Source: Candidatus Marinacidobacterales bacterium (GTDB lineage Bacteria > Acidobacteriota > Vicinamibacteria > Marinacidobacterales > SMYC01). Taken from it: 64,000 bases of DNA. The position numbers and the translations under genes are program-made. The notes beneath the pieces are model-generated. The model saw nothing but the letters and a program-made list of their open reading frames with translations, did not search any database and was not told the DNA's origin. This document shows positions 1 through 64,000 of this stretch, one piece after another (the first letter of the stretch is position 1; each line of letters opens with the position of its first letter). Location of the stretch: contig CBDCYI010000009.1 of the NCBI GenBank assembly GCA_965224085.1, positions 320,001-384,000 of the forward strand. The letters run 5' to 3'.

Positions 1-2
1 AT

Positions 3-638
3 AAGGCGCGCGAGTTCGGCGAGTCGATGAAAAACCCCGAAGAGCGTACGGAACGGGCCCTCTCCGCATTGGGCGCGAGCGAGCTGCCGGACGGCTACTA
101 CGCTGTCGTCGCCTTTTCGGTTCCGTTCGTTTTCGACTTCGCCATGCTCTCGGACGAGCCGCCAAAAGAAGACGGCGAGCCTTCGACGGGCGAACACGGG
201 TTCATTTTCGTTTCCTTTCCAGCAATTGGAGAAGGCGACGAAGAGCTCTATGACTTCTTCGAGGGCCGGAGCGAAGACGTCACCTCTCTGCGCCGCGAGA
301 ATCTGGACCTGGACCTAGACGAGCGGCTCGACCTAGGACGCCTCGAGCGCGACACGGACGACATCCTTTGGGTAACCCATCGCGGACGCGTCAGTACCGA
401 TCAGGTCGGCACAGGCACCGATCAAGTCGACGACTCTCACGAAGGCCTCGTGACGCTGACGCTATTCGAGTGCGACGACGACCGGCGTCGTCTCGGCATC
501 TGGTTCGGTCCCGACTCGTCCCCCGAGACCCGCGCCGAAGATCTCGACTTGCGTGGTACCGTCGGTGACCCGGCTGAGATCGGCGCTTTCATGGCGACGA
601 TGGAGCCCTGCTCCAAGAAACGCGCCGCAAAGATGTAG
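3..638 (+). CDS. hypothetical protein, probably 5'-partial
   Basis: Frame is open from the window edge (KAREFGES-MKNPEER...) to TAG 638; acidic, protein-like composition; no family recognised. Confidence 0.7.
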   Translation, partial: KAREFGESMKNPEERTERALSALGASELPDGYYAVVAFSVPFVFDFAMLSDEPPKEDGEPSTGEHGFIFVSFPAIGEGDEELYDFFEGRSEDVTSLRRENLDLDLDERLDLGRLERDTDDILWVTHRGRVSTDQVGTGTDQVDDSHEGLVTLTLFECDDDRRRLGIWFGPDSSPETRAEDLDLRGTVGDPAEIGAFMATMEPCSKKRAAKM

Positions 639-662
639 GGCGCTGAGGATGACGCTTCCGCC

Positions 663-3626
663 GTGACGAAAATCGAGTTCCCGATCGAGGGCCAGCCGTC
701 GGTAGAGCGCTTCCACGGGTTCCAGCGCCTCATCCAGAAGCGCGTTCAAGATGTCCTTCTCGTCTCAACTCTCTACGACTACTACATCCTCTCCCAAGAC
801 GGACGTCTCAACGAGCAGTTCCTCGGGGAGTTCCTCGAGCTCAATCTACGCCACACACCGAACATCACGCACGTCTTCTCCGGACAAGAGGCGCTAGACC
901 ACGCGTCCGAACAGCAGCGGTACAACCTCATCATCACCTCGATCGAGCTCGGGGACATGAACGTGCTCCGGCTAATCGAAGAGCTCCGCGCGCGCGGCAT
1001 CAAGACGCCGGTGATTCTTCTCGCTTATGACCGCCGTGAGCTCTCACAGTTCATCGAGAAGAACGACATCTCGACGATCGAGCGCGTCTTCCTATGGCAA
1101 GGCGACGTCCGCATCCTTCTCGCCATCGTGAAGTACATGGAAGACCGGATGAACGTCGCCGACGACACCGGCGTCGCGGGCGTCCCAGCGATCGTTCTCG
1201 TCGAGGACAACATCCGCTACTACTCTTCCTTTCTGCCGGTCATCTACACCGAGCTGGTCAAACATTCTCAGAGCCTCATGCCGGAGAGCTTGAACCTTTC
1301 CGACAGGCTCATGCGCATCCGCGCGCGGCCCAAGATCCTCTTGAGCGACCACTACGAAGAAGCCTGGGAACATTTCAGCCGCTACTCAGACGAGATCCTG
1401 GGGATCATTTCCGACATCCAGTTCCCAAAGGACGGCCAGCGCTGTCGGGATGCCGGAGTTCGGCTCGCCAAGGCGGTGCGCGCTATCCGGCCCGACGTGC
1501 CCATCATGCTGCAATCGAGCCACCAGGAGAACGCGGCGAAGGCCGAGGGTGTCGGCGCCTCGTTTCTGCTAAAGGGCTCGCCGCAGCTCCTACGGCAAGT
1601 TCGCCGCTTCATGGTAGAGAGCCTCCGTATCGGGGATTTCGTTTTCCGGCTTCCCAATGGCACGGAACTCGGCCGCGCCTCGGACTTGAAGACGCTCGCG
1701 CATATGCTCGAAACAGTGCCAGCCGAAAGCCTCGCCTATCACGGCGAACGCAACGACTTTTCCACTTGGCTCAAGGCCCGCACCGAATTCGACCTTGCAA
1801 AAAAGCTGCGGCCTCGTAAAGTGTCGGATTTCGCGACGCTCGAGCAGCTCCGCGGCACCGTGGTCCGCGCCATCGCCGAGCACCGTAAAGAGCGCAACCG
1901 AGGCCTTGTCGTCGATTTCGACCGCAGTACGTTCGACGCCTCTGCAAGCTTTTATCGCATCGGCGGTGGATCCCTCGGCGGCAAAGCGCGCGGTATCGCC
2001 TTCGTGAACAATCTACTCAACCAGAACCACATCGACCGCCATTTCCCGGGCGTCGCCATCCACGTCCCCACCACCGTGGTCATTGGAACGGAAGTCTTCG
2101 ACCGGTTCATCGAGGATAACGATTTCTGGGCCTTCGCGAGTGAGAGCGATGACGACCCCGAGATCGAGCGTCGCTTCCAGAAAGCGTCGTTTCCGCGCGA
2201 GCTTCGGAAGGATCTCAAAGTGTTTCTCGACCGTGCCCACTATCCCCTCGCGGTACGCTCGTCGAGTCTTCTGGAGGATTCGCCCTACGACCCTTTCGCC
2301 GGCGTTTACGAAACATACATGGTTCCCAACAACCATCCGTCGCTCGATGTGCGCCTCGAGCAATTGATGACCGCGGTGAAGCGCGTCTACGCCTCGACCT
2401 TTTCCTCACGCGCCAAGACGTTTCTGGACGCGACGCAACATCGGCTCGAAGAGGAGAAGATGGCCGTGATCATTCAAAAGGTCATCGGCACCGCGCACGG
2501 TAATCGCTTTTATCCGGATATCTCGGGTGCGGCACGATCGCACAACTTCTACCCGACACCTCCCGCGAAAGGAGAAGACGGGATCGCCGCCGTCGCGCTC
2601 GGGCTCGGGAAGACCGTCGAGGAAGGCGGTTCCTGTGTGCGATTCAGCCCCAAATATCCACGCCACGTGCCAATGAGCCTCCCCGACGACATCGAGACGT
2701 CGCAGCATAGCTTTTACGCGGTCGAGCTAACGCGAGACGGTCGAGGCGACGTCGTTGCGGACCTCGTGCAGTGGGGTCTCGACGCTGCGGAAGAGGACGG
2801 GACGCTCGCCCAAGTCGCGTCGACCTATTCGGCGGAGAACGATGTTCTCTATGACGGCGTATCCCGCGATGGCGTAAGAGTCGTGACCTTCGCGCCGGTC
2901 TTGAAACACGACTTGTTCCCCCTCGCCGAGATTCTCGACGCGCTCCTCGAGATAGGTGAGGTAGGCACGCGCGGCTCGGTGGAGCTCGAGTTCGCCGTCA
3001 ACCTCACGCCGACACGAGACGGGGAGCGCGAGTTCGGTTTCCTTCAGCTGCGCCCGCTCGCGCTAGCGCAGGAGCTCGAGGACATCGATCTCGGAAGCAC
3101 CACCGAATCCACGCTCATCTGCCACAGCAAGAGCGTCCTCGGTCACGGGCACCTCGAAGAGCTGAAGGATATCGTCGTCGTGGACTACCACCGCTTCGAG
3201 CGCAAAGACAGCCGCCACGCGGCTGAGATCGTCGCCCAGCTGAACGCAGCCCTCCAAGCCGAGGGCCGGCCTTATATTCTCATCGGCGTGGGCCGCTGGG
3301 GATCGCGCGAGCCTTATCTCGGCATCCCGGTGACGTGGAGCCAAGTGGCGGGCGCAAGGGTCATCGTCGAGGCGGGGTTCCGCGACTTCCGGGTCACGCC
3401 TTCCCAGGGGACTCACTTTTTTCAGAATCTCATTTCAAACAGCGTGGGTTATTTCACCGTGAACCCGGAGGAAACAGGCGGGCTCCTCGACTGGGATTGG
3501 CTAGCGCAACTTCCCGCGAGCTACGAGGACGGATCGGTCCGCCACCTCCGCCTGGATGCGCCAGCGGTTGTGAAGATGAACGGCAAACGACACGAAGGGA
3601 TCATCCTCAAGCCGGAAAGGACGTGA
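663..3626 (+). CDS. response-regulator receiver + PEP synthase/pyruvate phosphate dikinase N-terminal (PPDK_N) domain protein
   Basis: 987 aa; receiver-like N-half (IVLVEDNIRYYS, GIISDIQFP); PPDK_N motifs GGGSLGGKARG, PLAVRSSSLLED...FAGVYET, ELEFAV, LQLRPL. Confidence 0.9.
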   Translation: MTKIEFPIEGQPSVERFHGFQRLIQKRVQDVLLVSTLYDYYILSQDGRLNEQFLGEFLELNLRHTPNITHVFSGQEALDHASEQQRYNLIITSIELGDMNVLRLIEELRARGIKTPVILLAYDRRELSQFIEKNDISTIERVFLWQGDVRILLAIVKYMEDRMNVADDTGVAGVPAIVLVEDNIRYYSSFLPVIYTELVKHSQSLMPESLNLSDRLMRIRARPKILLSDHYEEAWEHFSRYSDEILGIISDIQFPKDGQRCRDAGVRLAKAVRAIRPDVPIMLQSSHQENAAKAEGVGASFLLKGSPQLLRQVRRFMVESLRIGDFVFRLPNGTELGRASDLKTLAHMLETVPAESLAYHGERNDFSTWLKARTEFDLAKKLRPRKVSDFATLEQLRGTVVRAIAEHRKERNRGLVVDFDRSTFDASASFYRIGGGSLGGKARGIAFVNNLLNQNHIDRHFPGVAIHVPTTVVIGTEVFDRFIEDNDFWAFASESDDDPEIERRFQKASFPRELRKDLKVFLDRAHYPLAVRSSSLLEDSPYDPFAGVYETYMVPNNHPSLDVRLEQLMTAVKRVYASTFSSRAKTFLDATQHRLEEEKMAVIIQKVIGTAHGNRFYPDISGAARSHNFYPTPPAKGEDGIAAVALGLGKTVEEGGSCVRFSPKYPRHVPMSLPDDIETSQHSFYAVELTRDGRGDVVADLVQWGLDAAEEDGTLAQVASTYSAENDVLYDGVSRDGVRVVTFAPVLKHDLFPLAEILDALLEIGEVGTRGSVELEFAVNLTPTRDGEREFGFLQLRPLALAQELEDIDLGSTTESTLICHSKSVLGHGHLEELKDIVVVDYHRFERKDSRHAAEIVAQLNAALQAEGRPYILIGVGRWGSREPYLGIPVTWSQVAGARVIVEAGFRDFRVTPSQGTHFFQNLISNSVGYFTVNPEETGGLLDWDWLAQLPASYEDGSVRHLRLDAPAVVKMNGKRHEGIILKPERT

Positions 3627-3675
3627 CGCGCTCTCAGGAGTCCGGCTCGTCCCGGTGATATAGTATCCGTCGCAC

Positions 3676-5961
3676 ATGAAGATCGCTTGCATTGGAGGCG
3701 GACCTGGCGGTCTCTACTTCGCGATTTCGGCCAAGCGCCGGAATCCCGCCCATGAAATCCACGTCTACGAGCGCAACCGCCCGGACGATACCTTCGGTTG
3801 GGGGGTCGTCTTCTCCGACCAAACCCTAGAAAATCTCCGCGACAACGACACGATCTCCGCGGAACGCATTTTCTCTGCGTTCCACCACTGGGACAACATC
3901 GACATTCACTTCAAAGGCGAGCGCATCCGCTCTGGCGGCCATGGTTTTGCGGGCTTGTCCCGCAAGAAGATGCTTCTCATCTTGCAGGAGCGCGCGCGAG
4001 AGCTCGGTGTCCACCTCCACTTCCAGATGGAGGTGAATTCTCTAGCCGATGTCGGCGAGCACGACTTGTTCATCGCTTGCGATGGGCTCAACAGCAAAAT
4101 CCGCGAGGAATATGCTGAGCATTTCGAGCCAGATATCGAACTGCGCAAGAACAAGTTTATCTGGCTCGGGACGCACAAGACCCTCGATGCGTTCACGTTC
4201 ATCTTCGAGAAAACGGAGCACGGCTGGGTTCAAGTGCACGGCTATCGCTTCGACGACGACACGAGTACCTTCATCATCGAGTGCACGGAGGAAACGTGGC
4301 GTGCTCTCGGGATCGACAAGATGTCGAAACCCGAGAGCAACCGCTTCTGCGAGAAGCTCTTCGCGGACTACCTCGACGGTCACGAGCTCATGGACAACGC
4401 GGCTCATTTGCCAGGCACTGCGTGGCTCACCTTTCCCCGCGTGAGCAACCGCAAGTGGTACCACGAGAACATCGTCCTTCTTGGGGATTCGGCTCATACA
4501 GCGCATTTTTCAATTGGCTCGGGCACGAAGCTCGCTCTCGAGGACGCGATCGAGCTCGCTGACCAGGTCGAGAGGCACGACGTGCTTCAGGACGCGCTCG
4601 AGGGCTACCAGAAAGCGCGCGAGCTCGACGTGCTCCGGCTCCAGAGTGCAGCGCGCAACAGCACCGAGTGGTTCGAGAACGTCGACCGTTACGCGCAGCT
4701 AGAGCCGCAACAGTTCGCCTACGCCCTTCTCACGCGAAGCCAGCGCGTGAGCCACGACAGCCTTCGCGCCCGCGACGCTCGGTGGATGGATCGTTTCGAG
4801 AGTTGGTTTGCGGAGAAAAGCGGCATCTCGACGGACGGACGCCTTATCCCGCCCATGTTCACTCCCTTCCGTTTGCGCGAGCTCACCATCGAGAACCGGG
4901 TCGTCGTTTCTCCTATGTGTATGTACAGCGCCGAAGACGGAGCGCCGTCCGATTTCCATCTCGTGCATCTGGGCGCGCGCGCCTTAGGCGGCGCCGGCCT
5001 CATCTATACAGAGATGACGAATGTCACTCGGGACGCGCGAATCAGCCCCGGCTGCACCGGTATGTATAAACTGGAGCACCTCGCTCAGTGGAAGCGCATC
5101 GTCGACATGGTGCATGACCATTCGAACGCCAAGATCGCGATGCAGCTCGGCCATGCCGGCCCCAAAGGCTCCACGAAGCTGATGTGGGACGGGATGGACG
5201 AGCCGCTCGACGAGGGAAACTGGCCGATCCTAGGTCCGTCGGCCACGCCGTATTCGAAAATCAATCAAGTCCCGAAAGCGATGACTCGCGACGATATGGA
5301 CCGCGTGATTTCGGAGTTCGAGAGCGCGACCCGGATGGCCGAAGAGGCCGGGTTCGACCTTCTGGAGATCCACGCGGCTCATGGCTATCTTTTGTCCGCG
5401 TTCATCACGCCGCTGTCGAACCGCCGCACGGACGCCTATGGCGGTGAGCTCACGAAGCGGCTGCGCTTCCCTCTCGAAGTGATCGCGGCGTGCCGCAAGG
5501 CGTGGCCAGCGAGAAAGCCGCTCTCGGTGCGCATCTCGGCGACCGATTGGGTGGATGGCGGTATCACGGCCGACGATGGTGTCGAGATCGCACGCGCCTT
5601 GAAAGCGGAGGCCGTCGACATCGTCAATGTTTCGGCTGGTCAGACGAGCCGGGACGCTCAGCCGGTATACGGGCGTATGTCCCAGACGCCGTTCAGCGAC
5701 AGAATACGCAACGAAGCCCACATTCCTACTCTCGCGGTTGGTAATATCTTCGAGCCGGACCACGTGAACAGCATCATCGGCGCCGGCCGCGCCGACCTTT
5801 GCTGCCTCGCCCGTCCGCATCTGGCCGACCCCTACTGGACGCTCCGCGCCGCGGCGCAACAAAAGGTGGACTGGGTCAAATGGCCAAAACAGTATACAGC
5901 CGGAAAAGAACAGCTCGAGCGTAACCTTGAGAAAACGCTCGGCATGGTCATCGACATATGA
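3676..5961 (+). CDS. abmA: bifunctional 2-aminobenzoyl-CoA monooxygenase/reductase (salicylyl-CoA 5-hydroxylase family)
   Basis: N-terminal FAD monooxygenase ([40 protein letters not shown]) fused to an old-yellow-enzyme domain ([19 protein letters not shown]). Confidence 0.93.
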
Positions 5962-5977
5962 GCGGAGCGACGACACC

Positions 5978-6787
5978 ATGAAGCTTTCCGAGCACAAGCC
6001 GAAGCATTTTCTTTGGAGCATGGACGGCGCCGTCGCTACGCTTATGCTCAACCGCCCCGAGCGCAAGAACCCATTGACTTTCGACGCCTATATCGAGATT
6101 AGGGATATCTTCCGAAACCTCGTCGACGCGGAAGACGTGGACGCGGTGGTCATCACCGGAGCCGGAGACAACTTCTGTTCCGGAGGAGACGTGCACGAGA
6201 TCATCGGCCCGCTCACGAAGATGGACATGAAGGGTCTCTTGCGTTTCACCCGACTGACCGGCGATCTCGTCAAAGCGATACGCGGCTGCCCTCAGCCTGT
6301 TATCTCCGCAATACAAGGCATCTGCGTGGGAGCTGGCGCCATCATTGCGATGGCCTCCGACATGCGACTCGCGACGCCGGAAAGCAAGACGGCCTTCTTG
6401 TTCACGAAAGTCGGCCTTGCGGGATGCGATATGGGGGCGTGCGCGATCCTTCCGCGGATCATCGGACAAGGCCGCGCGTCGGAGCTTCTCTTAACCGGCC
6501 GAAACATGAGCGCCGACGAAGGTGAGCGCTGGGGCTTCTACAACCGCCTCGCTGCACCGGGCGAGCTTTTGAGCGAAGCCCAGGCGCTGGCGGCAAAGCT
6601 CGCCGCGGGGCCGAACTTCGCTCACATGATGACGAAGACCCAGCTCGACAAAGAATGGGCGATGACCCTCGACGCTGCTATCGAGGCGGAAGCCCAAGCA
6701 CAGGCGATTTGCATGCAGACGCGGGATTTCGAGCGCGCCTACGAGGCTTTTGCGGCTAGACAGAAACCGGTTTTCGAAGGGGACTGA
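5978..6787 (+). CDS. enoyl-CoA hydratase family protein
   Basis: [31 protein letters not shown]; ATG 5978 preceded by GGAG; abm operon context. Confidence 0.92.
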
Positions 6788-6789
6788 AG

Positions 6790-7135
6790 TTGCGGCCCGA
6801 TTTCCTGGCTTGGCCGTTTTTCGAGGACCGGCACCGATATGCTCACCGCGATCGACGCGGCCGCACTTCTCGTCTATCGCGCCGCATGGACGAAGGACCA
6901 AGGCGCTGAGCGCGTCACCAAGGAATCTGCGATGGCCAAGATGTACGGAACTGAAGCGGCGCAGCGAGTCGTCGATGACGCCGTGCAGCTCTTCGGCGCC
7001 GAGGGCGTCGTCAAAGGAAGCGTCGTCGAACGCCTCTACCGCGAAGTCCGCGCACTCCGGATATACGAAGGCACGACCGAGATTCAAAAGCTCATCCTTG
7101 CACGACATATCCGCCAGGAATACGAGAATGCGTGA
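6790..7135 (+). pseudogene. acyl-CoA dehydrogenase with large internal deletion
   Basis: N-terminal [16 protein letters not shown] joined out of frame near 6835 to the C-terminal ...[22 protein letters not shown]...[20 protein letters not shown]. Confidence 0.85.
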
Positions 7136-8762
7136 GGCACCTACTGGCAAGACGGCGCATGTCGATACGTTTGTTCGCGATCGTTTACCCAAGCCGGAGC
7201 ACTGGCCGACGCTTCTCTACGATTTGTCCGTGCTCGACTACGCCCCCCAGACGAACGTCGTCACCGAGCTTCTCGACAGCCAAGTCGCTGCGGGCCGCGG
7301 GGGCCGACCCGTGCTGCGGATGGAGTCCGGGGATTGGACCTATGCGGAGCTCAGAGACAAAGCAAATCGCCTCGCGCGGGTGTTGACGGAAGATTTCGGC
7401 CTCGTTCCGGGCGGACGGGTTCTGCTGCGGGCGCCCAACAACCCGATGATGGTCGCCTGCTGGATGGCCGTGGCGAAAGCGGGCGGCGTCGTCGTCGCCA
7501 CCATGCCTCTTTTGAGGAGCCGCGAGCTCAGCGTCATTGCCAACAAAGCCAATGTAGAGCTTGCTCTTTGCGACGAGCGCCTAATGGAGGAGATGGAGTC
7601 CGCTTACGAAAGCGACTGCCCTTTGGAAATGCTACTCACGTTCGAAGATGCCGAGCGCCTCGCGGACGCGAAGCCTGCTGAGTTCGAAAACGTCGCGACG
7701 GCCATCGACGATCCCGTGCTCATCGCCTTTACGTCGGGCACGACCGGCGTCCCGAAAGGCTGCGTCCACTTTCACCGGGACCTCTTGGCCTCCGCGGACA
7801 CTTTTTTCAAGGGGACGCTCCCTTGCGACGCCACCGACGTTTTCACTGGCTCACCGCCGGTGGCGTTCACATTCGGGCTCGGGATGCACGCCGTCTTTCC
7901 GATGCGCGCGGGCGCGAGCACCGCGCTCGTTGAGAAACCGACCCCCGAAGCCATTCTCGAAGCTTGCCAGCGGCACGGCATCACGGTGCTCTCGACCGCG
8001 CCCACGGCCTATCGCGCCATGACGCCGCTCGTCGAACGCTACGACGTCTCGTCCCTCCGGCACTGCATCTCCGCCGGCGAGACCCTTCCCCTGCCCACGG
8101 CCGAAGCGTGGCGCGAAGCGACGGGGCTTCGCATCATCGACGGCATCGGCGCCACCGAAATGTTCCACATCTTCATCAGCGCAGCGGGAGAAGACATCCG
8201 CCCCGGCGCCACTGGAAAGCCCGTCTGCGGCTACGAGGCGAAAGTCTTCGACGACGAGATGAATGAAGTGCCGCCGGACACCGTGGGACGGCTTGCCGTG
8301 CGCGGTCCCACAGGCTGCCGCTACTTGGACGACGAGCGCCAAACGAGCTATGTCCGGAATGGCTGGAATTTTAGTGGCGACGCCTACCTCGTCGACGAAG
8401 ACGGCTATTTCTGGTTTCAGGCGCGCGCGGACGACATGATCATCTCCGCCGGCTACAACATCTCCAGACCCGAGGTCGAGGAAGCTCTTCTCGCGCACGA
8501 GACCGTCGCCGATTGTGCCTGCGTCGCATCCCCTGATGACGAGCGCGGAAGTATCGTGAAAGCTTTCGTCGTCCTGAACCCATCGCGAAAGGGCGATGCC
8601 GCGCTGGCCGCGACGCTTCAAAGCTTCGTCAAAGAGCGCATCGCACCCTACAAGTATCCGCGCGCGATTACGTTCGTCGACGCGCTCCCGCGAACGGAGA
8701 CAGGAAAAGTGCAACGTTTCAAGCTCCGCCAAGCGGAGCTAAAACAAAAGAAGGAGTCATGA
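7128..8762 (+). CDS. abmG: 2-aminobenzoate-CoA ligase (benzoate-CoA ligase family)
   Basis: [14 protein letters not shown]-terminus; AMP-binding [36 protein letters not shown]; ATG overlaps the preceding stop region. Confidence 0.9.
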
Positions 8763-9160
8763 CCGAGCACCGGTCCTTGACGCCTCCCGGATGGTCGCGT
8801 GGCAAAGGCTACTCCCACGGCGTCGTCGCCGAAGGTCGGATGGTGCTCGTCTCCGGCCAAGTGGGCTGGGACGAGAACGAGAGCTTAGCCAGCTCGGACT
8901 TTACGGCTCAGTTGCGACAGGCGCTCTTGAACACGAAGGCGATCCTTGCCGAAGCCGGCGCCGGCCCAGAGCACGTTGTCCGCATGACGTGGTTCATCGT
9001 GGACAAGCAGGAATATCTCTCGAGCCTCAAAGAAGTCGGCGCGGCCTACCGTGAGGTGATGGGCAAGAACTATCCCGCCATGGCGGTCGTCGAGGTCAAA
9101 GGCTTGGTCGAGGACGGTGCGCGCCTGGAGATCGAAACGACCGCGGTCATCACGAAATAG
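8759..9160 (+). CDS. RidA/YjgF family enamine deaminase
   Basis: GYSHGV, VSGQVGWD, YPAMAVVEVKGL, LEIETTA; ATGA overlap with the ligase. Confidence 0.92.
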   Translation: MTEHRSLTPPGWSRGKGYSHGVVAEGRMVLVSGQVGWDENESLASSDFTAQLRQALLNTKAILAEAGAGPEHVVRMTWFIVDKQEYLSSLKEVGAAYREVMGKNYPAMAVVEVKGLVEDGARLEIETTAVITK

Positions 9161-9177
9161 CGGCGTCCGTTTAGGCG

Positions 9178-10534
9178 TCAGCGCTTCCAATCCGGAGCGA
9201 TCAGTCGGCGCTTGCCGCGCGCCTCGCGGTCCCAAAGCTTGCACGTAACCCGCTTGTGTTTCTGGTCGAGAGCCTCGCAGTAGTTGGTGAACTTACAGCG
9301 GCGGACCGTCTCCCCCCGCCCCATGAGCACCTTTAGAAACCAATCCGGATCCGCGAGGGATTGGCGCGCAGCGGCCACGATGTCGGCTTCTCTCTGCTCC
9401 AGAATCCGCTCGGCGAGCTCGAAGGTCCCGATGCCTCCCGAAGTCACGATGGGCGTCGTTAGGCCGGCCTCCGTGAGTGCTGCTTTGATCGTCGCGGCGA
9501 GAGATACATTGCGTCCGAACGGACCTGTCGCGTCGGAGTACACCGTCGGCATGCATTCGTAGCCGCTGCGACCTGTGTACGGATAGACGGCCCAACCGAC
9601 CGCAGGCTGCTTCGCGTCCTCGAACTTCCCTCCTTTGGAGACCGAGATGTAATCCATCCCGGCGCGTCCGAGCTCGAGAGCAAAATACGTCGCGTCATCG
9701 AGCTCACTCCCTCCTTCGATAACTTCGTCGCCGAGGATGCGGCATCCGACGACGTATGCGTCACCGACGCGCTGACGCACGGCCTCATAGGCTTCAACCG
9801 GAAGGCGGATGCGATGCTCACGCGATCCGCCGTATCCGTCGTCGCGGCGATTTTGCTTCGAGAGGAACGACGCCATCGTGTAAGCATGGGCGTAGTGCAG
9901 CTCGACACCGTCGAACCCCGCTTCGCGGGCTCGCGCCGCGGCGCAAGTCGTCAAGCTCGCGCGGGGTCAGGGTTTTGTCGAGCTCGTCGTCCGTACAACG
10001 CAAAAGTCGATCGCGCAGATCCGACTCCGAGGCGTCTTTCCAGCTTGGGTCTTCGAGGACTTCGGACAATTTCTCGCGATGCTCTGCGCGAATCTCTAGA
10101 AAACGCCGAAAAAACTTCTCCGCCGGTGGCCTTCTTTTGACCGAAAGAAAGTCGATGATCTGGATGAAGAGCCGAGTCTGGCCTTCACTCGCGGCCCGGA
10201 CGGTCTCGACAAGCTCGCGCAATCCAGGAACAAAGCGATCGTGTCCGATCCGGAGGAGCGGCCCGCTTCGGATATCGCGGATACCCGTCGCCTCGACAAC
10301 GATCGCACCCGGTTGGCCGCGCGCAAACCGCTCGTACCAGTCGAGGACCTCTCGAGTAACGAAGCCTTCCTCGGTCGCCCGCCAGGGCACCATGGCGGGC
10401 ACCCATGTCCGATGACGGAGTTCGTTCGGTCCGATACGGATGGAGCTGAATAGCGCCGCACCACGGGCTTCGTCCGCGCTCGGCCACGTCGTCTCGGGTA
10501 GTGGATGGCGGATGCGCTCGGGCGGTGTCCACAT
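9178..10534 (-). pseudogene. NADH:flavin oxidoreductase (OYE family), frameshifted or internally deleted
   Basis: N-part (WVPAMVPWRATEEG, IVVEATGI) and C-part (AGFDGVELHYAHAYTMASFLS, ARQSLADPDW, CKFTNYC) are in different frames, joined near 9945. Confidence 0.85.
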
Positions 10535-10559
10535 GGTGTGTGCCCAAAGTGTACTATGT

Positions 10560-10869
10560 CGCGGGCCCAGTTCACGGGTTCGTCGACATCGCGAGCCAGT
10601 TGCAGTCGCTGAAGTACATTCTGGATATCGGCGTCGACCGGATCCAAGCACACGCTACTCCTATGGTGGAGCGGCTGCGGCTCGAGATGCCAGCGCTCGG
10701 GTACCCGACGATCACACCACCGGCGATGGGCACCCCGCTCGTCGCCTTCCAGGCCCCGAACCCCGAAGCGCTTCTGGCCAAGCTTCAATCCAAAGTAGAT
10801 ATTCTCCACAGACGAATCTTATCAGCCGCTTTTCGGATGCCCAAGCTTTCGTCATCGCTCGACTGTTGA
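10560..10869 (+). pseudogene. class V aminotransferase C-terminal remnant
   Basis: SLKYILDIGVDRIQAHATPMVERLRLEMPALGY resembles the C-lobe of class V PLP enzymes; no N-terminus; boundaries approximate. Confidence 0.5.
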
Positions 10870-10977
10870 ACCGCTACCCTATCGCCGCCGCGAAAAAGGA
10901 GCACGTGTTGAGCCATCGGCTGTCCGTGCTCGTCAACATTGGCATTATCGCGGCGATTTCGCTAAATTGCGCCAGCC

Positions 10978-12435
10978 ATGTCGACCGGTCTCGTTCTCTT
11001 CGGTCTCTATCTCGCGATCATGGTGGGGGTCGGAATCGTCTCGGCGCGCCATCAGAAGACGTCCGCCGATTTCTGGGTCGCGAACCGGAGCATCGGCCTC
11101 TCCGTTCTCGTCATGGCCAATATGGCGGCCATCATGCACGGCGGGTCCGTTTTGAGCGGCGTAGCTTTGATGGGCAATATTGGTGGCGTTGCCGGACTCC
11201 CCTACCTCGCTTTCGTGGGCGGCATCGCCGTAATCTTCTTCTTTTTCGCGAAGAAGCTCCGAGGCTCACGAGGCTTCACGCTCCCCGACTACATGGGGGA
11301 TCGCTTCGGCAGTAACTTCCTTCGCGGCTTCTGCGCCGTGATGGTCGCGGTCTCGAGCATCATCTATCTCATCGGCCAAATCCGGGTCATGGGTTTCATC
11401 CTGGAGCGCCTCCTCGACATCACTTTTTTCTGGGGCATGCTCGTCGGGACCGTCATCTTCGTCTTCTACGTTGCGGTTGGAGGCCTTCTTGCAGTTGTGT
11501 GGACGAACATCGTGCAATTCGTTTTCATGTGGCTCGGCCTCTTGCTGATGGGGCCCTACGTCTTCGCGAAAGTCGGCGGGTGGTACGCCGTCATCGACAA
11601 AGTCGAAGCGCTTGCGCCGGGATGGACATCACCACAAGGGACCACCTGGAGCTTCAGCTTTCTCGTCTCGTGGTACATCATCTGGTTCGTCGCCTATTGC
11701 ACACGGCTCGAGCTCATCACGAAGATGTACGCCGCACGGGACGACAAGGTTGCTCGGCGCTCGCTGCCGTGGACGATTCTCCTCGTGATGATTTTTCTGC
11801 TCTACGGCAACTTCTATATCGGTGGTGCGGCACGCATTCTCGTGTGGGACTCGATCTCGACGCCCGACCAAGCTTTTCCCGCACTCGTTGCCGCTATTCT
11901 ACCGCCCGTTCTCGCCGCCTTCGCCCTCACGGGCATCGCGAGCGCTGCAATGTCCACGACAGATTCGCTTCTTCTGATGTCGGGCGCCGCCGTCGCTCAT
12001 GATCTGCTGCGCAAGTGCATCCACGAGCCCCGAGGTGTTACGAGAGACGAACGCTATTACCTGCGTGTCTCTCGGGGGACGATTGTCATCGTCGGCGTCG
12101 CATCGTTTCTCGGCGCGCTTCCCGACGTCGATTTGATTTTGCAGATCGTCTCCTACGCCGTCGCGATCCTTGGCGCAACGTTCTTCTTCCCGCTCATCGT
12201 CGGCCTGACGACGAAGCGCGTCAGCCAAGAAGCCGCGATCGCGTCTTCCGTCGGCGGCTCGGCGATCACGATCTTCTGGACGTGGGCCCGGCTCGCTGGC
12301 GTGGAGTGGGCACAAGAGGTCCACCCTGGCGTGATCGGCATCGCGAGTGCCGGTGTTTTGATTTTCGTCGTGTCGATGGTCACGAAGCCCGTCCGAAGCT
12401 CGTCTCTTCAGAAGTTTTTTCCGGAGAATGCGTGA
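10978..12435 (+). CDS. sodium:solute symporter (SSS/PutP-like)
   Basis: About 13 hydrophobic segments; DFWVANRSIG, TLPDYMGDRF, YVAVGGLLAVVWT, SAAMSTTDSLL. Confidence 0.93.
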   Translation: MSTGLVLFGLYLAIMVGVGIVSARHQKTSADFWVANRSIGLSVLVMANMAAIMHGGSVLSGVALMGNIGGVAGLPYLAFVGGIAVIFFFFAKKLRGSRGFTLPDYMGDRFGSNFLRGFCAVMVAVSSIIYLIGQIRVMGFILERLLDITFFWGMLVGTVIFVFYVAVGGLLAVVWTNIVQFVFMWLGLLLMGPYVFAKVGGWYAVIDKVEALAPGWTSPQGTTWSFSFLVSWYIIWFVAYCTRLELITKMYAARDDKVARRSLPWTILLVMIFLLYGNFYIGGAARILVWDSISTPDQAFPALVAAILPPVLAAFALTGIASAAMSTTDSLLLMSGAAVAHDLLRKCIHEPRGVTRDERYYLRVSRGTIVIVGVASFLGALPDVDLILQIVSYAVAILGATFFFPLIVGLTTKRVSQEAAIASSVGGSAITIFWTWARLAGVEWAQEVHPGVIGIASAGVLIFVVSMVTKPVRSSSLQKFFPENA

Positions 12436-12545
12436 TGCTGGGACTACCTCTCGGTAGCTTCGTGCTGCTCTTCGTGCTGCCTGGCCTCGTCTTGTTGCCG
12501 ATGTTCTACTATTCGTGGCTCATCAAGACCGGCAAGCGCGACTGA
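12435..12545 (+). CDS. small (36 aa) membrane protein, probable symporter accessory subunit
   Basis: TGATG overlap with the symporter stop; MLGLPLGSFVLLFVLPGLVLLPMFYYSWLIKTGKRD is one TM helix plus a basic tail. Confidence 0.65.
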   Translation: MLGLPLGSFVLLFVLPGLVLLPMFYYSWLIKTGKRD

Positions 12546-12568
12546 GGCTCGATCCCGAAGCACTCTCG

Positions 12569-13540
12569 CTAGAAAGAATCCCACACGTCATCATCAGGAC
12601 CGATATCGATCTCGGAAGCGCCGACGAAATCGTCGATTTGATTCGCACGTCGTGCGCCGACGATGGCGCCGCTAACGGCCGGATGCCGAAGCGTCCAAGC
12701 AACCGCGAGCTCGGCCACGGTCGTTCCGTTGCGCGCGGCCAGTGCCGTCAAGCGATCGGCGAGCGCAAGATTCTCGCTCAGGCGGGGCTCTTGAAACTCG
12801 AGGCTCTTCGTCTTACGCCAATCATCGCTCGGTAGCGAAGCGATACGCTCGCGGCTCATCTTTCCGGTCAAAAGCCCCGACGCCATCGGCGAGTACACGA
12901 TCACGCCAATCTCTTGCTCGAGGCAGTACGGCAGGAGCTCCTTCTCGATGTCTCGTCGCAAGAGCGAGTAAACGGATTGCAACGAGCCCACCTGAGCGAT
13001 GGGACGGAGCCGTTCGAGCTGCTCGACGTTGAAGTTGGACACCCCGATATGTCGCACCTTCCCTTCGTCCCGCAAGCGGAGGAGTGTTTCCCAGCCTTCT
13101 TCGATCTCTGGCGCCGGCCCATCTGCCGGATAGCACGGCGAATGGATTTGATAGAGGTCGATGCTCGAAACATCAAGGCGACGCAGGCTGTCTTCGATCT
13201 CTCGCCGAACAGAGTCCGCTTTGAGGCTGTGGCGGATCTTCCCACGCGGCGTCCAAACCCGGCTGCACTTCGTGAACACGAGCGGACGCTCGGAACCGCT
13301 CAGATCGCGGAGCGCCCGCGCGACGACGACTTCCGAGTGGCCGAGCCCATAGACCGCGGCCGTGTCGATCCAGTTGATCCCAAGCTCGACCGCGCGATGG
13401 ATCGCTGCGACCGAATCGGTATCGTCCTGCTGCCCCCACCCGAACGTCCAGTCGGCGCCCCCGATGGCCCAGGCGCCGAGCCCCACTCGTGAGATCTCGA
13501 GCTCCGTGCAGCCGAGCTTCGTCATCTTCAAGACGGACAT
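12569..13540 (-). CDS. aldo/keto reductase
   Basis: GLGAWAIGG, GINWIDTAAVYGLGHSE, IDLYQIH, IGVSNF, YSPMASGLLTGK. Confidence 0.92.
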   Translation of the reverse strand: MSVLKMTKLGCTELEISRVGLGAWAIGGADWTFGWGQQDDTDSVAAIHRAVELGINWIDTAAVYGLGHSEVVVARALRDLSGSERPLVFTKCSRVWTPRGKIRHSLKADSVRREIEDSLRRLDVSSIDLYQIHSPCYPADGPAPEIEEGWETLLRLRDEGKVRHIGVSNFNVEQLERLRPIAQVGSLQSVYSLLRRDIEKELLPYCLEQEIGVIVYSPMASGLLTGKMSRERIASLPSDDWRKTKSLEFQEPRLSENLALADRLTALAARNGTTVAELAVAWTLRHPAVSGAIVGARRANQIDDFVGASEIDIGPDDDVWDSF

Positions 13541-13555
13541 TATAAGATCGAAACG

Positions 13556-14044
13556 ATGACGACTCCGGAAGAGCTCCTCGAGTTCATCGACTCGCTCGGT
13601 ATCCAAACGAAGACCTATCAGCATGCGCCTGTTTTTACCGTCGACGAGAGCAAGCGCCTGCGGGGTGATCTCCCTGGTGGTCACTGTAAGAGCCTCTTTC
13701 TCCGCGACAAAAAGCGCCACCTATTTCTCGTAGTTGCACTCGAGCACCGTAAGATCGACCTCAAAAACATCGCGCGGATCCTGGGCGCTCACAAGAATCT
13801 GTCTTTCGGAAGTGCTGCGCTCATGATGGAAGCGCTCGGCGTCCCTCCGGGCGCGGTCACACCCTTCGCCGTCGTCAATGACCCCGATCGGCGCGTCCAA
13901 GTCGTTCTGGACCGGGCGATGCTCGACGTCAATCCCTTGAATTACCACCCGCTCAAAAACAACCGGACGACCGCGATTGCCCCCGCAGATTTACTCCGAT
14001 TTCTGGAGGCGTCCGACCACGCGCCCCGGTTGCTGGATTTTTGA
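13556..14044 (+). CDS. YbaK/ProX prolyl-tRNA editing protein
   Basis: HAPVFTVDES, GGHCKSLFLRDKK, LGVPPGAVTPFA, NYHPLKNNRT. Confidence 0.9.
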   Translation: MTTPEELLEFIDSLGIQTKTYQHAPVFTVDESKRLRGDLPGGHCKSLFLRDKKRHLFLVVALEHRKIDLKNIARILGAHKNLSFGSAALMMEALGVPPGAVTPFAVVNDPDRRVQVVLDRAMLDVNPLNYHPLKNNRTTAIAPADLLRFLEASDHAPRLLDF

Positions 14045-14097
14045 CAGTTTTACCGTCCAACCTTAATATAGAAGAAACACCCACAATCGGACCGTTC

Positions 14098-14310
14098 ATG
14101 AAATCGTTGAGCCAGGCCAGTGCCCGCTATCTTATTCTGATGGTGGCCGGAGGCTATATCGTTCTCCTCGGACTCGTCGAGGGCGCGCGCAGCGTCGGAG
14201 CCTTCGATACACTGATGGCGGGAGAGGTCCTGCAGCAGATCACGACGGTCGCCAGCTTGAGCGTGGGCGCCGTGCTTGGATTCTACATAGCCTCCCGCTC
14301 TCAAATCTGA
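14098..14310 (+). CDS. small two-TM hypothetical protein
   Basis: Two hydrophobic segments ending VGAVLGFY. Confidence 0.55.
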   Translation: MKSLSQASARYLILMVAGGYIVLLGLVEGARSVGAFDTLMAGEVLQQITTVASLSVGAVLGFYIASRSQI

Positions 14311-14325
14311 CGCCTTTCGCTGCTC

Positions 14326-14442
14326 CCCTCCACAATGTGCAAAACTGTGTTGAAAAGCTGTTTGCCAGCCTGCGGATCTCCTGCAAATAACAGAAAGCGC
14401 TAGCGTTGTCGCGAAGAGCGTCGTTTCATTTTATGTGGAAAA
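14326..14442. promoter_or_regulatory. cluster of DnaA-box-like 9-mers
   Basis: TGTGGAAAA 14434-14442 (matches consensus), TGTGCAAAA 14336-14344, TGTTGAAAA 14348-14356, CCCTCCACA 14326-14334 in an AT-richer intergenic gap. Confidence 0.4.
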
Positions 14443-14482
14443 CTGAGTGTAGGTAGCCGTATTCTTTGTGACGTAGTGTGCA

Positions 14483-14900
14483 TCAAGGCCCGCTTTTTTC
14501 GGACAGCGAGCGCACCGGCAACGAGACCCTCGCCGTAGTGCCAACCTCGGCCTGGCTCTCGACGTCCAAATGTCCGCCGTGCTCATTGACGATGGTCCGG
14601 CAAACGAAGAGTCCCCAATTCTTGGTCGCGACGCGCGTCCCTTCGACATGAAACGTTGGCTCGAAGAGCCGGTCCAGCTGCTTTTTGGGTATGCCGCGCC
14701 CATCGTCGCGGACCTCGATCACAACCTCGTCGGCACGATCGTGGGTGACGATGGTAATCCGTCCTGTCCCCTCGATGGCCGCTCTGTCATTGCGTAGCAA
14801 GTTCGAGAGCACCGCGCCGATTTGCTGAGGCCGGCAACGCACGCGTTGCAAGTTTTCGAGATCGAACACGAGCTCGGCCTTGGACTCGAGATCACCACCG
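14483..14900 (-). pseudogene. sensor histidine kinase HATPase_c remnant
   Basis: VLSNLLRN (N box), EVRDDGRGIP (G1), LFEPTF, GLFVCRTIVNEHGG, GTT; no start codon or HisKA domain. Confidence 0.75.
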
Positions 14901-14942
14901 CTAGGAACGCGCCAAACGCGACGAAGTCGACGTAGGAGAGGT

Positions 14943-16178
14943 TCACCCGAACAAGTTTCGAAAAATCTCGACGCCACCGACGACGGAGCCGAGCATGCTG
15001 CCAAGTCCTGGGAGGATAAACGCGAGAAAGACGCGCAACAGCTTGTTCCCCCACCATCGCTTCAAGACGCCGATATCCTCGCCTACAGTCTGGAACTCGT
15101 TGACGACCGGCGGTCGAAGATAGGCTTGGACGAAAGCCGTCACATAGGCTGCGCCGATCACCGGCGTCAGGCTCGTGATCGGCGCCGAGACGAAGGCGGC
15201 GGCGACCGTGAGGGGGTGCGCGAGCGCTACGATCGCGCCGATGGAGCAAGGGACACCATTCGCGAGAATCCAGTAGAGGACGTTGTCTCCCGCCGCTTCG
15301 GGTCCCTTCGACCAGCCGATAAAAGCAATCGAAGCGATGATGGCCGCGGGAACCCCCCACCCGACCCACTTCCAAACGGGAGAGACCGGCGGGATAAGGT
15401 TGATCTCTTCGAGGTCAGCCTCCTGCCGAGTATCGAGCGCCTTGATGATCCCCTCGAGATGGCCCGCGCCGACGACGGCGACGATACGCTTTCCATCCGC
15501 TTCACGCATCTTCTGCGTCAGGAACGTATCGCGCTCGTCGATGAGTACCCTTTTGAGAGACGGCATCGCTTCGCCGAGCTCTTTCATCAGCTCGGAGAGT
15601 ACGTCGCCTTTGAGCATCTCCCCTATCTGCTCTTCCGTCACTTCCTTCTCGTCGAAAATACTCGCGAGTATGGCCGAGAGTAGCAACGCTTTTTTCCAAA
15701 ATGGCGTCGAACGCCACGCACGACGAAGCGTGACCCGCACGTCGCGGTCGCAAAGCGAGATCGGAATCCCGTGCTCTTCGGCCGCTTTCGTCGCCTCGAG
15801 AAGCTCTGTTCCAGGCATCACGCCAAGCTTGAGCCCGAGTTTTTTCTGATAGGCGCTCAAAAGCAGGTTGACCATGAGGGTGCTCAGCTGCTTTTTTCGG
15901 ATGACTTGCTTGATGTCGAGAGATTCCCAGCGCGTCTTTTGCGTCAGCGCCTGGTGCCGCTGATGGTCGAGCTCGACGCAGACGCGGTCCGGTTTCTCTT
16001 GCTCGATGACTCGCCGGGCGAGCTCCGCTGACTCTCGGGAAACGTGGGCCGTGCCGACGAGGATGAACTCCCGCCCGTCGACCTTCAAAACGTGGACTTG
16101 ATCGCGCGGGTAATCGCGCTCCCGACTCGCTGTATCAGGCGTTGAAATAGACACCTCCGTGGTGCTCGCGCAAAACAT
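14943..16178 (-). CDS. TraB/PrgY (pheromone shutdown) family protein
   Basis: LVGTAHVS, PDRVCVELD, LCDRDVRVT, LIDERD, VAVVGAGHLEG, C-terminal TM region; start uncertain (16154-16229). Confidence 0.9.
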   Translation of the reverse strand: MFCASTTEVSISTPDTASRERDYPRDQVHVLKVDGREFILVGTAHVSRESAELARRVIEQEKPDRVCVELDHQRHQALTQKTRWESLDIKQVIRKKQLSTLMVNLLLSAYQKKLGLKLGVMPGTELLEATKAAEEHGIPISLCDRDVRVTLRRAWRSTPFWKKALLLSAILASIFDEKEVTEEQIGEMLKGDVLSELMKELGEAMPSLKRVLIDERDTFLTQKMREADGKRIVAVVGAGHLEGIIKALDTRQEADLEEINLIPPVSPVWKWVGWGVPAAIIASIAFIGWSKGPEAAGDNVLYWILANGVPCSIGAIVALAHPLTVAAAFVSAPITSLTPVIGAAYVTAFVQAYLRPPVVNEFQTVGEDIGVLKRWWGNKLLRVFLAFILPGLGSMLGSVVGGVEIFRNLFG

Positions 16179-16304
16179 GCGACGGTAGCACAATCCGCGG
16201 CGCAGCACCAAGAAGGCGCGGTCGACCACTAGCGCCTGGACGAATCGAGGCGTATTCTAAAGGTAGTCCTTTCAACTCAACCCGATCACTTCAGAGGGGG
16301 ATCG

Positions 16305-17159
16305 ATGGCCAATCCCGCCCATGAGACCCTATTGCGCCAAGGCGTCTCCGAATGGAACGACTGGCGTGCCCAAAACACGAGCGTTGCGCCGGACTTGACG
16401 GGTGTGCAAATGTCAGCAGCCAAGCTGGACGGCGTAGATCTCAGCCATGCGCTCTTGCGGGCATCCACGCTGATACGCTCGTCTCTCACCAGCGCCGACT
16501 TGAGTCATGCCGACCTGCGGGAGGCCAAGCTCCACGAGGTCGACTTGAGTGACGCCAACCTGCATCGTGCCGATCTGAGAGACGCATCTCTCGCCGGCGC
16601 CACGCTGCGCCGCGCCCGACTCGATGTGGCGAATCTGAGCCGAGTCAAGATAACGGTGGCGGATTTCCGCGAGGCGGATTTCACATGCGCTAAGCTCATT
16701 GGCGCGGATTTGAGAGAGTCGCTCGGTATCCGAGCTAATCTTGAGGGCGCCGACCTGACGAACAGCTTGCTCGAGCTGTCGAACCTCGAGGGGTGCAACT
16801 TAAAACGCGTGCGGGGTCTAGACTCGCGGCAGATCGAGCTCGCCCGCGTGGACGCCGCAACGACGTTTCCCGCGTTCACGACCGATCGTATCGGCGAGGA
16901 ACCACTCGAGTCGCTTGCCCGGGCGCTCGAATCGCTGCGCGCTCGCGTCGCGGGCAAATCCGTCCCTGCAACCGATGTTTCGAGCTACCACACATTGCTA
17001 GACCTGCTCGATAGCGAGGGTATCGACACCCAGTGTGCGCGTATCGCAACCTCCGAGCTCGTCCGGCCTGTGACCACCCCCACCAGCGAACAATGGGTCG
17101 ACGCGGCACTCTTTCGACGTCGTTTGAGCTCTGTGCTATCCGTCTTGAGGAGACCTTAG
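16305..17159 (+). CDS. pentapeptide repeat protein
   Basis: GVSEWNDWR...PDL followed by A(D/N)LXX repeats; non-repeat C-terminal domain. Confidence 0.88.
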   Translation: MANPAHETLLRQGVSEWNDWRAQNTSVAPDLTGVQMSAAKLDGVDLSHALLRASTLIRSSLTSADLSHADLREAKLHEVDLSDANLHRADLRDASLAGATLRRARLDVANLSRVKITVADFREADFTCAKLIGADLRESLGIRANLEGADLTNSLLELSNLEGCNLKRVRGLDSRQIELARVDAATTFPAFTTDRIGEEPLESLARALESLRARVAGKSVPATDVSSYHTLLDLLDSEGIDTQCARIATSELVRPVTTPTSEQWVDAALFRRRLSSVLSVLRRP

Positions 17160-17161
17160 CG

Positions 17162-17530
17162 ATGAGATATCTCGTACCGCTCGCTCTGTTTTGTTTCTTC
17201 GGTTGCGCTGACGAACCAGAGCCAACCGTCGACCCGCCGTCGAGCCGGCAAGATGCGGCCACACGTATCTCGGAGACGGCGCTCGCCTTGCATTTTTTGA
17301 GAATTCGCATCGCGTCGGACATACACCGAACGCTGAACGGCGGTTATCCGAGCGAAGTCGGACAGCTCGTGGACGGCGGACACCTCCACGCCGGGCAAGA
17401 GTTGGATCCATGGGATCGGCCCTACGTGCTCGTCGTCGACAACGGCACACTGGTCATCACCTCTCTCGGTCCCGATGGCGCGCTCGGAGGCGGTGATGAT
17501 CGCGTCTCCCTCACGGGCCAATTGCGTTGA
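17162..17530 (+). CDS. lipoprotein with GspG/T2SSG-like C-terminal domain
   Basis: Lipobox-like FFGC; DPWDRPY...ITSLGPDGALGGGDD motif. Confidence 0.75.
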   Translation: MRYLVPLALFCFFGCADEPEPTVDPPSSRQDAATRISETALALHFLRIRIASDIHRTLNGGYPSEVGQLVDGGHLHAGQELDPWDRPYVLVVDNGTLVITSLGPDGALGGGDDRVSLTGQLR

Positions 17531-17696
17531 CGATGCAATAGATTGCCCGACGTCGACGGCGAAATAGCTCGGGGACGAGCGCGTGACGAAATTCGTTCGC
17601 CGCTCGCGAGCCCGGTTTCGCGTAGGCTCTTGATGAAGATCGACCCCGTAGAAGGGTCCGATGCATGTCGTGTTGCATTGATGGTTCGCGGCACGC

Positions 17697-18024
17697 ATGA
17701 CAAGACACGAACACATCGGGGCATCGGTTACATGTTGCTCGGCATTGCCTCTTTCGCTTCAATGGACGCCATCGGCAAATGGCTCGTGCGTGATGTTTCC
17801 GTCTTTCAGATTCTCGCCGCGCGCAGCATTTCGGGATCACGCGCGCTTTTCAAAGAGCGCCCGTCTCGGTCGTCGCACCTTTCGAGTACAGCGCGCTCGT
17901 TTGGGCCACCCTTTTGGGGTTCGTCGTCTTCGGCGAGTTCCCGGACGCCTACGTATGGCTCGGCGTCGCCATCATCGTGGCTACGGGTCTCTATTCGGTC
18001 CAGCGTGAAGGGCGTAAAGCATGA
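17697..18024 (+). pseudogene. DMT/EamA transporter with internal deletion
   Basis: GIGYMLLGIASFASMDAIGKWL...QILAARS joined out of frame to AFQRAPVSVVAPFEYSALVWATLLGFVVFGEFPD. Confidence 0.8.
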
Positions 18025-18525
18025 AGAACTTATTCGCCCTTGCGGTCGCGTTCGCCGTCGCGACGGTCGCGACGCCACAGGAGCTCGCTCTCGAAAACGT
18101 CGCTCCGGGCACCTACGCCGTGCTCTCGCCGGCTGGGCATCTTGCCGCCGCGAATGCCGGCCTCGTCCTACTCTCGCGTAGTTCAGATCCTTTATTTTGT
18201 GCGCGGCCATACGCGAGGCGATGCGGTCGTCTACCTCCCTCGCGAGCGCGTCGCCTTCGTTGGAGATCTCGTCACAGGCGGACCACCCTTCGCCCGCGAC
18301 GGATACCCAATTGCTTGGATCGAGACGCTTCGCGCCCTCCGTGAGCTCAAAATCGACATTTTGGTGACCGGCCACGGCGGGATCTGGCGCGGCAAACAAG
18401 TCTTGTCCGACCGCATCCGTTTTCTCGAGCACGCCGCCACCGTCCTCCGCGACGGAGCGCGCGAGAACCTGAGCGCCGAGCAATCGCCGCCTCCATCGAC
18501 TTCGAAGCGTTTCGCGACACTTTCG
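18021..18525 (+). pseudogene. secreted MBL-fold hydrolase with internal deletion
   Basis: Signal peptide + ANAGLV, then a frame switch to GHTRGDAVVYLP...FVGDL...TGHG; the HxHxDH segment is missing. Confidence 0.75.
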
Positions 18526-19119
18526 AGCCGGAGCTGCGACAACCCGGGTGCGCGCGCTGAGCCCGTCGGTGAAAAGGCGGGCGAGCTCCTCGCGCCCGAA
18601 GGGTTTCGGCGTCGGCGTCGGCGTGGGCGTCGGCGTGGGCGTCGGCGTGGGCGTGTCAATGCGCCGCACGTCGAAGCCCAACCGCTTCGCCTGCAGGTCC
18701 CAAGCGACGTTGTTCGTCGGATGATTCTCGCTCCAGAGCACGACCTCGTCGCCCGCACCGAGATCGAGCCCGGTGATAACGGTGCTGTTGGCCTCACTCG
18801 TGTTACGCTCGAGTGCTATCTCTTCCGGCTGCGCGCGAAGGTGCTCTGCTACTTTCGCGCGCGAGTCCTCGAGCAAGCCCGCGAACTTCGCGCGATTGGT
18901 GTACGAGACGTCGTGGTCGATGTCCTGCGTCAGCGCTTCCACCTGCTCCGAAACGACGCGCGGCGACGGGCAAAGATTACCCGCGTTGAGCGGTACGCGG
19001 CTCTCGGAGAAGGGAAACTGCCGGCGGATCATCTCCCAATAGCGCTCGCCTGGATCGGCCGCCACAGGAAAAGCATTCGCGGCGAGAACAGATTTGAGAA
19101 ATGCGCGCCGGGAGCTCAT
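18525..19119 (-). pseudogene. Tat-exported class V aminotransferase (isopenicillin N epimerase-like), 3'-truncated
   Basis: SRRAFLK Tat motif, LNAGNLCPSP, RNTSEANS, ENHPTN; ends at RTRVV before the PLP-lysine region. Confidence 0.8.
18607..18654. repeat. hexamer tandem repeat (SGGCGT)x8 encoding (Thr-Pro)8
   Basis: cggcgt/gggcgt units read directly from the sequence. Confidence 0.9.
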
Positions 19120-20066
19120 GGGTCCCATGCGTCTATACTCAGCACGATATTTCCTCGAGCACCGGGCTCCATGACTTTTCGATGCGCTTCGGCGGCGTCG
19201 TCCAAACTGAGTTTGGTACCCACGATCGGTCGCAGCGAGCTGTTCTCGAGCCCTGTATAGATACTTCGATGGGTTGCCTGGAGCTCTTCGGAACTCGCGT
19301 TGAGGAGCACCATCCCAACAATGGAGGCTTCCCGAGCCATGGCGTCCCGCGGGTTAATCTCGACCGTGCCGCGGCTTCCAATGATAACGACCCGCCCGCC
19401 GCGGGAAAGTACTCGAAGATCTTTGCCGAGATTCACGTTGGCGAGCATCTCCAGGATGACGTCGACGCCCTCGCCGCCGGTTTGCTCCATCAGGGCGTCC
19501 AAGTAATCCGAAGCGTTGTGGTCGAGTACGTGATGCGCCCCTTCGCGCGCGACGAGCTCGCGTCCCTCGGGCGTTCCCCCGGTCCCGATGACGGTCATCC
19601 CTGCGCCGCGGGCAAGCTGCACTGCCGCGGTGCCGACGCCGCCGCTCGCACCGTGAACGAGCACCGTCTCTTCCGGCTGAGCGTGCGCGCGCGCAAAAAG
19701 AGCGCGATGCGCTGTGCCATAGGGAACCGCGATCGCGGCACCTTCAGCAAAGGAAACGCTCCCGGGTAGCGGGTAGAGATTCTCGCTATCGCAGACGGCG
19801 AGCTCCGCACAGCTCCCCGTAGCGGTGCCACCGAAGTAAACGCGTTCACCGGTGCCTTCGACGATACCGGCGCCATCGAAGCCCGGCGTATACGGAAGCT
19901 CGGGCTTGAACGCATAGGTCCCAGAGCGGATATACGTGTCGACAGGGTTTATGCCAGCGGCCCGCACACGGACGAGAACTTGCCCGCAGCCTGGCTCGGG
20001 TTCCGCTACGTTCTCGAGCTTCAGGACTTCGGGTCCTCCAAATTCGTGGACTCGGATGGCTTTCAT
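19116..20066 (-). CDS. NADPH:quinone reductase (zeta-crystallin/MDR family)
   Basis: GGPEVL, GINPVDTYIRSG, PYTPGFDGAG, VHGASGGVG. Confidence 0.93.
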   Translation of the reverse strand: MKAIRVHEFGGPEVLKLENVAEPEPGCGQVLVRVRAAGINPVDTYIRSGTYAFKPELPYTPGFDGAGIVEGTGERVYFGGTATGSCAELAVCDSENLYPLPGSVSFAEGAAIAVPYGTAHRALFARAHAQPEETVLVHGASGGVGTAAVQLARGAGMTVIGTGGTPEGRELVAREGAHHVLDHNASDYLDALMEQTGGEGVDVILEMLANVNLGKDLRVLSRGGRVVIIGSRGTVEINPRDAMAREASIVGMVLLNASSEELQATHRSIYTGLENSSLRPIVGTKLSLDDAAEAHRKVMEPGARGNIVLSIDAWDP

Positions 20067-20648
20067 ACATCGAAATGTATCACTTTCCGCCGACGCGCGA
20101 CGCGCGCCGCACTAGGCTGCCTTGTAACGCTAACAGAGCCATCGGACAAAACAGATTGCCAAAAAAAGACCACCGCATTGAGGACGACGAGGAACCCCTC
20201 CGTGTGAGGGGGCAGCAGAGCTCGGATAAACAATATTCCTGTCGAAACGAGCCAGCCCCGCGACAACGGACGCGGCCGCGTCTTGCAGCAGCAGCAACCA
20301 GGGTGGCCAAACAAACACAAACAGGATTAGCGTCGCCCCGAAGAATGCTCCGACCTTCTTTGGTCCGCTAATAAGCCCGCCGCCTCTGGCGGCGTGACCC
20401 GAAGAGCTTCGAGCGATCCGGCGCGTGCTAGGTTCCCTCTCCGGGGAGACCCTGTCGGGGCCTCCGAAAGGAGAACCTGCATGCACGAATGGAAAAGCCT
20501 TCGCATGTGCGATGGGAATGCAAGTACAACGTGGTGAGCTGCATGGTGGAAGTATTCGAGTCGCGAGAGCAATAGTCCAGCGACGAGGAAGCTCGCTGCC
20601 CGACCCATGTGGAATGAAACTCTCATCTCGCATTGCTTCGAAATGGTG

Positions 20649-20733
20649 GCTCAACGTCGAGCTCAGCTGCGAGCGGCGTCATAGAGCGTACTAAGAATGT
20701 GTAGCGGGTCGTCGGCTGCACCGGTAGTTATAC
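20649..20733 (+). mobile_element. integron attC-like recombination site
   Basis: R'' GCTCAAC ... R' GTTATAC, 85 bp; arms GCT-CAGCTG-CGAGCGGC and GCGGGTCGTCGGCTGCACC pair imperfectly with two extra bases on the 3' arm. Confidence 0.55.
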
Positions 20734-21033
20734 AACTCCCCGTCGCCGTTGTCGCGTTCGTCACAGCGTGAGATATTCGCTGACAAAACGCCAGATCCAT
20801 TGGTAGCGAGCTCCTTCGTCCGAACGCAGGGGATTCTAAGTCCCCGGACTGGGCGGGACTACGACGTCCGATCGTCCCATCTGACATCAGGTCAGCATAT
20901 ACGCATGTTAGACTAACTTTCGGCTACGCCAAGACGTGAGAGAGATTGAAGTTCTCCTTGTGCAGAACCGGGCGGCACGTCTGCCGCGCCAGATCCCGGC
21001 GAATTCGTGTGCAAGGCAATAGCCCGGGCCAGA

Positions 21034-21318
21034 ATGTTTCCACGGATATCGAAACGCCTTCGCGAGCTCGTCCGAACGAAGCAGTACTTGATGACGCTGC
21101 ACGCAGAAGAGGAAATGGACGAAGACGGTTGAGCATATTCGATGTCGAGAATTGCCTGCTGAGCGGCGAGATAATTGAACGCCAAAAAGATCAAGCAACC
21201 ACAGAGTGGAAGTATCTCGTCTGCGGCGGAACATTGGAATGAGAGCAAGCAAATCGTGGTCGTGGCCAAGTTTTCGCCAACCGGCAAGTTGGTTATCATT
21301 ACAGTATATGAAGAATAG
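21034..21318 (+). pseudogene. DUF4258-family type II TA toxin, double frameshift
   Basis: MFPRISKRLRELVRTKQYLMTLHAEEEMDEDG / SIFDVENCLLSGEIIERQKD...KYLVCG / IVVVAKFSPTGKLVIITVY in alternating frames. Confidence 0.8.
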
Positions 21319-21571
21319 GAAGAATTCCTCGCCCCTCGCCTGCGATCTGTGCGGCGGGCGCGGAGCCAAAATCCGTTACGTCACTCGAAGCTACGGGAAG
21401 GGTGCCAATTTGCTGGTGATCGAGAATGTTCCAGTCGTCAGCTGCCCCAATTGTGGTGAGAGCTATGTCACCGCGGAAACACTTCATGAGCTCGAACGCA
21501 TCAAGACACATCGACGTTCCCTGGCAAAGAAGAGAAACGTCCCTATCGCAAGTTTCCCAAGATCTGCTTGA
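21308..21571 (+). CDS. YgiT-type zinc-finger (MqsA-like) antitoxin
   Basis: CDLCG...VIENVPVVSCPNCGESY; overlaps the toxin 3' end. Confidence 0.85.
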   Translation: MKNRKNSSPLACDLCGGRGAKIRYVTRSYGKGANLLVIENVPVVSCPNCGESYVTAETLHELERIKTHRRSLAKKRNVPIASFPRSA

Positions 21572-22320
21572 TCACTTGATTCTCGTCGCGATCGAGTTTG
21601 TGCACCCCACGGGAAGCGCCGTAGAGAAAGACCGCGATCCAGACAGCGGTCTCACCGACATACATCGCGCGCGGAATCGTGCGTCCCGGGTTCTTGAGCT
21701 CCGCGGCGAGCGGCGTCACGAACTCACAACCGACGAACAAAAAAAAGCGCGAGACCCACGAGCGAAAGCGTCGAGATGAGATCGATGCCCACCTGCGGTG
21801 CACCGAAAGGCCCGCGAGGTCAGCGACAGGCTCGCGCACGACCCCCGCGATGCCGAACAGACAGAGTGTTCCCCATATGAAGGCCGTCATCGCGACCTCG
21901 AATTTCGCGTAGAGATCGATACCGAGCCCGTTCACGACCGCAAAGAACATAACGAGGCCCACGCCAATTTTCCACGAGCCCCCGTCGGCCATTCCTGAGA
22001 AGGCCGCGAAGTTCACGCTGGCAAACACCCCCGCTACCGCGACCTCGGCGGTTCCAGCGAAGATGTGTACGATCAGATAGCCGGAGAGCGTCCCGGTGAT
22101 AGCGGGAAACCGGCCGAGCCCGCAACTGATGTAATCGTACACGGAGGCAGCGGTAGGTATCATCCCAGCTGCTTCGGCGAAGCTCGCCGTCTGTGCCAGC
22201 ATGAGAACGAAAGCGATAGCGACCGCGAGCGCAAGAGTGCCGCCGCGGATCCCGAACCCGGTTGTCGCGGTGAGTAAGACCGAGCCAGCGATGATGAGGC
22301 CGACCGCGGTCGAGCGCAGC
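21560..22320 (-). pseudogene. APC amino-acid permease fragment
   Basis: SFAEAAGMIPTAASVYDY, FLFVGCEFVTPLAAELKNPGRTIPRAM; both ends missing. Confidence 0.8.
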
Positions 22321-22324
22321 TCGG

Positions 22325-23278
22325 TCACGCGTGCACCCTGGGGAAAGCTGCCCGAACCTCGTCGTAGAGGGGACCGACATCTTTCTCGTAGCGTTTGGAG
22401 AAATGAAACGGCACGAGCGTGCGAACATCCGCCGCGGAAGCGATCTCGCCACAAGCACGCGCCGTAAGGTGCTGCGTCGCCCGCGCAAGATGGGCGTCTT
22501 TCGAATGAAACGTCGCCTCGCAAATAAAAATAGCGGCTTCTCGCGCGAGCGCGGCCAGCCTTTGTCGATTCGACGCGTTGTCGTCGAGATCGGTTGCATA
22601 GCAAAGCTTGCTTCCTGGACACTCGAGCACGAGCTCGCGCGCGAGCGACTCCACGCACCGTGAGCTCCCATCCGCAAGCTCGACCTGGGCGTCGCGCTCG
22701 CCGCGATGAAGATGCGTCTTGAGCTTGCCCAGCCACGCGCCCGGGTCGTAGCCGCCCCTTACGAGAGCGTCCTTTCTCACTTGAAACACGCGCGCCTCCT
22801 CGAGGGCAAAGGCGAGAACCGGGATCCCGTGATCGAGCGTCGTCACCCGCACACGGAACGCTGCTTCGTCCACTAGGACGCCATGGACGAGCGGCTGCGT
22901 CCCCAAAGGATCGAGCCCATCCACGCCGACTTTGAGACGGTAGCTCACGGTCGCGCTCTCTCCCACTTCCGTGAGCTCGAAGACCGGCCCGCGCTCACCG
23001 ATGCGATCCCAATGGATGCCGGCGAGCATCCCTCGGATATGCCCCACGAGTCCCGGTGGTTCGAAGAGGCGCCGCGGCACGGGCGAGCCGAGACACGAGC
23101 GTAAAAACCAGAGAAATCCGCCGATATGATCGAAGTGCGCGTGCGAGATGAAAACATCCGAGACTTGATGCACGATGCGCGCGGGAAGACGCGCGGAGTC
23201 TCCGAGATCGAAGAGAAGGCTGCGTTTTTGATTGCGCAGTCGAATGTGGAGGAGCGGGTCGCCGAAGACGCCGTTCAC
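22325..23278 (-). CDS. RNase Z-like MBL-fold hydrolase (C-terminal part of a Clp1-like fusion)
   Basis: NGVFGDP, LLFDLGD, SHAHFDH, LDHGIP, YATD, CEATF, HLTA, PFHFSKRY. Confidence 0.85.
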   Translation of the reverse strand: MNGVFGDPLLHIRLRNQKRSLLFDLGDSARLPARIVHQVSDVFISHAHFDHIGGFLWFLRSCLGSPVPRRLFEPPGLVGHIRGMLAGIHWDRIGERGPVFELTEVGESATVSYRLKVGVDGLDPLGTQPLVHGVLVDEAAFRVRVTTLDHGIPVLAFALEEARVFQVRKDALVRGGYDPGAWLGKLKTHLHRGERDAQVELADGSSRCVESLARELVLECPGSKLCYATDLDDNASNRQRLAALAREAAIFICEATFHSKDAHLARATQHLTARACGEIASAADVRTLVPFHFSKRYEKDVGPLYDEVRAAFPRVHA

Positions 23279-23380
23279 GAGAACCGCCTTGGCCGAGGAC
23301 AGACTCAGGGTCCGCGACGCCGCGATAACGTAGTCCTTTGCCTCTAGATCGGGCTGCGTGTCGCCCGCTGAAATCGGGGC

Positions 23381-24169
23381 TCAGCGATCCGTCGCTAACA
23401 AGCCGTCGGTCGATCGCCGCGCGTCCCGCGTCAGAAGTGCACGCACGTCCTGTTTGTCGAACGACGCGGCTTTCACCAGAAGCTTCTGTCCCTCGATCCC
23501 GAGAGCCTCGCCGAGCACGAGCGTTCTCTGCTGCGCATCCAAGAGAGCAACTTGCCGTCCCGGCCACGCCTCGATCGCTTCGACCGACGGAGGCGCGCCC
23601 AAAAGGCTCACATCGTCCAATGCGACGGCCGACGTCGTGGCGCCATCGAGATAGTCGTCCCAGAGGCCTGTGCGGCCTGTCCGGTTACGCGACGGGTCCT
23701 GCTCACCCGCAACGGCGAGCCACTCGACACCGCCGGTCGCGAGCTCGTGGACGAGCGCCGCCTCTGCCTCCTCCGAGCCCACGAGAACCGCTCCGGCACC
23801 TAGAAGCGTGACAGCGCCCGTGACGAGCTCCGCTGCCGCCATGCCTCGCGTGATCCCCGGCAGCTGAACCAAAGCGCCGCCGGAGACGGCCCGCTTTAGC
23901 GCGATGAGAAGCGGCAGTCGGAACCTTGCGGCGTCGAGCGTGCAGAGAGCCTCTACGCGGATGAGTTGCCACCCTCCACCTTCGTAGCCCCCGGTACCGA
24001 TAGCCCCGGGGGCGCCGAACAGAGGAGCGCCGATATCGGCGGTCACCACGACGCGACCTGAGGCGCGCGCCAGCTCGGCCACGAAAGACCGGGAGACCCC
24101 GAGAAGGAGACCCGGGCCCGACGCGCCCGACGCGGATGCCAAACGCTCCGCGACGGCGTCAGGGGTCAT
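23381..24169 (-). CDS. Clp1-like polynucleotide-kinase-fold domain (degenerate), in frame with the RNase Z-like ORF
   Basis: TADIGAPLFGAPGAIG resembles the Clp1 DxDxGQ..GPP motif; RTGLWDDYL, GRQVALLD...LGE C-domain; Walker A not evident. Confidence 0.6.
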   Translation of the reverse strand: MTPDAVAERLASASGASGPGLLLGVSRSFVAELARASGRVVVTADIGAPLFGAPGAIGTGGYEGGGWQLIRVEALCTLDAARFRLPLLIALKRAVSGGALVQLPGITRGMAAAELVTGAVTLLGAGAVLVGSEEAEAALVHELATGGVEWLAVAGEQDPSRNRTGRTGLWDDYLDGATTSAVALDDVSLLGAPPSVEAIEAWPGRQVALLDAQQRTLVLGEALGIEGQKLLVKAASFDKQDVRALLTRDARRSTDGLLATDR

Positions 24170-24170
24170 T

Positions 24171-24345
24171 CTATTGCGACGCGTTCTCGACGAGACGCCT
24201 CGGTAACGGGAAAGGCGCGAACATTGCGTCACCCTCGAGGATCTTCTCTTCGATCAACTCCAACGTGTCCCCATCGTAGATTTTGAGCCGGTCGCCCACG
24301 CCTCCGACGATGAGCTTCGAGCCATCCTCGGAACTTGGACGTGTC
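24171..24345 (-). pseudogene. beta-propeller C-terminal remnant (quinohemoprotein amine dehydrogenase beta-subunit-like)
   Basis: SEDGSKLIVGGVGDRLKIYDGDTLELI...LEGD. Confidence 0.5.
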
Positions 24346-24610
24346 GATTGTCGCGACGGCTCCGGCCGCATAGAGAGCCGCCGTTGTACCGGTGAACCAT
24401 GTCGGGAACAACATCGCGTTGGAGCGCTGCGCTCAGCGTCCCTTCGGTACGATAGCCGAGCTTCGCGTCACGAAGAACCGCACCGCTTTCGAGCATCAAG
24501 TCACCAATCGCTGCGATTTGTAAAGGCGGCGGCTGTGCGGCGCGCGCGCTCGCGGAGATGATGACCGCCAGCGCTGCTGCAGCTTTAATCCATTTCCCCG
24601 TCACGCTCAT
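24345..24610 (-). pseudogene. secreted MetX-like alpha/beta hydrolase N-terminal remnant
   Basis: Signal peptide, GDLMLESGAVLRDAKLGYRTEGTL, then a frameshift to LFPTWFTGT. Confidence 0.7.
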
Positions 24611-25179
24611 CGCCTGAGAATCGGATAAAACTGCGTGAACACGTTATCGACCGCGCCGTGCTCCTCGTGGCAGTCGAAGCAGCGCGCCTTCGGAAAAGGC
24701 GACGCGGTCGCGCCCGTGAAGGTGACGTAACCCCATTTTTCCTCGAACCGTTCGCTGTCTTTGATCGCCGCCGAAAGTCCGACGAAGGCGTCTTCGAAAT
24801 AGCCTCCGGTCAACTCGGATTTCGGCTCCCGAGTTCCCGTCTCGTAGGTCTCCATCGCAAGGATGGTCTTTTCCGGAAAGACACCGTTCTCCATGAAATA
24901 GTCATAAGCCTCGGGCTGGATATAGACGTTGTGGAAGCTGCCCGGGCCTTCGTCTTCGGCCTCGCCGTCTTTCGTGTAGCGTAGCCCAAGAGAAGCTCCG
25001 ACGAACACCCAGCGGCGATATCCTTCCGGCCGAAGCATGTCGCCCGCGGCGTCATATTCTGGGGCGGTCATGTCCTCGCGCCCGCTGGCCGCTTTCGAGA
25101 CTTCGATGCCACAGCCAGCACCGGCCAGAATAGCCAGCAGCAGCACAATGGATTGGATTTGCATGCCTCTATGTAACAC
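24607..25179 (-). CDS. cytochrome P460 family lipoprotein
   Basis: RPEGYRRWVFVG, FHNVYI, FPEKTIL, C-terminal CFDCH, DNVFTQFYP. Confidence 0.88.
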   Translation of the reverse strand: MLHRGMQIQSIVLLLAILAGAGCGIEVSKAASGREDMTAPEYDAAGDMLRPEGYRRWVFVGASLGLRYTKDGEAEDEGPGSFHNVYIQPEAYDYFMENGVFPEKTILAMETYETGTREPKSELTGGYFEDAFVGLSAAIKDSERFEEKWGYVTFTGATASPFPKARCFDCHEEHGAVDNVFTQFYPILRR

Positions 25180-25281
25180 GAAGAAGCAGCATCTGACTAC
25201 GTCGTGATGGGCACGCTTGCGTGGCTCCGGGCGCCGCGTTTAAATCGCATCCAAACCGAAGAATCGACCGCGTTAGCGATG

Positions 25282-26157
25282 TCAGTCGGTTTTTGAGGGC
25301 TCGAGCTTCTTCCCGGGACGCGACGCATCTCGGTACATAATGTCGTAGCTCATACCGGGCGCGGTTGGGAGCTTTTTGATCATGCGCTCGTACTCGTCTA
25401 GCACCTTCGGCACATAGTCGCGCGTCTCCGCCGACGCCCTATGGCTGCGGGCGCGATAGAAGTCGGCATTGACGGGGCCGCCGTTATATTCCGCAAGCGC
25501 CATCCCGACATCGTTGTAGGTCGTCATGAGCACGTCCAGATAGAGCGCCGCCATCTCGGTATTTCGGCGGGAGTCGAACAGCATATCGTCGGTATAGGTC
25601 CAGCCGAGCATGCCCGCCAGCATCCGACCCGTTGAGGGCCAAATCTGGTAGAGGCCCCGCGCATCGGCATGACTGCGAGCGTCCGTCTGAAACCGGCTCT
25701 CCACGATGCCCACCGAAAGAAGAAGCACCGGATCCACGGAGGGATACTTGTCCGTAGCCGCCATCAGAAGCTCCGCTTAGTTATAGGCTTCGCCGAGACT
25801 GATCTCTTCGTTCACGCGCAAGATCTCGTCGCGAATGCCGAGTAGTAGCTGTTGGCGCGTCGAGTCGAATTGAACGCTGGCCTTGAGCTCCTGCAAACCC
25901 GCTTGCATCTCGCCGACAGTGTCCCGCAGGCGATCTTCGAGAACGATCGCGCGCTGGAAGGCGTAAAAGGCCAGCCCGATCGCCGCAACGAAGAGCACGC
26001 ACAGACTGAACAAGGCCGTCGACTGCCATGCCATGCTTCGTACCGGCGGGCGCCTCGGGAGCGTTTTCGGCCTACGGCGCTCTACCGCGGGTCGCGACTC
26101 TTGCTTTTTTTCAGTTAGCTCGAGCACTTCTCCCCCCGCTTCGTTGAGGTTGAGCAT
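25282..26157 (-). pseudogene. membrane-anchored lytic transglycosylase (SLT) with one in-frame TAA
   Basis: TM + coiled coil (26157-25780), TAA 25777-25779, same frame continues to VESRF, ARGLYQI, ALAEYNGG, ETRDYV. Confidence 0.8.
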
Positions 26158-26240
26158 TGGGAAAAATCTCCCTTTAATGGACTCGAAAGATCGAATTTTG
26201 CTATCCGATCAGTATGCAGGGCAGGGCCAAAACGCGCAAA

Positions 26241-27560
26241 TCAACCGCGATAGATTCCGTTCGCGACCAGGACGCGATATGCTGGGAACATCATGGAGGT
26301 GTTTCCCAACAGTCGACCGCCGAAAAGCGCCAAAACGGCACCAACAACACCCACCAAGTCCAGCACGCGGATGTTGAGGAACAAGAACCCCACGATGGCG
26401 GTGACCTCGATGAGGGTCGCGACGGTGACAGGGCGCGTATAGCGGCCGAAAACCAGGATGGAACGCTGAAACGCCAGGAGCACCGAGAAGAACGGGATCA
26501 AGCTGAACAATCGCAATGGGCGTATCGACAGTTCGACGAGCTCTTTCGAGAGTCCCGAAACAGTTTGGAACCAGATCCCCGCGAGCGGCGTGAACGCGAT
26601 GACGAAAAGTCCTACCGTCGCCGACACCCCAAGTGCGAACGCGAAGCGCGCGATGAGGCGAAAGTTCTCGCGCGTGCCGTCGAGTAGAGTGATCGCTACC
26701 TCCTGGTACGAAAGCGCCACGCTGCGAAAGATGAACGTGAGGGCGGTGACCACCGGGTAGACGGCGAGAGATTCGAGCGCCAAGCGGCTCTGTCCGAGTG
26801 AAAACGTCACCATCGGATGAACGGCGAGCGAGATCACGGACGTCAAGCCCAAAGGCAAATAGAAGTCGGCGATACGCCGATAGGTCAAGACATCCGGGCT
26901 AGGTTCAATCGCTCGAATGCGATCGGGAATGCGAAGCGCCATGAGCCTCGTCGCCAGCGACTCGAAGACGACACCCGACGAGAGCGACGCTGCGCCCACG
27001 AGCGCTCCGGGAAGCCGGAAATGAACGTAGAGCACGACAGCCGTCGTGGCCATCGTGACGATCCGAACCCCCGTGCCATAGGCGACGCGTCGCGTCATTT
27101 CGTGGCGGATGAGAAGACCTTGGTAAAAGCGCCGATAGCCGATCGCGGCCGGCCAGGGAAGTAGGAGCACCAGGGACTGATGCGTCAAGACAGCGACTTC
27201 AGCCGGGAGGCGAAGGACATCTCCCGCGAGCCAGTCGAACACCGGCTGCCAAATTACGACGGCCATGAGAAGCGTGATCAGAAGATTGAGCGCATAACTG
27301 AAGTTCCGCAGCTTTCGGAACGAGTCCCAGTCCTCGACGAGTGCCGCCGTCGCGCTCAAGATCATTATGATGGGAGCCTCAACGATGATGGCGAGCGCAA
27401 AGGCGACGCCATAGGCGGCGAGATTGAACGTCGGCTCGGGAAGGCGCGCGATCACCGCGGCAAGGAACGGTCCCTCGGCCGATATCATCAGCCAGGTGGC
27501 CGCGAGCGGCACCCAGAGACGAAAAATTCTTTCGTACGTTAGAGCGATGGGCGCTGGCAT
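26241..27560 (-). CDS. MATE-superfamily / ANKH-like membrane exporter
   Basis: About 12 TM with two homologous halves (WVPLAATWL / YLPLGLTSV; LAAYGVAF / LAVYPVVT). Confidence 0.75.
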   Translation of the reverse strand: MPAPIALTYERIFRLWVPLAATWLMISAEGPFLAAVIARLPEPTFNLAAYGVAFALAIIVEAPIIMILSATAALVEDWDSFRKLRNFSYALNLLITLLMAVVIWQPVFDWLAGDVLRLPAEVAVLTHQSLVLLLPWPAAIGYRRFYQGLLIRHEMTRRVAYGTGVRIVTMATTAVVLYVHFRLPGALVGAASLSSGVVFESLATRLMALRIPDRIRAIEPSPDVLTYRRIADFYLPLGLTSVISLAVHPMVTFSLGQSRLALESLAVYPVVTALTFIFRSVALSYQEVAITLLDGTRENFRLIARFAFALGVSATVGLFVIAFTPLAGIWFQTVSGLSKELVELSIRPLRLFSLIPFFSVLLAFQRSILVFGRYTRPVTVATLIEVTAIVGFLFLNIRVLDLVGVVGAVLALFGGRLLGNTSMMFPAYRVLVANGIYRG

Positions 27561-28696
27561 CGGTCATTGGGGAGCCGGAGCTCGAACGCGCTCGCGAGGC
27601 TGTCTGCGACCGCGAGACCATCGATGGTAGGCGAGAGGCGGCGGCCCTCGAGCTTGACGAGACCTTCGTCGGAAAGCCGGCTCACGAGCTCACGATTCGT
27701 CTCGATTAGATCCACGCCGAACGTTTTCTCGAGGGTCTCGAAATTTACGCCGTCCTGCGTCCGGAAGCGCAGCATGAGCGTTTCGAGGAGGAAGTCTTCG
27801 TCATCGAGCACTTCCCTCCCCTCGACCGGGCTTTCATCTCGCTCGAGACGCTTCTCCCATGCGAAGAACGAGCGCACGTTCCACGAACGGCTCCGCCCGT
27901 CGAACGCGTGCGCCGACGGTCCTACGCCGAGGTAGGGCGTGTGGTTCCAATACTTCTCGTTGTGACGCGAGCGATGCTCGGGGCCGCGCGCGAAGTTCGA
28001 GACTTCGTAGCCATCATAATCCGCAGCGCCGAGCACGCGATGGGATTCGCGAAAGAGCGCCCCTTGCATCGTGTCGTCCAACTCGACGAGGCGGCCCTCT
28101 CTCTTTCGGCGCCCGAACATGGTCTTCGTGTGGACGGTGAGCTGGTAGCAGCTCACATGATCGGGCTCGAGTGCGACCGCGTCTTCGAGCTCGCGCCGCC
28201 AATCGGAGAGCGGCTGCCCGGGCCATCCAAAAATCAAGTCGATCGAGACGGTGTGGAAAGAAGCCGCCTTGGCGACCTCGAGCGCACGGCGCGACGCATC
28301 CGCCGAATGGCGTCGTCCGAGCAGCGCGAGTGCTTTGTCCTGAAAGGATTGGATCCCGAGACTGAGCGTATCCACACCGAGCGCCTTCCATGCTGCAACC
28401 GTCTCCTCGTTCACGTCTTCAGGATTGGCCTCGAGAAACACCCGCGCCCCGGAAGCGAGCTGTGCTGCGCCCAGGATCGCGCCAAGGCCGTCGGGCTCCA
28501 AAAGCGAAGGTGTTCCGCCACCGAAATAAAGCGTGTCAAAGGCGGCGGGCCCTTGCCGGGTCTCGAGCTCCCGCAGAAGGCTCTTCGTGTAGCGCTCGCG
28601 CCGGCTCGCGAGTGTATCCGTCACGACCGCAAAGTCGCAATAGGGGCAAATGGCCGAGCAAAAAGGAACGTGTACGTAGAGCCCCGGCTCACTCAT
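27539..28696 (-). CDS. hemW: radical SAM heme chaperone HemW
   Basis: LYVHVPFCSAICPYCDF, GGGTPS, YEVSNFA, SRHNEKYW; downstream of lepA. Confidence 0.92.
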   Translation of the reverse strand: MSEPGLYVHVPFCSAICPYCDFAVVTDTLASRRERYTKSLLRELETRQGPAAFDTLYFGGGTPSLLEPDGLGAILGAAQLASGARVFLEANPEDVNEETVAAWKALGVDTLSLGIQSFQDKALALLGRRHSADASRRALEVAKAASFHTVSIDLIFGWPGQPLSDWRRELEDAVALEPDHVSCYQLTVHTKTMFGRRKREGRLVELDDTMQGALFRESHRVLGAADYDGYEVSNFARGPEHRSRHNEKYWNHTPYLGVGPSAHAFDGRSRSWNVRSFFAWEKRLERDESPVEGREVLDDEDFLLETLMLRFRTQDGVNFETLEKTFGVDLIETNRELVSRLSDEGLVKLEGRRLSPTIDGLAVADSLASAFELRLPNDRCQRPSL

Positions 28697-30488
28697 CCGA
28701 CTTGAGCACAGCGACGAAGGCCGATTGGGGGATCTCGACCGCGCCCACCATCTTCATGCGCTTTTTGCCCTCTTTTTGCTTCTCGATCAGCTTTCTCTTT
28801 CGGGTGATGTCGCCGCCATAGCATTTAGCGGTGACGTCTTTGCGATAGGCGTTGATGGTCGTGCGCGCGATGATCTTGGCGCCAATCGCACCCTGGATGG
28901 CGATTTTGAACTGCTGCTTGGGGATCGTGTCGGCAAGGCGCTCGCAATAGCGAAGCGCGCGCGCCCGGGCCTTGTCTTCGTGCACGAGCTGCGACAAAGC
29001 GTCGACCTTCTCGCTGTTGACGAGGATGTCGACTTTCACAATCTTGGTCTCGCGATAGTCGAGCATCTCATAGTCGAACGAGCCGTAACCCTGAGTGACG
29101 GTTTTGAGACGATCGTAGAAATCGAAAAGCACTTCCGCGAGGGGAAGCTCGGACGTGAGCTCGACCCGCCCGACGGATAGATAATTGAACGTCGAGCCCA
29201 AGCCACGCCGATCGCGGCAGAGCTCCATGATGACACCGACATAGCGCTCCGGGATCATGATCGACGCCTTGATGAAAGGCTCTTCGGTCCGGGAAATCTT
29301 CATCGGATCAGGGTATTCGCTCGGGTTGTCGATCATGGCCGTCGCGCCGTCCTCGAGCGCGACGCGATAGCGGACCGACGGCGCCGAGAGCAGAAGCGAC
29401 AGGCCGTATTCTCGCCGCAAGCGCTCCTGGATGACGTCGAGATGCAAGAGACCCAGAAAACCGCAGCGAAAGCCGAAACCGAGGGCCGCCGAGGAGTCTT
29501 TCTCGAAAGTCAAGGCGGGATCGTTCAGCGCGAGCTTGTCGAGCGCCTTCGTCAAGTCTTCGTAGTCGTCCGTCGACATCGGATAGATCGACGAGAATAC
29601 GACAGGCTTCGCTTCCTTGTAGCCGGGTAGCGGCTCCGAAGCCGGGTTTCTGACGTCGGTGATCGTGTCTCCAATCGCGATGTCGCGGATGGTCTTGATG
29701 TTGGCGATCACATAGCCCACCGCGCCCGCTGTGAGCTCCTTCATCTTGACCCGTTTGAGCCGCAACAGGCCAACTTCCTCGACGTCGTACTCCTTTCCCG
29801 TGTGCATCAAGCGGATGGTCTGTCTTGGTGCGAGCATGCCTTCCTTGACGCGGCACACAACGACGACGCCGCGATAAGCGTCATATTGAGCGTCGAAGAT
29901 CAACGCTTGCGTCGGTTTTTCCGAGTCTCCCGAGGGTGCTGGGAGCTTTTCCACGATGGCTTCGAGAAGCTCGTCGATCCCGTGCCCTAGCTTGGCCGAG
30001 ACCGAAACGGCCTCGAAAGGGTCAAGCCCTAAATCCGCCTCGATCTCTTCACGCGCGCGGTCGATATCAGCAGCCGGCAGGTCGATCTTATTGATGACAG
30101 GAAGTATTTCTAGCTCGTACTCCATGGCCAAGTAGAGATTCGCGACCGTTTGCGCTTCCACTCCCTGTGAGGCATCGACGAGCATGAGCGCGCCTTCACA
30201 CGACATGAGAGAGCGCCGGACTTCGTGCGAGAAGTCCACGTGACCGGGGGTATCGATGAGATTGAGCTGGTACTGCTGGCCGTCCTTGGAGTCATAAATG
30301 AGCGTGACGGTGTTGCTCTTGATGGTGATGCCCCGCTCGCGCTCGAGCTCCATCGAGTCGAGGATCTGGTCCCGGAACTCACGTTCCGGGACGCCTCCGC
30401 AGCGTTGAATGAGCCGATCGGCAAGCGTCGATTTCCCGTGGTCGATATGCGCGATGATGCAGAAATTGCGTACTTGTTTGAGTGACAT
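28689..30488 (-). CDS. lepA: translation elongation factor 4 (LepA)
   Basis: RNFCIIAHIDHGKSTLADR, DTPGHVDF, GFRCGFLGLLH, KCYGGDITRKRKL. Confidence 0.98.
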   Translation of the reverse strand: MSLKQVRNFCIIAHIDHGKSTLADRLIQRCGGVPEREFRDQILDSMELERERGITIKSNTVTLIYDSKDGQQYQLNLIDTPGHVDFSHEVRRSLMSCEGALMLVDASQGVEAQTVANLYLAMEYELEILPVINKIDLPAADIDRAREEIEADLGLDPFEAVSVSAKLGHGIDELLEAIVEKLPAPSGDSEKPTQALIFDAQYDAYRGVVVVCRVKEGMLAPRQTIRLMHTGKEYDVEEVGLLRLKRVKMKELTAGAVGYVIANIKTIRDIAIGDTITDVRNPASEPLPGYKEAKPVVFSSIYPMSTDDYEDLTKALDKLALNDPALTFEKDSSAALGFGFRCGFLGLLHLDVIQERLRREYGLSLLLSAPSVRYRVALEDGATAMIDNPSEYPDPMKISRTEEPFIKASIMIPERYVGVIMELCRDRRGLGSTFNYLSVGRVELTSELPLAEVLFDFYDRLKTVTQGYGSFDYEMLDYRETKIVKVDILVNSEKVDALSQLVHEDKARARALRYCERLADTIPKQQFKIAIQGAIGAKIIARTTINAYRKDVTAKCYGGDITRKRKLIEKQKEGKKRMKMVGAVEIPQSAFVAVLKSDE

Positions 30489-30600
30489 GGTCGGCTAAAC
30501 CCTTGATTTTAGCACGGATAAATCTTTGGCCTTGACGAAAGCAGTCGTCCCGTATTAAACGAAGCCGGGTGGAGCACTAATTTTGAATTGGGAGGCATTG

Positions 30601-31032
30601 ATGGACAGTTTGCTCGCTAGATTCTCAGGGATTATTTACGCCGCACTTCGGATTGTGACCGGGCTTTTGTTCGCTCAGCACGGCGCCCAAAAGCTCTTCG
30701 GGTTTCTCGGTGGCATGGGCGAGGACGGCGGCACGGCGCCTTTCCTTTCCCTAATGTTTTTCGCGGGCGCTATCGAGTTCTTTGGAGGTCTTCTGGTCGC
30801 GGCGGGCTTCAAAACGAGCTGGGTCGCATTCATCGCGAGCGGTGAAATGGCCGTCGCTTATTTCATGGCGCATGCGTCGCGAGGGCTCTTTCCCATACAA
30901 AACCGCGGTGAGCCCGCCGTGCTCTACGCTTTCGTTTTCTTGTATATCGCTGCCCACGGCGCTGGGATGTTCAGCGTCGACTCTGTATTCGGGACTTCGA
31001 AAAAGCCCGAAGGCGCAACCGCCACGGCTTGA
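30601..31032 (+). CDS. DoxX family membrane protein
   Basis: LRIVTGLLFAQHGAQKLFG, SGEMAVAYFMAH, NRGE; GGAGG upstream of the ATG. Confidence 0.9.
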   Translation: MDSLLARFSGIIYAALRIVTGLLFAQHGAQKLFGFLGGMGEDGGTAPFLSLMFFAGAIEFFGGLLVAAGFKTSWVAFIASGEMAVAYFMAHASRGLFPIQNRGEPAVLYAFVFLYIAAHGAGMFSVDSVFGTSKKPEGATATA

Positions 31033-31110
31033 GCCTGTGCTGCCGAGGCCGGTGTTTCGGACGCGACAGCGTGATTAAAGGCACTCCCCTTTGGGAATCA
31101 AAGTGGGCGA

Positions 31111-31605
31111 TTACGCGTGGCCGCGAAGCGCTTCGCGCTCTCGATGCGTAATCGTCACACCTTTGTCGGCTAACTCCAAGACGATCGCATCGTAGCGGTC
31201 CCCGAGAAAACTCTCGTCGGGGAACAAGACGCCGCGCGTCGATATCGAGCCCGATGCAATGCGTCGCGCCGCGCAAGCGGCGGTGAACCCCGTCGTGCGT
31301 GCCATCGCCGTGTTTCCTGTAGCGGTATCAAAGAAATCGATGAGCTCGCGCAGCTCCCCATTCTTACTACCCTGAACGAGCACCTTCAAAACGAGAATGT
31401 CGCCAGCTGGCCCGAGCTTCAAACGGTCCTCGAGCACTTTCTGCAAAACCACGACGGGAGGAACGCTCGTGCCAAAAACGTCGACGGGGCGGCTCTCGAA
31501 AAGGCCGCATGCTTGAAGCAGCTGGATAGCCGCGACATGGCCCGGATAGCGAAGGGTCTTCTCGTAGAGATCGCCTTGTACGCGGTCCCCAACCGTGATG
31601 GCCGC
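31111..31605 (-). pseudogene. saccharopine/lysine dehydrogenase C-terminal remnant
   Basis: YEKTLRYPGH, TAMARTTGF, GVLFPD; 5' part absent. Confidence 0.8.
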
Positions 31606-31966
31606 GGTTTACGACGATCACGACGCGCTCGTCGACGCTATTTACCAAGGCAAGGAGAACCTCCGACCGATCTACGAGACTGTCGCGAAAACCGCGAAGA
31701 AACTCGGGAAAGACGTCGAGCTCATGGCCCGCAAAGGCTACGTCACCGTGGCGCGAAAGCGGCAATTCGCCGCGATCCAACCGTCGACGAAATCGCGCCT
31801 GGATTTAGGGCTCGTTCTCCCGGGCGTCCGAGCCAAAGGCACGCTCATCGCCAGCAAGAACGTTGGCGGCGGCCGGGTGACGCACCGGATCGCACTCGAG
31901 AAGAAGTCGGACTTCGACGCCGAAGCGAAAAAGTGGTTGAAGGCCGCCTTTGACGGGGACGCCTGA
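31595..31966 (+). CDS. DUF5655-type domain protein, probably 5'-truncated
   Basis: LRPIYE, RKGYVTVARKRQFAAI, RLDLGL, VTHRI, WLKAAFD. Confidence 0.65.
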   Translation: MMAAVYDDHDALVDAIYQGKENLRPIYETVAKTAKKLGKDVELMARKGYVTVARKRQFAAIQPSTKSRLDLGLVLPGVRAKGTLIASKNVGGGRVTHRIALEKKSDFDAEAKKWLKAAFDGDA

Positions 31967-32063
31967 ATTTCGCGGAGCTTCCCAAGCTCGCCCGCATCAT
32001 CCGCTGACGCCGCATCTTGACGCGGTCTCCCTGGCGTAGTATGACTATGCGACGGAGGTATGA

Positions 32064-32339
32064 ATGAAGCGATATGTCATCGAGCGCGACATTCCAGACA
32101 TAGGTAGCGCGGACCGCGATGCGCTCCGCGAAGCAGCCAAGAAATCGAACAGCGTTCTGGCCGAGTTCGCGCCCAATATCCAGTGGATCCATTCCTATGT
32201 GGCGGGCGAAAAGACGTTTTGCGTGTACATGGCCAAGGACGAGGAGTTCATCCACGAACATGCGCGCCGAAGCGGATTCCCAGCGACAAAGGTCACGGAA
32301 ATCGGCAAAATGTTCGACCCGACGACCGAGCGCGGGTAA
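32064..32339 (+). CDS. DUF4242 family protein
   Basis: YVIERDIP, IQWIHSYV...KTFCVY, HARRSGFPA; GGAGG RBS. Confidence 0.88.
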   Translation: MKRYVIERDIPDIGSADRDALREAAKKSNSVLAEFAPNIQWIHSYVAGEKTFCVYMAKDEEFIHEHARRSGFPATKVTEIGKMFDPTTERG

Positions 32340-32346
32340 CGAGAAT

Positions 32347-34125
32347 CTATTTGCGCGCTCGCGGCGTCAGCATCGTTTCCCGGCGTTCTCCGTCCCGTTC
32401 GTAAACAACCTTGATCGGCTCGCCGATTTTTACGACATCGAGAGCGTAAGTGTAATCGTAGATATTCGTGATCGTTTGTTCCGCGAACTCGACGATGACG
32501 TCGCCGCCGCGAAGCCCGGCTTCTTCGGCAGGCCCGCCTTCGATAACGCCGCTCAAGAGCAGACCCTGCACTTCGGTGGCGTAGTCTGGAATCGTTCCCG
32601 TGAAGGCACGCACCGTGTCCCGGCTGCCAGCTTCTTGCTGCGTCCGGGCGACTTTGACGAACACGGGGCGCTCGTCGAGATTGGCGAGCTTCTCGGCGAG
32701 AATCGCGGCGAACTGCGCGACCCTCTCCAAGTCTTCGAAATTGATGAGCTCGGCGCGGTCCGCCGGCCGGTGATACTCCTTGTGAGAGCCGGTAAAGAAG
32801 TTGATGCTCGGGACCTCGGCCTGGTTGAAGCTCATCACGTCCGTGGGTAAGTAAGGATCGTCACTCGCCTGAATATCGAAGCCGACAGGAACGTTGGTCT
32901 GCTCGATGAGGCGTGGCCAGATTGAGCTCGTTCCAAGAGCCTGAAGGACGAGCTTGTTGTCGCGCATCCGACCGACCATGTCGTAGTTCACGTAAGCGAT
33001 GAGCGCCTCCGGCGCAATCACTTTCGACGCAACGAAAGCACCGGAGCCGAGGAGGCCCATCTCCTCGCCGGACCAGAACCCGAAAGCGACGGATGCTTTT
33101 CGCCCGCGCGTCTTCAAGCGCTCCGCCGCGGCAAGGACGGCCGCGACGCCCGAAGCGTTATCGTCGGCGCCACCATGCGTCTCGCCCGTTTCGTCTTTGC
33201 CCGCGAGCGAGTTTCCTTGCCGGCCTCGTCCCAGATGATCGTAATGCGCCCCTAGAAGCACGAACGATCCCGCGCCTCCTTCGTCTACTCTCGGGGGAAA
33301 ATAGCCGGCGACGTTTCTGCCCGTCCCCTTCTTGCGCTCGAGCTGAACGTTCAGACGCAACGTCACGTCCGGGATCGCGAACCCGGAAACGTGAGGATTG
33401 GCGGTGTCGAGATCGGCTTGTGCTTGCTCGAGCGTCTTGTCGGCGACACCCTCGAACAGCTTGGCGGCCAATTCCCCGTTGATGCTAGCGGCCACGATCC
33501 CCGATCCCGCTGCAGCTCTATCAAAGTTCAGAGCGGCGAGATCCCCCGCGTTCGGCGACCGCGGCCCCGTGACCACCAGGAGGCCTTTCGCCCCGCGCTC
33601 GCGCGCGTTGAGCGCTTTGTAGCGAAGCCCCGAATAGCGAGCGAGGACCGTCTTGACCTCCGCCGAAGCATCCTCGGGAAAATAGCGGAGCACGAGCACG
33701 AACTTGTCTTCGACATCCAGTCCGAAATAGCTGTCATAGCCGAAGTTCTGGCTCTCGGGAACGGTGATGCCGTATCCAGCGAAAACCACGGGGCCTTCGA
33801 CCTCGCCAATCTCCGAGAACGAGAGCCCGCGAAGCGCGTCTGAGGGAGCGGACCATCCGCCCAAGGACAGTGAGGAGCCTGTGTCGCGCACACCGGCCGT
33901 GAAATCAAAAGGCAGTTGGAATGAGCTTTGGCCAGGAAGTGGCGAAGCGCCGAGACGCTCGAGCTCCTTAATAATGTAATCGGCTGCCATCCGGGCACCG
34001 TCCGAGCCCGTGAGCCGACCGCCCATGGTCTCGGAAGCGAGGGTCGTCACGTGAGTCTTGATGTTCTCGGCGAGGGATGCCGACGCGGTAAGCAAACACA
34101 AAGCGAGAGCACTTAGTTTCATCAT
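32347..34125 (-). CDS. M28 family peptidase with PA and PDZ domains
   Basis: GAHYDHLG, GADDNASG, WSGEEMGLLGS, NYDMVGR, YHRPAD, C-terminal GTIPDY...GGPAEEAGL PDZ. Confidence 0.93.
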   Translation of the reverse strand: MMKLSALALCLLTASASLAENIKTHVTTLASETMGGRLTGSDGARMAADYIIKELERLGASPLPGQSSFQLPFDFTAGVRDTGSSLSLGGWSAPSDALRGLSFSEIGEVEGPVVFAGYGITVPESQNFGYDSYFGLDVEDKFVLVLRYFPEDASAEVKTVLARYSGLRYKALNARERGAKGLLVVTGPRSPNAGDLAALNFDRAAAGSGIVAASINGELAAKLFEGVADKTLEQAQADLDTANPHVSGFAIPDVTLRLNVQLERKKGTGRNVAGYFPPRVDEGGAGSFVLLGAHYDHLGRGRQGNSLAGKDETGETHGGADDNASGVAAVLAAAERLKTRGRKASVAFGFWSGEEMGLLGSGAFVASKVIAPEALIAYVNYDMVGRMRDNKLVLQALGTSSIWPRLIEQTNVPVGFDIQASDDPYLPTDVMSFNQAEVPSINFFTGSHKEYHRPADRAELINFEDLERVAQFAAILAEKLANLDERPVFVKVARTQQEAGSRDTVRAFTGTIPDYATEVQGLLLSGVIEGGPAEEAGLRGGDVIVEFAEQTITNIYDYTYALDVVKIGEPIKVVYERDGERRETMLTPRARK

Positions 34126-35222
34126 TCGCCCTTCGAGTCGCGAGGAGGCGCCGCCTTCAGCGCATCGAGCGCCGTTTCGTGGTTCCAGCTTGCTAGAAAG
34201 ATCTGCCCCCCGTCGCCACCATCGCGGTTCGACGTCCACGCGAGCTTGGTGCCGTCCGGCGAAGGCACGGGAAGCCCATCGAAGCCGTCGGTATAAGTTA
34301 TCCGAACGGGCTCCTTTTTTCCTTCAAAGTCGACCATAAAGACTTCGAAATTGGCGAAGCCGAGCTTGTTGGTCGCGAAGAGGATATACTCGCCCGAGGG
34401 ATGGGCATAGGGCGCCCAACTCATCGAGCCGAAGCTCGTGATCTGTTGCTGCTTGGTGCCGTCCGGCTTCATCGTCCAAATATCGGCAATGAGCCCTTCT
34501 TCGTCGAAACGACGCCACACGATGCGCTCACCATCAGCGCTAAAAAAGGGGCCACCGTCATAGCCAAGGACGTCGGTGAGCCGAGTTTGCTCCGACCCGT
34601 CCGCGCGCATGATGTAGATCTCCGCGAAAGTAGAGGGATTCAGCTCTAGCGTCTTCTGATCGTCCGCGCTCAGCTCGCGGCCATAGGCGTCGCGTAGCGA
34701 GGAGAACACGATCCACACGCCGTCGGGCGAGAAGCTCGCTTCCGCGTCGTAGCCGCGCGCGCGCGTCAAACGCTCGAGCTCTCCGGTGTCGTTGTGAAAG
34801 ACGTAAATCTCCATCTCCGGATCGTAGTCCCAAGAATAGCGTCTCTCTTGCCCCGAGGCGCGGAAGTCGAGCTCTTCTTTTTGAAGCTCCTTCGACCGCG
34901 GGTCGTGATGGGTCGAGCTAAATAGGATGTTTCCCGTCCCGGACTGAATGAACGCGCACGTCGTTTTTCCATGGCCCGGCGAGATGCGTCGGGTATCGCC
35001 GTTCGTCAAATCCAGCTCGTAGATCTGATAGAACGGGTTGCCAGGCTCCCGCTCGCTCTGAAACACCATGCGGGTGCCGTCCGGCGAGAAATAGCCCTCC
35101 CCGGCGCGACGCCCTTCGAAGGTCAGTCGCCGCGTCCGCGTCAGGAAATCGCTCTCGGTGTAGTCCTGTGCACCAAGGCTTCCGGCGAACAATAGGAACC
35201 ATAGCGTGTTATTCCTCTTCAT
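34122..35222 (-). CDS. TolB-like PD40 beta-propeller protein
   Basis: RAGEGYFSPDG, GYDAEASFSPDG, GYDGGPFFS, GFDGLPVPSPDG; coupled to the M28 gene. Confidence 0.9.
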   Translation of the reverse strand: MKRNNTLWFLLFAGSLGAQDYTESDFLTRTRRLTFEGRRAGEGYFSPDGTRMVFQSEREPGNPFYQIYELDLTNGDTRRISPGHGKTTCAFIQSGTGNILFSSTHHDPRSKELQKEELDFRASGQERRYSWDYDPEMEIYVFHNDTGELERLTRARGYDAEASFSPDGVWIVFSSLRDAYGRELSADDQKTLELNPSTFAEIYIMRADGSEQTRLTDVLGYDGGPFFSADGERIVWRRFDEEGLIADIWTMKPDGTKQQQITSFGSMSWAPYAHPSGEYILFATNKLGFANFEVFMVDFEGKKEPVRITYTDGFDGLPVPSPDGTKLAWTSNRDGGDGGQIFLASWNHETALDALKAAPPRDSKGE

Positions 35223-35259
35223 CAGCGCCCATTCTACTCGAAGCATCGACACGATAGGC

Positions 35260-36200
35260 ACGGCGCTTGCTCCGACGCACTCGATCAGGCTTTCGATTGC
35301 ACCGTCGCTCGGGGGCCGATACAATCCGCTATCGAAACGGCCGTGCAAACGCTATCCGCATTGATCGAAGCCGAGCCGGAGCCTCTCGGCGAGCTCGACA
35401 AAACACTGCCAACCGCATTTTGCTCACTTGTTACGCGGTGCCTCTCTAAGAAGGCTGCGGGCCGTTACGCCTCGACGAGCGAGCTACTCAAAGCACTCTC
35501 TCAAGGGATGAAGCGTCCCGCTTCGCACACCGCCGCGGCTCCCCCCGCACCTCGTCAACCAACGGTCGGCCGCGACGAGACCATCCACACGTTGAAGCAC
35601 GCTCTGAGCTCGGTGGAGGATGGCCGGGGTTTGCTTCTGTGCGTGGCCGGAGAGGGTGGGATCGGCAAGACCACGGTCGTGGAAGCCTTCCTCGATGAGG
35701 TGAGCTCGGCGAGTCCGACGCGGCGGTTTGCTCGAGGGCGCTGCTCGGAGCGCCTTGCCGGAACCGAAGCGTACCTGCCATTTCTCGAATCTCTCGAAAG
35801 CCTGTTACACGACGACGGGGAGAGCTCATCCACACGCCTCATGAAAGAAGTGGCTCCAAGCTGGTACTTTCACTTGAAGCCGCCGGTGTCCACCGAAGAG
35901 TCGCCTCCGCAACGAGCTAACTCTCCGGAGCGCATGAAATGGGAGCTGAGTACTTTTCTGGAACGCCTGTCTCAGGAGGAGAGCCTCGTGCTCCTCCTGG
36001 AAGATCTGCACTGGGCCACGTGTCGACGGTGGATCTTCTCGCGCACCTGGCCGACCGGTTCGATCGGATCCGGGTGATGATTGTCGTCACCTATCGCCCG
36101 GAAGAGCTGCGCCTCGCCAAACATCCGTTCCTCAAAGTGAGGTCGGACCTTATGGCGCGCGGAGCCTGCCGGGAAATTACGCTCCCATTTCTCAGCCACC
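35260..36200 (+). pseudogene. Ser/Thr kinase-STAND (AAA_16) ATPase remnant
   Basis: Kinase tail (PEPL...RCLSK...RY), VGRD, AGEGGIGKT, LLLEDLHWA, frameshift near 36020, TYRPEE; truncated at both ends. Confidence 0.8.
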
Positions 36201-36455
36201 GGATATCACCCCGACACGGAAATTCTCGCCGCGGCCGGTGTTCCCGGGTCGTTCCCGTTTCCTCCCGGCAAATCAGCTGCCTTGGCTCGATACGGGCTCA
36301 ACGCGCTGAGAAAGAAGAAATTCATGAGCGTGAATGGAATCTTCAACAAAGTACTCGTACAGGCGCTCAAGTTCATGCCGATACGGCTACGCCAAGCGAC
36401 CAACAAGATTCTCGTAGGAACACCGGAAAAGCGCTTTGCGGCGCACCGCGCCTAG
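36200..36455 (+). pseudogene. SDR oxidoreductase C-terminal remnant
   Basis: DTEILAAAG...ARYGLNALRKKKFMSVNGIFNKVLVQALKFMP, ends TAG 36455. Confidence 0.5.
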
Positions 36456-36505
36456 ACGGCGAACTATACTTTGGTCGCCAATCGGATCAGAGTGAGATCG
36501 AAGAG

Positions 36506-37135
36506 CTAAGCGGTATCTGACAATGACACCCGTTGGTCTAGCTGCCCCAGGCGCTTGTCGATCAAGCTCCTGCGAACCGTGGACGACACCGCACCGATCA
36601 TTTCTCTTGCTTTGCGCATACTGAAGTTTGGCGCCAGCTCCAACTCCGGTAGCGCGGTAAACAGACGCGACTTCGCTGGCGAGAGATAGAAGAAATCAAT
36701 CAGAGCTTTCTCCGGCACGGCCATCACAACGCCGTCATCCCCTGCCTCCTCATATCCAAAAAAGAAGGAAGGCGCGACGTGATGGATCGAGAACGTGCCG
36801 AGCGGGGTACTGTAGCTCCGCGTCCGCGCCGGCGAGATACAGTACGTGACGCTCGAGATTTGAGAAATCATGCCGTGGTAGTAAAGAGCGCTCTGAAGAG
36901 AAACGTAGCTCGGGAATGGCGCTGTGAGGAACCTTGGAAGCATGAGCGGATCCAGTTTTCCGTCGAGAACCCACAAACCACGTTTGACGCGCACGACGTG
37001 ACCGGAATCAGCCAGGCGCGCCAGTAGCTTGCTCGCGTGACTCTTCTCCAGGTCCAACAAGCCCATCACATCTGCCGTTGTTAGAACGGCCTGCCGGCTC
37101 TTCTTGATCTCAGCCAAGGCGACGATGAGCTTCAT
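36506..37135 (-). CDS. abiEi: type IV TA antitoxin AbiEi
   Basis: wHTH (RVKRGLW), SYVSLQSALYYHGMI, PEKALIDFFY. Confidence 0.88.
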   Translation of the reverse strand: MKLIVALAEIKKSRQAVLTTADVMGLLDLEKSHASKLLARLADSGHVVRVKRGLWVLDGKLDPLMLPRFLTAPFPSYVSLQSALYYHGMISQISSVTYCISPARTRSYSTPLGTFSIHHVAPSFFFGYEEAGDDGVVMAVPEKALIDFFYLSPAKSRLFTALPELELAPNFSMRKAREMIGAVSSTVRRSLIDKRLGQLDQRVSLSDTA

Positions 37136-37898
37136 TCTCCCCCACCGCTACTGAGGGCGTCTACAACGCTGAGCACAGCATCTTCCCATACGGGTTCGGA
37201 GTCCCACTGTGCTTGATATTCTGGATGGAGATACGACAACACTTGGGCCTTGAATACGTCAAACGTGACGGACATCGCTTTCGACTCGGCTTCTGCAATG
37301 CGGGCGCTCAGTGCTCGATCGGAAATGCGCCGGTCGACTCCTGAATTCAGAAGAAGGTTGAGATCAAAAACATCTCTTGCCTGCGTCGCTGTTCTGAATA
37401 TTAGAGCTCCGACTTTCTGCTCGTATGCTGCATGGGCATCGTAGTGATTGGCCATGATTGGAGTTAGACGGTGCGCCCTTATTACGTCCGGATCCAAGGC
37501 TTCAAAAACGGCACGCTCTTTCATACCCCTTCTCGAGAACTCCAGTTTCGTGTGGCGCAAGACATCCGAAGCTGGAACGGCCAAGCCAAGCTTCCACCAT
37601 TGGGTTGTCTCGCTCTGCTTCGGCGCTGACCAGCGATCTATCGCGATTCCGCGCGCGCGAAGAATGTCACGAAATGGTGCCGAATCGAGGAGGTCACTCA
37701 CGGTCTCCTCGAGCTTTTCTTTGGAGATGTTTTGAACGTCCAGATCCATATCCTCTGAATAACGAAAGCTTTGAGAAAAAATCTCAGGTTGCATCCACCT
37801 TTCACGGCGTAAAACCTCTTATCTACTTTCCTTCCGAAGACATCGAGAAATAGTAGGTGGAAGAGCTCGACGAGCTTCAACGTATCCTGGGCGTTCAT
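37132..37898 (-). pseudogene. abiEii: type IV TA toxin AbiEii nucleotidyltransferase, single-base frameshift near 37770
   Basis: KGGCNLRFF / RYSEDMDLD in different frames; KVGAL...QARDVFDL. Confidence 0.85.
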
Positions 37899-37912
37899 AC
37901 TTTGGCATTAAT

Positions 37913-37950
37913 AATACCTATAGTTGACTTATATATCAACTATAGGTATT
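37913..37950. promoter_or_regulatory. perfect 15-bp inverted repeat, probable AbiEi operator
   Basis: AATACCTATAGTTGA-8nt-TCAACTATAGGTATT directly upstream of the second abiE module. Confidence 0.75.
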
Positions 37951-37965
37951 TACGATGCGGCGAAG

Positions 37966-38832
37966 CTACACGACCTCCACTTTCTCGATCAGCGAGTCGA
38001 AGAAACCTGTGGACCAAATCTCTACCGCCTGGCGATTCAACAGAAACGGCAAGACGTCTTCGCGAGCGCGCTCGACCTCCAGGGTCTCCACAGCTTGTCG
38101 GAACATTTCATGAAATACGTCAGGGCTCAGCCGGCCTTCCGACGTGTAATCGCCGGACTGGCGCATCCGTTGTTCCAAGTGGCCTAGGTTGAGCTTGGTA
38201 TAGTTGGCCACATACCAGACGAAGTCGTACCAGTCGCGTCCCTTGACCCGATTACGCCATCGGCGGCACAAGAGCGCATGCATCTTTCCGGCAAAAAGGT
38301 CGGGAAGGGCGTACGCCCTAACCGCAAACGGGATCGGCTGCAGGATCGGTTTGGTCTCCGTTTCAAACCCAAGCGGCGGATCGATGTCAACTTCGAGCCG
38401 GATCTTGAGCTTCTGCTCGGATTGAATGCCACCGCGCCATCTGTGATCTGCGTTGATGACGATCATTTGTTTCAGCGTGTTCGTCTTGAGGAAGGCGGAT
38501 CGGAGAGTGCTCTCTCGACTCTTGTCTATCGGTGCGAACGAGACCTCGAAACCGAAGCTTGCCAACTCGCGTTCCAAGGCGGAACCGTACCTGCCGAGAG
38601 AAAAATCACGTTCGGGAACGAGTAACGAAAAATCCAAGTCTTCGGAATACCGGTCGAGCCCATAGAGGATGCGAAGCGCGGTACCACCGTAAAAGGCGGC
38701 TCGTTCGAAGAACTTGCTGCGCCACAGTCCCAGAAGAGCCAATTGCTGGAGGATGTCGCGAAGCGCGGCGACGTTTTCCTCACGTGTGTCGCGGGAGTAG
38801 CGGTCAAGCATGCGTTGAATCGCAGGATTCAT
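37966..38832 (-). CDS. abiEii: type IV TA toxin AbiEii nucleotidyltransferase
   Basis: FYGGTALRILYGLDRYSEDLDF, KMHALLCR, KGRDWYD. Confidence 0.92.
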   Translation of the reverse strand: MNPAIQRMLDRYSRDTREENVAALRDILQQLALLGLWRSKFFERAAFYGGTALRILYGLDRYSEDLDFSLLVPERDFSLGRYGSALERELASFGFEVSFAPIDKSRESTLRSAFLKTNTLKQMIVINADHRWRGGIQSEQKLKIRLEVDIDPPLGFETETKPILQPIPFAVRAYALPDLFAGKMHALLCRRWRNRVKGRDWYDFVWYVANYTKLNLGHLEQRMRQSGDYTSEGRLSPDVFHEMFRQAVETLEVERAREDVLPFLLNRQAVEIWSTGFFDSLIEKVEVV

Positions 38833-39482
38833 GGACCTGAGCGCTTCAACTGAAAGAGATAGTCGCGTAGGAGACGGATCTTTCTCGACCCGTACTTGTC
38901 TGCGATGACATGGATCATCGCTTCATCTACGCCAAGTAACGATTCGCGGGATATACGCAAATCATCGTGGAGGTAAGCGTGGAAGTCTGCCGTTTTTCTT
39001 GGAGTAAACCGGGAATCCGCCCAAATCTTGTCAGCAAGAGCCTTGGCGGGAGTCGCAATCAAAAAGTGTTGATCTGGGCCTACTGATTGTTGATCGATTC
39101 CGACAGAATACTTGCGAGGCGACAGCCTGCGATACTTGAAGAATCCCACCGGCGTATCGAATCGGCGTGATGGCGCCAGTGTCACGGACGTTACCACCTC
39201 GACTCTTTCGGGAATGAAACCGTAGTCACTCAATGCGGTGTCGAGACTAACGTATGACGGCCCGTAGATCAGATTTGCGAGAACCTGGCGGGACCAGGGA
39301 GCACGCCGGTGGCGTTCAGAAAGGACGTAGAGTCCCTTTTTGGCGCGGATAATTTCCTCCGCCTTGAGCATGGCTCGGATCTTGTCCCGCGGTTTGGAGT
39401 AGCTCGCCAAACAATCCATGAGTTGCTGATAGTCGAACACGTCCGAATCGAAGGATTGCCTGAGATCATCTACCGCGGTCAT
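38829..39482 (-). CDS. abiEi: type IV TA antitoxin AbiEi-like
   Basis: KKGLYV, ANLIYGPSYVSLDTALSDYGFIPE, ATPAKALAD. Confidence 0.9.
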   Translation of the reverse strand: MTAVDDLRQSFDSDVFDYQQLMDCLASYSKPRDKIRAMLKAEEIIRAKKGLYVLSERHRRAPWSRQVLANLIYGPSYVSLDTALSDYGFIPERVEVVTSVTLAPSRRFDTPVGFFKYRRLSPRKYSVGIDQQSVGPDQHFLIATPAKALADKIWADSRFTPRKTADFHAYLHDDLRISRESLLGVDEAMIHVIADKYGSRKIRLLRDYLFQLKRSGP

Positions 39483-39506
39483 GACGCCATTGTGTCAAAA
39501 GTATTA

Positions 39507-39535
39507 TAGTATGTCCATTATTAATGGACATACTA
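39507..39535. promoter_or_regulatory. perfect 14-bp inverted repeat, probable AbiEi operator
   Basis: TAGTATGTCCATTA-T-TAATGGACATACTA upstream of abiEi; extra TATGTCCA half-site near 39543. Confidence 0.75.
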
Positions 39536-39647
39536 ACACATTTATGTCCAACACGGTCTGGTGGTAACGCTTGCGTAAGAGCCAGGGACGGCGCTCAACC
39601 GGAAGCCTTGACTCTCAAGCCTTCGAGACAAACAATCTCGCTGCACG

Positions 39648-41474
39648 ATGAGTTACAAGAGCTTACGTGGCGCCCTCGCCGACCTCGACCGACACGGCCA
39701 GCTCGTACGCGTCACGGAAGAGGTCGACCCTCACTTGGAGATGGCCGAAGTCCAAAGACGCGCCTACGTCGCCGAAGCGCCCGCCATCCTCTTCGAGAAC
39801 GTGAAGGGCTCGCCCTTCCAAGCGGTGTCCAATCTTTTCGGTACCCTCGAGCGCGCTCGCTTCTTGTTCCGAGATACGCTCGCGCGCGTCCAGAAAGTCA
39901 TCCAGCTCAAAGCTGATCCGTCGCAGGCGTTGCGCCACCCCTTCGCCTACGCGTCCGCACCACTGACCGGGATCGCGTCCCTGCCGAAATCGGTGTCGAG
40001 CGGCCCAGTTCTGCAAAACCGCACCGACATCGCGTCGCTTCCGGCCATTCAAAGCTGGCCGGACGATGGGGGCCCGTTCATCACACTTCCCCAGGTCTAC
40101 ACCGAGGATCCGGACGGTCGAGGCGTGATGCGCTCGAATATCGGCATGTATCGGGTGCAGCTCGCCGGCAACGACTACGAGCCGCAAAAAGAAGTCGGCC
40201 TTCACTATCAAATCCATCGCGGTATCGGTGTTCACCACGCGGCCGCGCTTCGGCGCGGCGAGCCGCTCGAAGTGAGCATCTTCGTGGGAGGACCGCCCGC
40301 GCATACGCTCGCGGCCGTCATGCCCCTCCCCGAAGGCTTGAGCGAGCTTCTTTTCGCGGGCATGTTGAACGGGCGGCGATTCCGATATGCGCGACGTGAC
40401 GGCTTTACCATCGCTTCCGAAGCGGACTTCGTCATCACTGGGCGGATCCATCCGGAGCGCACCCTTCCCGAAGGCCCTTTCGGAGACCATCTCGGCTACT
40501 ACAGCCTCGCGCACGACTTCCCCGTTCTCGAAGTCGAATCGGTCTATCACCGCACCGACGCTGTATGGCCGTTCACCGTCGTGGGACGGCCGCCGCAAGA
40601 AGACACGACGTTTGGCAAGCTCATCCACGAGATCACGGCACCGATGGTGCCCGTCGAGCTTCCAGGTGTGAAAGCCATGCATGCGGTGGACGCCGCGGGG
40701 GTCCATCCGCTTCTGCTCGCCATCGGGAGCGAGCGCTACGTTCCCTATGGCGAGCGCGTCCCGCAGGAGATCCTCACGAACGCCAACGCCATTCTGGGTT
40801 TTAGCCAGGCGTCGCTCGCTAAATATTTGATGATCGTCGCGAAAGAGGACGACCCCGAGCTGAATCTAGACGACATCGAGCGGTTTCTGATCCATCTCTT
40901 GGAACGCGTCGATTTCCGCCGCGACCTGCATTTCCAAACGCGCACGACGATCGATACCCTCGATTATTCCGGGACGGATCTCAATGCGGGCTCCAAGCTC
41001 GTTATTGCCGCCGCAGGTGCGAAGAAGCGAAGCCTCGCGCGCAAGCTGCCCGAGCTTTCGTTGCCTTCCGCATGCCGCGACGCGGCGTTGGCTCTACCTG
41101 GCGTGCTCGTCCTGCAGGCGGCGCCGTTTTCAGGCTATGAGGCGATCTCACGTGAGATGATGGAGTTCACGTGCCATCTCGAGCGCCAGCCGCTCAACGA
41201 GCTTCCGCTCGTGGTGCTCGTCGACGACGCCGCCTTCACTGCGAAAACGTCGAGAAATTTCTTGTGGGTGACCTTTACCCGATCGAACCCGTCACACGAC
41301 GTGCACGGTGTCGCCAGCTTCACCGTGCACAAACATTGGGGCTGCGAGAAGTCGATGATCATCGACGCGCGCTTGAAGCCCCATCACGCCCCGCCTTTGA
41401 TAGAAGACCCAAAAGTCACGAAACGCGTGGACGCGCTCGCGGCGCCTGGAGGAAGCTTGCACGGCGTCCTGTAA
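39648..41474 (+). CDS. UbiD family (prFMN) decarboxylase, possibly menaquinone pathway
   Basis: PAILFENVKG, NIGMYRVQ, EGPFGDHLGYYS, VGRPPQED, DTLDYSG. Confidence 0.92.
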   Translation: MSYKSLRGALADLDRHGQLVRVTEEVDPHLEMAEVQRRAYVAEAPAILFENVKGSPFQAVSNLFGTLERARFLFRDTLARVQKVIQLKADPSQALRHPFAYASAPLTGIASLPKSVSSGPVLQNRTDIASLPAIQSWPDDGGPFITLPQVYTEDPDGRGVMRSNIGMYRVQLAGNDYEPQKEVGLHYQIHRGIGVHHAAALRRGEPLEVSIFVGGPPAHTLAAVMPLPEGLSELLFAGMLNGRRFRYARRDGFTIASEADFVITGRIHPERTLPEGPFGDHLGYYSLAHDFPVLEVESVYHRTDAVWPFTVVGRPPQEDTTFGKLIHEITAPMVPVELPGVKAMHAVDAAGVHPLLLAIGSERYVPYGERVPQEILTNANAILGFSQASLAKYLMIVAKEDDPELNLDDIERFLIHLLERVDFRRDLHFQTRTTIDTLDYSGTDLNAGSKLVIAAAGAKKRSLARKLPELSLPSACRDAALALPGVLVLQAAPFSGYEAISREMMEFTCHLERQPLNELPLVVLVDDAAFTAKTSRNFLWVTFTRSNPSHDVHGVASFTVHKHWGCEKSMIIDARLKPHHAPPLIEDPKVTKRVDALAAPGGSLHGVL

Positions 41475-41502
41475 TCCATACACTTATGCACGGAGGTCAC
41501 CC

Positions 41503-43527
41503 ATGAACATCCGAATTCTTGCCACCTTGTCACTTTTCGCCATCGGGAGCGGCGCGTTTGCCGCCTCCGAGTCCAACCGTCTTACCGTCGATCGCTATCT
41601 GGATTGGGAAGACGTCGCGCGTCCCACGCTTTCACCCGATGGCCGCCAAGTTCTCTACGAACGGCGGTGGGTGGACGCCGTCAACGACCGCTGGGAATCC
41701 GCGCTTTGGATCATGGAGGCCGACGGATCCCGGAACCGCTTCCTCGTCAAAGGCTCGTCCGCACGCTGGTCGCCTGATGGGACGCGCATTGCTTTTCTTG
41801 CTGAAGGCGAGCCCGAAGGCACGCAGCTTTTCGTCCGCTGGATGGACGCCGAAGGCGCGGTGAGCCAGGTGACGCGGGTGCGCGAGACACCGTCCAACAT
41901 TTCGTGGTCGCCCGACGGGGGCTCCCTCGCGTTCCAGATGGTCGTACCGCCCGAGAAGGACGGGCGCTGGAGCATCGACATGCCGAAGCCGCCCGAAGGC
42001 GCCGAGTGGACGCGTCCTCCCAAGATTGTCGAGCGGCTCGATTACCGCCGCGACCGCATCGGCTACTTCCCTGCCGGGTTCCGGCACCTCTTTGTTGTCG
42101 ACGCCGATGGCGGCACGCCGCACGCCGTCACGGACGGCGACTGGCATCACGACGACTACCGCTTTATGCCCGATGGACGCTCGCTCGTCTTCCGCTCACT
42201 GCGTGTCGACGATGCCGAGCATCAGTGGCGCGAGTCCGAGATCTACAAGGCTGACATCGCTACGGGAGTAATCCAGCAACTTACACGACGCGCTGGGCCC
42301 GATCGCGGTCCGGTCCCCTCACCGGATGGCAGTCACATCGCGTATCTCGGGCACGACATGTCGGACGACACTTACACCGAGGAAGGCCTCTATGTCATGG
42401 CATCGGATGGGTCCGAGCCTTACGTCGTCGCGTCCGAGATGGGTCGGCGCCCGGGCAATCTCGAATGGGCGAAAGACGGAAGCGGTATTTATTTCACTGC
42501 CCAGGTCCAAGGGACGTCGAACTTGTATATCGCGCCTCTCGATGGAACACCGCGCCAAATCACGAGCGGCAACCACATGGTGACCGTGACCGATATCGAG
42601 GCCGGCCGCGCCGTAGGAACGCTGAGCAGCTACGCCGTCCCCAAGAACCTCATCACTTTCGAGCTCGAGAGCCCCGCGGAGTTGGCGACGCTTCACGTGA
42701 CGAATCGCGGCGTTCTCGCGGAAGTGGAGCTCGGAGAAGTCGAAGAGCTCTGGTACGACTCGGTCGACGACCTTCGGATCCATGGATGGATCGTCAAACC
42801 ACCCGATTTCGATCCGAACAAGAAGTACCCGCTCATCCTTCGCATCCATGGGGGCCCGCACTCGATGTATCACGCGGGCTTCGATTTCAAGAATCAGAAC
42901 CACGCGGCCAACGGTTATGTCGTGCTCTATACCAATCCCCGTGGAAGCTCCGGTTATGGCAGCCCTTTCGGCAACGCCATCGAGAACGCCTACCCCGACA
43001 AAGACTATGACGATCTGATGGCCGGCGTCGACGAGATCGTCAGCCGCGGCTACATCGACGAGCGCAACTTGTTCGTTTATGGCGGAAGCGGCGGCGGTGT
43101 CCTCACTTCTTGGATCGTCGGTCACACGAGCCGGTTTACCGCGGCGGTCGCCAAAGCGCCCGTGACCAACTGGCTCAGCTTTGTCGGCACGACGGACGGC
43201 TCTTCGTGGTACCGCAACTTCGACGCGATGCCCTGGGACGATCCGAGCGAGCACTTGAGACGCTCCCCGTTGATGTATGTCGGCAACGTCACCACGCCGA
43301 CCCTTCTCATCACGGGCGAGAAAGATCTGCGAACGCCCATGGAGCAGACAGAGCAGTATTACCGCGCGCTCAAGATGCGTAAGATACCCACGGCCATGAT
43401 CCGGCTCACCGACGGGTGGCACAGCCGAAGCCTCCCGCCCACCAACTTCATGAGGGTCCAGCTCTACCTGAGGAACTGGTTCGAACGCTTCATGGTGACG
43501 GAGGCCACTTCCACAGAGCAACCGTAA
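41503..43527 (+). CDS. S9 family (acylaminoacyl/dipeptidyl) peptidase
   Basis: Signal peptide, PD40 repeats, HGGPH, NPRGSSGYG, GGSGGG nucleophile, D-L-R, GWH. Confidence 0.93.
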   Translation: MNIRILATLSLFAIGSGAFAASESNRLTVDRYLDWEDVARPTLSPDGRQVLYERRWVDAVNDRWESALWIMEADGSRNRFLVKGSSARWSPDGTRIAFLAEGEPEGTQLFVRWMDAEGAVSQVTRVRETPSNISWSPDGGSLAFQMVVPPEKDGRWSIDMPKPPEGAEWTRPPKIVERLDYRRDRIGYFPAGFRHLFVVDADGGTPHAVTDGDWHHDDYRFMPDGRSLVFRSLRVDDAEHQWRESEIYKADIATGVIQQLTRRAGPDRGPVPSPDGSHIAYLGHDMSDDTYTEEGLYVMASDGSEPYVVASEMGRRPGNLEWAKDGSGIYFTAQVQGTSNLYIAPLDGTPRQITSGNHMVTVTDIEAGRAVGTLSSYAVPKNLITFELESPAELATLHVTNRGVLAEVELGEVEELWYDSVDDLRIHGWIVKPPDFDPNKKYPLILRIHGGPHSMYHAGFDFKNQNHAANGYVVLYTNPRGSSGYGSPFGNAIENAYPDKDYDDLMAGVDEIVSRGYIDERNLFVYGGSGGGVLTSWIVGHTSRFTAAVAKAPVTNWLSFVGTTDGSSWYRNFDAMPWDDPSEHLRRSPLMYVGNVTTPTLLITGEKDLRTPMEQTEQYYRALKMRKIPTAMIRLTDGWHSRSLPPTNFMRVQLYLRNWFERFMVTEATSTEQP

Positions 43528-43689
43528 GCTTCAAGAGGACGCTTCTGAACACGGGTAAGCTGCTCGGCGCGTTCTTGCTTGCTGCCGCCGGCGCGCACGC
43601 GGGTAAAGGTGCGGACGATGAAGCTCTCAAGAAGCTTCCTCGAGCCGAGAGGGTAGCAATCCTCAACGCACAGAGCTGGGTCTTCGACA

Positions 43690-43990
43690 TGTTGCAAAAC
43701 GGTGAGGAGAGCTCTTCGCGGAATATGAACTGGGACACCGTTTGGTACTCCCGGGGAAACCAGACCCAGACGGGTTGGGAAGCCGAGATCGTCGTCCCCT
43801 TCAAATCTCTACGGTTCGACGCGCCCGAAGACGGCCGCGAGATCCTGTTCGGCATCGGCTTCAAGCGCAACCTTCCACGGAAGAACGAGGAGACCTATTG
43901 GCCCTTCGTCGGGAATGACTCGACATGGTATCGCCCCGCGGAGATGGGGACTCCATGGTCTGAAGAACATCCGTCCAGGACGCGCGCTGA
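43690..43990 (+). pseudogene. DUF5916 / CBM9-like protein fragment
   Basis: NMNWDTVW...GWEAEIVVPFKSLRF...RNLPRKNEETYW. Confidence 0.65.
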
Positions 43991-44083
43991 GCGTGAAGCT
44001 CAACTATCTCTTCGCGTTTTGAACTGGGTAGCTCTTCAGCAAGTCCACCATGTTTTGGTAGCTGCCGGGTCGGTCTTCGTTCA

Positions 44084-44220
44084 TTACTCCGCAGTAACGA
44101 TGGCGCTTATCCCCGAATCCCCGACGGCACTCGGGTCCGCGCCGAGCTCGAGCAGCATCGCGGCACTTTCCGCGTTTCCGGAATTCACCACGTCACGAAG
44201 TCTTTCGTTCAAGTTCGATG
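44084..44220 (-). pseudogene. ankyrin-repeat fragment
   Basis: LRDVVNSGNAESAAMLLELGADPSAVGDSGISA. Confidence 0.5.
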
Positions 44221-44576
44221 CCGCCAGCGGGGGCACGCGCCGCGCTTGTCGAGAAGGGCGAGGCTTTCTTTCGCGCCCCATGAAAGCGCCGTTTCGAACG
44301 GAGCGAAGTCACCGTCAGGTCCCTCCGCAAGTGGGCTGACGAACGCGCAGAGCGCAGCCCGTTCGTCCGCGCCAACGTCGATGAAACGCGCACCGACACG
44401 AACCCACGCCTCGGAGGAAAGACGGAGATCCACACGCTTTACGGCAGTTCTCAAATCCGCTCTTTCGTCAAGTGGACTTTTGGCCAAACGAGAAACGGAC
44501 CGGCCGTCAAGCCAGCTCGAGGCCTTCACATCTGTGTTTGACGCTTGTCGATGTGACCACTAGGTTAACTTGAGGC

Positions 44577-44969
44577 ATGGGACGTGAGTTGCGGAACTTG
44601 AGCGGTCAACCCGACCGCGACCTCGCGCCTCTAGTGGCCGACATTACAAAGCACGAAACACTCGAAGACGTTTTTCGATGGGTGCGAAGCCTCGGTATCC
44701 ATGACGGCACTGAGAATCTCATCAAGCAGGATGAGTTCACCCACGATGCGATTTTTCCCTATCGTGACAGGCTTTACGTCGTGTATGGCGTGACGTGACT
44801 CGGAGCCGTAACGGCCGTCTCCGTGTGGGACCATCGGCCGTCAGCAGAAGAAATCTTAGCGGATCGATTGACGCAAGGTTGGGAGCCCAGCGCATCGCTT
44901 CTCGTCGATGGCGAGCGCGTGCTCGGATACGCTAGCTGCCTGGTGGATACGGATCACTCCCCGAAATAG
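44577..44969 (+). CDS. putative 130-aa selenoprotein (TGA 44796-44798 read as Sec); 73-aa hypothetical protein if TGA is a stop
   Basis: QDEFTHD...LYVVYGVT-TGA-LGAVTAVSVWDHRPSAEEILADRLTQGW...VLGYASC, open to TAG 44969; SECIS-like hairpin downstream. Confidence 0.6.
44811..44841 (+). promoter_or_regulatory. bacterial SECIS-like stem-loop
   Basis: ACGGCCG-TC-TCC-[GTGTG]-GGA-CCAT-CGGCCGT; the apical loop starts with GU, 24 nt after the UGA. Confidence 0.55.
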
Positions 44970-44994
44970 TGACTAGAAAGCGGGTACGCCGAGC

Positions 44995-45828
44995 TCACTC
45001 CCGCGGAAGCAAGCTCACTTGGAGGCCCGCGCCACCCGGAGTGAAAATCGGAGAGAGGGCAAACCGGGTGTCGCCATAGCCAAGGGTTACCGTGCGGCCC
45101 GCTAGAAAGCCGACGGCGGCGCCGAAGACGACATCACTCAGGAAGTGCTGGTTCTCACTCAAACGAGACGCCGCCACGTAGCCCGCCACGCCATAAGCGG
45201 GCAAGCCGACCTTCCATCCGTAGCGCCTCTGCAGCACCGTCGCGGTGGCAAAGGCGCCAGAGGAATGTCCGGATGGGAAGGACCGCGTGTTGCTCTCGTC
45301 CGGACGCGTCCGCCCAACGCTGTATTTGAGTATTTGCGTCATGGCCTGGCTCAAGATCTGGGCCCGAACCAGATCGCGGCCGAGAGCTTCGATCTCCGGA
45401 TCGGAGACGATTTTGCCGATGCCAAACGTCACGAAGGCGCCGCCCACTTGAACGAGGCTCGATCCCAGTACTTCACCGGCCTCGAAGGCAGTATCCGTTC
45501 CCGATCCATCGAGACCCTCTGTGTTCAATCCACTCGTCTGTACGGCTTGGTCGAAGGGCTTGGCCACGGCGGCGGCACCGAGCCCTGCACCTAGAATCAG
45601 CAGGGTCTCTTTGGACGTGAAGACGGTACGAAAGTCCAAAGCGATTTGGCGGTAGAGTCGCGGCGCGGGAGGGGCGCTTTCCGCAACCCATGAGGGGTCC
45701 AGCTTGTCGTCCCAAAAGCCAGGGCCGGGCGCGAAGAACTTGTCTTTCGCTTTGGATTCCGCGAGCAGGATCGGCCCGGTGCCGAGGATCGATACGAGCG
45801 CAAGGAGAGTGATTCTCGTGTTACTCAT
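44995..45828 (-). CDS. PAP2 family phosphatase
   Basis: KYSVGRTRP, SFPSGH, SRLSENQHFLSDV. Confidence 0.92.
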   Translation of the reverse strand: MSNTRITLLALVSILGTGPILLAESKAKDKFFAPGPGFWDDKLDPSWVAESAPPAPRLYRQIALDFRTVFTSKETLLILGAGLGAAAVAKPFDQAVQTSGLNTEGLDGSGTDTAFEAGEVLGSSLVQVGGAFVTFGIGKIVSDPEIEALGRDLVRAQILSQAMTQILKYSVGRTRPDESNTRSFPSGHSSGAFATATVLQRRYGWKVGLPAYGVAGYVAASRLSENQHFLSDVVFGAAVGFLAGRTVTLGYGDTRFALSPIFTPGGAGLQVSLLPRE

Positions 45829-46210
45829 GACTGCACCTCTCGGCGGCGCCTGGAGCCATTATAGAGCAAGATGAACCCCTTGTGCCGCGAGGGATTCCGG
45901 AAAAGCTTACGGCTTCGCGCCCGGCAAGCTTGCGATGAAAGCGTTTATAACGGGCGTCATCGGATAGAACTCATAAGCGCCACCGTGTCCGCGCTCCGAG
46001 TCGATGACGTGTAGCTGGGCGGGCTTTCCCAACGTCTGCAGGATGTCGACGATCTCCGCCGCGAAATTCGGCCGCACGGAGCCGTCGGTGCGGGACGGCA
46101 TCATCAGAACGCGGGTCTCGACCGTTTGAAGTCCGATGGCGAGACTCTTCCGCCACCCGTCCGCGTCGCCTCGTCCCCATCCTAGATTTTGCGTCGTCAG
46201 CGCGCGCGAT

Positions 46211-46757
46211 TAGTGTCTCTTCCGGGGATGGTCGAAACCCCTCGCCTTTAGGCGAAGAGAAGATCGTGGTATTGTGGTCGCGTGCGTCACTACAGGCACG
46301 GAGCGCACACGAAAACGGACCTAAAAGCGCACATCGTTTGGATACCGAAATATCGTAAAAAGGTTTTGATCGGTCCAGTAGCGGTTCGTGTGCGCGATCT
46401 GATTCGTCAGATCGCGATGGAACATGAGCTGCACATAATCTCGGGTAAGGTTGCACGCGACCACGTCCACGTGTTCGTATCCTACCGACCACACCAGGAC
46501 CTTGAGTACGATCGTGCAGTGGCTAAAAGGAATAAGCTCCCGAGTACTCCTTCAGGAGTTTGCTCACCTGAGGAAGAAGTTTTGGGGCCGGCACTTCTGG
46601 GCCCGAGGATATCTGGCGGTGAGTTCAGGAAGCATAACGGACGAGATGGTAAAGGAGCACATAGACTCCCAGGATGGCGAGCCTCTTCACGACGACAGTC
46701 AATTTCCAATTGACAGCCCTTGAAGCCACCGCCTTCTAGGCGGTGGTTGTTCACTTA
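46211..46757 (+). mobile_element. IS200/IS605 family element (tnpA only)
   Basis: Left hairpin TCGCCT-TT-AGGCGA (from 46242), right hairpin AGCCACCGCCT-TCT-AGGCGGTGGTT followed by TTCAC 46750-46754; boundaries approximate. Confidence 0.85.
46282..46723 (+). pseudogene. tnpA: IS200-type Y1 HUH transposase, frameshift near 46500
   Basis: HIVWIPKYRKKVL, DHVHVF (HUH) / LKGISSR, HFWARGY. Confidence 0.88.
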
Positions 46758-47251
46758 ATACAGGTAGCAGTTCGCGTCGATCCCGACCTCGGACCGCGCG
46801 ATCGCGCGTTCGAGAAGCTCTTTCTCCATATCGAAGACATTGAAAACATTGAAAACATTGTTGTAAGGCGAGCTCTCAGGATCGACCTCGAGAAGACTCC
46901 TCTCGTACCAATACGCGGAAGCGTTGTAGCTCGACGTCGCGGTGAGGGACGCGATCGCCATGCGTCGAGCGTTCCGTATGTCTGATAGACCACGGTGACC
47001 GACGCGATCGTGTGTCCGTTGAGAAGCTCGACGTCGCTCAGCGTGCGCGTCTGGGGCTCGATGATCTTTTCGTAGGAGATCGCATGTGACGTGAGCAGTA
47101 GAAAAAACAGAAGGCGAGTTGGGCGCATGAGCTCGTGTCCCTCTTGGTTGCAGCGGTCTCCGAGATGCCGCCAATATAATGCACCCCCGACGTCAGTTCG
47201 AGACCACGCCTCGATCCTGGCAGCGAGCCGTTATAGTATGCGCCGAAGCCA

Positions 47252-48556
47252 ATGAGACGCTTCGCCGCTTTACTCGCTGTCAGCCTGCTTTCGGGTCTCG
47301 CATCAGCGCAAGATTCGTACTGGCCTCAGTGGCGGGGGCCAGAGCGCAACGGCGTATCGCAGGCTTCCGGACTACCGCTCGAATGGAGCGAGCGCATTCT
47401 TTGGAAAACACGCGTCGAGGGTCGAGGGCACTCTTCCCCGATCGCGTGGGGCAACCAGATGTTCGTAACGACCGACATCGAAGGCGATGTGATTCCAGGA
47501 AAAAAGGCGCCGCACCATATACGAGCCCGGGAGACCTACTTGCATCCCGCGGCTCAGAGCGCCGATCGCCGGCACACGTTGAAGGTCCTGAGCCTCGACG
47601 CCCGCACCGGGGAGATTCTGTGGACGCGCACCGCGCATGATGGACCGGTTTTCGACAACCGTCATCGGCGAAACACCTATGCGACGCCGACCGCGGTAAC
47701 GGACGGCCATCTCGTCTACCTATATTTCGGCTCGCAGGGTCTGTTCGCCTACGATTTCGACGGCTATCTCGCATGGAAGGTCGACCTCGGGAACATCAGT
47801 ACTTGGGGCCACGGTCACGGAACGTCTCCGCTGCTCTACGGCGACTCTCTCATTCTCCAAGTCGATCAGAACGAAGGCGACGGCTCATTTCTCCTCGCCC
47901 TCGACAAGAAAACGGGGCGGCAGGTCTTCAGAACGGCTCGCGAGGAGCGCATCAACTACAGCAGTCCCATCCTCGTCGAAGCCTACGGGCGTCACGAGCT
48001 CATTACGACGAGCTACAACTTCGTCGTCGCCTACGACCCCACGAACGGAAAAGAGCGCTGGAGGCACAAAGGCTTCATCGGAAACGCTGTCCCGACGCCC
48101 GTCGCGAACGACAGCACGGTGTTCGTCACATCGGGCTACCCCGACAAATTGACGCGAGCGATTCGCATCCCCAAGAAGGGCGGCTCGCCCAAAGTGCTCT
48201 GGGAGTACAAGAAAGGCACCGGCTACACGCCGTCATCTCTGCTTTATGGTGGCTACCTCTATTTGGTGTCTGATAAAGGCATCCTGACCTGCTTCGACCC
48301 GGAGACGGGGCGCGTCGTCTATGAAGGCGGCCGGATTCCCGTGGCCACCTTTGTTCGGGCCTCACCGGTGGCGTGGGAGGACAAGATCCTGCTCGGCGGC
48401 GAAGACGGAGACTTCTTCGTGATTCGTGCCGGCGCGACACACGAAGTGCTGTCCTCGAATTCCATCCGCGAATCAGTGACCGCGTCTCCAGCCATTGCCG
48501 GAGGCAAGATCTTCTTGCGGGGCGAAAGCCACCTTTACGCCATCGGCACCCAATAA
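47252..48556 (+). CDS. PQQ-binding-like beta-propeller protein
   Basis: WPQWRGPERNG, GHSSPI, YATPTAVTDG, GTSPLL, ASPAI. Confidence 0.9.
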   Translation: MRRFAALLAVSLLSGLASAQDSYWPQWRGPERNGVSQASGLPLEWSERILWKTRVEGRGHSSPIAWGNQMFVTTDIEGDVIPGKKAPHHIRARETYLHPAAQSADRRHTLKVLSLDARTGEILWTRTAHDGPVFDNRHRRNTYATPTAVTDGHLVYLYFGSQGLFAYDFDGYLAWKVDLGNISTWGHGHGTSPLLYGDSLILQVDQNEGDGSFLLALDKKTGRQVFRTAREERINYSSPILVEAYGRHELITTSYNFVVAYDPTNGKERWRHKGFIGNAVPTPVANDSTVFVTSGYPDKLTRAIRIPKKGGSPKVLWEYKKGTGYTPSSLLYGGYLYLVSDKGILTCFDPETGRVVYEGGRIPVATFVRASPVAWEDKILLGGEDGDFFVIRAGATHEVLSSNSIRESVTASPAIAGGKIFLRGESHLYAIGTQ

Positions 48557-48581
48557 GGTCGATTCCATCGGGAGGAAAAAG

Positions 48582-50627
48582 ATGAGTCGTTCACGTGTTG
48601 TCATCCGTCTAACCCTTGCTTGCCTGAGCGCGGCCGCGGCGGCCGCCGAACGGCCCATGACGCCAATCGATCTATTGGAAGTTCCGCGTCTCAGTGAACC
48701 TCAGCTCTCACCCGACGGGCGCGCGCTCGTCTACGTTCTCGCCGAAGCGGATTGGAAGGCGAACAAGCGCATCGCACACCTTTGGCGCGGCTCCACCGAG
48801 ACCGGCGAAGCGATCCAACTCACCCGAGGAACGTCGGGCGAATCGACGCCCCGCTGGTCGCCCGATGGTGCAGATATCGCGTTTGTCACGGAGCGTGCGG
48901 ACGACGCGTCGGAGCAGATTTACCTTCTTCCCGCGAGTGGCGGAGAAGCGCGACGGCTGTCCCATCACCCAACCTCAGTATCGAATATCGCTTGGTCGCC
49001 GGATAGCGAGACGATTTACTTTCTCGCCGAGGACGCGAAGACGGACGAGGAGAAACGTCGCGACGAGCTTCGGGACGACGTCTTCGCGTTCGACGAAGAC
49101 TGGAAGCCGCGCCACCTGTGGTCGATAAAGGTGAAAGATGGCAGCGAGCGCCGTATAACCACGGGCGATTTCCACGTTCGCAGCTATCGGCTGTCGCGTG
49201 ACGGAACGCGGCTCGCCCTTCACCGTGCGCCGACGCCGCTTCTCGATGACTCTCTCACTGCCGAAGTATGGGTTCTCGCAAGCGACGGAACGGGCGCCAC
49301 GCGCGTGACGGACAACCAGGTGCCGGAACGCGGCGCCGAGCTCTCGCCGGACAACACGCGAGTGCTTTTCATCTCCGATTCGAACGCACGTTTCGAGTTC
49401 TACTACAACCGCAATCTCTTTATCGCCCCGGCTTCCGGGGGCCCTGCCAAGCTGCTCCTCCAAGACATGCCCCACGAGGTCCAGAGCGCGAGTTGGTCTA
49501 CGGACGGGCAGTCCATCTATTTTACGGCGAATACAGGTGTTCGCGCCGAGCTCTTTCGCGTGGACGTGGCGAGCGAGGAGCTCCATCAACTCACACAAGG
49601 CGATCACACGTTGACGAGCTGGACCTATTTCCCGAAGCAGAAGCGACACGTTTATCGCATTGACGAGCCCACCAATGCGGGCGATGTGTGGGTTGCGGGC
49701 GAGGGTGCGGAAATCCCGAAACGGGTGACCCATGCCTACGACTATCTCGCCGAGTTCGAGCTTCCTCGCCAGGAAGCCATCCGCTGGAAAGGCAACGACG
49801 GTGTCGAGGTCGAGGGACTTCTTTACTACCCGCTCGGCTACGAGGAAGGCCGCCGCTATCCCCTCATCGTTCAGACCCACGGCGGTCCTCGCTCGTCGGA
49901 CAAGTTCTCGTTCGGCTCTTGGAGTCGATACGTTCAAGTGCAAACAGCGCTGGGCTACGCGGTGTTCAAGCCGAACTATCGCGGCAGCACGGGATATGGC
50001 GACGCGTTCCTACGCGACATGGTGGGCCATTATTTTCATAACGCGCATCTCGACGTCATGACAGGCGTCGACCACCTCATCGAGCGTGGGATCGCCGATT
50101 CCGACCACATGGTCAAAATGGGCTGGAGCGGCGGTGGTCACATGACCAACAAGATCATCACCCACACCACGCGTTTCAAAGCAGCGTCTTCAGGGGCCGG
50201 CGCCGTGAACTGGACCTCGATGTACGCCCAGAGCGACACCCGGGTGCAACGCACGCCGTGGTTCGGAGGCACACCTTGGCAAGAAGACGCCCCCGTCGAT
50301 CTCTACTGGGGACACTCCCCTCTCAAAGACATCTATAAGGCGACGACCCCGACACTCGTGCTCGTCGGAGCCAACGACGAGCGGGTCCCCCCGCCGCAAT
50401 CGGTGGAGCTCTACCGGGCGCTCAAATCGAACGGCGTTCCGACACATCTTTATATGGCGCCTCGCGAGCCTCACGGTTGGCAGGAGCTGCGGCACGAGCT
50501 GTTCAAGATCAATGTCGAGCTCGACTGGTTCGAAAAGCATGCACGCGGGCGATCTTACGAATGGGCCGTCGCTCCGGTGGACGGGGACGACAACGAACGA
50601 GACCGGCCGACCGAAAACGAGCCCTGA
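48582..50627 (+). CDS. S9 family peptidase
   Basis: HGGP, PNYRGSTGYG, GWSGGG, DERVP, EPHG; GGAGG upstream of ATG 48582. Confidence 0.93.
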   Translation: MSRSRVVIRLTLACLSAAAAAAERPMTPIDLLEVPRLSEPQLSPDGRALVYVLAEADWKANKRIAHLWRGSTETGEAIQLTRGTSGESTPRWSPDGADIAFVTERADDASEQIYLLPASGGEARRLSHHPTSVSNIAWSPDSETIYFLAEDAKTDEEKRRDELRDDVFAFDEDWKPRHLWSIKVKDGSERRITTGDFHVRSYRLSRDGTRLALHRAPTPLLDDSLTAEVWVLASDGTGATRVTDNQVPERGAELSPDNTRVLFISDSNARFEFYYNRNLFIAPASGGPAKLLLQDMPHEVQSASWSTDGQSIYFTANTGVRAELFRVDVASEELHQLTQGDHTLTSWTYFPKQKRHVYRIDEPTNAGDVWVAGEGAEIPKRVTHAYDYLAEFELPRQEAIRWKGNDGVEVEGLLYYPLGYEEGRRYPLIVQTHGGPRSSDKFSFGSWSRYVQVQTALGYAVFKPNYRGSTGYGDAFLRDMVGHYFHNAHLDVMTGVDHLIERGIADSDHMVKMGWSGGGHMTNKIITHTTRFKAASSGAGAVNWTSMYAQSDTRVQRTPWFGGTPWQEDAPVDLYWGHSPLKDIYKATTPTLVLVGANDERVPPPQSVELYRALKSNGVPTHLYMAPREPHGWQELRHELFKINVELDWFEKHARGRSYEWAVAPVDGDDNERDRPTENEP

Positions 50628-50633
50628 CCTACG

Positions 50634-51488
50634 ATGGGATACACGCGCAGGCAGTGGCTCGCGGCGTTCGCCGCGATAGGAGCACCTCTTGCGTGCCGTG
50701 AACCCGCGCGCGTCGATAACCGGTCCGCGGAGCTGACGCTTAGAGGTTTCGAGCCGCACAGCATGCTCCGGGTCCCGCGGACCAAAGTTGCCGCTGCGCG
50801 TTTTCCCGCCATCGACGTTCACACGCACTTGACGTGGTCCGCCGTCCCCCTCGGCCCCGAACCCTTTGGCGAGCGCGTCGACTTTCTCGACTCTCCGGAA
50901 AACCTTCTCGCGGTGATGGATCGCAAGAACGTCGCGACGATGGTCAACCTCACGGGAGGCGTCGGCGACGGTCTCGCATCCGTCCTCGAGCGCTACGACA
51001 ACGCGCACCCGGGACGGTTCATTTCTTTCACAGAGCCCTCGTGGAACGCGATCGAGCGCGAGGATTTCCCGACGTTTCAGGCCGAGCAAATCGAAAAAGC
51101 GTACGCGCTCGGAGCCAAAGGGCTCAAGCTCACCAAAACCCTCGGGCTCTACTTGCGGGAGAACGTCACCGCCGGCGCTCTCTTACCCATTGGCGACGCG
51201 CGTTTCGATCCCATGTGGGAGACCGCCGGCGGGCTCGGCATGCCGGTGGCCATCCACGTCTCCGATCCCGACGCCTTTTTTACCCCCACCGATCGCGTGA
51301 ACGAGCGCTATGAAGAGCTTTCCAATCACCCCGATTGGGCGTTTTATGGGAAGGACTTCCCTTCCAAAGAGGCGCTTCTCGAAGCGCGTAATCGTGTCTT
51401 CGAAAAACACCCGTCGACCCCATTCATATCCCTGCACGTCGGGAACCACGCCGAAGACCTCGACGACTCTTCTTCAACAAGATCGTGA
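50634..51488 (+). pseudogene. Tat-exported amidohydrolase (Amidohydro_2), 3'-truncated
   Basis: TRRQWL, IDVHTH, GLKLTK, PVAIHVSDP; stops after LHVGNHAEDL, before the conserved C-terminal GTD region. Confidence 0.75.
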
Positions 51489-51664
51489 TGGTACGGAACA
51501 AGTTACGCGTCCTCGAGCAGAACGTCAACAGCTCGGAGCTTCCCGCGGATGTCAAAATCAAGCTCCAAGGCTATATCACCGGATGCTACGGCTCGCTCAC
51601 GAGCTTCAACGTGCTCTTCGCCGACAGTGCCGACCAGTTCAAGGGGGCCGGTAAAGCGGACTAA
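51466..51664 (+). pseudogene. C-terminal remnant of a conserved hypothetical protein
   Basis: FFNKIVMVRNKLRVLEQ...YITGCYGSLTSFNVLF, ends TAA 51664. Confidence 0.55.
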
Positions 51665-51706
51665 ACGCGCAACGCGGCTGCGGGGCCGAGCGTCGCCCTA
51701 ACAGGG

Positions 51707-52744
51707 TCAAAGAACGAGCCGACTGAAACCGTGGGCGAGCACGACCGGGTACATCGCCAAGTTGCGCAGCAGCGCATAGGATTTCGAGTAGCTCGGTGGC
51801 GGCCCTCCGGTTGCGAGCGCTTTCGCGAGCGCACGCAAGTGCGTCGGTCCGAAGGGCCCGTCTTGGATGCGGTCGATGAGCTCCGATGGTCGCGATGCGT
51901 CGCCGTGGAGCGCGCCGACCCAACCACCGAGGATGGCGGCATGGGTATCGGTATCTCCACCCGCCGAGATGAGCTCGGTGAGGGCCCCGACGGGCTCGGA
52001 GCCGAACCGCACGAACGCGTAGGTGGCCATCGGAACCGAGTGGATAACGAATCCGGAGGTACCCAGCGCCTCGCCGGCCTCCCGCGCGCTCGCCCCGTCG
52101 CGCGCCTTCGCGTTCGCGGACGTGATGGCTTCGTTAAGGCTCTGCTCGCGCACGACGTCCAAGGCGCGTTCGACGAGTGCGCCACGATCCTCCCCTGATG
52201 GCGCGCCCACGGAGAGCGCCGTCAACTCTGCGACGAAAAGCGCGCCGTCGACCGCCCGAGCGTCGCGATGAGTGACTTCCGCCAGCGCTCGGCCATAGGC
52301 TTGTCGGACCGCCGCATCGTCGGTAAAAACCGCGCCCACGACCCCCGCGCGCATCGCCGCGCCGTTTCCCGCGGACATCACTCCCGAGCGCCGAAGTCCG
52401 AGCGCGATCTTGAAGCAGGCCCGAATCGTGCCGAGTCCGATCCCCCAAGGGAGTCGTAAAAACCAGCCGAGCATCGCGCGGCGAAACGCCCGGCGGCAGG
52501 ACTCCAAGTCCTCGCTTCGGGCGAGACTCTGCGCGACGAGCGCCGATTGTTCCGTGTCGTCGGAGACGAAGCCGGTGCGTCCAAGAATATGGAAATCGTC
52601 GATGCGGCCGAAGCGGCGGGCGATGGCGTCAGCGCCCATGCCTTCGCAGGCGAGCCCCAAAGCGTCCCCGAGCGCTGTTCCCAGGAGCGCCCCGGCGATC
52701 GCGGATTCGTGGTCTTTGTGCATGATACGAGCGAGTTGCTTCAT
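51707..52744 (-). CDS. ADP-ribosylglycohydrolase family protein
   Basis: GALLGTALGDALG, SDDTEQ, GNGAAMR, VTH, GGDTDT. Confidence 0.92.
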   Translation of the reverse strand: MKQLARIMHKDHESAIAGALLGTALGDALGLACEGMGADAIARRFGRIDDFHILGRTGFVSDDTEQSALVAQSLARSEDLESCRRAFRRAMLGWFLRLPWGIGLGTIRACFKIALGLRRSGVMSAGNGAAMRAGVVGAVFTDDAAVRQAYGRALAEVTHRDARAVDGALFVAELTALSVGAPSGEDRGALVERALDVVREQSLNEAITSANAKARDGASAREAGEALGTSGFVIHSVPMATYAFVRFGSEPVGALTELISAGGDTDTHAAILGGWVGALHGDASRPSELIDRIQDGPFGPTHLRALAKALATGGPPPSYSKSYALLRNLAMYPVVLAHGFSRLVL

Positions 52745-52770
52745 TTTACCAGGGGTAATACGATTCGTGC

Positions 52771-53634
52771 GTGGGGAAGCGCGAGCGCCGACATCGACGG
52801 GTGGCGGCCCTTACTATGGGGTTGGTCATCTTCGTGGTCTCGCTCGGGCTCGCACAGCAATTTCAGCAAAACCGCGGCTGGCGCGGGTGGTGGAATCGCG
52901 TCCCGCCCAAGTTCCCGACAGCAGAAGATCTGCGCGAGCGCTCCTTTTCCTTTTGTCGCGTCCTCTACGAGAGCGTGCGCGACGAGCCTCTCGGCCATGG
53001 CTGGAACACCGACTATCCCGACTCCGACATCAATTTCATGGTCCGTTTCTCCGAGCTGACATCGGCGCGCATCAACCGAGGCCCCGAGGGGCTGCCCAAC
53101 CACGTCGTGGTGACGCTCGACGACGACGCGATGTTCAACTACCCGTTCATCTTCATGTCCGATGTCGGCACCGCGGGGTTCACGCCGTCTCAAGCCGAGC
53201 GCTTACGGCAATATCTCCTACGCGGCGGCATGCTCTACGTGGACGACTTCTGGGGAGTCCGCGCCTTCGAACATTGGAAGCGAGAGATGGCCCAGGTGTT
53301 GCCTTCCGACAGGTACCCGATCGTCGATGTGCCGCTGGACCACCCGATCTTCCGGTCGTTCTTCACCATCAAGAAAATACCCCAAATCCCGTCCATTCAA
53401 TTTTGGAGGCGGTCGGGCGGAACGAGCACGTCCGAGCGCGGCTTCGAGAGCGACGAGCCTCACTTTCGCGGCATCTTCGATGAAAAAGGCCGCTTGATGG
53501 TCATCATGACTCACAATACCGACATCGCCGACGGTTGGGAGCGCGAAGCGGAAGACGACGAGTTCTTCTACCGTTTTTCCGTCCGCGCCTATCCACTCGG
53601 CGTGAACATCGCAATCTATGCGATGACGCACTAA
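52771..53634 (+). CDS. DUF4159 domain protein
   Basis: GWNTDYPDSD, YPFIFMSDVG, YLLRGGMLYVDDFWG, HNTDIADGWE, GVNIAIYAMTH; start uncertain. Confidence 0.85.
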   Translation: MGKRERRHRRVAALTMGLVIFVVSLGLAQQFQQNRGWRGWWNRVPPKFPTAEDLRERSFSFCRVLYESVRDEPLGHGWNTDYPDSDINFMVRFSELTSARINRGPEGLPNHVVVTLDDDAMFNYPFIFMSDVGTAGFTPSQAERLRQYLLRGGMLYVDDFWGVRAFEHWKREMAQVLPSDRYPIVDVPLDHPIFRSFFTIKKIPQIPSIQFWRRSGGTSTSERGFESDEPHFRGIFDEKGRLMVIMTHNTDIADGWEREAEDDEFFYRFSVRAYPLGVNIAIYAMTH

Positions 53635-53658
53635 GCGTCCCTACTCCGGTCGAAGATC

Positions 53659-54540
53659 ATGCGGCGCAGCGTCCCCTAATCTCACTATTAGCGCTCCTGT
53701 CCTGCGCCGAGGGGAAGCCGGGGAGTCCCGTCTGCGCGCCGTCGCGTGACACGATTTTGACCGGATACCATACCGGCCACGCCTATATATGCGACAACGA
53801 CGAGATGGACGAGCGCGGGGACGTCTGGAACGACCCCGACCTCGAAGGCCAACGCCCGCTCCTCGCTGACACCGTCACCATGGGACATCTTCTCCAAGAT
53901 GCTGGCTACGCGACCGCCGACCGCCGCAATCGGCAAGTGGGGCCTTGGCTGGGTCGGCTCGAGCGGCGACCCGAACGAGCAGGGCTTCCATCTTTTCTAC
54001 GGCTATATTTGCCAACGGATCGCCCACAACTACTACCCGACTCATCTCTGGCGCAACGGTGAGAAAGATTGGCTCGACAACGAGGACTTCTCCGCTCGTC
54101 AGAAGCTTCCGGACGGCGCGGACCCAAAAAGCCCGTCCTCCTATGAAGGTTATTCAGGCCGCGATTACGCCATGGATTTCCTCACCGACGAGGCTCTCGC
54201 GTTCATTCGCAAAAACCGCAGCCGACCGTTCTTCCTTTAGGTTCCCTACGTCGTCCCGCACCTGATTGCACGCTGGCCGGGCCACATCGAAGCGGATGCG
54301 GTAAGCGATCGGATTTCGGCATCCTGGGATCTGCTGCAAGGCGTTTAAGCCATTCGGCGTGGCCGTTTCAAAGGCATTCGTCACGGTGTCGACAAGCCGA
54401 CGGAGCTCTACGATTTGCAAGACGACTCGGCTGAAAGCATCGACGTCGCCTCCGAACATCCCGACATCGTGCGCGAGATGCTGGAGCTCTTCTCGAGCGC
54501 GCGTCGAATCCGAGCTGTTTCCACTAAGACTAAGAAAAAG
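53659..54540 (+). pseudogene. arylsulfatase, multiply deleted and frameshifted
   Basis: CAPSR formylglycine motif, GKWGLG, AHNYYP, RPFFL, VPxIARWPG, ELYDL in several frames. Confidence 0.85.
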
Positions 54541-54543
54541 GCC

Positions 54544-55143
54544 CTAGCGCCGCCTCGGCGGACCGACGAGAATCGAGATCGGATGATCTGTTCCGGGCCA
54601 ATGCGGTCCACGCGTGATATCGACACCTCCTTCGCGGAACACGTTGAAGACCGACGACGCGAACGTGTCCGGGACATCAGACGAGACCCCGAAAATCACG
54701 CCAGACGGTGTGTCTTCGTACCCTGGCAGGAGGAGCGGTGCGTAGGTCATACCAAAGGACGGCGGCACGTCCCAGCCGGCATCCTTCAGGATCGACGCAA
54801 TCTTACGCGCATATTCCGTCGTGTCGAGATCAGACGAGTTCGCGAGCACGAAAGCCGTCGGGCCGACGAAATTGCTCAACGCCTCGACCATCGCGGCTCG
54901 CGTTTCATCGCTGAAGCCGCGCTGCGTGGGAGTCGCTTCGAGAACAGCGATCCGCTCGCGCGCTTTTTGGATCTCGCCTAGAAGCTCTTCGCGGCGCGCG
55001 GCCCCGCTCGACCAAATTCCGAGCGCGGCGATCGCGATGACTACGGCGACGCCAGCAGCTGGCAGATCTTTGTGGCGCAGAAAAACCCATGCCGCGAGGC
55101 CGAGGGCGAGCCCAGCCGTCACGAGCAAAAGTGTTATGTTCAT
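54544..55143 (-). CDS. hypothetical membrane protein
   Basis: Two N-terminal TM helices, short coiled coil, globular tail. Confidence 0.65.
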   Translation of the reverse strand: MNITLLLVTAGLALGLAAWVFLRHKDLPAAGVAVVIAIAALGIWSSGAARREELLGEIQKARERIAVLEATPTQRGFSDETRAAMVEALSNFVGPTAFVLANSSDLDTTEYARKIASILKDAGWDVPPSFGMTYAPLLLPGYEDTPSGVIFGVSSDVPDTFASSVFNVFREGGVDITRGPHWPGTDHPISILVGPPRRR

Positions 55144-55203
55144 GAACGTCTACAGAATACCTGCATCGCTGTCATTCCACCACTTCTGCTAGCCTTTCTA
55201 CGT

Positions 55204-55700
55204 GTGCACGCGATAGCGAAGCTCTGCAAAGAAGCGTTTTCCGGAATTCCCCGCGATCTGTGGCTCCTCGCCCTCGGGGCGCTCATCAACCGCAGCGGCA
55301 CGATGGTCCTGCCTTTCCTCACGCTGTACCTGACGGCCGAGAGAGGCGTGAGCGCGGCAGAGGCTGGACAGCTCGTTGCGGTTTATGGCGTGGGCGCGAT
55401 GTTTGGCGCCTATCTCGGTGGCTGGCTCAGCGACCATATCGGCTCCATCCGAGCGCAGCAGCTGAGCCTCGTAACGGGTGGCGTGGGTTTTCTCATCCTT
55501 TCTGCCGTTCGTGAAAGATGGGCGATCGCGATAACGCTCTTTTTCGTCAGCATCGTCGTCGAGGCTTCCGCCCCGCGGTCATGGCGTCGTTTGCGGAGAA
55601 CTCGTCCGAAGAGAGCCGCGCGAAGGCGTTTGCCTTTCTTCGGCTCGCTGTCAATCTCGGCGTCGGTTTATCGATGAGTGTCGCACCGCTCCGACACAGT
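55204..55700 (+). pseudogene. MFS transporter N-terminal remnant
   Basis: INRSGTMVLPFLTLYL, GGWLSDHIG; frameshift near 55570 and truncation. Confidence 0.8.
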
Positions 55701-55785
55701 TTGGACAAGCGACGACGGCCGGCGGCAGCCGCCGGTGAGTAGCTATTCTATTGCTGAGAATCGGACGGAAACGGCGGGCGAGAAG

Positions 55786-56154
55786 TCAGAACCCTCTTTT
55801 CCTGCCCCGAATATTCCGGCGGCTGCCTTTCGGCTTACCACCACCCCCACGCGGTCCGCGAGCTGACGGCGGCCCGCCGCCATCGGAAAATCCGGACGGA
55901 CGACGCTGTCTTTCCTCGGCCGCGCTGACACGAAGATTCCTTCCGGAAAGCTCGTAGCCATCGTAACGCTCGATCGCTTGTTCCGCAGAGTCTTGTGCCG
56001 TGAACTCGACGAACGCGAAGCCTCGGGGTCGACCCGTGATTCGGTCGGTGGGAACGAAGATCTCGACGATCTCACCGATCTCGGAGAAAATCGTTTCGAG
56101 CTCGGCCCTCGTCGTGTCATAACTCATATTTCCGACGAACACTTTGCTAGTAAT
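55786..56154 (-). CDS. RRM RNA-binding protein with Gly/Arg tail, probable ATT start
   Basis: RNP2 VFVGNM, RNP1 RGFAFVEF; AGGAGG 6 nt upstream of the in-frame ATT. Confidence 0.9.
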   Translation of the reverse strand: MTSKVFVGNMSYDTTRAELETIFSEIGEIVEIFVPTDRITGRPRGFAFVEFTAQDSAEQAIERYDGYELSGRNLRVSAAEERQRRPSGFSDGGGPPSARGPRGGGGKPKGSRRNIRGRKRGF

Positions 56155-56502
56155 GATGGACCTCCTAATTCACTTATTGTACACACTTTCTAGAATCGAC
56201 GTCGGAGCCCCGTCCGGAAGCCGCAGCTCGGTGACGCCTGTCGCCTCGGCCGCCGACACGTTCGCGAGGCGGATAGTACGTGGGAGAGCGCGACACAGCG
56301 AGAAGGGTTTAGACGCCTCGCGCGAGAGCGCGCGCGAACAGTTTGGGGAGCTCACGGGCGGCCGGCCTGCGGGCAACGACCTTTTCGATCGAGGCCGGCA
56401 CGGCCGGATTGAGCCCACGGAGAGGCTCGGGCTTTTCGGTCCTATGCTGCATCGCTAGCTTCACCAGCCGTCAACTGGTGAGCAGGAACAGCCGGTGGCT
56501 TG

Positions 56503-57627
56503 TCAAGACACGGCGGCGCGTGTGGACCTCTTCTCGAGCACTTCGGAAAGGATCGCCACGGCTTCGTCGAAGCCCTCGTCGCACGTGCCAAAGCCAAGGC
56601 GAAAATGCGCCGGAAAGCCGAAGCAATCCCCCGGCGCGAGCACGACGCCGCGCGCGCAGGCAGCCTCGCAGAAAGATCGCGCATTCTTTTCAGCACACAA
56701 GCGCGGAAAGATAGTCATCCCGCCATTAGGCCGAACCCATTCGACCAAGTCGGCGTGCTTCATGAAAAGTTCGTCGAGCATGGCGAGATTGGCCTCGGCC
56801 ACCTGGCGGGTGCGATCGAAGATCGTCTCCCGGTTGCGGGTGGCGACTTCGGCGAGAATCTCGCCCGGCAGGTTGTTCGAGATGCTGAAATGCGCGCGCG
56901 TGTTCCAATAGGCTTCGCGTCTTTTCTCGTCGCGCTCCAGGATCCAGCCGATCCGGATGCCGGGGAGGCTGAAAGCTTTCGAGAAATCACCAAAAACAGC
57001 GGCATCGAGATACTCCCCTGCGGAAGGCGGCGCCGTCCCGCGATAAATAGGGTGGTAGACCTCGTCGACGACGAGCTGCACCCCGCGTTCTGTTGCGAAA
57101 GAGCTCAGCGTTTTCAAGCTGTCTGGGCTCATGGTCGCGCCCGTGGGGTTGTGGGGGGAGTTGACGAGAATGAACTCCGTATTCTCGTCGACGAGCTCTT
57201 TTATGGCGTCGACATCGACCTCGAACCCGTCCTCGAATCGCAGCTCGAACGGACGGATCTCGAGCCCGAGCCCTTCCGGAACGTCTAGAAAAGGCGGAAA
57301 AGCCGGGCTGGGCACGACGACGTTCTTCCCGTCCTCCGCGGCCAGATAGAACATCGAGAGAAGCGCTTCGGAAGCGCCGGCGACGACGAGCACGTCGTCC
57401 GGGCCCGCTCCGTACATCGCTGCGATTTCGCGGCGCAGCGACGCGTGACCGGTACCGGGGCAATAGGTAAGAGGGGTCTTCAAGAACCGCGCTTTCTCAT
57501 GCTCGTTCATGAGCCCGAGCAAACCCTCGACCGTCCATGACGGCCCGGTGCTCGCGGCAAGGTTGTAGCGCGCGGCATGCTCGTGCTCTTCGAGCCATAG
57601 GTCCAACAGAAAGGTCTTTAATTGCAT
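56503..57627 (-). CDS. class I/II PLP-dependent aminotransferase
   Basis: NSPHNPTG, VVDEVY, DFSKAFSLPGIRIGW. Confidence 0.92.
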   Translation of the reverse strand: MQLKTFLLDLWLEEHEHAARYNLAASTGPSWTVEGLLGLMNEHEKARFLKTPLTYCPGTGHASLRREIAAMYGAGPDDVLVVAGASEALLSMFYLAAEDGKNVVVPSPAFPPFLDVPEGLGLEIRPFELRFEDGFEVDVDAIKELVDENTEFILVNSPHNPTGATMSPDSLKTLSSFATERGVQLVVDEVYHPIYRGTAPPSAGEYLDAAVFGDFSKAFSLPGIRIGWILERDEKRREAYWNTRAHFSISNNLPGEILAEVATRNRETIFDRTRQVAEANLAMLDELFMKHADLVEWVRPNGGMTIFPRLCAEKNARSFCEAACARGVVLAPGDCFGFPAHFRLGFGTCDEGFDEAVAILSEVLEKRSTRAAVS

Positions 57628-57688
57628 CGATATAGCTCCTGGTTCGAGCGTCTGGAGCTATCATATCCCCGACTCTCGGAGACCAAGA

Positions 57689-58120
57689 ATGTCCTACAAC
57701 ATTATTAATAAGCTTCAGGAAGGCCACATCGCACGGCTCCACGAGCTTTACCAGCTGGAATGGTGGACGCGCGGCCGCAACCTCGAGGACGTGCGCGCGA
57801 TGGTCTCGAGCTCGGAATATCTCTACGGGATCTCCGCGTTTGGGCATGACAAGCCGGGGGAACTCGTCGGTTTCGTGCGCGTTCTCTCCGATAGAGTCTT
57901 CAAAGCGCTCATCTTCGACGTTGTTGTCGATCCCGCCCATCGCGGACGGGCACTCGGGCGGCAACTGATGGAGCGCATCCTGAGCGACCCTCGTCTCGCG
58001 CACGTGAAACATTTCGAGCTCTATTGTCTGCCGGAGCTCGAGCCGTTCTACGAGCGCCTCGGTTTCTCCGCCGACGTCGGCGGCGTGCGCCTGATGCGCC
58101 TGACGCATTACTCGTTATAA
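57689..58120 (+). CDS. GNAT N-acetyltransferase
   Basis: LVGFVRV, DVVVDPAHRGRALG, FYERLGF. Confidence 0.9.
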   Translation: MSYNIINKLQEGHIARLHELYQLEWWTRGRNLEDVRAMVSSSEYLYGISAFGHDKPGELVGFVRVLSDRVFKALIFDVVVDPAHRGRALGRQLMERILSDPRLAHVKHFELYCLPELEPFYERLGFSADVGGVRLMRLTHYSL

Positions 58121-58129
58121 GCTGCGATC

Positions 58130-58374
58130 TCTCGAAGGCGAGCCTCGATGTCCTCGCTCGAGATCCACCGGCCCCGCACCATCACGCCGACCCGGCCATG
58201 CCGCTCGAGCTCACGAAGCTCGAAGCGGAGTTCCACGCGAAGGTACTGGGGCAAGAGGATGCGATCAAAACCATCGTCAAGACCATCGGAATGATCAAAG
58301 CCGGGCTCTCGGATGTCCGAAGGCCGTTCGGTGTTTTTCTTTTCGTCGGCCCCACGGGCGTCGGCTTTTCTTGA
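58130..58374 (+). pseudogene. ClpA/B-type AAA+ ATPase fragment
   Basis: VLGQEDAI...KAGLSDVRRPFGVFLFVGPTGVG truncated inside Walker A. Confidence 0.75.
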
Positions 58375-58398
58375 TATTGATCTTTTCGAGCAGACCGC

Positions 58399-59190
58399 TC
58401 AAGGAACGACGGCGACGATCCGCACCGGGCCGCCCGAGCCCTTCCCGATCTTCACCGGCAGCGCAATGACCCAAAACCCCGTCTCGGGAAGCTCGTCTAC
58501 GCGCGCAACGTTCTCGAGGTTCGGCACACCACCGCTGGCCGCGATTTGATGCGCAATGAAGTCTTTCGACTGGCCGTAATCGATGCTCGCGGTGTCGACA
58601 CCAAGCGCTCCGACGCGACGCTGCTCCACCAAAAAACGCGTCGCTTCTTCGCCGTATCCGGGAAAGTGTAGATTCGACGCATCCCCCGGCGCGTCATCTC
58701 CCAAATAAGGTAATGCCTCGGGCCAACGACTCCCCCACCCCGTGCGCAGCAGGACGATAGCGCCTTCGGGCACCGGACCATGCGCCGCTTCCCAAGCCGT
58801 TACCGTGTCGAGGCTGAGACGCGCATCCGGATCCTGAGAGGCCTGCTCCGACATATCGATCACGACACCGGGTGCTATGAGCTGCCGCACGGGAATCTCA
58901 CCCGCCGTGCGCCCACCTTCGGCGAAGTGAATGGGCGCATCGAGATGGGTGCCGCCGTGCTCGGGCGTACAGAATGAATAGGCGGCATAGAAGTAGCCGG
59001 CTTCATTCAGCCCATAGTCGAGCTCGTCCAGAATGAAATCCGTGGGCGACGTGGGCCAATAGAGCGTCTCGTCATCATAGGTATAGGAGAGATCAATGAG
59101 CGTCGCCGTGGCCAGATCGAGACCTGGTGGTGGCTCGGGGGCCGCGGCACAGCCGGCCGCGCAAAGGAACAAAACCGAAAGCTTCTTCAT
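58399..59190 (-). CDS. cyclase / kynurenine formamidase-like lipoprotein
   Basis: Lipobox AAGC; EHGGTHLDAPIHF, LRTGW, GVDTASID, GSGGPVR. Confidence 0.9.
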   Translation of the reverse strand: MKKLSVLFLCAAGCAAAPEPPPGLDLATATLIDLSYTYDDETLYWPTSPTDFILDELDYGLNEAGYFYAAYSFCTPEHGGTHLDAPIHFAEGGRTAGEIPVRQLIAPGVVIDMSEQASQDPDARLSLDTVTAWEAAHGPVPEGAIVLLRTGWGSRWPEALPYLGDDAPGDASNLHFPGYGEEATRFLVEQRRVGALGVDTASIDYGQSKDFIAHQIAASGGVPNLENVARVDELPETGFWVIALPVKIGKGSGGPVRIVAVVP

Positions 59191-59345
59191 GTCGGACTGA
59201 GCGTTCAAGTACTTCAGGAGCTCTATGTCGACGTCACCCGAAAGATCCCTACGCCCTTGCCCATCGCTACCGCGCGTGAGATCGTGCGAAACTTCATCGC
59301 CGGAATCCCCGTCGAGAACCCGTTCACTTAGGAGGAGCGAAAAGA

Positions 59346-59774
59346 ATGGCCAACCAACCAACGCGCGCAACGCGCAACATGAACGCCAACGAGGGACGAA
59401 TCATCCGGGTGGAGCGTCTGTTTGGGAGGCTCGAAAAACGGATCGAGCGGCTCGAGATGCAAAACGCGACTCTTAAGGCTGAAGTCGCGAAAGGAGGGCC
59501 GAAGATCGGCCCTCAAAAGATCGCGCAGCTCGTAAAGCAAAATGCCAACTTGAAAGCCGAGATCTCGAAGCTTCGCGCTAGAGTCGACCAGAACGCGAAA
59601 GACAACAAGCAAAACGCCAGCACCATCACACGTCTCGATGGTCTCACTGAACCCGTGAAGGCGCTCGTGCGCAGCTTCAAGCAAACGCCTGGCGCCCCGT
59701 TTGCCGTGTGGACGATGTGGATGGTTTCGACTTTCAGAAAGCAAGGCGTTTACCGCAAGCAGATTTTCCGATAG
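59346..59774 (+). CDS. hypothetical coiled-coil protein
   Basis: Strong AGGAGG RBS; duplicated QNAxLKAE heptad segment. Confidence 0.6.
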   Translation: MANQPTRATRNMNANEGRIIRVERLFGRLEKRIERLEMQNATLKAEVAKGGPKIGPQKIAQLVKQNANLKAEISKLRARVDQNAKDNKQNASTITRLDGLTEPVKALVRSFKQTPGAPFAVWTMWMVSTFRKQGVYRKQIFR

Positions 59775-59959
59775 TTCACGCAACGTTGTTGACTCTTTCC
59801 CTTCACCCATTTAGATTGACGCGGGCTCAACGCCGCCCCCGGTCAAGAAGGGCCGAACCACGCGGATTCGCATCGAGGAGACTTACACCGATCCCAGCCG
59901 CTACGGTTTGGTGGGTGAGAGGCTCGTTTGGCGTCGAAGCTTCGGGCGATCCTACAACG

Positions 59960-60921
59960 ACATCGTGCTTCCCGAAGGTTGGTTTTCGGATGTCTTTCTA
60001 TCGCGCTTTCGGGTTTCGCGCAAAAAACACGCGAAGTACCCCACGACATTTCGGAAGACGAGCTCAGCGAAAGTATGCTCGAAAACCTCCGGGGCTTAGG
60101 CCTCAGGCCGCGACAGAGCGAAGGCTGCCTTCACTGTCACGTCGGAGACATGGAGCAGCCGTCCGATTCCTGGGATTGGGCGTCGGATGCGAAGCCCGCT
60201 AAACGCAAGGCGCGGACGTTGATGGCGATGGTTCGGGAAATCAACGCTCAGCACTTGGAGAAGCTCGAGACACGCTTCGAGCCCCCCATGCGTGTTACGT
60301 GCTACACGTGCTACGCTGGGCGCATCGATCCGCGGCCGCTTCCGGATGTCCTCGCCGCCGCGTGCACGGACGGCGGGATCGAGAGCGCGACAGCTCGCTA
60401 CCGGAGCTGCGCGAGCGTTATTTTGGAGGGGACGCTACGATTTTCGCGTCAGCGTTCTTGTGGATGTCGCGTACGGGATGGCGCGGCGCGGCGCGTTCGA
60501 CGACGCCGTAACGCTCGCGGAGCTCAATGCTGAAGTCCATCCGACGGAGCCAGAGGCGCGAACCGTTTGGCTTCAGCTTCGCCTCGTGCGTACGGACGCC
60601 GCATCAGGAATCACGGCGGCGCTCAACGAGTTCGATCGTTGGGTGCGTGGTCCTGTGTCTGAAAGTATCGACCCGGTGCTTCTCGACGGGCTCGGGTGTG
60701 GGCTCCATCGTCGAGAGCGTCAGGACGATGCGCTCACCGTGTTCCGGCGCAACCATCAGCAATTTCCCGGGGAGTACATCCCGAACGAGAGCCTGGCCGA
60801 TGCGTTGTGGGATCGTGGAGAGCGCGAGACGGCTATCGAGATGTTCGAAGCCTGGCTCGACCAGCATCCCAATCACGCTATGGCGCGCCGTCGTGTCGCG
60901 ACGCTCGAGAGCCGCCTTTGA
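59960..60921 (+). pseudogene. c-type cytochrome (reaction-centre cytochrome c family-like) with TPR tail, frameshifted
   Basis: CLHCH, WASDAKPAKRKAR, VTCYTCY (second CxxCH altered), TPR-like ESLADAL; frame switch near 60300-60440. Confidence 0.7.
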
Positions 60922-60961
60922 TCTTGGCACAACCCGCCCCGGAGCCGTTAAGATACGGCGC

Positions 60962-61840
60962 ATGAAAAGCCTATTTACGCTCCTGCTATCGATCTGCCCA
61001 ACACTCGCTCTCGCCCAAGATCCTGTCCGGGTCTTCATCTCCGTCGATATGGAGGGTATCAGCGGCATCGCGCACTCCGAAATGACGGGAGCGAGCGGTG
61101 CCGAGTACGGGCGCGGGCGGGCGTTCATGGTCGCGGATGTAAACGCGGCGATCGAAGGCGCGCGAGAGGCCGGTGCCATCGACTTCCTCGTGAACGACTC
61201 ACACGGAAGCATGCGGAACGTGAAGATCGAGGAGCTTCTGCCGCCCGCTAGGCTCATCAGCAACAACTCGAAAGCGCTCGGCATGATGGAAGGGATAAGC
61301 TCCGACTTCGACGCGGTTTTCTTCATCGGCTATCACTCGATGGAGGGACAGCCGGGGCTTTTCGCCCATACAGGCTCGGGCGGGAAAGTCGCCGATATCA
61401 GCGTCAATGGGCGTTCGATGAGTGAAGGTGGTATGAACGCACGCGTCGCGGGGAGCTTTGGTGTCCCCGTCGCGTTGGCCACAGGTGACGAAGCGTTCAC
61501 GAAAGAGATCAAGGGGCTGGTCGATGGCGACATCGAGACGGTAGCCGTGAAGCGCCACATCCGACGCCGCACGGCTGAGCTTCTTCATCCAGAGGAGGCA
61601 CAACAACGAATCCGTGAAGGCGCGCGACGCGCCATCGAGCGACTCTCGTCCTTTCAGCCGACGCGACCGCACGAGCCTGTCTCCGTGGCCATCACCTACA
61701 AGAGCCCTGATCTCGCGGACATCGCCGCTGTTTTGCCGACCGTCGAGCGGACCGCTCACTACGCGGTCACCTTCGAATCCTCGAACTACGTGCACGCGTA
61801 CAAGATGATTCGCGTTCTCTACCGCAATCTCTCCGAGTAA
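60962..61840 (+). CDS. M55 family D-aminopeptidase (DppA-like)
   Basis: FISVDMEGISG, VNDSHG, FIGYHS, AHT. Confidence 0.92.
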   Translation: MKSLFTLLLSICPTLALAQDPVRVFISVDMEGISGIAHSEMTGASGAEYGRGRAFMVADVNAAIEGAREAGAIDFLVNDSHGSMRNVKIEELLPPARLISNNSKALGMMEGISSDFDAVFFIGYHSMEGQPGLFAHTGSGGKVADISVNGRSMSEGGMNARVAGSFGVPVALATGDEAFTKEIKGLVDGDIETVAVKRHIRRRTAELLHPEEAQQRIREGARRAIERLSSFQPTRPHEPVSVAITYKSPDLADIAAVLPTVERTAHYAVTFESSNYVHAYKMIRVLYRNLSE

Positions 61841-61882
61841 CCACGCTCGCGCGAAAGAGGTCGATCGCAGTAGTCTACGGTT

Positions 61883-62539
61883 ATGCGCTTCAGGCTCGCT
61901 GGTTTCCCCGTCGAGATTCACCCGTCTTTTTTCATCCTCGCCGTGCTTTTGGGGCTCGGGGCCGGCGACCTCCGCCTCATCCTTCTCTGGGTCGTGGTCG
62001 TGTTGGTGTCGATCCTCGTTCACGAGCTCGGCCACGCGATGGTCGGCCGCTCCTTCGGCCTTCAGCCCCAGATACGCCTTTACTCTATGGGGGGCGTGAC
62101 GTCCTGGAGCTCCGGCCGCCGCCTGACGCCTCGCCAGAGCATCCTCATAAGCCTTGCCGGTCCGGCCGCTGGACTCGCTCTCGGTGGGATCGTCTACGGA
62201 TTCAGCGTGCTCGAGCCCATCGAGCTTACACCGATGGGGGGCTTCGTCGTTCTCCAACTCCTCTGGGTCAATATCATCTGGAGCATTCTGAACCTCATGC
62301 CAATCGTGCCGCTCGACGGCGGCAACGTCATGCGCTCGGTCGTATACATGTTTCGGGGCCGACGAGACGAGCGGACGCCAGCAATGGTCTCGATGGTCAT
62401 CGCCGCGGCTCTTTTTGCGCTCGCCTTATCGACCGGGAGGACCTTCGGAGCGATGATGGCCGCCTGGCTCGGTTACGCGAACTACCAGACGTTCACAGGG
62501 CAGGCTTACGGCGCGAGTTTTCCCGGCATGAGCCGCTAG
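61883..62539 (+). CDS. site-2 protease (M50)
   Basis: HELGH, ISLAGP, NLMPIVPLDGG. Confidence 0.92.
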   Translation: MRFRLAGFPVEIHPSFFILAVLLGLGAGDLRLILLWVVVVLVSILVHELGHAMVGRSFGLQPQIRLYSMGGVTSWSSGRRLTPRQSILISLAGPAAGLALGGIVYGFSVLEPIELTPMGGFVVLQLLWVNIIWSILNLMPIVPLDGGNVMRSVVYMFRGRRDERTPAMVSMVIAAALFALALSTGRTFGAMMAAWLGYANYQTFTGQAYGASFPGMSR

Positions 62540-62557
62540 GGCGTTGTCTCAAAGACT

Positions 62558-63168
62558 ATGCCTCTCGAGTTCGGGACGAAGCTAGGCACTTACGTAATCC
62601 AGGCGGCGATCGGCACCGGAGGCATGGGAGCGGTCTACCGCGCCAAGGATACGAAGCTGGGGCGAGAGGTCGCGATCGTCGATCTCGAAGACGGATCCGA
62701 GCCCGTTCCCGCCGCCAAAACGCCCTTCGAGGAAGACTCGCCGCACTTCTCTCGGGACAGTGCGTGGCTCGCCTACCGCTCCTACGCCTCCGGACGGTCG
62801 GAGATCTACGTGCAACGTGTCGCCGATGGGACGGGCCGCGTGAAGGTCTCCTCGAACGGCGGTACGACCCCGGGATGGTCGCCGATAAACGACGAGCTCT
62901 ACTACATCGCGGAAGACACGATCATGGCGCTCGGCTACCGTGTCGGCGGCGGCGAGTTTCACGCCGACACCCCGCACGCTCTCGTAAAATTGCCGGAAGG
63001 TCACTGACCGCGTACAATCTGTCTTCGGCCGGACGCACGCTCGAAGTCTCTCCCGACGGCAAGCGCTTCTTGCTCGCCGTCGAAACCGGCGAAGATCCTT
63101 CACCAACGGAGCTGCACGTAAAGACGAACTGGGTCGAGGAATTGAAACGGCTGACGGACTCGAACTGA
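62558..63168 (+). pseudogene. Ser/Thr kinase-PD40 protein with near-total internal deletion
   Basis: GTKLGTYVI...GTGGMGAVYRAKDTKLGREVAI joined directly to the last PD40 repeats; frameshifted VSPDGKRFL...NWVEELKR tail. Confidence 0.85.
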
Positions 63169-63185
63169 GGACCAACGATTTCACC

Positions 63186-64000
63186 ATGCGCGCGATGGTT
63201 CTCGAGGAACAGGGTCGACCTCTCGTCATGCGAGAGATCGAAACACCTCGCCCCGGTCCTCACGAGATTCTAGTGAAAGTGAGCGCGTGCGGCGTGTGTC
63301 GCACCGATCTTCACGTTCTCGACGGAGATCTGCGCGAGCCGAAGCTTCCTCTCGTGCTGGGCCACGAGATCGTCGGTACGGTGGCCGCGCTCGGAGCTGA
63401 AGTCGATGGTTACGATCTTGGCGGGCGGGTCGGTGTGCCATGGCTCGGCAAGACCTGCGGCCGATGTCCGTTCTGCCAGAGAAACGAAGAGAACCTGTGC
63501 GACGAGCCGTCTTTCACCGGATATCTCATCGATGGCGGCTATGCCGAGTACGTGGTCGCCGACGCGCAGTTCTGCTTTCCCGTTCACGGCGATTACTCCG
63601 ACGTCGAGGCAGCGCCCCTTCTTTGCGCTGGGCTGATCGGCTATCGATCGCTACGGATGGCTTCAGACGCCGAGCGTCTCGGCATCTATGGCTTCGGCGC
63701 CGCGGCTCACATCATCGCGCAAGTAGCGCGGCACGAGGGCCGCGACGTCTACGCGTTCACGCGCCCGGGCGACGGCGAGGGGCAGCAGTTTGCCAGAGAC
63801 CTGGGCGCGGTCTGGGCGGGCGATTCGACGACGTTCCCGCCGGTTGCGCTCGATGCGGCACTTCTGTTTGCCCCCGTCGGCGCGCTCGTTCCGGCCGCAC
63901 TGGCCGCCGTCAGGAAAGGCGGCATCGTCGTGTGCGCCGGAATCCACATGAGCGACATCCCGAACTTCCCTTACTCCATTTTGTGGGGTGAGCGCGTCGT
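63186..64000 (+). CDS. zinc-dependent alcohol dehydrogenase (AdhP-like), 3'-partial
   Basis: ATG 63186: CGVCRTDLH, GHEIVG, CGRCPFC...NLC, APLLCAGLIGY, GFGAAA; runs off the window. Confidence 0.92.
   Translation, partial: MRAMVLEEQGRPLVMREIETPRPGPHEILVKVSACGVCRTDLHVLDGDLREPKLPLVLGHEIVGTVAALGAEVDGYDLGGRVGVPWLGKTCGRCPFCQRNEENLCDEPSFTGYLIDGGYAEYVVADAQFCFPVHGDYSDVEAAPLLCAGLIGYRSLRMASDAERLGIYGFGAAAHIIAQVARHEGRDVYAFTRPGDGEGQQFARDLGAVWAGDSTTFPPVALDAALLFAPVGALVPAALAAVRKGGIVVCAGIHMSDIPNFPYSILWGERV

Follow-up and report, generated by a model that had tools for sequence, protein, structure and literature searches.

The window, the 64,000-nucleotide stretch of DNA analysed here, carries on its forward strand a gene of 130 codons whose 74th codon is an in-frame TGA (Table 1). 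An initial annotation of these letters had described a 73-codon open reading frame running from an ATG to this TGA, a frame that stays open for 56 codons beyond it as far as a TAG (44967-44969), and a read-through product with a QDEFTHD motif and its sole cysteine at residue 121; each of these elements is present in the sequence as claimed. The whole genome to which the window belongs holds one copy of the gene, with a single TGA inside. Four public DNA runs, which stem from two studies, have contigs that match the region 44500-45000 with zero differences (one of the runs may be the window's own source), which argues that the TGA is not an assembly error. We consider, with a probability of a little under nine in ten, that the locus is a real gene for a selenoprotein of an uncatalogued family. 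Judged by comparison with its relatives, codon 74 is very probably decoded as selenocysteine (Sec).

Table 1. Features of the 130-codon gene and of the hairpins behind its TGA, in window coordinates
Feature	Position	Strand	Basis
Complete putative selenoprotein gene: ATG, UGA at codon 74, TAG; 130 codons	44577-44969	+	ORF reading; homologs spanning both halves in one frame
In-frame TGA, very probably read as selenocysteine (Sec74); motif T-T/V-U-L-G	44796-44798	+	TGA at 93/99 loci, TGC/TGT at 6/99
QDEFTHD motif, residues 51-57, nearly invariant; candidate active-site His/Asp	44727-44747	+	Conservation among 84 distinct Sec-form proteins
Cys121 (GYASC), sole cysteine; candidate partner of Sec74	44937-44939	+	Cys in 83/84 distinct Sec-form proteins
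Family-conserved SECIS core, class B: stem GUCUC (44817-44821) with GGGAC (44827-44831), loop CGUGU (44822-44826)	44817-44831	+	RNAalifold consensus of 16 class B sequences
Longer window-specific hairpin: outer 7-bp stem, 44811-44817 with 44835-44841	44811-44841	+	Minimum-energy fold

Relatives of the gene were compared at 99 loci. Besides the window itself, these are two matches in genome contigs (three minus one remnant), 16 loci obtained by sampling 401 genomes of the window's phylum, and 80 metagenomic loci, kept out of at least 576 confirmed stretches. Across these loci, which come from Acidobacteriota, Gemmatimonadota and metagenomes, codon 74 is TGA in 93 cases, TGC in four and TGT in two, and every TGA-form has exactly one stop within the matched frame. 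Homologs thus keep either TGA or a Cys codon at position 74, the pattern to which the initial annotation had pointed as support for its reading. The TGA-forms comprise 76 distinct 51-nt sequences and 84 distinct proteins and are therefore not copies of one sequence; protein identities among relatives fall to about 37%. One in-frame TGA occurs in 13 of the 17 Acidobacteriota matches from the phylum sample, and a sample of 251 Gemmatimonadota genomes contains the gene in seven, with one TGA in all seven. A further sample, centred on an Acidobacteriota metagenome-assembled genome (MAG) with a copy of the gene (locus L002), consists of the same contigs as the phylum sample; the window's genome is accordingly that of an acidobacterium, and these two tallies are not independent. 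The family is spread over Acidobacteriota, Gemmatimonadota and metagenomes mainly of soil type; most members carry Sec, with Cys in its place in a few lineages. In a tree of 88 proteins, Cys-forms are nested inside Sec clades at least twice.

The same position marks the family in protein databases. A word-indexed search returned two relatives, each of exactly 73 aa and with the same final residue, and an exhaustive HMMER search of 1.84 billion representative proteins gave 124 matches. Aligned to the family profile, 28 of these prove to be N-terminal fragments whose last residue is exactly residue 73, and 70 to be C-terminal ones that start after residue 74. The database names are 'hypothetical protein'. 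Annotation routinely mistakes selenoprotein genes for truncated ORFs, and the T-U-L-G family appears as dozens of hypothetical fragments of 73 aa and about 50 aa. In 25 full-length relatives and one further row that spans the site, the residue in column 74 is C in 12 cases (12 of the 25 full-length proteins in the alignment), W in four, S in four and R in two; G, P, V and a gap account for one case each, although the profile alignment places the V and the gap differently. The occurrence of W, S, R, G or P in some full-length relatives indicates that the residue is not indispensable everywhere. The proteins with W, S, R or G are P0004, P0008, P0017 and P0026, together with P0007, P0011, P0016, P0018, P0022, P0027 and P0074; for each of these four residues, a single base change in TGA yields one of its codons, and the W calls may be TGA codons read by gene callers with code 4. 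The protein P0075 (541 aa, eight matched stretches) was considered as a possible domain repeat and rejected, the match being of low complexity.

The machinery for Sec insertion, whose presence the initial annotation had proposed to confirm, is complete in the window's genome: selA (550 bits), selB (365 bits), selD (280 bits) and a tRNA-Sec, which scores 74 bits in Rfam and has the anticodon TCA according to ARAGORN. The three protein genes are free of internal stops, which indicates that TGA is not a general sense codon in this genome. Within the phylum sample, selA was found in all 12 other TGA-form genomes and in all three Cys-form genomes; selA is above the cut-off in 296 of the 401 genomes (a tally that includes the unpublished genomes G049, G152 and G024), and its co-occurrence with TGA-forms is therefore weakly informative. 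Two incomplete assemblies gave partial results, with selB found and selA not in a Gemmatimonadaceae MAG, and selA found and no selB at E-values up to 1e-60 in the L002 MAG. The selD match of the window's genome (locus L014, G000:C5:1545162-1546073, minus strand) lies in an open frame of 774 aa, much longer than SelD proteins usually are (311 positions in the profile), and may be a fusion with another domain.

The genome also supplies its own point of reference. Its fdhA gene (locus L125, G000:C5:2096968-2099964, minus strand) reads ARL-U-HGPTV around a single in-frame TGA, which is followed by GGUGGCCA-GUU-UGGCCGCC, a hairpin of 8 bp with a GUU apex that places G-U at nucleotides 23-24. The organism thereby has another selenoprotein gene, whose SECIS can serve as a reference. 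The mechanism by which UGA is recoded is already known, and the one we propose for the present gene follows it. Sec-tRNA(Sec), delivered by SelB, would decode the UGA of codon 74, and what recruits SelB would be a short coding-sequence hairpin, close behind the UGA, that shows G-U in its apical loop; in the window, the recruiting hairpin would be GUCUC-CGUGU-GGGAC.

The evidence for such a hairpin comes from an ungapped alignment of the 76 distinct sequences, with columns counted from the U of UGA. A first structure, in which columns 15-21 pair with 24-30, has 86.8% of its cells paired and 55 double-change cells, as against 16.5 +/- 3.1 in shuffled alignments, none of which (0 of 500) reaches 55. 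Its covariation score is 0.290, compared with at most 0.189 for controls with slid partners. Pair 15-30, which joins one wobble position to another, occurs as six pair types (GC 29, CG 13, AU 8, GU 3, UG 3 and UA 1). Pair 21-24, likewise wobble with wobble, is GC in 53 sequences and AU in 21, so that the loop reads either GGUC or AGUU, with no intermediates. Covariation of the hairpin, which the initial annotation had suggested looking for, is thus found above both shuffles and slid controls, with compensatory changes at wobble positions. A second structure, pairing columns 21-26 with 32-37, has 79.2% of its cells paired.

These two structures belong to different subsets of the family. When the sequences are split by the codon at columns 25-27, Ala defines class A (60 sequences) and Ser defines class B (16 sequences, the window included). 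The RNAalifold consensus of class A is a stem of columns 15-20 with 25-30 closed by a tetraloop, and pairs 17-28 to 21-24 are formed in 60 of 60 sequences. This hairpin, of the form (G)ACGGC-GGUC/AGUU-GCCGU(C), lies 6 nt upstream of the class B position and is the one used by most relatives. The class B consensus is a stem of columns 21-26 with 32-37 around a 5-nt loop, which reads CGUGU in six sequences, GGUCU in six, AGUUU in two, and AGUGU and UGUAU in one each. Pairs 22-36, 24-34, 25-33 and 26-32 are formed in all 16 class B sequences, although 25-33 is partly circular since the split column is also part of this pair; pair 23-35 is formed in 15 of 16 and shows one compensatory change to C-G. 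All 16 class B sequences use GAC as the Asp codon, and column 36 is C in only 27 of 60 class A sequences. In both classes, every apical loop contains G-U.

Stability gives a less decisive picture. The Sec-forms of class A average -11.9 kcal/mol, as against -9.0 for synonymously recoded sequences (median z -1.32; 15 of 60 at the 5% level), and the corresponding class B means are -10.0 and -7.5 (median z -0.85; 5 of 16 at the 5% level), so that the family-wide excess of stability over recoding is modest. In the five Cys-forms the mean is -5.5 kcal/mol, and the hairpin is gone from four. A search of Rfam detected no SECIS family in the window between 44700 and 44900 at E-values up to 10, nor at 10 related loci at E-values up to 1.

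The two registers are mutually exclusive and coupled to the Ala or Ser codon at columns 25-27, within columns 15-37 of the alignment. They interchange at least three times on well-supported branches, and six times by parsimony, in a quick maximum-likelihood tree of 88 proteins from which L002 and short rows were left out and in which the hairpin-encoded columns were included, a weakness of this reconstruction. The coding hairpin behind the UGA of the organism's own formate dehydrogenase gene is likewise rich in G+C and presents G-U apically some 20-28 nt after the UGA; its loop has G23-U24, and the class A loops (GGUC or AGUU) have G22-U23, within one base. In E. coli fdhF the SECIS has a GGUC loop at nucleotides 22-25, of which G23 and U24 contact SelB. 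In contrast to formate dehydrogenase, the stem here has 5-7 bp, and two exclusive registers, with the loop at nucleotides 21-24 or 27-31, exist within one family. They form a compact natural data set for the requirements of SelB, and the set of hairpins could improve bacterial SECIS models and annotation pipelines.

In the window's own sequence, the hairpin proposed initially, with an ACGGCCG/CGGCCGT stem, a UCC/GGA stem inside it and, 24 nt behind the UGA, a GUGUG loop, is present and is the minimum-energy structure given by RNAfold. Its interpretation as a SECIS holds for one part of it. The shorter core inside it, GUCUC-CGUGU-GGGAC, into which the window fragment folds, is the conserved element, a 5-6 bp hairpin in a different register, whereas the outer stem of 7 bp is specific to the window, with 55.8% of cells paired over the 76 sequences; for the long hairpin as a whole, 58.4% of cells are paired across the family and covariation does not exceed that of the controls. 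The core presents its apical G-U at nucleotides 28-29, counted from the U of UGA. It is weak, having 5 bp of which one is a G-U pair, and a C-C mismatch at 21-37 that is absent from 14 of the 16 class B sequences; the window-specific outer stem may compensate for this mismatch and add stability. The long hairpin is no more stable than dinucleotide shuffles (z = 0.26; 117 of 200 shuffles equally or more stable), and the window hairpin compared with synonymous recoding gives z = -0.12. As neither test is significant, the SECIS claim rests on covariation.

Among the 84 distinct Sec-form proteins, D52, E53, H56 and C121 are each kept in 83 and D57 in 82, and the list of nearly invariant residues further includes T73, U74, G76, W84, P88, R97, G101, W102, G112 and G117. 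The near invariance of Sec74, Cys121, His56 and the acidic residues Asp52, Glu53 and Asp57 suggests a redox or metal site. A confident AlphaFold2 model built with 15 sequences (pLDDT 86.7, pTM 0.82) predicts a strand at residues 5-8, helices at 13-23 and 29-38, strands at 47-50, 55-62, 66-73 and 77-84, and helices at 90-99 and 120-126. Residue 74 is placed by the model in the turn between strands 66-73 and 77-84, and His56 should lie beside it, as it starts a predicted strand antiparallel to 66-73. The model found no fold relatives in the PDB (best E-value 0.13, TM-score at most 0.35), and a sequence search of the PDB gave no meaningful match (best E-value 0.19). The 130-residue sequence, when read for a signal peptide or hydrophobic segment, shows none, and we propose that the protein is cytoplasmic. 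No fused or longer forms were seen among 8000 candidates, which is weak evidence.

From these sequence features we would tentatively picture the protein as a small thiol/selenol oxidoreductase, an assignment that we hold possible rather than probable. Sec74, at the tip of the predicted beta-hairpin, would be the reactive centre, Cys121 would most likely be its resolving partner through a selenenylsulfide bond, and His56 and Asp57 would act as acid-base helpers. Peroxiredoxin (Prx), glutathione peroxidase (GPX) and thioredoxin-like selenoproteins with a resolving Cys likewise combine one Sec with a distant conserved Cys, an arrangement compatible with a selenenylsulfide cycle. The present protein differs from them in having no CxxU, UxxC or TxxU motif, no Pfam match and no PDB fold match (none with E < 0.1); by our own reading, its predicted topology, a beta element followed by two helices, a meander of four strands and further helices, is unlike a thioredoxin fold. 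Genome context offers little guidance. BLAST clustering of flanking ORFs gave a best shared family present in five loci alone, and by Pfam no family has more than four members among 149 flanking ORFs from 87 loci, so no operon partner emerges. Peroxiredoxin/redoxin or glutathione-peroxidase (GSHPx) families stand beside a few loci (3, 3 and 2 of the 149 ORFs), too few to weigh.

The same residues could serve another purpose. Sec74, Cys121, His56 and the acidic residues might bind a metal or metalloid, in a chaperone, a sensor or a detoxification protein, without redox cycling. A nearly invariant set of Sec, Cys, His, Asp and Glu is typical of metal ligands, and several predicted metal-binding selenoproteins are listed in section 7 of a 2026 review (PMC13188914). 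However, the metal motifs CxxU, UxxC and CU are absent, the motif being T-U-L-G, and none of the 149 flanking ORFs is a metal-resistance or transporter gene; we regard this function as rather unlikely. Still less probable is a nucleophile-His-Asp triad formed by Sec or Cys at position 74 with His56 and Asp57, as in a small hydrolase or transferase. All three residues are indeed nearly invariant, and the predicted secondary structure would bring His56 next to residue 74, but the fold matches no cysteine hydrolase and a triad leaves the conservation of Cys121 in 83 of 84 proteins unexplained. Sec in hydrolytic triads is, moreover, unusual.

All three functions presuppose a selenoprotein. UGA might instead be read through without selenium, by a near-cognate tRNA that inserts Trp or Cys or by another programmed mechanism, with the hairpin merely slowing termination. 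UGA followed by C is a leaky stop context, one that 72 of the 76 distinct sequences share; W, too, stands at column 74 in four database relatives, although these calls may stem from gene callers using code 4. What makes such read-through very improbable is that the sense replacement in the family is Cys, the hallmark of Sec positions, that the G-U apical loop sits at the same distance as in the SECIS of the organism's own fdhA, and that the Sec machinery is complete.

A true stop at the TGA, leaving either two small genes of 73 aa and about 50 aa or an untranslated downstream part, would agree with the way in which gene callers divide the family into 28 N-terminal and 70 C-terminal database fragments, one of the latter deposited as a hypothetical protein of 61 aa. 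It is nevertheless contradicted by the sequence beyond the TGA. Over codons +1 to +30, differences per site at codon positions 1, 2 and 3 are 0.283, 0.210 and 0.577, the pattern of translated sequence. The initial annotation had looked to residues conserved downstream, and these are there: among the 84 distinct Sec-forms, L75 is kept in 77 and G76 in all 84, while W84, P88, R97, G101, W102, G112, G117 and C121 are kept in 81-84, and conservation reaches 85% or more at sixteen positions beyond residue 74. No start codon is conserved downstream of the TGA among the relatives, L002 having none before codon +21, and the Cys-forms are single uninterrupted ORFs of 125-128 aa. We therefore give a true stop hardly any weight. 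A pseudogene created by a nonsense lesion is next to impossible: the window does contain broken genes, such as an IS200-type transposase spread over two frames (46282-46723), but in two phyla and in metagenomes, at 93 of 99 loci, the TGA stands at one and the same codon, the relatives are far from near-copies, and the TGA loci show no other stop or frameshift apart from one frameshift in L002. The caveat, raised in the initial annotation, that nonsense lesions are common in this window does not apply to the 130-codon gene, whereas its reading as a 130-aa Sec74 protein is borne out by the conserved TGA or Cys, the downstream conservation, the covarying hairpin and the Sec machinery.

The selenoprotein so defined belongs to none of the families with which we compared it. 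Pfam and NCBIfam (June 2026) returned 0 families for the query at E-values up to 1, and for 26 members of the family scattered single chance matches alone; the view that no known selenoprotein family fits, expressed when the gene was first noticed, thus extends to the relatives, which no model of either collection matches. PADLOC and PHROGs gave no match for the query or its relatives, and the ESM Atlas, searched with the Cys homolog P0006, gave no usable match. The catalogue published in 2026 (Table 1 of PMC13188914) counts 119 families and subfamilies of prokaryotic selenoproteins and gives every one an identifier from Pfam, NCBIfam, CDD or PANTHER. The T-U-L-G motif occurs in none of the 119, and of their models those in Pfam and NCBIfam, the two collections compared, do not match the family. 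In the passages of the deep-Sep (PMC12013277) and BSepDB papers covered here no such family appears, though their supplementary tables might list it; a full-text literature search gave no description of a T-U-L-G family and nothing closer.

The nearest parallels are of kind rather than of sequence. The hypothetical proteins DG, DW and DF, as presented in the portion of the deep-Sep paper considered here (PMC12013277), and GOS_B and GOS_C (Table 1 of PMC13188914) are likewise small predicted selenoproteins, without a known domain or an assigned function, and were recognized by Sec/Cys pairing, TGA homologs and a SECIS-like hairpin. In contrast to the present protein and 25 of its relatives, which match none of them, these proteins are, within the portions of the sources considered, represented by the NCBIfam models NF049953, NF041197, NF049942, NF041374 and NF045500. 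Within the range of these comparisons, three things are new: the protein family, the fold predicted for it and the two-register SECIS. One family would be added to the catalogue of 119, from the soil phyla Acidobacteriota and Gemmatimonadota, and since it has no recognizable domain or solved structural relative, its Sec/Cys/His site may do chemistry that is new to selenium. It is tempting to go further and to see in the gene the founding member of an uncatalogued group of selenoenzymes that is widespread in soil Acidobacteriota and Gemmatimonadota, with a fold lacking a solved relative, a Sec74-His56-Cys121 centre, and a SECIS that moved repeatedly between two overlapping registers in step with a single Ala/Ser codon change. 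This fuller picture is speculative, with the odds somewhat against it; if true, it would offer a natural example of a SECIS that shifts position without loss of Sec decoding.

A few copies of the gene depart from the common form. The Acidobacteriota MAG copy L002 (5001-5356) has, in addition to the conserved TGA, a change of frame between its halves (frame 2 for profile positions 3-57, frame 1 for 62-122), which is either an assembly error or the mark of a decaying copy. In an Aggregatilineales genome (locus L003, 5010-5105), the match is confined to query residues 85-128, the family's C-terminal third, and the upstream half is missing. This copy is probably a remnant; the gene directly before it looks like a pterin-4a-carbinolamine dehydratase. 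The Gemmatimonadota genome G530 has a partial second copy (profile positions 88-124, without a stop) about 800 nt from a full copy that contains the TGA, the two being listed at G530:C1:222575-222685 and 223505-223867.

In the window, about 1 kb (43416-44570) separates the gene from an S9 peptidase gene (41503-43527) and holds only ORFs without a Pfam match, at 43416-44339 on the plus strand and 44209-44529 on the minus strand; this stretch may represent a gene in decay or sequence that lacks annotation. On the other side, the IS200-type Y1 transposase lies on the plus strand in two overlapping frames, an ORF at 46282-46713 that corresponds to positions 2-65 of Pfam Y1_Tnp and another at 46451-46723 that corresponds to positions 62-121. 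It is probably a frameshifted pseudogene, consistent with the earlier remark on lesions in the window.
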